NCBI GenBank assembly: GCA_000004695.1
Contig: CM000152.2
Coordinates: 6,048,001 to 6,112,000, forward strand
Direction of reading: 5' to 3'
Length of the DNA: 64,000 nucleotides
From: Dictyostelium discoideum
Taxonomy: Eukaryota
Shown: in pieces, positions 1-64,000 of the stretch
How positions within the stretch are numbered: position 1 is the stretch's first letter
Layout: every line of letters begins with the position of its first letter
Notes under the pieces: model-generated
What the model was told of the DNA's origin: nothing
Databases searched by the model: none
The model's input: only the letters and a program-made list of their open reading frames with translations
Made by a program: the position numbers and the translations under genes

Positions 1-2
1 TT

Positions 3-3000
3 AATGAGCCATATTGTATCAATGTTTATCCATCAACCATAGAATTGGCATTTGAAAAATGTGATTGTGAAATGATTAAAACTTTACTATTAAATGAAAA
101 TAAAAATAATAACATTTTAATAAACAATGAAATTAAAAAGAAATCATTGAAATTAGCCTCAAAAAATACTTTTCATTCAACTTATATAATTCAATTCTTA
201 TTAGATAATCCAAATTTATATATACCACCACCACCAATATCATTACCACAATTACAAAATCCAAGTCCAGTTGAACCAGGTTTGCCAGAATTAAATGATA
301 ATGATGATGATGATGATGATGATGATGACGAAGATGATAAAAATAAAAATAAAACTAAAACAAGGGAATGTTATATTTTATATGACTATTTAATATTAAT
401 ATCAAGTTTACAAACTAAAAAGAAATTATTAGATTTAGATATTGTTTTAAAAAATCCACAAGGTTTAAAAGAAAATTTTAATATTACAGATTCAATCGAT
501 GACTTGTTAATTAAATTAGAGATTAATTTAAAATATTTCCATGATTATTATGATGGCATTCCAAAGTCAATTTTAAAAAAGATTAATCAAATTTTAAATA
601 ATCAATCAATCAGCAAAGAGAAACAATTAAAAAAGATTCAAAGATTAGTCATTTTAGTTTCAGGAGATTATACATTTTATAGTGGCTATATTTTAAAATA
701 TGAAGAATCAATAAATGAATTTCATAATGATTCGTATTATTCAAATGATGACGATGGTGATGATAATGATGATGATGATGATGATGATGGTGAATCAAAA
801 TTAATAACATTTTCAAGATTAATTTTATTGAATGTATTTTCATATCAATCACATACAACAATGGATAAATTAATGAAAAACTTTAAAGAAAAGAAAATTA
901 AATGGCATAAACCACTATTTAAATTAATTGGTTCAGAGAAAAAAACAATTACAATTGATAAATCAACTTATGATTGGATTATAGGTACTGATTGTGATGA
1001 AGTTTTTGATTATTTTAATAGTAAACAATTTGATTTTCAATCATTTGAAACTGCAATCTATTGTTTTGAAAATTATAATAATTCAAGAAAATATTTAAAA
1101 CCATTTTCAATAAAAACTTTATACTTTAATTCAATTAAAGAATGTAATTTAGATCAATTGAAAACTATTGAATCATTATATATCGATCCATTTGATTTAT
1201 TTAGTGATCAACGTTCATATAAATGCATACCCCTACCAACTTCAAAAGATGATTTAATTAAATTAATCAATTATTTCAGTGATAGTAATTTCAAAGCATT
1301 TAGTAAAGATTCATTAGTTTCATTCTTTTCTCAAGTATTTAAAACTGGTTTAGTATCACCATCAGAGATTAAAATTAAAATTCCAACTACTATTACATTA
1401 CCAAATGATATTTTATTAGATGCATTATTTGATTTAGATTTAAAGTTTTTAGAATTATTATTGGTCAGTTTAGATGGATTTGAATTTGAACAAGAAGAGT
1501 ATGAAAGACTTGATTCAGTTGAAAAGAATTTATTTAGTAAAGAATTAAATCTTTTCCATAATGATATAGAATTAATTGATTTCGATGAATTATATAGATT
1601 AATTGAATTTATTATAAATAAATTTTTAAAAACTGGTAGTAAACGTGGTAGACGTAGTGAATCAGCTTGCGAAATTATGAATTATCTTTATCAAATGTTA
1701 CTTCAAAGAGAACTAGTTACACCAAAACAAGTTATAAAAGTTAATCAATTACTTCAATCACATTCAGTACCAATTAAACATTCATTATTCAATGCTTTCT
1801 ATTATCTTCAAATTAGATCAGCAAAATTCACAAAGTATATTTTATCAAGACCTGGTTTCGATAGTTTTTTCGAAATTAATTATGAAGAGTCATATAGTTG
1901 TTCAATTGATTATTCTGAAGGTGTGAATCATTTAGGCCAACATGGATTTGATTTGGCAATTTATTTAGATTTCGATTGTTTTACATTTGATTATGTATTA
2001 GGTACCAATGAAAATGGTGATTATAATACACCATTCGATCAAGTACTCTATCAATTGGTTTATCAACTTTCTCATAGTATAATTAATGAAATTGATATCA
2101 TCGATGATTTCACTTCATTATCAATGAATGCAGATTTAGAATATTGTTTAGATATTAGAAGAGTGGATTTATTTTTCAAACAATTGGAATTTATTAATAA
2201 ACAAATTCAACAAACCAATCTTGATGGTTATGAATATCAAGACGAGAATCCAACATTTCCAATTCAAGAAAGTATTTTAAATTCACCTTCAGATAATTTA
2301 TTGCCAACTAGTGAATTATTTTTAAATAGAGAACAACCACCAATACCACCAATACCACAATCTAAAACTTTTAATTCAGAAATACCATTTCCATTGGCTA
2401 GACACTATAATACACTTAAAATTTCAAATTCAGTATTGGATTTAGCATTGATTATAATGGATGTCGATGAAATTCAAAAATTAATCGAATGGAATTGGTA
2501 TAGAACTGATTTCCTTTTCTCAATCTTTTCAAAATCAATGTTTTGGAGTAAATTCGATGTCTCCCAACATTTGTTTACCAACTATAAAATTCAAATCCTT
2601 TCATTACCACAACATTCAATGACATCTCATTATAGTTATCTATTGGAATTCAATTATTTAATTAATAATCATTTTGAAAGAGTTAAAAATCCAAATCTAT
2701 TTAAAATTGATACATTAAAATCCGATAGTTTAAATTTTCCAACTGTTCTTAGCGCATATTTAGTCGACTATCTATCAAGATGTGATATTGGCGAATATGA
2801 AAAATTCATGGATATTAAAACTAGAGAAGAGCTTTTAAATATTTTAATTTTTATAATTTATGCAGAGTATTGCATAAATATGGAATTAGATACCGATACC
2901 AATTTATCATTGGACAGAAAAAAATTACTTTTTCCACTCATTGAATCTAAAGAATGTCAAGAAATTATTCAAAGAGCTTATGATAAATTTAAAATTAAAA

Positions 3001-3329
3001 ATGATGAAACTATAATCAGTCAAACTGAACAACAAATTAAAGATTACTCAACTCAAGTTGATAACATGTTTACTCTTGGTTTCATCAATGGTGATATCAT
3101 CATTTGTCAACTTATACTCAAACATTATCCAAATCTTTTCAAAATCACCCAATATGCTTTGGCAATGGCAATAAAAGCTGATAGAATTCATATTATCAAG
3201 TTTTATTATCATAACAACAATGATAATTTAATTATGAATTTAAAAGATGATCAATCATTAGTAGATTATTTAAAATCTGAACTTTTAAATCATCAAGATT
3301 ATAAATTTGATATTAATTGGTTAAATTAA
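3..3329 (+). CDS. Hypothetical large Asp/Asn-rich protein (about 1100 aa). The reading frame is open back to the window edge, so the 5' end may be truncated. The first in-frame ATG is at 72; the ORF-track start at 45 is a TTG.
   Basis: Single long ORF with no in-frame stop from nt 3 to 3329. It contains polyD tracts but no motif I can recognise. Confidence 0.5.
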   Translation, partial: NEPYCINVYPSTIELAFEKCDCEMIKTLLLNENKNNNILINNEIKKKSLKLASKNTFHSTYIIQFLLDNPNLYIPPPPISLPQLQNPSPVEPGLPELNDNDDDDDDDDDEDDKNKNKTKTRECYILYDYLILISSLQTKKKLLDLDIVLKNPQGLKENFNITDSIDDLLIKLEINLKYFHDYYDGIPKSILKKINQILNNQSISKEKQLKKIQRLVILVSGDYTFYSGYILKYEESINEFHNDSYYSNDDDGDDNDDDDDDDGESKLITFSRLILLNVFSYQSHTTMDKLMKNFKEKKIKWHKPLFKLIGSEKKTITIDKSTYDWIIGTDCDEVFDYFNSKQFDFQSFETAIYCFENYNNSRKYLKPFSIKTLYFNSIKECNLDQLKTIESLYIDPFDLFSDQRSYKCIPLPTSKDDLIKLINYFSDSNFKAFSKDSLVSFFSQVFKTGLVSPSEIKIKIPTTITLPNDILLDALFDLDLKFLELLLVSLDGFEFEQEEYERLDSVEKNLFSKELNLFHNDIELIDFDELYRLIEFIINKFLKTGSKRGRRSESACEIMNYLYQMLLQRELVTPKQVIKVNQLLQSHSVPIKHSLFNAFYYLQIRSAKFTKYILSRPGFDSFFEINYEESYSCSIDYSEGVNHLGQHGFDLAIYLDFDCFTFDYVLGTNENGDYNTPFDQVLYQLVYQLSHSIINEIDIIDDFTSLSMNADLEYCLDIRRVDLFFKQLEFINKQIQQTNLDGYEYQDENPTFPIQESILNSPSDNLLPTSELFLNREQPPIPPIPQSKTFNSEIPFPLARHYNTLKISNSVLDLALIIMDVDEIQKLIEWNWYRTDFLFSIFSKSMFWSKFDVSQHLFTNYKIQILSLPQHSMTSHYSYLLEFNYLINNHFERVKNPNLFKIDTLKSDSLNFPTVLSAYLVDYLSRCDIGEYEKFMDIKTREELLNILIFIIYAEYCINMELDTDTNLSLDRKKLLFPLIESKECQEIIQRAYDKFKIKNDETIISQTEQQIKDYSTQVDNMFTLGFINGDIIICQLILKHYPNLFKITQYALAMAIKADRIHIIKFYYHNNNDNLIMNLKDDQSLVDYLKSELLNHQDYKFDINWLN

Positions 3330-3739
3330 AAAAAAAAAAAAAAAATAGAAATAAATTAGAAATTTATTCTGAAAAAAAAAAAATAAAAAAAAAAAAAATA
3401 ATAAAAAAAATAATAATAAAAAACTGTGATTCAAAATAAATTAATAAAATAAATAAAAATAAATAAAAAAATAATTAATTAAATAAAAAAAAAAAATCAT
3501 GCAATATCACCAGTTCAGTAAAAAAAAAAAAAATTGTTTTTGGGTACCAAAAAAAAGATATTTTAAAATGATTTTTTTTTTTTTGAAATCATCAAATCCA
3601 ATTTTTTTTTCGATTTTTTTGAAAAGTCAAAAGCAAATGACATCAGACCGAAAATTCGAAACAGTATTCACCATTGTTTTCCAAAAATTATTAGAAATAA
3701 TAATCTGTACAAAAAGAAAAAAAAAATAATATAATATAT

Positions 3740-3805
<66 letters not shown>

Positions 3806-3874
3806 GTATAAAAAGGTTTAGGATTTAATTTTTATTTTATTATCGTTTAATGTGCCAATAAAAAATAATAAAAA

Positions 3875-4458
3875 ATGTTATTACAATTAAGTAAAATATT
3901 AATATTATGTTTAATGTTCTTTTTCGTTAGAGGACAAGATTCATCATCAACTATCTCCTCCTCCTCGGTCTCTTCCTCTTCAGTGCCTTCCTCTTCATCC
4001 GAATCTTTCAATGGTCAATATATATTCTCTTTTACAGAAGCCTATACTTTAATGGCAATTGATATTAGTAATGGTAACTTGGTTGTTAACCATTCCTTAA
4101 GTGAATTGATTCTTCCTTCCTCTATTTTATCATATGATCCAACTACATACTCCTTCAGATTTTTTGGATATTATGAACAATATCCAGGTTATCATTTCCT
4201 ATTGTCAAACTATAGTTTAACAACTAATACATTCACTGCTATTACTAGTTCAATTCTAGATTCATTGTACTACTCTTATGCTATTCAACCATATGTCCAA
4301 ATCGGAACTACTTTCTACATGCCAATTTTTGATGATGCAAAGCCTTCAACCGATTTAAACATTAGAAATTGGGATTTTAATAACTTTATTGTGTAAGTTT
4401 TATTTATTTTTAATATTAATTTTTATATATATAAAAAAAAAATATATATTAATTATTT

Positions 4459-4529
<71 letters not shown>

Positions 4530-5154
4530 TTTCAGAGGTACTTTAGAAATTGAATTACCAGATTTTAATGCATCAATCAGCCCACTTGACGCATATGATG
4601 AAGATAAGGATTTATACTATGTTTTCTATTATGGAAATGGTGGTGAAGTTGAAAGAATTCCATATGTTTCAACATTTACTGGCAATAGTCTTTCATTCTA
4701 TCAAAATATCAATGGAAGTAGTGGTAGTAATAGTGGAAGTAATAGTAATGGTGGTGAATCATCATTCACTACAACTAAATTCCCAAATAGTGGTAAATCA
4801 AGTTTAGTATATAACAATAATGTTGGTACTATTTTTGTAAAATCATCAAATCTTTATGCAATTGAACAACTTCAAACAAGCATTAATATTGTTAAAATCG
4901 ATTTAGATGGTGCCTCAGTTGAATTAGCCTACTCTGCTGAAATGGATAGTTATACCGCTGATTTCATCTCTTATTTCTTAACAAATGATAATAATTATTT
5001 GGTTACCTTAAATTTAAATCAAGATAATTTAGTTGTTTACAATTTCATTGATTTAACAACTTTCTCTTTAGCTCACTCATTCACATCTAAAAATTATTTC
5101 GATAATATTTCCGATGATTTCGATACATCCTTTTATTTTAATGGTTTTGTTTAA
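3875..5154 (+). CDS. Secreted Ser-rich protein in two exons (3875-4392, 4536-5154), about 379 aa.
   Basis: N-terminal signal-peptide-like hydrophobic stretch (MLLQLSKILILCLMFFFVRG). GTAAGT donor at 4393. The intron contains a (TTTA)n tract and ends ...ttcAG at 4535. The frame is continuous across the junction (..NNFIV | GTLEIELPDF..). Confidence 0.6.
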
Positions 5155-5286
5155 TAAAATAAAAAATTATTATTATTTTTTTTTTTTTAAAACAAAACAC
5201 CTTTAAAAAAACAATTCAATTATCAATTCTATAAAAAATAAAAATAAAAAATAAATAAAAGATATTTATTTATTATTTATTTATTA

Positions 5287-5319
<33 letters not shown>

Positions 5320-5392
5320 GATTATTTATATCAATTTGATATATTCTTTGCAAATTTAATAGATTCAAATACTATATCAGAATGTCGCAATC

Positions 5393-5651
5393 TTAGTTGT
5401 GTTTATGATTTATATTTAAAGATAATGACAAAGAAGAAAATGGTGGGGTCAAAGTAAATGAACTACTACTGCTTGTTTGATAATCTTTACCATCACCTTT
5501 TATTGTTTGAAAATCATTGTTTTCTTTATTATTATTATCTTTTTTAAATCTTTTACTAAAACGATTTTCAATATTATTTTCAAAAATTTTATTGTTTCTA
5601 TAATTTTGAAAACCATATTTATTTTTTTTACTATTATTATTATTATTATAA

Positions 5652-5685
<34 letters not shown>

Positions 5686-5908
5686 CATTTTCAGTACAAT
5701 ATATATCATGTGTTTTATTGTTATCGATTTGATCATAGTCAATTCTATGATAGTTGTTTGGTTCTAAACCATCTAAATTTAAGAAAATTTCCCCATTCGA
5801 GTTAAAACAATATTCTTCTTCCTCTTCTTCTTCTTCTTTATAAAAACTTGATTTAGTTTTATTTTGGTATATTGAAATTTCTTTATTTCTAATTACGTCT
5901 CTTAACAT
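5393..5908 (-). CDS. Hypothetical small protein with polyE and polyN tracts.
   Basis: ATG-initiated 171-aa ORF on the minus strand. Its low complexity is typical of Dictyostelium proteins. I cannot exclude a chance ORF. Confidence 0.35.
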
Positions 5909-5941
5909 TTTTTTTTTTTTTTTTTTTTATCTAAATGTTTG

Positions 5942-5978
<37 letters not shown>

Positions 5979-6471
5979 AAAAAAAAAAAATATATAAATT
6001 AATAAAAAAAAATAAAAATAAAAATAATTTAAATTTAAATTTAAAAATAAATTTAAAAATAAATTTAAAATTAAAAGTAAATACAAAAACGAATAATGTT
6101 TAAGTTGTATTTAAATTTAAAAAAAAAGAAATAGACTTTCTTGTTTTTTTATTAAATCTAAAACATTAAGTGGATTACAATTTACAAATTTCATATTTTA
6201 TAAAAAAAAAAAAAAAATTAAAAAATAAAAAAAAAAAATTAAAAAAAAAAAAAATATTTTTTGTAGGCTACAACACAATCCTACCCTTTAGGAAACTTCG
6301 CACATTTTTGGACCGAGATATTTATTTTAAAAAAAAAAAATTAAAAAAAATAAAATTTAATTAACATTCAATTATACCTCATAAAAAAAAAAAATAAAAA
6401 AAAGTAAAAACAAATCACACCATTCATTTGTCAATAAAAACTATCCGCAATAGAAAAAAATAAAAAAAAAT

Positions 6472-6896
6472 ATGATAAAAGATACACACTATGAGTATGT
6501 GTTTTATTAATAATATAATTAATTTTAATTTTAATTTTAATTCTAACCAAAAATAAACTAAAAAAAAAAAATAAAAAATAAAAAAAATAAAAATAAAGTC
6601 ATTTTTTTAAAATTATAATTTTAGGAAATAAAGATATAAATAAAAAAGATTTCATAGATAATTCATTTTCTGTATGTTTTTATTTTTTTTATTTTTTTTT
6701 TTAGTTTATTTTTTTTTTTTTTCTTTTTATTAATTTTATTACAAAAATTTAGGAATTTAATTTAGAAAAAAATAAACTTCAACAACAACAAATAAATATT
6801 CAACAAACTCTAAATAGTGAATCAAAAATTAGATTGTTTCAATATGGCAATAAAAGAATAAAACTACAATTGGTATTTTTTTTTTTTTTTTTTTCC

Positions 6897-6934
<38 letters not shown>

Positions 6935-7522
6935 AAATATTAACCAAAATAAAAATATAAATAGTTGAGATATGACCCAGGAGTAGGAGATTCAACTATT
7001 TCTAAAGTATTTAGAGGAACTCATTGTTTAATTGTAATGTTTGATAGTAATAACAAAGACTCTATTAGTAATTTATCTTGTTGGGTTCAAGAATCAAGGA
7101 GGTATTCAAAGATTGATACACCAATAATAATATTAGGAATCAATAATACTGATGATGAACAAAAATTATATGAACAAGATTTAATAGAACAATTGGATGA
7201 AATTAAAAGATCATTCAATAATAATAATAATACTGAAATTCCAATTTTTCAAATAACTTTGAATAATCCAAACCCCAATATATCTAAGCAACTATTTGAT
7301 AGTATTTTAAAAGTTTCAATTGAATTTCAAAATAAAAATGACCCCAATAATTTAATAAATAGCTCAAATAATAATAATATCATAAAAACAACTGCAACAA
7401 CTACCACATCAAATGACATGCCAACAACAATAACTATATCACAATCCCAACATGTATCAACCTCAAATAACCCAAAAAGAAAAACTAATATATTATCATT
7501 TTTATTGTTTTGGAGAAAGTAA
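6472..7522 (+). CDS. Rab-like paralog A. It is highly degenerate: the P-loop is lost and NKxD has become NNTD. Candidate exons are 6472-6494?, 6753-6873 and 6965-7522.
   Basis: Exons 2 and 3 are in frame (..KIRLFQYGNKRIKLQL | LRYDPGVGDSTISKVFRGTHCLIVMFDSNN..IIILGINNTD..). They align with the paralogs B, C and D. The 5' exon linkage has a phase conflict. Confidence 0.4.
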
Positions 7523-7591
7523 TTTATGGTTTTTTTTTTTTTTTTTTTTTTTGGGGGGAATATTAATCAAATTGAGGATAATCTATATAAA

Positions 7592-7622
<31 letters not shown>

Positions 7623-7938
7623 ATAAAAATATCTAATTTTTTTTTTTCATTTTTTATTTCACTAAAAATACCTTTGTAAAAAATATCATTTAAGATATTT
7701 GCAAATTATTTTTTTTTTTTTAGCTTCTTCTGAAAAACACCTAAATCAAAATTATTTTTCGAATTCAAAACTGCACTAAATTTTTCATCTTGTGTTTTTT
7801 AACCAGTTTCGGTAGTCCAAAGGTTTTTTTTTTTTTTTTTTTTCACTAAATATCTTTTGATTTTTTGATGTCATTTATTAAAAAAAGTAAAAAAAAAAAA
7901 AAAAATGGGAAATAAAATATCTAATTATTTTTGTTTAA

Positions 7939-7972
<34 letters not shown>

Positions 7973-8111
7973 TTAAATAAAGAAAATTTAAATTCTTCTT
8001 AAAAATTTCTATTTTATTAAATAAATATTTTACTTGTAATAAATAAATTATAAATATAAATAATAAAAAAAACAAAAAATTAAAAAAAAAAAAAAAAAAC
8101 ATTGAATACCT

Positions 8112-8391
8112 ATGACCACGAGTATGAATTTCAAAAAAAAAAAAAAAAAAAAATTAAAACTTAACATCAATTATACTATTTTATTAAATTTCTTAATTTT
8201 ATTCTAAAAAAATATACAACAAAAATAATAATAGTAAATTCTTTACAACTTTAGTAATTGGTGATACTGGAGTTGGTAAAATGAAATTTATTCAAGGGTA
8301 TAGTGACGATAATTATAAATACTTTTTGAGTGATGGCTCGAGGTTTAAATTATTTTCATACGATGGATTTAAAATAAAATTATTATTGGTG

Positions 8392-8470
<79 letters not shown>

Positions 8471-8476
8471 TTAATT

Positions 8477-8513
<37 letters not shown>

Positions 8514-9036
8514 ATAATTTTTATAGGAAAGATATTTTGATAGACCATATGGCGGTGGATCAAATACCACTGTATATAGAAAAACTCAATGCTTTTTATT
8601 AATGATTGATGTTTGCGATACTGATTCATTGCAAAGTATTAAAATTTGGATAAGAGAAATTGTATCACTATCAAAACATGGAACTCCAATAATAATTATT
8701 GGAAATAAAATTGATTTAAAGGAACATAGAAAATTTACAAGTGAGCAAGCTTTAGAATTAATTGAACAAATTAAAGATAATTTAAATATAAAAATGCAAA
8801 TTCCATATTTTGAAATCTCTTCTATACAACCCGACCAATCACAATATGATAGAATTTTTAAACAAGTTTATTCGTTATCAAACCAAAGATTTTACAAACC
8901 TTTAATTAATATTAATGAAGGTAAAAATATTGTTGTTGAAGATTTTTCAAAAAATGATTCAATCCCCAATGATGATGGAATTAAAAAAAATAGAAAAAGT
9001 AAAATTTTTAAAGATATTTTATCAATTTTTAAATAA
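8112..9036 (+). CDS. Rab-like small GTPase paralog B, missing the switch-II DTAGQ motif. Candidate exons: 8112-8121?, 8234-8388, 8527-9036.
   Basis: Translated exon 2 is KFFTTLVIGDTGVGKMKFIQGY..FKIKLLL and exon 3 is ERYFDRPYGGGSNTTVYRKTQCFLLMIDVCDTDS..IIIGNKIDL.., with G1 and G4 motifs present. Exons 2 and 3 join in phase 0. The first micro-exon carries an 8-nt insertion relative to the paralogs, so the start is uncertain. Confidence 0.5.
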
Positions 9037-9105
9037 AGATATAATTTTTTAAAAAAAAAAAAAAAAAAAAAAGAAATTAAAATATATATTAAAAATGTGT
9101 ATTAA

Positions 9106-9139
<34 letters not shown>

Positions 9140-9363
9140 GTAAAAAAAAAAAAAGGAAAAAAAAGTGGAAATTGAAAACCATTGATATTTTTTTTTTAAA
9201 ATTAAATTAATATTTTAAATGAAAAAAAAAAAAAGCCAATTTTTTGGGTTGGAAGATTTAAATAATATAATATTATTTATCCACAAAAAAAAAAAAAAAA
9301 AACAAAAAAAAAAAAAAATCAATTACATTTTTTAAATTATATATCCAATTGAAATATTAGATA

Positions 9364-9453
9364 TTTTTTTAAAATGAATAAAAAAGAATACGAGTAGGTA
9401 TTGAATATATAAATATGGCCAAATGAATATCATTTTTAATATTTTTTTATTTT

Positions 9454-9501
<48 letters not shown>

Positions 9502-9661
9502 TTTTTAAAACGTTAGTGATTGGAGATACTTGTGTTGGTAAAATAAAATTTATTCAAGGTTATATTGATGAAAATAATAGAGATGTATTTAATAACGATT
9601 CAAGATTTAAATTATTTTCCTGTGACGGATTAAAAATAAAATTTCTATTGGTTTGTTTTAT

Positions 9662-9700
<39 letters not shown>

Positions 9701-10267
9701 TATAAAAAAAAAATAATAATAACATATTTTTTAAATTTAATTTAAACAAAATATGTTTATAGGCCAACTGGAGGTGGATCAAATACAACAGTTTATAAAA
9801 ATACTCAATGCTTTTTAATAATATTTGATGTTTGTAATTTAGATTCCATGCATAGTGTTAAACTTTGGATAAGAGAAATTGTAAAATTTTCACAAGAAGA
9901 TACACCAATTATTGTTATTGGAAATAAGATTGATTTAAATGAAAAAAGACAAGTTAAAAATGAAGAAGTGATAGAATTTATTGGACAAATTAAAGCTGAT
10001 TTACAATTAACATTGAATATTCCATATTTTGAAATCTCTTCATTACAACCCGACCAATCACAATATGAAATAATTTTTAAACAAGTTTATTCATTATCAA
10101 ATCTAAGATTTTTCAACCCATCAATCAGCTTTGACGAGGATAAAGAAATTATTGATGATTGTTACTCTGATATTGATATTAAAGAAGATTCAAATGAAAA
10201 AAAAATTAAAAAACAAAAGAGAAAAAGTAAATCACTTAAAAAAATTGTTTCAATTTTTAAAAAATAA
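9364..10267 (+). pseudogene. Rab-like paralog C, frame-disrupted at the exon 2/3 junction. Exons: 9364-9383, 9497-9650, 9763-10267.
   Basis: Exon 1 is ATGAATAAAAAAGAATACGA followed by a GTAGGT donor. Exon 2 reads (D)KFFKTLVIGDTCVGKIKFIQGY..KIKFLL. Exon 3 reads PTGGGSNTTVYKNTQCFLIIFDVCNLDS..VIGNKIDL.. but starts 1 nt out of phase, and it lacks the ERYFD segment seen in B. Confidence 0.5.
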
Positions 10268-10290
10268 TTATTTAAAAAACAATAAAGCTA

Positions 10291-10324
<34 letters not shown>

Positions 10325-10488
10325 TTTTTTTTTTTTTTTCTCTTTTTTTTTTATATTTTAAAAAAAAAATTACAAAATTGATCAATTTTTATTTTTATAA
10401 CCAACTTTTTTTTATTAACCTTTGTATTATATTTCAATAAAAAAAAAAAATTTTTAACAAACCTAAAAAATGCTTTCAAAACAGGATT

Positions 10489-11318
10489 ATGAGTAAATAT
10501 CATGATAATTGCAATAAAAAAAAAAAAAAAATAAAAAAAAATAAAAAAATAAAAAAATCTAATAATAATAAAAATAGACACTCTATAAAGATTTTATTAT
10601 CAGGAGATTCTGGTAAAAGTAGTTTTTTAAATAGAGCTATTGATGATATATATTTTGAAAATAATGTTTATCAGTGTGCACCCTCTTTAAAATTTTTTAA
10701 TGATCCAAATAGTTCTAGAGAGAATAAATATTATTATAAAAATTTAATATACAAACTTTGTTTTGTAAGTTTGACTAAACATTAAATTTTAAAAAAAATA
10801 TTTATTTAAATAGATTTATAGAGTTATTATTAATTTTTTTTAATTAATTTATATTAAAAAAAAAAAAAAAAAAAAAGTATGAATATTTTCAAGATAGATT
10901 TCGTTCAATAGGTAATAACCCCTATAGAGGTGCAAGATTTAATTTTATTTTATTTAATGTATGTGATCAAGAATCATTTGATAATGTCCCTAAATATTAT
11001 TTTGAGGCAGAAAGGTATGGAAAAGAAGATATTCATATTATTTTAATTGGTGTTGGAATTGATGATATTGAAAATAGAATTATTGATTATGAAGTTGCTT
11101 TAGATTTAGCAAATTCTAATAATACTCCATATTTTGAAGTAAATAATAAATCGCCATCACCACTTGAAAAAGAAATTTATCAAAGAATAATTGAAACTGC
11201 AATCGGAAAAGTTCATGATGAATTAAATATTCAACCTCCACCATCATCAAAACCATCAACTCCAATAACAACAACAACCAAAACTAAAGGTATTTCAGGT
11301 TTTTTAAAAAAGAAATAA
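10489..11318 (+). pseudogene. Rab-like paralog E. It has a degenerate P-loop (LSGDSGKSS), has lost the intron-1 donor (read-through), and has a frameshift in the last exon.
   Basis: ORF 10489-10764 reads MSKYHD..HSIKILLSGDSGKSSFLN..KLCF and ends at a GTAAGT donor. The last exon, 10879-11318, reads YEYFQDRFRSIGNN, then shifts by 1 nt, then reads PYRGARFNFILFNVCDQESFDNV..IGVGIDD.. It is homologous to exon 3 of B and D. Confidence 0.45.
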
Positions 11319-12010
11319 ATAAAAAAACCAATAATAATTAAATAAAATCAACCTTTTTTTTATTTTTTTATTTTTTTATTTTTTTTTTTTTGTAAAACAA
11401 AAACTGTTTTTTGAAATCTCAAAAAATTTCACTTAATTTAATAAGAATCAATTTCAACTGTGAGGTATGAAACAATCTACAAAAAAAAAAAATAAAAAAT
11501 AAAAAATAAAAAAATAAAAAAAATAATAATAAAAATAATAATTAAATATCAGGTATGGATTATTTGGTCTAAATTTGAATTTTGTTTTTTTTTTTTTTTC
11601 TATTTTTACAAAAATTAAAATATCTTTATTTTTTTTTTATTTTTTTTATTTTTTATTTTTTTTTTTTTTTTTAAACAGTTTGATAGCGTTGCACAAAAAA
11701 TTATTGGAGATTGAAAGTTTTTTAATGGGAAAAAAATCTAAAATGATTAATTAACTTGTACAATATTAAAAACCCGAAAAAAGTTGAAAAAAAAAAATCT
11801 TTTCTTTTTTTCAGTGTGATGACGTGCAACAGTAAAAAATCATATTTTATTTTATTTTTTTTGGTTTTTTTTTTTATTTTAAAATAATCAAATTGATACA
11901 CAAAAAAAGACTTCACTAAATTTGATGTGCAATAAAAAAAAATCATTTTGTCTTTGTCTATTTTTTTTACAATTTTTTTATTTTTAATTTGAATAATTTA
12001 TTGTAATAAA

Positions 12011-12047
<37 letters not shown>

Positions 12048-12134
12048 AGATACAAAAAAAAATAATATAAATATAAAAAAGATAATTATAAAAAAAAAAA
12101 AAAATATAAACATAAAAAAGACAAAAAAATAAAT

Positions 12135-12504
12135 ATGTGTGATTACGAGTAAGAAATTTTTATTTTTACAATTATTTGTTTGTTTATTTTTTTTTTTATA
12201 ATTATTTGTTTTTTTTTTTTTTATAATTTTATTTTATATTAATATTAATTAAAAAAAAAAAAAAAAATAGTTTCATATTTGAATTTTTAGTAATTGGTGA
12301 TTGTAATGTTGGAAAATCATCATTTGTATATCAATATTGCGAAAACTTTAAAACCAAAATAAGAAGTAGAGAACGTGGTGATGGTAATACATTTATACCT
12401 AAATTAATAAGAGTTGATGATAAAAATTGTTTTTTAAAATTTGTATGTATTAAAAAAAAAAAAAAAAAAAAAAAATAATTAAATAAATAAAAATTATTAA
12501 TTGT

Positions 12505-12543
<39 letters not shown>

Positions 12544-12989
12544 TTAAATATTATAAAAGAGTAAATTGTTTACCAAATTATAGATTTATAAATATAGCGG
12601 ATTGTATATTTATACTATTTGATGTTTGTAATAGAGAATCATTTGATAATGTTGGACATTATTATAATGAAATTTTAAAATATTCAAGTGAAAATTTATT
12701 AATTACATTAATTGGTTGTAAAGCTGATTTATTAAATAGAGAAGTTGACCAAAATGAAGCATTAGAATTTTCCAAAAAACATAATATACCCTATTTTGAA
12801 GTTAATAATTTTTCACCTTCAGAAATTGAAAAGAATGTTTATCAACAAATCTCACAAACTATTCTACCAGAACTTGTAAATATTAATTCAACTACTCAAC
12901 CTATAACTGAAAATCAACATCCCCCAACTAAACCCCACTCTCCTCCAATTAAAAATAGTTTTTTCAAATTTTGGATAAAAAACAAATAA
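12135..12989 (+). CDS. Rab-like small GTPase paralog D. It is the most intact copy, about 210 aa, and lacks switch-II DTAGQ. Exons: 12135-12148, 12271-12442, 12543-12989.
   Basis: Canonical splice sites (GTAAGA, ..atAG; GTATGT, ..aaAG) give a continuous frame: MCDYDFIFEFLVIGDCNVGKSSFVYQYCENFKTK..KNCFLKF | VKYYKRVNCLPNYRFINIADCIFILFDVCNRESFDNV..LIGCKADL..EFSKKHNIPYFEV.. The N-terminus resembles the Rab motif YDYLFKLLLIGDSGVGKS. There is no C-terminal Cys prenylation motif. Confidence 0.65.
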
Positions 12990-13183
12990 TAATAATAAAA
13001 TAAATAAAAAAAAAAAAAAAAAAAAGGATAATAATTATTATTCATTTTTTAAAAATTTGTATATATAACTAAAAAAATTCTCTCTATTTAATTTAATGTA
13101 AAAAAAATAAAAATAAAAATAAATTAGGAACACAATTATTTCTTTTTTTTTTATAATATTTTAAAAAAGCTTTGGAAATTTAT

Positions 13184-13582
13184 TTAGTTTTTCTTGGCTT
13201 TACGGGCAGCAGCTTTTTTGGCAGAACGGAGAGCAGATTGGACTCTGTGTAAACGACCTAAGGCAGCAGCTCTTAATTCTGGAGCATATTGGGTGGCTAA
13301 AGTTTTGACGAATCTAGCAGTCTTTCTGGTGTTGACAGTTGAGAAAGTGGTGGTTTTTTTTGATTGAGCTGGGAAGGCAGCTTTTTTAACAATCTTTGAT
13401 GAGACAACAACTTTACCGTTAACGGCAGCAACGTCGATGGTGGTTCTTCTGGCAAGACCGGAGTATTTTAAGGAGTTTTTGTTTCTTAAATTACCTGGTT
13501 CAGCAGATAAGGTTAAACCGTGTGAGGATTTTAAGAAAGCGTTGTTCTTTTTGATAATGCTCCAAACGAGATCTTGAGACAT
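13184..13582 (-). CDS. rpl28: 60S ribosomal protein L28e.
   Basis: The 132-aa ORF (MSQDLVWSIIKKNNAFLKSSHGLTLSAEPGNLRNKNSLKYSGLARRT..) aligns with eukaryotic RPL28 (human [43 protein letters not shown]..). It is a GC-rich, codon-biased island in an AT-rich region. Confidence 0.85.
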   Translation of the reverse strand: MSQDLVWSIIKKNNAFLKSSHGLTLSAEPGNLRNKNSLKYSGLARRTTIDVAAVNGKVVVSSKIVKKAAFPAQSKKTTTFSTVNTRKTARFVKTLATQYAPELRAAALGRLHRVQSALRSAKKAAARKAKKN

Positions 13583-13893
13583 GATTTATTGTATATCTAA
13601 TTTTTAGTAATAAAAAAAATGAATAATTAATATTGACTTTGTTTTTCCTTTTTAAAAATAAAAAAATAACAATATAAAATGGTGATTTTAAGTAACAATT
13701 TGTTTTTTTGAGGTGTTATTATTTATTTATTTTTTTATTGTAAAAAATAGATAGTGTGGGTGCTATACGTTTGATGTTGATTTTTTTTATATTGAAATTG
13801 GGGTAATAATTTGTATTACTTTTTTAAAAGTTTTTTTTTGACTGTAATTTAATGGAGAAATGATTCGTTTTTTTTTTTTTTTTGTGTGTGATC

Positions 13894-13924
<31 letters not shown>

Positions 13925-14326
13925 AGTTTTTTTTGATTTTTTTTTTTTTTTTTTACGAAAAAAAAAAAAAAATACGATAGTCTCTAGTTGATTTTCTCTA
14001 TAAATAATCCAAAAACTAATTTATAAAAAAAAAAAAAACCTAAACTGTGCATCCTCTATTTTCTTGAATCAATTAAAAATTATTATCACTAAAAAAAAAA
14101 AACCCTACTCCACTACCCCATTTCTTTTTGATTTTTATTATTATTATTATTATTATTATTTTTTTAGTTATTTTTTTTCTTTTGACTTTAACTGTTTGTT
14201 GTACTTATTATTTATTTATTTTTTATTTAATTTTTATTTTATTTTTATTTTTTTTTTTTTTTGACCACCATAATAAATTATATGTATAGAAAGTTATATG
14301 TGCATACCTTTTGTGCTACGGATAGG

Positions 14327-14360
<34 letters not shown>

Positions 14361-14679
14361 TTTTCGAGATTAGCAATCATGCGTATCCTTCTCACAAAAC
14401 TCAAACAATTTTTACATTAAAATTACGTAATTTTTACATTGGAGTGTAAAAAAATTTTTTTATGCACAAAATTTTTGAAATTTTCACATATTATTAATTT
14501 TTTTTTTTTTTTTTTAATTATCTAAACACAATGATATTTTATTTTTAAATCTGCAGAAATAAAACAAAATAAAAAATTAAGATTTTAAAAATGAATAAAA
14601 TAAATACAAAAAAAAAAAAAAAAAATAGAAAAAAAAAAACAATTAAAAAAAATAATAATTTCCATTCATTTACAATTTG

Positions 14680-14716
<37 letters not shown>

Positions 14717-15028
14717 AATAAAAGAATAATAAAAAATAAATATGTAAATAAAAAAAAAAAAAAAAAAAAACAAATATTAATATTCAAAAAAAAGACCATT
14801 ATCATTTTTGTTTTATTATATTTTAATATTTTTTTCCCTTTTCGATTTCTTGGCAAAAAAAAAAAATAAAAAAAAAAATAAAAAAAAATAAAAATAAAAA
14901 AGATATTTTATTAAAAAGTTGGCATCCAAAAGAAATCAGGTTTTTTATTATTATACATAAGATTTAAACTATTTAATTACAATATATTTTGTTTTATTTA
15001 TTTTATTTTTTTTTATTTTTTTTATTAT

Positions 15029-15729
15029 TTATTTTGAATCAGTTTCCATTTCATTTTTTGGTTGTTCAATGTATTTAAATTTTTTCAATGGTAATGATTG
15101 TTGAGTAATATATTTCATATCACCATCCCAATTTAATAAAAATCTAACATAATTTGCATTTGTTAAATCTGGTACAGCTTTAGTTATTAAAAAAAAAAAA
15201 AAAAATTAAATATTAATATTATTATTTTTATTTTTCTTCTTAAATTTATTAGAAATAGAAAAAAAAGAAACTTACAATAACCATTATTTTTAAATTCTTT
15301 AATTTCATCATTATGTTGTGATTTTGTGAATTCTAATTTATTAGTTCTACTGGTAACTTGTTTAATCTCTTCTTCTGGTGTTTTAGTTTTTAAAAATTGA
15401 TCAATAATATCAGAAACTTCAGATTCTGTAAAGATTTTTTTATTTTCTTTTTTAACAATTTCTTGAAAATGATCTAATAATTGTTCTATATAATTAAATA
15501 GTGTGTATTAATAATTTAATATATGAAATGGTATGGTATATATATACAAAAAATTATACAACAACAATAACATACTGATTGGTTTTTGTTCTTTTTTTCT
15601 AATATTTGCATTTTTCTCTTTTTTAATATCTCTAATACCCTCTAATGTTAATTTTTTTGCTTTTCTTGATAATGGATGTAAAACTTTAGCAACCTTTTGT
15701 GGTGCCTTCTTTTTATCTTTTTTATTCAT
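15029..15729 (-). CDS. TMA16 homolog (translation machinery-associated protein 16). Three exons: 15729-15576, 15485-15276, 15177-15029.
   Basis: MNKKDKKKAPQKVAKVLHPLSRKAKKLTLEGIRDIKKEKNANIRKKEQ.. matches the human TMA16 N-terminus ([31 protein letters not shown]). The C-terminal AVPDLTNANYVRFLLNWDGDMKYI.. matches [29 protein letters not shown] and GTAAGT donors and phases are consistent. Confidence 0.7.
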
Positions 15730-15747
15730 TTTTTAAATTTGGGTGTG

Positions 15748-15778
<31 letters not shown>

Positions 15779-16155
15779 CGTTCGTTTTTCTTAATTTTTT
15801 TAAAAGTTTTTTTTTTTATTTTTTTTTTTTTTTATTTTAAATTTAATTTTTTTTTTTTTTTTTTTTTATTGGTATCATTTATTTATTTATTTTTTTTTTT
15901 TTTTTAAAAAAACAAATTTAATTTTTAAAATAAAAAATGAAATAATTTTGAATAGATTTTATATTTTTTATTCCCTAATCTAAACTGATCATAAATGTAA
16001 AAATAAATGTGATCATCTTTGATAGAATTTTTTTTCTTTTTCAATTTTTTTTTTTTAATTTCATTTTTTTTTTTTTTTTTTTTTTAATTTAATTTTATTT
16101 TCATTGGATTACCTTTTTTTTTTTTCATCATAAAATAAAAATAGAATTATAAATA

Positions 16156-17672
<1,517 letters not shown>

Positions 17673-17768
17673 ATAAATGGAAAAACAAAAAAAAAAAAAC
17701 AAAAAAAACAGAAAAATTAAAATGATTTTGGATTATTTTTAAGAATAGGAAAAAATTAATGGTTGTGG

Positions 17769-18017
17769 TTATTTATCTTTTTTATTTGTAATTTCTAATA
17801 CAATACAGAAAATTGAAATGGTTATGGACACTCTGCGAATCCACAAAGAAAAGTTAGACAATGATTGTTGTTGTTCTTGTTGTTCTTGTTGTTGCTGTTC
17901 AACAATCTGAGTATTCTCTGTTGTGGTTGAATTACAATTAACATCTTGAATTGGTTGTTGTGGTTGTTGTTGTTGTTTTTGTTTTTGTTTTTGTTTTTGT
18001 TTTTGTTTTTGCTGTGG

Positions 18018-18058
<41 letters not shown>

Positions 18059-18293
18059 CAATTAGAGTATATTCTCCAGTGGTTGGAAGAAAATCAACAT
18101 CATCATATATTATTTGTTCACCATCGATCATTGTTTCTAAGTAACCATATTCAATTTTAAAATAATTTAATACTGATTGGATTGAACAGACATCGCTAAA
18201 AAAGGTAGTCTTACCATTAAAGGAAATAGTAAAGCAATTAACTGGAGATTGATAATTTCTATCAATCAAATCGATTTCTGATGTTTGAATCAT
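17769..18293 (-). CDS. Hypothetical protein with a polyQ/(QK)n tract.
   Basis: ATG-initiated 174-aa ORF. The N-terminal 80 aa are non-repetitive (MIQTSEIDLIDRNYQSPVNCFTISFNGKTTFFSDVCSIQSVLNYFKIEYGYLETMIDGEQ..). I recognise no domain. Confidence 0.4.
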
Positions 18294-19798
18294 TATATCT
18301 CTCTCTCTCTTTTTGCTTGTTTGTTTTTTTTATTTTATTTTATTTTTATAACTATATTTATTTTTTCTTTTTAACAGTTTTTTTAATTTTATTTTATTTT
18401 TTTTATTTTTAATTTCTTTTTTTTTTTTCTTTTAACTTGAAATATTTCAAAATCTTAAAATTTTGAAGAGTGTATATTTAATTTCATGTTGCATAATTTT
18501 TATTTGTCATTGCAAAAAATATTTCCTAGAAATAAAAATGAAATTAAAAAACCAAATTTATATTTTTTATAATATAAAGATATACCATCAAATAGGAAAA
18601 AATAATAATAATTATAATTAATACATTAACCTTAATTTATTTTTTTAAAAACTAAAATATTTTCTAAATTAATAATTTAAAAAAAAAAAAAAAAAAAATT
18701 ATTTTTTAGGAAAAAAAAAAAAAAAAAAGAATTAATTAATCAACACAACAACTATCAACTATTCCAATAAAAAAATCCTTTATCACTTTCTTAACTAGTT
18801 TCAAATTCTCTGTTGGTGGTAGTGAACTAATTTCCAAGATTTTGATTAAATATTCTTTACCAATTGAACCAATGATTTAATGATTTTGAAATACCATGGA
18901 TTAATAGAAGGAACAATTTTAAAATTTTTTTGGTGTATGTATAAATTTAAATTTAAAAAAAAAAAAAATTAAATTTATTTATATTAAAAACTTTAATTTT
19001 ATTATTTTACTTTGTAATTTCCTAAAACAATTTTTTATTTTAATAATATTTTTTTAATAATTTTTAACCATGTATTAATTTTCAATTATAAATAAAAAAA
19101 CTAAAGAAAAAAAAAAAAAACAAAAAAAATAATAATAACATTAATAAAAATAAAATTAAAACATTTTGGTTATAAATAGACCAGGTGTTGTTTAAATATA
19201 ACATTCTTTTTTTATTTTTTTATTTTTGGTTGAATTTATGATTATCAAAAAAAAAATATGTTTTCATATGAAAATTAAAACAACACTAAAATAAGTCTAA
19301 AAAAAAATCTAAATGTTTTGGTTCTAATTAAAATTTTAAAAAAAACTTTTGATTCTTTTTATTCCCCAACAATAATTAAAAAATAAAAAAAATATCTTTT
19401 TTTTTAAAATTTTTTTTAAAAATTTTTTTTTTTTATTTTTTTAAAATTTTTTTTTTTTTTAGTTGCAACGAAATTTATTGTTTAAGAAAAAAAAAAAAAA
19501 AAAAAAAAAACCCTATATATAAAAATAAAAATAAAAATAAATAAAAATAAAAAAAAATAAATAAAAAATAAACAAAAAACCATATATAACCTTGGAAAAT
19601 AAAAATAATAAAAAAAAGTGTAAAATTTAAAAGAGTCGAGAAAAAAAAATAAAAAAAAATAAAATTAAAATAAAAACAGAAAAAAATCACAAAAAAAAAA
19701 AAAAAAAAATAATATAAAAAGTCATAAAATAAAAAAAAAAAAAATAAAATAAAAAAATAAAATAAAATAAAATAAAATAAAAACAACATATAAATAAA

Positions 19799-23194
<3,396 letters not shown>

Positions 23195-23539
23195 TATAAA
23201 TAAAAAAAAAATAAAATAATTAATTCAATTCATTTAAAATAATGAATAAAATTACATTAATTTAAAACAAATTTCCAATAAAAATTTAATCTTGTTTTGT
23301 TGTTTAATTGGATAAAATGGATAAAAAAAAAAACCATATAAAAAAAACAGCCTTTATTTGAGCCCTGGTATTTCTGATTTAAATCCCATTATATAAAATG
23401 AGAACATGTAAGACTCATATTATTTTATTAATTTATTTAATTATATTTATTTTATTATATTTATTTAATTAATTTAATTTTATTTTATAACTTTAATTTA
23501 ATATATTTTATTTGAGATAATGAAATTCAAATCCAAAAA

Positions 23540-23625
23540 AATCTTGGATAATGCAATTGTTAGTTACTTCTCCTTGAGATTCTTGTTCTCATTTTATTAT
23601 ATAGTTTTAAATTACACGGCCTTTA
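23540..23625 (-). mobile_element. TRE5 C-module-like remnant (solo 3'-end fragment).
   Basis: tcttggataatgcaattgttagttacttctccttgagattcttgttctcattttatt closely matches the C-module of the full-length element at 24690-24760 (ttggataacgcaattattatttgcttctccttgagatgctagatctcattttatt). Confidence 0.4.
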
Positions 23626-24151
23626 TAAGTGTAACAGAAGTGGTATAGTTTAAAATGATTTGTATTATATTATTTAAAGAATTTCTTATGTTTAATTTAT
23701 TTTATTAATTAATTTAAATGAATTTTATATTTAGAATTTATATTTATTTATTTAATATTATTTATTTTATATTATTTGTATCTATTATATTAAGTGAGTT
23801 CTAACTACTGAAAATAATAATATTTAATTTTCATTTTATACTATCTAAAATGTGTTTGACAGATAATATTAAAAGATTTTAATATAATATGATATTATTG
23901 AATGTATATAGAAAACTAATTAGGAATTAAATGACACAATTTTAGAAATGAATAATGAAAAAAGAAGTTTTATTATTGTAACGAAGAAACACTGCTTTCG
24001 TTAAATAAGGGGTAAGTGGGTTTTTTTATATTTTTTTTAATTCAATATAATCTTTTTTTTTTTTTAATAACATCAATCAATTTTATTTTATTTTATTTTT
24101 TTTAATTCAATATAATCTTTATTATCAATTTTTGAATAAAAAAATATAAAA

Positions 24152-24224
24152 GCTCGATTAGCTCAGTCGGCAGAGCGTGGTGCTAATAACGCCACGGTCG
24201 CAGGTTCGATCCCTGCATCGAGCA
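24152..24224 (+). tRNA. tRNA-Ile (anticodon AAU).
   Basis: Cloverleaf: acceptor GCTCGAT/ATCGAGC, D arm GCTC..GAGC, anticodon stem TGGTG/CGCCA with loop CTAATAA, T arm GCAGG-TTCGATC-CCTGC, discriminator A. Confidence 0.9.
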
Positions 24225-24254
24225 TAATTTTATTAGAGAATATAAATGGTCAAG

Positions 24255-24265
24255 GGTTCGAACCC
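24255..24265 (+). promoter_or_regulatory. External B box (ex-B box) downstream of tRNA-Ile.
   Basis: GGTTCGAACCC, 31 bp after the tRNA 3' end, matches the pol III B-box consensus GGTTCGANNCC. Dictyostelium tRNA genes typically carry such a downstream ex-B. Confidence 0.5.
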
Positions 24266-24424
24266 TTAGTTTATAATTCCACTATTTTAGTCATAATATA
24301 TAAAGCACAATGAATATTATATGAATATTCTTTTTATTACAATTATGAATATTATGATTATAAAAAACTTATTTAACAATGATATTCATTACAATTGTAG
24401 ATAAAAAACAATCAAAAAACCGAC

Positions 24425-24545
24425 ATGGATCAAGCATTTTTGGAGGTGCACTAAAACATTAAAAACATCACAGACTTTGGTTCGAGTTTTGGTCTATGAC
24501 AACAATTAATGTTGACCAAAATGGCTCACCTCCAAAAATTCAAGC
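24425..24545. repeat. About 120-bp palindromic element with a B-box-like core.
   Basis: Left arm caagcatttttggaggtgcac and right arm ggctcacctccaaaaattcaagc are near-perfect reverse complements. The centre contains ttggttcgagttttggtc. Confidence 0.3.
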
Positions 24546-24642
24546 AATAGGATAGAAATTCTAACCAAAAAATTAAAAAAAAACCAAATCAAATCAAATT
24601 AAAGAGTTTCTTGTGGAATCTAAGGTTTACATTTTTTTAATA

Positions 24643-24655
24643 TTTTGAAAAAAAG
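24643..24655. repeat. Target-site duplication (left copy) of the TRE5-A insertion: TTTTGAAAAAAAG.
   Basis: Identical 13-mer at 30733-30745, immediately outside the other element end. Confidence 0.7.
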
Positions 24656-25102
24656 TTTTTTTTTTTTTTTTTTTTTTTTTTGAATTGGATAACGCAATTA
24701 TTATTTGCTTCTCCTTGAGATGCTAGATCTCATTTTATTTTATTTTTTTTTTTTTTTTACAGGGTCTCTAAAAGAGGGGTTAGTTTACTTTTTTTTTTTT
24801 TTTTTTTTTGTTTCGAATTTTGAATTGTATTATTACTTTTGATTAAAACATCTTTTTTGTCCAAACTTTTTTCTAAATCTTTTTTTATTTTATCGTCTGG
24901 TTCGTGATTGATGTTTATGACGTATTTGAATTGTTTTTTTTTTAATTGAGTTTTATCCACAATTTCGCTTATTTTTTGTAGGCATTTGTGTTGCTTAATA
25001 TTTGTGGTGTTGTTTGTGATTTTCATTTTATTTTCTTTCTATTTTTTATATTTTTCTTTAAAAAGTTAAAAATCTGGAAATTTTCTGATTATCTTGGGTT
25101 CA

Positions 25103-25163
<61 letters not shown>

Positions 25164-28100
25164 TTATTTATAGAAAGTACTGAGTGAATTATTGTATTTT
25201 TTGAGATGTTTAGGAAGTTCTATTGCGTGAAGAGGTGAGTTCCATTGTCTGCTAAATTGTAATAGCTTTAGCGAGATTAGTGAGTCTAATTTATTTTGTT
25301 CTTCTGGCCGTTGCTTTGATTTGATTCTTAATGTTTTGTTTATAACCGCTTGTGTCCTGTCCCATGCAGCTCTTTGTGTTTTAATTAGTTCACGTATGAC
25401 TTGTTGTCTGTGAATTATTATTTCTTTTTCATCGTGAATGAGTTTATTTCTTTTGTGCCAGATTTTATCGAATATAATAGCTATTAAATTGGCTACTAGT
25501 GCAATTTGTAGATGGTTTAAAATCTTCACATTCCAGGTGTGAGTGGTGTGTCCACACTTAGTTAGGGTGTAGTTGAAGATTTCTTGTGTGTTTTTGATGT
25601 GGGCTTTGCAGTTGAAGAATATATGTTCTGAGGTCTCATCTTCCCCACACTGTTGGCATGGCATGTTGTATATTTTTGGTAGTGCTTTCAGTGTGTATCT
25701 CCATAATAGATCTCTACCTTTCATGTTTATTATTTTTTTGATTTCTTTAAATGGAAGGTGTTTGCTATTAATTTTGGTCATTATTTCTTTTTGGCCAGGA
25801 GTTGGTATGAATTTGTTGTGTTCAGGAGATTGAGTTGTCATCATATCTTCGTATATTTTTTTTAATTTTGGGAGGTGTTCGTAGTGTGTTTGTTTATTTT
25901 GTGGAGTTTTTAATTGGGTCCATGCTTGCTTGCATTGCCAGTGTAGTTGTAGTTGATTTTGTTTTGTTGTTGTTTTGTTGTTGTTGTTGTTTTTGAGTTC
26001 CTCTTCCCACAGTTTTATATATGAACTAGGAGTGTTACTTACTCTTTGGTGGAGGTATCTTTCGAATAACCATGCTTTCTGTGCTAGTTCTCTTGTCTTC
26101 AGGTTCCATAAGTTTAGGCCACCATTGATATAGTTGTTTTGTCTTCTTTGTAGTGAAAGAGAGTTTTTAGATTTTGTGTTGAAAACGAATTTTACGATGT
26201 TATTTTCAATACTATTGTGTTGTGGTGTGGTGTTGATGTAAGTGTGGAACGTTAACTGAGATAGTGCATATGTTTTTGCCATTATGAGTCTGCCCATATA
26301 GGTTGATGAAGTTGAGTTCCATGTTACTAGTTTAGCTCTGATGTTGTCTGAGATTGTATTGATTTTGGATTTGATACCCTTATTGTTGAAGTCAAAGCCG
26401 AGGTACCTTTCGTTTGATTTTATGACGGTGTATAGCGTTCTGGTGTTCCATTTGAAAGTGATACACGAGCATTTGGTTTGGTTTATTTTTGCGCTGGTTG
26501 CTTGGCAAAACTTCTTGATCCATTCATTCATGAGGAAATGGTCCATAAAGTTGTATGCTATTGTTGCTGTATCATCGGCGAACTGTAGTATTTTAATGGT
26601 TTCTTTGGTTACACCATTGATGCAGCGGTCATTTATTATAGTAGTTGCCATGCATTCACCCACTAATGCGAAGATAGTGGGAGAGATAGGATCACCTTGT
26701 TTGGTTCCTCTTTTTGATGTAAAGCTTTTAGATAATGAGTTATTGATGTACACTGATGTTTCTGATTCATTGAGTAAGTTCATTATTGTGAGGACCATTT
26801 TGAGTGGTAGTTTTAGATGTGCAAGAGTACGTAGAATGGCGTTATGTGAGAATAAATCGAATGCTTTTTCAAAATCATAAAATGTTATGATTGGTTCCAT
26901 ATCCTCTTTTGTGTTAATCTCTCGTTTTATTATTTCTATTGTTGAGTTTAAGGTGATGATGTTATCGTGCAGTAGTCTTCTTGGTACGAATCCAGTTTGG
27001 AATGGTGAGATTATTTTGTTTAAGAACTTCAGGATCCTATTGTTGATTATTTTCGAATAGATTTTGTAATCGACATTTAGAAGTGTTATTGGTCTATAAT
27101 TATCCAGGTTGTTTGGGTCTCCTTTGTTTTTATATATAGTAATCAATATCCCTTGTTTGAAGTCCTTTGGGATTGTTGTGTTCCAGAAGTGATTGTATAG
27201 TTTTGATATTATTGGTAGAATTTCATTAATGTGGTTTTTGTAAAATGTTGGAAGGAGTCCATCTTTACCAGGTGCTTTTCCTTCTTGTATTTTTTCAATG
27301 CCTAGTCTGATTTCATATCCTTCTATTGGTTGATTAATTTCGTCCAATATCTTTTGATCAATCCTTTTATTGAATGTTTTTAGGAGTTCGTGGTGAGTGT
27401 CTTCGTTGCATTCTCTCTTCTGGTACAGGTTCTCGTAATATCTTCTTGCTACTTCGAGGATATCCTCGTGTTTTGTTACCAAACAATTGTTGCTTGGATC
27501 TAGAATTTGAGGGATTTCATTTGTCTTTCTTTGGACTTTTAACCTTCTGGTTAAGTATTTTGATGGTGTTTCTTTGTTGTTGATGTGGGTGTTGGTTTGG
27601 TTTGCTTGTTTTATTCTTACTTGTTCCTTTAGAATATTGTTGATCTCTTCTTTAAGGAAGATTGCTCTTGAATCTTTGGCTGTTTCGAGTTTTTCTGCGA
27701 GTTCTTTTAGTTTGTTTTTGGTTTTATTGCTTTCTCTAATTTCTATATTAATTGACAGTTTCTTTATTTCATCTTTTAGTTTCAACCATTGTTCGCAAAT
27801 GTTTAATTTGTACCATTTGCTGGTGTTCTCTTCGAATTTTTTATTGTAGTATTTAATTGTTTTATTAATTTTGAGGCTGGTTGAATTCATTTTGAGAGTT
27901 TCTAGGTTTTGTCTCCATAGTCTTTCTCCTTTCTTTTGTTGCTCGTATTCTGGTATTTTTAATTCAATGATTACCATGTTGTGATCAGATTTTAATTTGA
28001 TTTCCTTAGTAGTAACTATTGGGTTTAGATGGAGTATCTTCTTTGAGACAAAGACCCTATCGATGGTTGATTTGTTTCTTGGAAATGTGATTCCATTCTT

Positions 28101-64000: not shown

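Follow-up and report, generated by a model that had tools for sequence, protein, structure and literature searches.

A head-to-tail array of Rab-derived genes in Dictyostelium discoideum lacks the switch II motif and probably encodes a lineage-restricted family of non-switching pseudo-GTPases

The DNA analyzed here (the window) is a 64,000-nucleotide stretch of Dictyostelium discoideum chromosome 3, as identified by its match to the AX4 annotation. It contains five Ras/Rab-fold genes that lie head-to-tail on the plus strand in the order A, B, C, E, D. A sequence-only reading of the window had placed five plus-strand paralogs at approximately these coordinates, with every stop codon as found here. 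Its start positions for C (9364) and E (10489) were incorrect, as the ATG codons lie at 9374 and 10470, and the ATG it proposed for B (8112) is out of frame; the orthologous start codon lies at 8102. The genes, with the exons of our spliced models, are as follows:

6472..7522, plus strand: gene A (DDB_G0282647; XP_640174/Q54S65, 257 aa), in-frame GT/AG model, exons 6472-6494, 6599-6671, 6753-6872, 6965-7522
8102..9036, plus strand: gene B, "Rab GTPase" in AX4 (XP_001134551/Q1ZXG2), orthologous exons 8102-8121, 8235-8388, 8527-9036
9374..10267, plus strand: gene C, exons 9374-9393, 9497-9650, 9746-10267
10470..11318, plus strand: gene E, "small GTPase" in AX4 (XP_640176/Q54S63), 216 aa in the window model, exons 10470-10492, 10578-10764, 10878-11318
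12135..12989, plus strand: gene D, "Rab GTPase" in AX4 (XP_640177/Q54S62, 210 aa), exons 12135-12148, 12271-12442, 12543-12989

Exon junctions are based on conserved GT/AG sites, preservation of the reading frame, and exact agreement with AX4 models in two cases: the gene A model is identical to XP_640174, and gene D matches its AX4 protein with 100% identity and 100% coverage. Three junctions proposed earlier (12148/12271, 12442/12543, and 8388/8527) are GT/AG and in frame. The AX4 model of gene B (223 aa) includes a non-conserved upstream exon (MGNKISNYF, 7905-7932), whose use removes strand beta1. The AX4 model of gene E is 219 aa long and carries an extra 9-nt micro-exon (10814-10822) encoding IYR, for which we found no counterpart in the introns of D. 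citrinum or D. dimigraforme.

The predicted proteins keep a complete small-GTPase fold, as judged by Pfam for all five copies and by AF2 models for D and A. All five passed the Pfam Ras profile (PF00071; gathering score 21.6 bits), with 28.8 bits for A, 64.2 for B, 73.0 for C, 56.8 for E, and 73.9 for D. The top PDB sequence match of D is Rab1A (E=1.6e-17, equal lengths), and its AF2 model (pLDDT 80.9, pTM 0.77) contains all beta-strands and helices, including alpha2, with Rab11, Rab1, Rab2, and Rab4 as the best Foldseek matches. Gene A is the most degenerate of the five copies and has a long insert within the switch-I region, but its AF2 model (pLDDT 70.3) also shows a complete G-domain topology, including helix alpha2, and is closest to Rab3D, Rab35, and Rab1 in Foldseek. 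By sequence as well as by structure, the closest PDB matches were exclusively Rabs (Rab1, Rab3, Rab8, Rab11, and Rab35).

Array proteins resemble canonical Rabs of the Rab1/Rab3/Rab8/Rab35/Rab11 type in fold, in overall G-domain length, and in the N-terminal YD-x-FK-hydrophobic-strand start. Further remnants of Rab motifs are the stretch DRFRSIGNNPYRGA retained in E, FRGT in A, and a hydrophobic-FDV-x-(D/N) strand beta4 in all copies. Unlike canonical Rabs, they lack DTAGQ and SAK, never combine a full G1 with a full G4, have no recognizable switch-I RabF1 motif (IGVDF), and have no C-terminal cysteines. The earlier description of these proteins as divergent and Rab-like, lacking the catalytic DxxGQ and prenylatable cysteines, is supported, and "pseudo-GTPase or constitutive binder" was a reasonable reading of those two losses. 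It also fairly set the array apart from the standard Rab subfamilies, yet AX4 already annotates these genes as Rab GTPase or small GTPase; neither the genes nor the Rab-like pseudo-GTPase as a kind of protein is new.

The segment equivalent to switch II begins, in each gene, immediately after a phase-0 intron at the beta3/switch-II boundary, and the position and phase of this intron are common to all five copies:

6873-6964, plus strand: boundary intron of A
6965..7021, plus strand: switch-II-equivalent segment of A, LRYDPGVGDSTISKVFRGT, starting at the first codon of the last exon
8389..8526, plus strand: boundary intron of B (GT/AG model)
8527..8586, plus strand: segment of B, ERYFDRPYGGGSNTTVYRKT, of Rab1A length
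9651-9745, plus strand: boundary intron of C
9746..9805, plus strand: segment of C, TKYVYRPTGGGSNTTVYKNT
10765-10877, plus strand: boundary intron of E
10878..10934, plus strand: segment of E, YEYFQDRFRSIGNNPYRGA, one residue shorter than Rab1A
12443-12542, plus strand: boundary intron of D
12543..12599, plus strand: segment of D, VKYYKRVNCLPNYRFINIA, one residue shorter than Rab1A

In the alignment, none of the five copies has DxxG at the G3 position. The sequence-only reading attributed this to an exon 2/3 junction that precisely deletes six switch-II residues (WDTAGQ); an alternative would place the motif on an unannotated micro-exon. The intron does fall exactly at the end of beta3, and ERYF in B resembles the Rab ERF, but the deletion reading arose from anchoring ERYF on ERF, a match that lies six positions away from where the length-preserving alignment puts it. 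Copies B and C span the same distance between beta3 and beta4 as Rab1A or Rab3; A, D, and E are shorter by a single residue. Aligned with MAFFT to human Rab1A residues 57-84, B and C required no gaps and A, D, and E a single one-residue gap each; HMMER gave the same picture independently, aligning residues 3-161 of D to 10-168 of Rab1A, B to Rab3 without a gap in the switch-II region, and E to Rab1 with one gap. The segment is therefore not excised but present at normal length, and AF2 places a loop and helix alpha2 within it. A hidden WDTAGQ micro-exon is not possible, since the boundary introns (92-138 nt) are almost pure A/T, with 3-9 G+C each, and contain no D..G in any frame; the one annotated micro-exon in this position, that of AX4 gene E, encodes IYR. 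We thus regard deletion or a missed micro-exon as very improbable. Non-catalytic sequence with a conserved x-[K/E/R]-Tyr has instead replaced the motif at the same site. This segment is among the best-conserved parts of the proteins across species, with 19 of 20 residues invariant in A (four species), 20 of 21 in C, and 18 of 20 in D.

The other nucleotide-binding motifs decayed differently from paralog to paralog. A P-loop with VGK together with GNKIDL, earlier ascribed to every copy, occurs only in B (IGDTGVGKM, 8257-8283; GNKIDL, 8701-8718) and C (IGDTCVGKI, 9519-9545; GNKIDL, 9920-9937), and both have lost the P-loop Ser/Thr while keeping NKxD. Gene D has an intact Walker A (IGDCNVGKS, 12293-12319; core GDCNVGKS, retaining GxxxxGKS) with a G4 of GCKADL (12714-12731; CKAD). 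The P-loops of A (LGNKDINKK, 6621-6647; core GNKDINKK) and E (SGDSGKSS, 10600-10623; GDS--GKS, two residues shorter) are broken, and the G4 positions read GINNTD (7136-7153; INNTD) and GVGIDD (11049-11066; VGID). Contrary to the earlier proposal, no single copy keeps both the P-loop and the guanine-specificity motif: D has G1 only, B and C have G4 only, and A and E have neither. The G5 SAK is lost in all five.

Some copies, with D, B, and C as candidates, could still be GTPases or nucleotide-dependent switches that use non-canonical residues or a partner residue in trans. Some GTPases without the catalytic Gln rely on other residues or on one supplied by a GAP. This reading is in keeping with the Walker A and the G4 Lys and Asp of D, with the NKID of B, C, and the D. 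purpureum protein described below, and with the pocket-forming fold predicted at high confidence for D. However, every member is missing the Asp and Gly of DxxG, not the Gln alone, as well as SAK; B and C lack the Ser/Thr that coordinates Mg2+ in the P-loop; the guanine-specifying Asn is a Cys in D; and intact G1 and G4 never coincide. We consider a working switch unlikely. We infer that no member can run the GTP-hydrolysis switch cycle, since all lack the catalytic Gln as well as the Asp and Gly needed to hold Mg2+ and the gamma-phosphate. Judged by their motifs, A and E probably bind no nucleotide, whereas static nucleotide holding may persist in D, through its intact Walker A, and in B and C, through their intact NKxD.

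At the C-terminus, the prenylatable cysteines have given way to a conserved polybasic-hydrophobic tail:

7484..7519, plus strand: tail of A, TNILSFLLFWRK
8998-9033, plus strand: tail of B, SKIFKDILSIFK
10229-10264, plus strand: tail of C, KSLKKIVSIFKK
11280-11315, plus strand: tail of E, KTKGISGFLKKK
12951-12986, plus strand: tail of D, KNSFFKFWIKNK

There is no Cys within the last 10 residues of any of the five copies, which precludes geranylgeranylation through REP/RabGGTase. The last 22 residues carry a net charge of +4 to +12 in the five copies (+3 in an E-like protein of D. firmibasis), and the final 12 residues include 9-12 that do not vary between species, above the conservation of the preceding linker. 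The helical hydrophobic moment of the tail is 0.67-0.78 in B, C, and the D. purpureum protein and modest (0.35-0.42) in A, D, and E. The earlier suggestion that membrane anchoring was lost is therefore doubtful, as a polybasic-hydrophobic tail of this kind could bind membranes without lipidation. The Ras-superfamily proteins Rit/Rin and RGK, whose C-termini are polybasic or aromatic, and the Rab-like RABL2, IFT22, and IFT27 are likewise non-prenylated and lack a CAAX or CC motif, and Rit and RGK proteins are reported to reach membranes via basic-hydrophobic C-terminal clusters. These proteins mostly retain nucleotide binding, and with no orthology to the array indicated, the likeness is one of functional analogy only.

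Comparison with other genomes shows the array genes to be under purifying selection in several species. Orthologs with intact GT/AG introns were found in another D. discoideum strain, D. cf. discoideum, D. citrinum, and D. dimigraforme, and the reading frames and splice sites of all copies are intact in three to four of these genomes. Nei-Gojobori dN/dS, a crude estimate for genes so rich in A/T, was 0.17-0.27 for A, 0.06-0.23 for B, 0.13-0.23 for C, and 0.07-0.15 for D (0.06-0.27 overall, at dS 0.1-0.75), and 0.41-0.73 for E. Two copies have single-base lesions in the window and are probably null alleles in the sequenced strain. The start codon of B (8102-8104) is TTG rather than ATG, where four other genomes have ATGAATAC. 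In C, the exon-3 acceptor before 9746 is AA (9745 = A) rather than the AG of three other genomes, and the alternative AG at 9761-9762 causes a frameshift (9650/9763 is out of frame), so the earlier claim of a working junction in every copy fails here and the window allele of C is likely null. We found no stand-alone AX4 protein for gene C; among AX4-derived models, C occurs only in an old one that fuses B with C and leaves out the region. An intact 231-aa product is encoded in other D. discoideum strains, D. cf. discoideum, and D. dimigraforme, and C is absent at the D. citrinum locus.

These lesions, the absence of C in D. citrinum, the dN/dS of E, and the uneven motif decay would fit a graveyard of Rab duplicates that are non-functional or becoming pseudogenes, with G motifs lost under relaxed constraint; degenerate Rab7-like paralogs of Acanthamoeba have been termed "most likely non-functional" (PMC10913462). 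Against this stand the intact frames and splice sites elsewhere, the low dN/dS of A-D, the stronger conservation of the replaced switch-II segment and extreme C-terminus than of the linker, and the persistence of a member without G3 at the syntenic site in D. purpureum. Wholesale decay therefore seems quite unlikely to us, although the dN/dS of E, the two broken copies, and the missing C indicate that individual members are dispensable.

Relatives were found in D. firmibasis and D. purpureum. The D. purpureum member (XP_003293042) occupies the same position, adjoining RPL28e/Tma16/WD40, and is already without G3 but keeps GDRNVGKST and NKID. A phase-2 intron, nine codons upstream of the P-loop Gly, and the phase-0 intron at beta3/switch II are common to all copies, this one included, whereas the nearest canonical D. 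purpureum Rab that we examined has introns at other positions. The two shared introns argue for common ancestry of all copies. By pairwise score the family falls into two groups, one of A, B, C, and the D. purpureum gene and the other of D and E. Scores between the groups (48-74 bits) do not exceed those to canonical Rabs, so the case for monophyly of all five depends on linkage, shared losses, and the positions of introns.

Together, these patterns point to a probable explanation: a lineage-restricted, tandemly duplicated family of Rab-derived pseudo-GTPases, found so far only in D. discoideum and relatives out to D. purpureum, that is kept by selection and probably non-switching. Its members would probably serve as adaptors that are either independent of nucleotide or constitutively loaded, held on acidic membranes by the basic, amphipathic tail and binding proteins through the conserved surface that was once switch II.

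Degenerate GTPases of other protists offer a parallel. The Acanthamoeba Rab7-like paralogs lack PM1/PM3 or prenylation motifs (PMC10913462), and both they and microsporidian ArlEM have been read as non-functional or class-i pseudoGTPases (PMC10913462; PMC13393502). Like the array, these are divergent paralogs of trafficking GTPases with mutated nucleotide-binding motifs, but they derive from other parent subfamilies in other lineages, and the array adds explicit evidence of purifying selection, synteny reaching D. purpureum, and a conserved C-terminal tail that replaces the cysteines. PseudoGTPases have a GTPase fold but no catalysis, and class i comprises those that can neither bind nor hydrolyze GTP (PMC12490416; PMC5593906), a pattern that A and E match by sequence. 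The N-terminal domain of AAGAB and the pseudoGTPase domains of p190RhoGAP likewise combine a GTPase fold with mutated G motifs, and conserved non-catalytic surfaces suggest a protein-binding role there and in the array. However, those examples are either domains within larger proteins or single-copy genes of ancient origin, whereas the array is young, tandemly expanding, stand-alone, and Rab-derived, with members apparently at different stages of motif loss.

The five head-to-tail, plus-strand Rab-like genes at ~6472-12989 (in order A, B, C, E and D) encode proteins with a Rab-derived fold. The switch-II DxxGQ motif (G3) and the SAK motif (G5) have been lost from every copy, and loss of the P-loop (G1) and the NKxD motif (G4) differs by copy. 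The prenylation site is absent and replaced by a conserved tail, the genes are under purifying selection, and the family is restricted to Dictyostelium.

All five proteins scored weakly above the gathering threshold of the Pfam Ras profile (PF00071; 28.8-73.9 bits against a cut-off of 21.6 bits). AlphaFold2 models of D (pLDDT 80.9, pTM 0.77) and of A, the most divergent copy (pLDDT 70.3, pTM 0.71), had complete G-domain topology. Taking a Ras profile match together with a six-stranded beta-sheet/five-helix G-domain topology as the definition of the small-GTPase fold, we find the fold of the Ras superfamily here, from Pfam for the five copies and from predicted topology for D and A. The best Foldseek matches were Rab11, Rab1, Rab2 and Rab4 for D and Rab3D, Rab35 and Rab1 for A, with E-values against Rab structures of ~1e-14 and ~1e-11, respectively. 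By sequence, the top PDB matches of A, B, D and E were all Rabs; D and E each matched Rab1A best, and B matched Rab3 best. Together, these matches uphold the term "Rab-like" used in the earlier, sequence-only reading of this region. By the RabF motif definitions that are reportedly those of Pereira-Leal and Seabra, RabF1 was absent from all five copies; E alone had clearly recognizable RabF3 and RabF4 (RFRSIG, PYRGA), with partial matches in A and B.

The switch-II segment was replaced, not deleted. The sequence-only reading had described a precise six-residue deletion of WDTAGQ, but this is contradicted by three independent alignments and by the AlphaFold2 topology. In MAFFT alignments against human Rab1A, B and C showed no gap across Rab1A residues 57-84 (B has KLLLERYFDRPYGGGSNTTVYRKT opposite this region), and A, D and E each showed one single-residue gap. 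With HMMER, residues 3-161 of D paired with residues 10-168 of Rab1A, B aligned gap-free with Rab3, and E aligned with Rab1 with a one-residue gap. The models of D and A contained a loop and a short helix alpha2 between beta3 and beta4. The deletion was apparent because ERYF of B had been equated with the ERF that follows DTAGQ; in a length-preserving alignment, ERYFDR lies on top of WDTAGQ, and the G3 replacement is of constant length or one residue shorter. The loss of DxxGQ itself was confirmed: Asp-x-x-Gly and the catalytic Gln are missing there in all five copies, which have x-[K/E/R]-Tyr in the former DxxGQ place, and DxxG(Q) is absent also from the D. firmibasis and D. purpureum relatives. 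A WDTAGQ micro-exon hidden in the phase-0 intron at the beta3/switch-II boundary was rejected, as these introns (92-138 nt in all five copies) contain only 3-9 G or C and encode D..G in no frame. The residues that now replace WDTAGQ (ex-switch-II) were invariant across species at 19 of 20 positions in A, 20 of 21 in C, 18 of 20 in D, 14 of 20 in E and 13 of 21 in B, so that their conservation is at least that of the rest of the protein. At the level of sequence, this argues for a retained, putatively non-catalytic role for that surface.

The remaining nucleotide-handling motifs were variable across copies.

Nucleotide-handling motifs of the five copies
A: G1 GNKDINKK; G4 NNTD; G5 lost
B: G1 GDTGVGKM; G4 NKID; G5 lost
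C: G1 GDTCVGK(I/L/M); G4 NKID; G5 lost
D: G1 GDCNVGKS, intact; G4 CKAD; G5 lost
E: G1 GDS--GKS, two residues short; G4 VGID; G5 lost

The Walker A pattern GxxxxGK[ST] occurs only in D and in the D. purpureum protein, and the P-loop S/T of B and C is M, I or L instead. B, C and the D. purpureum protein are the only ones with NKID, and SAK is swapped for ISS, VNN or ITL in all copies. In this comparison, no single copy bears out the claim that the family keeps its P-loop and guanine-specificity motifs. Relative to a competent GTPase, G3 is missing throughout, G1 is missing except in D and the D. purpureum protein, and G4 and G5 never occur together. A GTPase fold predicted with confidence, combined with loss of G3 and G5 in all copies, places the family among pseudoGTPases by sequence; the earlier pseudo-GTPase interpretation is retained in part, without the deletion mechanism, which the alignments and models contradict. 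We infer that no copy would run a GTPase cycle. A and E would be nucleotide-free, class-i-like in the sense of PMC12490416, and D, B and C may be static nucleotide binders. A main rival of this reading, residual non-canonical GTPase activity, would be possible in D, B and C but is unlikely because of their combined motif losses.

No paralog or ortholog had a Cys within its last 10 residues, which bears out the lack of a C-terminal Cys prenylation motif that the earlier reading had noted for the five copies, and the geranylgeranylation motif of the Rab family (CC, CXC or CAAX) is missing. The observation of five Rab-like genes lacking DxxGQ and a C-terminal Cys thus stands, apart from the precise excision of WDTAGQ. 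All members carry a conserved basic-hydrophobic tail.

C-terminal tails of the five copies
A: ..KRKTNILSFLLFWRK
B: ..KNRKSKIFKDILSIFK
C: ..KRKSKSLKKIVSIFKK
D: ..PPIKNSFFKFWIKNK
E: ..KTKGISGFLKKK

The net charge of the last 22 residues ranged from +3 to +12, and the helical hydrophobic moment of the B, C and D. purpureum tails ranged from 0.67 to 0.78. Between 9 and 12 of the last 12 residues were invariant across species, and the preceding linker drifts. Polybasic or amphipathic C-termini serve as membrane anchors, and by analogy this tail may stand in for prenylation as a membrane-binding device. Because the tail is a candidate membrane binder, the earlier statement that membrane anchoring was lost is not safe. 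The copies probably act as membrane-associated, nucleotide-independent adaptors.

The five gene models were assembled manually by translating the sequence in three frames and locating GT/AG sites. G+C content of the window is ~20%, and the array region is 99.4-100% identical to D. discoideum chromosome GCA_054883475.1, with differences mostly in homopolymer length. Models A (257 aa) and D (210 aa) are identical at every residue to the AX4 proteins XP_640174 (DDB_G0282647, 'Rab GTPase domain-containing protein') and XP_640177 ('Rab GTPase'), respectively. Model E (216 aa) equals the product of the newer assembly and differs by a 9-nt micro-exon from AX4 XP_640176 ('small GTPase', 219 aa). Since A and D are identical to AX4 proteins and E is nearly so, the genes are real and already annotated. 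Three exon junctions singled out for checking were in frame with canonical splice sites. An exact-protein look-up of D returned matches on genome contigs only, and tblastn of the family found no sixth member in the whole window.

B and C both appear to be null alleles in AX4, a point of relevance to anyone using this strain for these genes. The orthologous start codon of B (8102-8104) is TTG here; the other D. discoideum strain, D. cf. discoideum, D. citrinum and D. dimigraforme all have ATG. A start at 8112, proposed earlier, was rejected because its reading frame does not continue across the only GT/AG splice. Exon 3 of C starts at 9746 (TKYVYRPTGGG..., colinear with ERYFDRPYGGG... of B). 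Its acceptor is AG in three other genomes and AA here, because position 9745 is A, and the next AG (9761-9762) produces a frameshift. The junction 9650/9763 proposed earlier for C was rejected because it frameshifts and the conserved exon 3 runs from 9746. Single-base changes at 8102 and 9745 are thus predicted to disable B and C in this strain.

The AX4 annotation carries marks of both lesions. The AX4 model of B (XP_001134551) uses an upstream exon, MGNKISNYF (7905-7932), that would remove strand beta1. The string, which reads like an N-myristoylation-type start, was not found by an exact-string test at the orthologous loci of D. citrinum, D. cf. discoideum and D. dimigraforme. Because it is absent from these three related species and deletes beta1, we rejected it as the true first exon and treat it as a work-around. 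Nothing corresponding to the AX4 micro-exon of E (10814-10822, encoding IYR) was present in the introns of D. citrinum or D. dimigraforme, and both features are, from this comparison, probably annotation work-arounds. An older AX4-type model fused B, from an internal Met start, to C minus the affected segment. We found no stand-alone current AX4 protein for C, and this looks like a result of the acceptor lesion.

Orthologous arrays with identical flanking genes were recovered from four other genomes. Every ortholog had an open frame and GT/AG introns, and C was missing from D. citrinum.

Nei-Gojobori dN/dS of the five copies (dS 0.1-0.75)
D: 0.07-0.15
B: 0.06-0.23
C: 0.13-0.23
A: 0.17-0.27
E: 0.41-0.73

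The other main rival explanation is simple decay of the array, which is supported by the two null alleles here and by the fast evolution of E, but is contradicted by conservation in the other genomes. The family does not show the broken frames and dN/dS of ~1 of dead pseudogenes, with orthologs intact and A-D at 0.06-0.27. We note that the D. citrinum ortholog of A (locus 5685-6443) contains ~70 mostly Asn residues with one Lys interruption, directly after the degenerate G4 position, and that the surrounding G-domain sequence is conserved.

Even B, C and E escaped a word-indexed homolog search, so a lack of matches in that search does not indicate absence, and we used profile searches instead. 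An exhaustive profile search of 1.84 billion representatives and a further search with a B/C profile found relatives only in Dictyostelium, namely in the discoideum complex, D. firmibasis and D. purpureum. Most top multi-domain matches of the exhaustive search were fused predictions of ordinary Rabs with canonical or near-canonical G3, and were not counted in the family. D. firmibasis has an adjacent B-like and C-like pair, and an E-like and a D-like gene beside RPL28e. D. purpureum has one gene, XP_003293042, in a syntenic slot adjoining RPL28e, Tma16 and the WD40 gene. In the window, the ribosomal protein L28e gene (~13180-13580, minus strand) lies directly downstream of D, followed by Tma16 and the WD40 gene. 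Synteny across this block holds in D. citrinum, D. dimigraforme, D. firmibasis and D. purpureum, and the block anchors the ancestral position of the family. XP_003293042 keeps GDRNVGKST and NKID, and G3 is already gone; the loss of G3 is therefore older than the split between the purpureum and discoideum lineages and has lasted ever since. The D. purpureum gene also has both family introns (phase-2, nine codons before the P-loop Gly; phase-0, at beta3/switch II). Pairwise scores do not by themselves establish that {A, B, C} and {D, E} are most closely related to each other; a common origin follows from linkage, intron positions and shared derived features. XP_003291501, a fully canonical D. 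purpureum Rab with an E-like N-terminus (YDHSLKIILSGDSGSGKTS), was considered as a possible parent of E, but it scores no higher than Rab1A and its introns lie elsewhere than those of the family, one of them inside DTA|GQ, four codons from the family intron. Another D. purpureum Rab, XP_003282962, has a shortened, damaged G3 (VWDTYTERFRQ) and keeps a C-terminal CILN, so G3 erosion is not unique to the array.

Degenerate paralogs of Rabs (Acanthamoeba Rab7-like proteins; PMC10913462) and of Arf-type proteins (microsporidian ArlEM; PMC13393502) are known, and pseudoGTPases are established in the p190RhoGAP and AAGAB domains (PMC5593906, PMC12490416). Degenerate Rab paralogs and pseudoGTPases are thus established categories, and nothing is overturned here. 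No paper on these genes turned up when an incomplete literature collection, supplementary tables apart, was queried with gene identifiers, UniProt identifiers and topics. If our overall reading is correct, the array forms a small natural series in which one Rab-derived fold is seen at various points in the loss of its nucleotide machinery (D retains G1, B and C retain G4, and A and E retain neither), with all copies under selection and sharing a non-lipid C-terminal tail. It would offer a tractable system in which to study what a small-GTPase fold does once it is no longer a switch, and how membrane targeting could arise anew without prenylation. A far more speculative proposal, to which we give very little credence, is that the copies are fast-turnover, membrane-tethered, Rab1-like decoys or adaptors with ex-switch-II repurposed as a nucleotide-independent binding face. 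Such proteins may sequester or detect factors that bind Rabs, among them bacterial effectors directed at the switch II of Rab1 in amoebae; changes in copy number, the strain-specific B and C nulls and the fast evolution of E would in that case be signs of evolutionary conflict and not of decay.

Several features lie elsewhere in the window.

24152-24224: tRNA-Ile(AAT)
25164-28385, minus strand: ORF of 1073 aa, reverse transcriptase RVT_1 (E=2e-30)
28598-29932, minus strand: ORF of 444 aa, no Pfam match
30780-30854: tRNA-Val(AAC)
33891-41948, minus strand: ORF of 2685 aa, Piezo-type mechanosensitive channel homolog with Piezo cap, anchor and transmembrane-unit domains
57920-60673, minus strand: SPT16/FACT-complex ORF of 917 aa with Peptidase_M24-like N-terminus, SPT16, PH_SPT16 and Rtt106-like middle domain

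The two tRNA genes bracket a G+C-richer block with strong AT skew (24152-30854), which looks like a tRNA-gene-associated non-LTR retrotransposon that we take to be TRE-type.

Follow-up and report, generated by a model that had tools for sequence, protein, structure and literature searches.

Several Rab-like proteins are known that lack prenylation, including RABL2/3, IFT22/RABL5, and IFT27/RABL4, and these families are ancient, widespread, and mostly linked to cilia. Here, we describe a group of Rab-like genes in a stretch of 64,000 nucleotides (referred to below as the window) from chromosome 3 of Dictyostelium discoideum AX4. The genes are organized as follows:

6472–12989, forward strand: tandem array of five Ras/Rab-family genes, in the order A, B, C, E, D
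6472–7522, forward strand: copy A, P-loop-less (AX4 DDB_G0282647/Q54S65, 257 aa); exons 6472–6494, 6599–6671, 6753–6872, and 6965–7522
8102–9036, forward strand: copy B (AX4 Q1ZXG2); exons 8102–8121, 8235–8388, and 8527–9036; TTG start in the window
9374–10267, forward strand: copy C (no AX4 protein on record); exons 9374–9393, 9497–9650, and 9746–10267; intron-2 acceptor AA in the window
10470–11318, forward strand: copy E (AX4 Q54S63), intact; exons 10470–10492, 10578–10764, and 10878–11318
12135–12989, forward strand: copy D (AX4 Q54S62, “Rab GTPase,” 210 aa), intact; exons 12135–12148, 12271–12442, and 12543–12989

These five genes are Rab1-derived and small-GTPase-like, and they are old, conserved, and already annotated. 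The array is catalogued under the names “Rab GTPase,” “small GTPase,” or “Rab GTPase domain-containing protein.” The models of A, B, E, and D match the AX4 proteins listed above, and each of the four AX4 models is obtained exactly by splicing the window, which also encodes an obsolete fused B+C model (UPI00004E4824) exactly. Five genes are likewise called at the locus in the near-identical assembly GCA_054883475.1, which we infer from PMC12745789 to be that of AX2-214 and refer to as the AX2-like assembly. Searching the literature with the gene identifiers of the array gave no match. Rfam returned only two tRNAs in the window, none of them within the array, and in an exact-protein look-up against Logan contigs, the M-initiated ORF of C exon 3 and two other ORFs of the window were not on record.

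All five products score above the gathering cut-off of Pfam PF00071 (Ras; 21.6 bits), with 28.8 bits for A, 64.2 for B, 69.7 for C, 56.8 for E, and 73.9 for D. The top PDB matches are Rabs (Rab1A, Rab1B, Ypt1, Rab27, and Rab11) rather than Ras, Rho, Arf, or Ran, and the best sequence matches of D and E are Rab1A/Rab1B/Ypt1, with E-values of 1e-17 to 1e-20. The AlphaFold model of C is a confident alpha/beta G domain, for which the best PDB folds are Rab3D, Rab1b, Sec4, and Rab1a (target-normalized TM-scores of 0.72–0.81 for the ten best). The genes share a common architecture, with a first exon of 14–23 nt encoding M..(D/H)(Y/H), a phase-2 intron 1, and a phase-0 intron at the position of switch II.

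The nucleotide-binding motifs are incomplete to different degrees. D is the sole copy with a canonical G1 P-loop, GxxxxGK[ST] (GDCNVGKS, that is, GxxxxGKS); the corresponding segments are GDTGVGKM in B, GDTCVGKI in C, GDS--GKS in E, and GNKDINKK in A. The G3/switch II motif DxxGQ is missing at the aligned position in all five copies, where the segment has the length found in Rab1A and a diverged sequence. The G4 motif [NT]KxD is present as NKID in B and C only, with CKAD in D, GIDD in E, and NNTD in A. None of the copies has a cysteine among its last six residues (tails ...ILSIFK, ...VSIFKK, ...GFLKKK, ...FWIKNK, and ...LLFWRK), so that no C-terminal prenylation motif (CC, CXC, or CCXX) is found.

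A sequence-only reading of this DNA had taken the unequal motifs, together with apparent lesions, as a snapshot of graded decay in which D is active, B and C are progressively damaged, E is heavily damaged, and A survives without a P-loop. Orthologs were recovered from syntenic loci and compared exon by exon using tblastn; word-indexed homolog searches with D and A yielded almost nothing past the closest orthologs. Over exon 3, B and C share 58% of their amino acids, E and D 45%, and A and B about 30%. Every paralog is represented by 1:1 orthologs within the D. discoideum species complex; in up to six other genomes, these retain an intact start, splice sites, and stop, and at loci L002–L006, the orthologs contain zero premature stops and have AG, GT, and stop signals intact throughout. 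D. purpureum has a member of the B/C type. Gene content varies, with C absent in D. citrinum and both E and D absent from the D. firmibasis locus. Estimates of dN/dS between each copy and its orthologs are all below 1, which argues against decay. The ratios (NG86) are 0.09–0.16 for D, 0.12–0.25 for B, 0.12–0.31 for C, 0.18–0.50 for A, and 0.38–0.86 for E; all copies and comparisons fall within 0.09–0.50 except E versus D. cf. discoideum (0.86). The order of constraint runs from D, the tightest of the five, through B and C to A and then E, and these values indicate that all five paralogs are under purifying selection. The degenerate G motifs, which are also present in the orthologs, are fixed, conserved states of each paralog, that is, stable pseudoGTPase-like features rather than steps of decay.

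There are no frameshifts or premature stops in any exon of the five copies. D is intact and its introns run from GT to AG, as had been reported. In E, the first exon (10470–10492) ends in a canonical donor, ATGCTTTCAAAACAGGATTATGA/GTAAAT (TATGA/GTAAAT, the slash marking the exon boundary), and the donor that was thought to be lost is the next “ATGA/TAAT,” 9 nt downstream of the real one. The frameshift ascribed to exon 3 of E does not exist, as 10878–11315 is a single ORF reading ...RSIGNNPYRGARF..., and the spliced 216-aa product equals the deposited protein KAM9950711.1. The AX4 model of E has an additional 9-nt exon at 10814–10822. The observation that E has a degenerate P-loop was accurate: the loop is shortened to GDSGKSS, and the E orthologs keep this form (GDSGK[ST]S).

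Copy A, as noted earlier, is in frame, lacks a GxxxxGK, and has the sequence INNTD. Its spliced translation equals the AX4 protein Q54S65 (P0028) exactly, with GT..AG at every intron; the in-frame AX4 model results from use of the acceptor at 6598/6599 rather than one near 6623. Orthologs of A occur in six genomes, and dN/dS is about 0.2 against three of five genomes. The suggestion of a “neofunctionalised” copy fits a conserved P-loop-less gene with this level of constraint.

Only B and C of the window have lost a start codon or splice site, and no such loss is seen in six other loci. Apart from one single-base lesion each, B and C have the coding sequences of intact alleles in the near-identical strain. 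The features concerned are as follows:

8102, forward strand: lesion 1, single base; T in the window and A in all other genomes, turning the ATG of B into TTG
9745, forward strand: lesion 2, single base; A in the window and G in all other genomes, abolishing the intron-2 acceptor AG of C
7905–7932, forward strand: upstream exon (MGNKISNYF) that the curated AX4 model of B joins to an internal acceptor at 8255

B and C are thus disabled beside intact copies in the window, as the sequence-only reading held, but not by the lesions that it described. The 8-nt insertion claimed for B is absent: the micro-exon 8102–8121 (20 nt) equals that of C in length and phase, and CTATGACC falls inside the codons ACC TAT GAC CAC (T-Y-D-H), which are found in every ortholog (MNTYDHD). 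In the AX2-like assembly and five other genomes, B has its ATG and a protein starting MNTYDHD. The curated AX4 protein Q1ZXG2 is reproduced exactly by 7905–7932/8255–8388/8527–9036. D. citrinum, D. firmibasis, D. dimigraforme, and D. cf. discoideum either lack the upstream exon or have it out of frame; the exon is an annotation work-round for the missing ATG.

C retains GDTCVGK and NKID, as stated before. Its third exon is indeed out of phase if it starts from the nearest AG (at 9763), which is because the intron-2 acceptor at 9744–9745 reads AA instead of AG; the ERYFD-equivalent codons, said to be missing, are present as ACA AAA TAT GTT TAT (TKYVY) at 9746–9760. With the normal donor after 9650, the window offers zero in-frame AG, and in-frame products of C require a cryptic donor (after 9621 or 9654) together with an acceptor at 9774, 9792, or 9843. 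The AX2-like assembly has a call for an intact 231-aa C protein (P0016), whose 90% cluster has other members in three further assemblies. AX4 annotation differs from the ancestral arrangement, a 227-aa B and a 231-aa C in the AX2-like assembly and sister species, in having a B model with a nonconserved upstream exon and no C protein. The earlier caveat about assembly errors was apt, although the positions named were wrong, the lesions lying at 8102 and 9745.

Both lesions are part of a larger feature:

8102–10319, strand not applicable: cluster of 9 substitutions private to the window relative to the AX2-like assembly, with both lesions inside

Over 21 kb, 12 substitutions distinguish the window from the AX2-like assembly, and nine of them are packed into these 2.2 kb (binomial p = 2.7e-7). 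At each of the eight sites of the cluster that can be aligned, the window has the derived allele, and just one of the nine substitutions is coding, although coding sequence makes up 62% of the stretch (p = 0.0025). In 10 of 11 scorable differences (chance, 19–26%), including a two-base run, TC>CA, the base in the window is the one that comes next in the AX2-like assembly. Such reading ahead by one base is what a trace gives once it has shifted phase behind a homopolymer. When the cluster and a retrotransposon are set aside, differences occur at about 1.3e-4 per base, which equals the discrepancy rate between the reference and real AX4 implied by PMC3466296 (1916 shared candidate differences in about 11.5 Mb).

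Taken together, these patterns suggest that the changes at 8102 (A>T) and 9745 (G>A) are probably miscalled bases in a patch of the 2005 Sanger assembly that is of low quality and flanked by homopolymers. AX4 would then carry five intact genes, and the AX4 annotation, with its work-round B model and a C without protein, would be a consequence of the errors. It speaks against an artefact that the nine differences include one in a start codon and one in a splice acceptor, the chance being ~2% if errors are confined to noncoding DNA; under random error, this is a mild coincidence. Our favored overall account, which we consider reasonably likely, combines an old, conserved array, pseudoGTPase-like proteins, and two lesions that are sequencing errors. 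Paralog mixing or gene conversion between B and C was rejected as a source of the differences, as the TTG and AA of the window match neither the sister copy (ATG in C, AG in B) nor other genomes.

It is possible, if rather unlikely, that the lesions are real and that within the last few decades AX3/AX4 lost the start of B and the acceptor of C in a local burst of nine mutations. AX4 would then have two fresh null alleles, that is, nascent pseudogenes, with functional genes in AX2 and wild strains. Both are derived changes that only the AX4 reference carries, the curated AX4 models are built around them, and the two hits at critical sites count in favor of this option. AX3 was made by nitrosoguanidine mutagenesis, so that AX3/AX4 went through treatment with an agent that can give closely linked multiple mutations, and G>A accounts for two or three of the nine changes. 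However, six of the nine changes are at A:T pairs and mostly transversions, whereas the nitrosoguanidine spectrum is G:C>A:T, which makes this agent an unlikely cause. Well outside the cluster, two isolated differences (18597 and 19512) bear the same read-ahead signature, which points to a general trait of the sequence record and not to a single local event. Two further points count against real mutations: the background rate matches the known reference-versus-AX4 discrepancies, and the 1380 nt of B and C coding sequence show no further change.

A neighbor-copying signature can also arise biologically, by dislocation mutagenesis with error-prone polymerases. A more specific proposal, to which we give slightly less credence, is that one localized burst of hypermutation in the AX3/AX4 lineage, such as a repair patch made by an error-prone polymerase, left AX4 with both lesions. 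If so, nine same-strand neighbor-copying substitutions within 2.2 kb would have knocked out two adjacent paralogous Rab-like genes together, and AX4 would be a natural double null for a conserved P-loop-/switch II-defective Rab-derived family, with AX2 as the matched wild type.

It is very improbable that the lesions are real and B and C are still expressed in AX4, B via exon 7905–7932 or the TTG, and C via the donor after 9654 and the acceptor at 9774. In-frame products do exist for both genes, and AX4 curators accepted the upstream-exon model for B; against this, the upstream exon is unconserved beyond D. discoideum and its use removes most of strand beta-1, and each in-frame C isoform drops 8 to 42 residues of the G domain. 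Graded decay by birth and death is scarcely credible, for although completeness of the G motifs and constraint (D, B/C, A, E) are graded and gene content (C; E and D) differs between species, E is intact, the insertion in B is nonexistent like the donor loss and frameshift in E (three of the seven supporting observations, that on C being half right), the motif states of every copy are kept in its orthologs, dN/dS is below 1 and exons are intact elsewhere, and the paralogs far predate the species complex (30–58% identity among them), the gradient having arisen from misread splice sites and a miscounted C run.

What matters in practice for Dictyostelium users is that the AX4 reference departs from AX2 and all sister genomes at two functionally critical bases, and that these differences led to the contrived B model and to the lack of a C protein in the AX4 set. 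Should the bases prove erroneous, two one-base corrections have to be made in the reference and its annotation; should they prove genuine, two null alleles in a conserved gene family separate AX4 from AX2, which would be relevant to strain comparisons.

Judging from their motifs, the array proteins may be nucleotide-switch-defective, pseudoGTPase-like adaptors with a Rab fold, and their conserved basic-hydrophobic C-terminal tail (e.g., KRKSKxxKxIxSIFK and FFKFWIKNK) could mediate membrane attachment in place of prenyl groups. The family offers a clear-cut case of Rab-derived proteins remaining under selection after the loss of switch II and the lipid anchor, and should be of modest interest to small-GTPase specialists. 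With Rab1A/Rab1B/Ypt1, the array proteins share the N-terminal (E/D)YD-x-x-FK-hhhhGD strand, and E retains the Rab-type “DRFRSI” and “YRGA” after switch II. In contrast to these Rabs, they have no switch II DTAGQ (zero of five), no SAK, and no CC/CXC, ending instead in the basic-hydrophobic tail. RABL2/3, IFT22/RABL5, IFT27/RABL4, and pseudoGTPases likewise combine a small G domain of Rab ancestry with a lack of lipid-anchor cysteines and degenerate G motifs under selection. Unlike the RABL/IFT families, the array family was recovered in this analysis from D. purpureum and members of the D. discoideum species complex alone, and it occurs as tandem copies.

The window is strongly AT-rich (G+C 15-35%), and positions 6472-12989 hold five plus-strand genes in the order A, B, C, E, D. 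All five exceed the gathering score of the Pfam Ras family and share an exon 1 of 14-23 nt that codes for M..(D/H)(Y/H) and ends in phase 2, an exon with strand β1, the P-loop region, and β2/β3, and a final exon that begins exactly at the switch II position; A has one additional intron compared with the other four. The splice models show D (12135-12989) to be intact, as proposed from sequence alone, and its product is identical to the AX4 protein XP_640177.1/Q54S62, "Rab GTPase." Likewise, the description of A as in frame, P-loop-less, and carrying NNTD was right, its model (6472-6494/6599-6671/6753-6872/6965-7522) being equal to AX4 Q54S65/DDB_G0282647. The window yields each of the four AX4 models exactly when spliced and is therefore the AX4 reference sequence. 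The five-gene array is real and was annotated before.

The sequence-only reading had described this array as a graded decay, with active genes and pseudogenes side by side, which is not supported. The reported loss of the first donor of E arose from taking the next ATGA, 9 nt downstream; exon 1 (10470-10492) ends in TATGA, directly followed by GTAAAT. The frameshift proposed for exon 3 of E is absent, 10878-11315 being one ORF that reads ...FRSIGNNPYRGARF... For B, an 8-nt insertion had been claimed, but exon 1 (8102-8121) is 20 nt long, the same as that of C, and CTATGACC falls inside T-Y-D-H codons that are present in every ortholog.

The syntenic loci of a divergent D. discoideum isolate, D. 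cf. discoideum, and D. dimigraforme contain all five genes in unchanged order. D. citrinum lacks C, which is missing between B and E (L002, 7754-8328), and in D. firmibasis synteny breaks after A, B, and C, so that E, D, rpl28, and Tma16 are missing from this locus (L004, 10385-16883). The orthologous exons are all open, acceptors, donors, and stops are canonical in every case examined, and B and C, the copies taken for dead, rank among the most conserved. Amino-acid identity in exon 3 is 58% for B/C, 45% for E/D, and about 30% for A/B, and a member of the B/C type also occurs in D. purpureum (XP_003293042.1); the duplications are therefore much older than the species complex.

dN/dS of each copy (Nei-Gojobori, window versus each ortholog)
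D: 0.09-0.16
B: 0.12-0.25
C: 0.12-0.31
A: 0.18-0.50
E: 0.38-0.86

Constraint is graded across the copies, but differently from the gradient first proposed. A, which has no P-loop, is clearly under constraint, and E shows the loosest constraint of the five, yet is intact. Against the D. cf. discoideum ortholog (L006, 10548-11321), E gives a dN/dS of 0.86 (12.5 synonymous and 44.5 non-synonymous differences), far above the values against the other genomes, and selection on E may have been relaxed or positive in that branch. The A ortholog of D. citrinum (L002, 5286-6443) has 309 aa versus 257 aa in the window. Asparagine runs in the last exon of A are highly variable in length across species (also L003, 6369-7421, in the divergent D. 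discoideum isolate), and the G-domain remnant and C-terminal tail that flank these runs are conserved.

The D protein and a protein of 1131 aa from 19799-23191 led to two overlapping stretches of a near-identical D. discoideum chromosome (GCA_054883475.1). At the array, this assembly has five called genes (242, 227, 231, 216, and 210 aa). The spliced E product of 216 aa equals the deposited protein KAM9950711.1, from which AX4 Q54S63 differs solely by an optional 9-nt exon (10814-10822). This exon, ATTTATAGA, codes for Ile-Tyr-Arg, is flanked by AG and GT, and is left out in the annotation of the near-identical assembly.

A comparison of the two sequences over 21 kb gave 12 substitutions, besides length differences in homopolymers and microsatellites. 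Two substitutions are lesions: at 8102, T in the window for A turns the ATG of B into TTG, and at 9745, A for G turns the intron-2 acceptor of C from AG into AA; there is no further coding-sequence difference in any of the five genes. With the normal donor of C, no in-frame acceptor is left in the window, and the frame is kept solely by cryptic donor/acceptor pairs, at the cost of 8-42 residues. The claim that exon 3 of C starts out of frame holds, from 9763, if the first available AG is used; the codons homologous to ERYFD, said to be lacking, are present (TKYVY, 9746-9760). The lesions have left their mark on the AX4 annotation: the old fused B+C model (UPI00004E4824) begins at an internal Met past the P-loop and omits part of exon 3 of C, the current B model (Q1ZXG2) takes in an exon further upstream (7905-7932) for which other species show no conservation, and the protein cluster of C contains no AX4 protein.

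The source project of GCA_054883475.1 used Nanopore and Illumina reads (Holland et al. 2025; PMC12745789), and since AX2-214 is its only AX4-like strain, the wild isolates having been picked for divergence (PMC12745789), we infer that the assembly is AX2-214. Nine of the 12 substitutions cluster within 2.2 kb (8102-10319) of the 21 kb compared (p = 2.7e-7). Eight cluster sites could be aligned to outgroups, and at each of them, as well as at 15872, the window allele is derived and the AX2-like base is the outgroup base. The start-codon change is the only coding change in the cluster, in which 62% of the sequence is coding (p = 0.0025). As tabulated from the sequence contexts, 10 of 11 differences that could be scored show in the window the base that comes next in the AX2-like assembly (e.g., CAATG>CATTG, TAGAC>TAAAC, GGACA>GGCCA, and ATTCAT>ATCAAT, AX2-like > window), compared with 19-26% expected by chance. 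The isolated differences at 18597 and 19512 follow this read-ahead pattern too, which is the kind of pattern that a phase-shifted Sanger trace gives past a long homopolymer. Position 18597 lies between called genes and reads AGGAAAAA in the window versus AGGTAAAA in the AX2-like assembly, a donor-like AG followed by GTAAAA.

When the comparison was widened to 33 kb, the added differences were confined to a retrotransposon, and the unique sequence beyond the cluster, approximately 24 kb, contained three substitutions (1.3e-4 per base). Resequenced AX4 lines share 1916 candidate differences from the reference over ~11.5 Mb (~1.7e-4 per base), which the authors put down to errors in the reference or to differences between clones (PMC3466296); the background is therefore what reference error alone predicts. 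Taken together, the lesions at 8102 and 9745 are probably base-calling errors in a low-quality stretch of the reference. That they are real, very recent AX3/AX4 mutations is less likely. The spectrum consists mostly of A:T transversions and is not that of nitrosoguanidine. Two of nine cluster changes hitting critical sites is a mild coincidence under either reading (about 2%).

The AX2-like assembly is shorter in 26 of 28 length differences (2024-23024; e.g., 8394-8432 and 3742), mostly homopolymer runs and otherwise short repeats. One poly-T, in intron 2 of B, is 39 nt shorter and another 34 nt shorter; long runs are mis-measured by one of the two sequencing technologies. The retrotransposon, flanked by two tRNA genes (24152-24224 and 30780-30853), is an insertion shared with the AX2-like assembly and contains two ORFs:

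25164-28385, minus strand, reverse-transcriptase ORF
28598-29932, 444-aa ORF

All 25 substitutions at 23-33 kb fall within 25092-30266, inside this element, and one of the two assemblies may therefore have mixed repeat copies.

Around the array, intergenic blocks at 6255-6335, 7636-7716, 7727-7825, 11414-11457, 11670-11830, and 11880-11942 are 85-99% conserved in sister species (92% in D. citrinum for the block upstream of A), and Rfam gave no match at these blocks. The motif YCACTWAAW has six of its 11 window matches in or beside the array (6165-11921), its total for the window being at chance level. These blocks and the motif may be shared promoter elements. One gene lies directly downstream of D, with Tma16 and a WD40 gene beyond it:

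13185-13590, minus strand, ribosomal protein L28e gene

This synteny is kept in all sister genomes but D. firmibasis.

Alignment of the five copies to Rab1A showed DxxGQ, SAK, and C-terminal cysteines in none of them. GxxxxGKS occurs in D only and NKxD in B and C only. The final P-loop residue is Met in B and Ile in C, the P-loop of E, correctly reported as GDSGKSS, misses two residues, and A has GNKDINKK. These G-motif states are repeated in the orthologs of each copy. Judging from motifs only, the copies most likely form a Rab-fold family that would no longer cycle as GTPases and would bind membranes or partners via a conserved basic-hydrophobic tail. What remains is this conserved pseudoGTPase-like Rab offshoot, of modest interest for specialists, and two single-base anomalies of the AX4 reference. 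For C, AlphaFold gives a model (mean pLDDT 74, >80 for most of residues 8-180) with a G domain, then a disordered linker, and finally a short helix at the C-terminus. Its top structural matches are Rab3D, Rab1b, Sec4, and Rab1a, and among solved structures D and E are closest to Rab1A, Rab1B, and Ypt1.

Follow-up and report, generated by a model that had tools for sequence, protein, structure and literature searches.

An imperfect palindrome with a B-box motif downstream of a Dictyostelium discoideum tRNA-Ile gene is probably an old TRE3-like retroposon copy

What is a stable palindrome with a B-box-like sequence of polymerase III (pol III) promoters at its centre doing between a tRNA gene and a retrotransposon? 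We asked this question of a 64-kb stretch of Dictyostelium discoideum DNA (GCA_000004695.1, contig CM000152.2, positions 6,048,001 to 6,112,000 of the forward strand), hereafter the window, whose numbering is used throughout unless another locus is named. A palindromic element of about 120 bp had been predicted at 24425-24545, with a MITE- or SINE-like element, a TRE3 3'-end remnant, and a structured noncoding RNA as candidate identities. The coordinates and the quoted strings were correct, and the location given for the element, between tRNA-Ile and the 3' end of a TRE5-A element on the minus strand, was confirmed. The features that frame the locus are as follows.

24152..24224, plus strand: tRNA-Ile(AAU) gene, the presumed insertion target (ARAGORN; Rfam tRNA, 64.1 bits)
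24255..24265, plus strand: external B box (ex-B box) of tRNA-Ile, GGTTCGAACCC, perfect, 31 bp past tRNA-Ile and within a 16-bp palindrome
24643..24655, plus strand: left TSD of TRE5-A, TTTTGAAAAAAAG, at the end of the pre-existing spacer
24656-24681, minus strand: oligo(A) of the TRE5-A-like element
24682-25095, minus strand: B- and C-module-like 3' region of the TRE5-A-like element
25164-28385, minus strand: ORF2 of the TRE5-A-like element
28598-29932, minus strand: ORF1 of the TRE5-A-like element
30780-30854, plus strand: tRNA-Val(AAC) gene (ARAGORN)

The ex-B box is used here in its published sense (PMC5911963). A full-length TRE5-A-like element occupies 24656-30732 on the minus strand between the two tRNA genes, with its 5' end ∼35-47 bp upstream of tRNA-Val and in the orientation opposite to it, a placement that matches the published behavior of TRE5 elements (PMC5911963). 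The 13-mer of its TSD has just two occurrences in the window, one at 24643 and the other at 30733. When the TRE5-A element is removed at this duplication, the spacer from tRNA-Ile to tRNA-Val comes to ∼460 bp, and the palindrome region is part of that pre-TRE5-A spacer. Another chromosome-level assembly of D. discoideum (GCA_054883475.1) is identical to the window over 24100-24700. The TRE5-A-like copies in the two assemblies show 14 substitutions in 25092-30244 (11 of them in 25118-30001) as well as differences in homopolymer length, and long T/A runs at 24784-24810 and 25096-25162 divide the ORF2, B-module-like, and C-module-like parts of the element.

Several other sequences around the two tRNA genes were recorded in their own right. 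Upstream of tRNA-Ile, a fragment like the TRE5-A C module lies on the minus strand at 23546-23600, ∼550 bp from the gene, with CTCCTTGAGAT in common with 24711, and two copies of an 18-bp direct repeat, TTAATTCAATATAATCTT (24037 and 24102), enclose T-rich sequence ∼50 bp upstream of the gene (24037-24120); both are probable TRE5-type remnants. Downstream of tRNA-Val, a 5'-truncated TRE3-type fragment on the plus strand (30881-32052; ORF2 C terminus at 31210-31926, A16 tail) begins just 26 bp past the gene and is flanked by an 11-bp duplication, AGTAACAAATT, at 30870 and 32053. This insertion displaced the ex-B box of tRNA-Val, GGTTCGACTCT (32074), 1.2 kb away from its gene. At 30908-30959, a micro-insertion made of TCACAGGT and A13 sits between 16-bp direct repeats, ATACATATAATAAATA (30908 and 30944), and looks like an extremely 5'-truncated retroposition event. 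Finally, the segment 32150-32215, which ends in TTTCCTTTAATGGATAAACATTGATTAATCAAAATT(A)n, resembles the third of the TRE3-type 3' ends described below (L003 9637, L036 15196, and L038 10906) and is read on this resemblance as one more old insertion, past the displaced ex-B box.

Is the palindrome itself real? The arms had been described as complementary at 19 of 21 positions, which is overstated; what stands is a palindrome whose arms pair at 13 of 13 positions, bordered by short repeats.

24430..24435, plus strand: left TCAAGC direct repeat, flush with the 13-bp arm
24436..24448, plus strand: left outer inverted-repeat arm, ATTTTTGGAGGTG, complementary at 13 of 13 positions to 24527-24539
24527..24539, plus strand: right outer inverted-repeat arm, CACCTCCAAAAAT, inside a family-conserved GGCT...TCCA..AAAA block
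24540..24545, plus strand: right TCAAGC direct repeat

The outer TCAAGC hexamers, which number five in the 64-kb window, form a direct and not an inverted repeat: they pair at 2 of 6 positions, and the innermost 3 nt pair at 1 of 3. Inside the outer stem lie two nested helices, ACATTAA (24456-62) with TTAATGT (24506-12) and CATCACAGAC (24466-75) with GTCTATGACA (24492-501). The latter contains 7 Watson-Crick pairs and three C.A mismatches that become G.U on the minus strand. Together, the outer stem and the two nested helices make an imperfect palindrome of ∼104 bp.

Folding the 121 nt as RNA, a check proposed with the original prediction, placed the sequence in the top 0.1-0.8% of the window's 121-nt folds. 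The plus strand folds at -28.2 kcal/mol (z -2.2) and the minus strand at -35.0 kcal/mol (z -3.9), the latter value being reached by 0 of 200 shuffles; among 8518 sliding 121-nt folds of the window, equally stable ones make up 0.8% on the plus strand and 0.09% on the minus strand. The remaining outlying folds came from the tRNA-Ile gene and from triplet repeats in coding sequence, (GAT)n/(CAT)n. Strand-asymmetric stable folds (-37 to -40 kcal/mol, minus strand only) also appear at 196-340 and 63300-63450; they stem from coding (GAT)n, (CAT)n, and (AAT)n repeats and are not structured RNAs. As to base composition, the window has a GC content of 22%, and the distinct composition claimed for 24300-24650 is present over ∼24400-24625 (GC 0.30-0.34 versus 0.08-0.23 nearby) and absent from 24300-24400. 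The palindrome is a genuine, unusually stable, imperfect one that carries a real B-box motif, and it had been misdescribed in detail.

Does the sequence occur elsewhere? Self-BLAST of 24226-24654 gave AT-rich noise only, with no second copy in the window, and no second D. discoideum copy was found in ∼83 kb of extra DNA (four loci with four more tRNA genes), leaving one copy in ∼147 kb in total. We examined the TRE3-containing loci L006, L035, L036, L037, and L038 for copies and for comparison of 3' untranslated regions (UTRs), and no copy of the outer arms was present elsewhere in the 231 kb of sampled dictyostelid DNA. A metagenome scan for TTGGTTCGAGTYTTGGTC returned 28 unrelated, mostly GC-rich matches, and a full-text literature search for the arm and core strings returned unrelated primers only. 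Searches of Rfam 15 (E ≤ 10) with window positions 23000-26000, L004 8400-9300, and L005 9000-9800 gave nothing except tRNA. We also considered a tRNA pseudogene and rejected it: ARAGORN and Rfam were negative, and no acceptor or anticodon arm could be drawn by hand around the T-loop-like motif.

A homologous copy was found in a different species and past a different tRNA gene. In Dictyostelium dimigraforme, a 236-bp unit (L005 9434-9669) lies 171 bp downstream of tRNA-Val on the same strand, 128 bp past a degenerate ex-B box. It ends in an A24 tail and is flanked by a 12-bp TSD, AAGGAATAGAAG, which is repeated in the locus at those two places alone. The two sequences share three collinear blocks: a 29-nt block identical at 26 of 29 positions (CCTCCGTGACCTTGGTTCGAGTCTTGGTC in the window versus CATCACAGACTTTGGTTCGAGTTTTGGTC), the block AAA(A/T)GGCTC, and an 18-nt terminal hairpin block (GGTTAGAAATTCTAACCA versus GGATAGAAATTCTAACCA), with the A-rich tail immediately after it. 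None of 500 dinucleotide shuffles reached the composition-weighted score of this similarity (z 6.3), and the chained alignment gave the same z. A profile of both copies searched with nhmmer gave no extra significant match in the sampled loci. Because a poly(A) tail with a TSD is the signature of target-primed reverse transcription, the family would be one of retroposons and the window copy (∼24422-24583) one of its insertions. On homology to the D. dimigraforme unit, the window copy can be divided as follows.

24414..24421, plus strand: candidate left TSD, AAAAAACC, a perfect 8-mer repeated at 24578-24585; weak and A-rich
24422..24577, plus strand: element body, 5' end approximate, from homology to L005 9434-9669; positive AT skew, the plus strand being the A-rich sense strand
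24466..24501, plus strand: hairpin A, stem 24466-75/24492-501 with the B-box-like sequence in the loop; kept in the D. dimigraforme copy (GTGACC...GGTCAT)
24479..24489, plus strand: B-box-like sequence, GGTTCGAGTTT, 9/11 to GGTTCGANTCC; the D. dimigraforme counterpart, GGTTCGAGTCT, matches at 10/11
24500..24514, plus strand: hairpin B, CAACA-ATTAA-TGTTG; the D. dimigraforme equivalent by position is ACCATG-AATTGA-CATGGT
24550..24566, plus strand: terminal hairpin C, GGATAGAAATTCTAACC, just before the A tail; the D. dimigraforme counterpart, GGTTAGAAATTCTAACC, is perfect
24567..24583, plus strand: degenerate A-rich tail, AAAAAATTAAAAAAAAA; the D. dimigraforme counterpart is CCAATATATT followed by A24
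24578..24585, plus strand: candidate right TSD, AAAAAACC, which has its final 6 A in common with the A-rich tail, making tail and TSD indistinguishable

The tail of the window copy is an interrupted A9. The copy begins ∼198 bp past tRNA-Ile and ∼157 bp past its ex-B box, lies on the tRNA strand with its A tail distal to the tRNA, and has an A-rich plus strand, as has the sense strand of the other TREs in the window. Six-frame translation and ORF listing gave no ORF of more than 28 amino acids; a WFExWS frame is common to both species' copies, and stops precede it in both.

Is the B-box motif a chance match or a feature of the family? The claim of a B-box-like centre was borne out: GGTTCGA occurs five times in the 64 kb, in two tRNA B boxes, in two ex-B boxes, and at the palindrome. 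Throughout the 231 kb sampled, it is found in tRNA B boxes, in ex-B boxes 24-40 bp past tRNAs, in both copies of the element, and at one AT-rich site. That sole exception (L006 4916) is an isolated GGTTCGA in intergenic DNA, ∼5 kb from the nearest tRNA. The segment TTGGTTCGAGT is identical at 11 of 11 positions between the window and D. dimigraforme copies; the B box of the window copy has lost the last two consensus C residues (C61/C62). Since few other sites than those of tRNA and ex-B boxes carry GGTTCGA, the motif is better read as a conserved family feature than as a chance match. An ex-B box, taken as GGTTCGANNCC within a few tens of base pairs downstream of a tRNA and at the orthologous place in relatives, shares with this motif a GGTTCGA core that is set in a small palindrome or hairpin and follows a tRNA gene. 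However, the motif lies 255 bp past tRNA-Ile versus 24-40 bp for the sampled ex-B boxes, lacks the last two consensus C residues in the window copy, is missing from the orthologous spacers, and belongs to a mobile unit that sits past a different tRNA in another species.

In both copies the motif lies in a hairpin loop, formed by GTGACC...GGTCAT in D. dimigraforme and CACAGAC...GTCTATG in the window. A second small hairpin occupies the equivalent position with a different stem sequence (ACCATG/CATGGT versus CAACA/TGTTG), and a terminal hairpin precedes the tail in both. From this pattern, the 3' region seems to have kept its RNA structure across copies; the comparison comprises two to three sequences, MAFFT leaves the register of both hairpins uncertain by 1 nt, and we claim no covariation. 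A separate B-box-like sequence, GGGGGTTCAAAC, is carried by a 112-nt unit ending in A26 in Dictyostelium cf. discoideum (L003 8651-8788). The unit is nested in a TRE3-type fragment, among its poly(A) tracts, and AAAAATATGTTGGAA flanks the entire composite.

We then asked about the orthologous spacers. The syntenic loci of D. cf. discoideum (L003), Dictyostelium citrinum (L004), and D. dimigraforme (L005) were reached via orthologues of the downstream NAGidase gene; homologues of the low-complexity 1131-amino-acid neighbor protein were found in Dictyostelium purpureum only. All three sister species keep the order gene, tRNA-Ile, tRNA-Val, NAGidase, with inter-tRNA spacers of 1441 bp (D. cf. discoideum), 693 bp (D. 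citrinum), and 74 bp (D. dimigraforme). The element core was not found at the orthologous spacer in any of the three. In D. cf. discoideum, the alignment is limited to about the first 50 bp past tRNA-Ile, including the ex-B box. As the 74-bp spacer of D. dimigraforme shows, D. discoideum gained most of its spacer as added material. One segment of the D. citrinum spacer (L004 8645-8733, ∼140 bp past tRNA-Ile) resembles the D. dimigraforme copy without its B-box piece; 5 of 500 shuffles reach the score, and we regard it as a tentative relative. The same spacer also contains a 38-bp, 97% identical inverted repeat between tRNA-Ile and tRNA-Val (L004 8840-8877/9077-9114), whose left arm lies in sequence loosely like the window element (GAGCCAAAATTGG...) and over which a probably spurious 146-amino-acid "gene" is called on the minus strand.

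Which retroposon is this? TRE3 elements insert in tRNA orientation, downstream of a B box or ex-B box (PMC5911963; PMC5006619), 40-150 bp downstream of the tRNA and ∼100 bp past the B box or ex-B box, and D. discoideum has four TRE3 families, TRE3-A to -D (PMC5911963). Both copies of the element lie downstream of a tRNA and its ex-B box in tRNA orientation. They are short, like 5'-truncated copies, and have a poly(A) tail and TSD, clearly so in D. dimigraforme and as an interrupted A9 and an 8-bp A-rich repeat in the window. The terminus CAATAT(AT)T-(A)n of the D. dimigraforme copy, which ends in CAATATATT(A)n, is also that of TRE3: of the eight occurrences of CAATAT(AT)T(A)n in 231 kb, six are the 3' ends of TRE3-type fragments. 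Three kinds of TRE3-type 3' end were sampled: an abundant one past tRNA-Val (31927-32038), a second in L006 (10835-10937) and L037, and a third in L035, L036, L038, and L003. Apart from the terminal CAATAT(AT)T, the body of the element is unlike these three 3' UTRs, which lack its B-box hairpin. It also lies at or slightly beyond the published TRE3 distance of 40-150 bp, beginning 171-198 bp past the tRNA and 128-157 bp past the ex-B box, and it has no ORF remnant. With four TRE3 families and three sampled 3' ends, the element could be the 3' end of an unsampled family or a nonautonomous partner. On present sequence comparisons, we consider it probable that ∼24422-24583 is an old, inactive, short poly(A) retroposon; its most likely source is a TRE3-type element, of which it would be the 3' untranslated end with the 5' part truncated. 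Of the identities originally proposed, the TRE3 3'-end remnant or SINE-like pol III-related element is the one essentially supported, by the TSD and A24 of the D. dimigraforme copy, the tRNA-downstream orientation, and the 3' terminus, with a body that differs from the three sampled 3' ends.

Could the element instead be a nonautonomous, SINE-like retroposon with its own pol III B box, mobilized by the TRE3 machinery, whose putative functional hairpin serves as a promoter element or as an ex-B-like TFIIIC landing pad? tRNA-derived or B-box-bearing SINEs that borrow a LINE 3' end form stringent LINE/SINE pairs, and we know of no SINE described in Dictyostelium. The element resembles a SINE in its small size (236 bp including the TSD in D. 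dimigraforme), its TSD and poly(A), and a 3' hairpin and tail like the TRE3 terminus expected of a LINE partner. The B box, fully identical between the species' copies over 11 nt, 10/11 to consensus in D. dimigraforme, and with a core otherwise almost confined to tRNA and ex-B sites, points the same way. The window and D. citrinum sequences may also have a common 5' end, (A/G)CATG...GGAT...CATTTT, with an A-box-like TGATGTAGTGG there in D. citrinum. However, the window copy has no A box and its B box is without C61/C62, the D. citrinum relative has no B box and is statistically weak, and neither a convincing A box nor a tRNA-like fold is present in the element, ARAGORN and Rfam both being negative. 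In addition, T runs in the sense strand of the window copy (T5 at 24438-24442 and T4 at 24487-24490) and the CATTTT conserved in all three sequences (window, D. dimigraforme, and D. citrinum) lie upstream of or next to the B box and would terminate pol III, and multiple full-length copies were not seen in the 231 kb sampled. We therefore find a SINE-like identity doubtful.

A functional role for the structure is improbable, whether as a structured RNA gene or miRNA-like hairpin precursor transcribed from the minus strand or, at the DNA level, as an extra TFIIIC site for tRNA-Ile. The minus-strand fold (-35 kcal/mol, z -3.9, top 0.1% of the window), with its three C.A mismatches turned into G.U, speaks for such a role, as does the presence of a B-box motif. 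Nevertheless, the structured noncoding RNA that had been suggested finds no Rfam match at E ≤ 10, the orthologous spacers of three sister species are without the element, and the long stem is missing from the homologous copy. Moreover, asymmetric loops divide the helices, the longest of which without interruption, at 13 bp, would make a short Dicer substrate, and a search of the accessible miRNA literature gave no sequence match. The extra TFIIIC site, at 255 bp, is far from the 24-40 bp of the sampled ex-B boxes.

The perfect 13-bp inverted termini and the identical TCAAGC flush on both sides, a hexamer seen five times in 64 kb, would suit a MITE or foldback DNA transposon of 104 bp (24436-24539) with a 6-bp TSD. 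The original prediction included this reading, and we now disfavor it as very improbable. Both the inside of the putative unit (24466-24494 and the GGCTC block) and its outside (the hairpin at 24550-67 and the A tail) are found in the D. dimigraforme copy with order and orientation unchanged; this copy has no inverted termini, its boundaries are a TSD and poly(A) of the retroposon type, and no other copies of these arms were found in 231 kb. The TRE3-retroposon model leaves the flush TCAAGC direct repeat unaccounted for. Least probable of all is that the palindrome arose by chance in unique intergenic DNA and belongs to no element. The sequence indeed has no second copy in the window or in the ∼83 kb of further D. 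discoideum DNA, but none of 500 shuffles matched its similarity to the D. dimigraforme copy, which runs collinear through three blocks, its GC-rich 13-bp arms lie in a 22% GC genome, and its fold is an outlier.

How, then, would a TRE3-like retroposon have come to look like a palindrome? In the scenario that we favor, the RNA of the element would have been inserted by target-primed reverse transcription ∼198 bp past tRNA-Ile and ∼157 bp past its ex-B box. Hairpin A with the B box in its loop, hairpin B, and terminal hairpin C would be structures of the 3' region of that RNA, of the kind that non-LTR reverse transcriptases recognize. The 13-bp outer stem would be a secondary feature. The D. dimigraforme copy keeps hairpins A, B, and C without the long palindrome (fold z about -1 on either strand), and the outer stem accordingly appears, from the comparison of copies, to be a feature of the window copy only. 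The right arm lies inside the GGCT...TCCA..AAAA block common to all three sequences, so the left arm is apparently the derived side; GGAGGTG in the window stands against same-sense CTCCAC in D. dimigraforme and CTTCC in D. citrinum. The stem may be the product of a template-switch mutation, or templated inversion, in which the right arm was copied as its complement. Such a switch would explain a perfect, GC-rich 13-bp match within otherwise diverged sequence.

What does this element mean for the tRNA-gene neighborhood of Dictyostelium? As a dead retroposon copy its importance is minor: it makes a further layer at a tRNA-Ile/tRNA-Val locus in which TRE5-A and TRE3 have already landed. The element is ordinary in kind, with two modest curiosities, the B-box hairpin on a mobile unit and the copy-specific perfect stem with its flanking direct repeats. 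The stem is a candidate example of a template-switch (templated) mutation making a hairpin. Of wider interest is that a mobile unit targeting pol III genes itself carries a near-consensus B box. We think it unlikely, on the sequences compared here, that these copies represent a new family of short nonautonomous retroposons in the D. discoideum species group, riding on the TRE3 machinery, with a functional B-box hairpin by which each insertion would plant a new TFIIIC site, a mobile "ex-B box," past a tRNA. If this were true, the planted TFIIIC sites could give further landing pads for tRNA-targeted elements. Should TFIIIC bind this B box, sites for pol III factors and integration targets would spread along with the element, and the spread of such sites would bear on the evolution of tRNA-gene targeting in the compact Dictyostelium genome.
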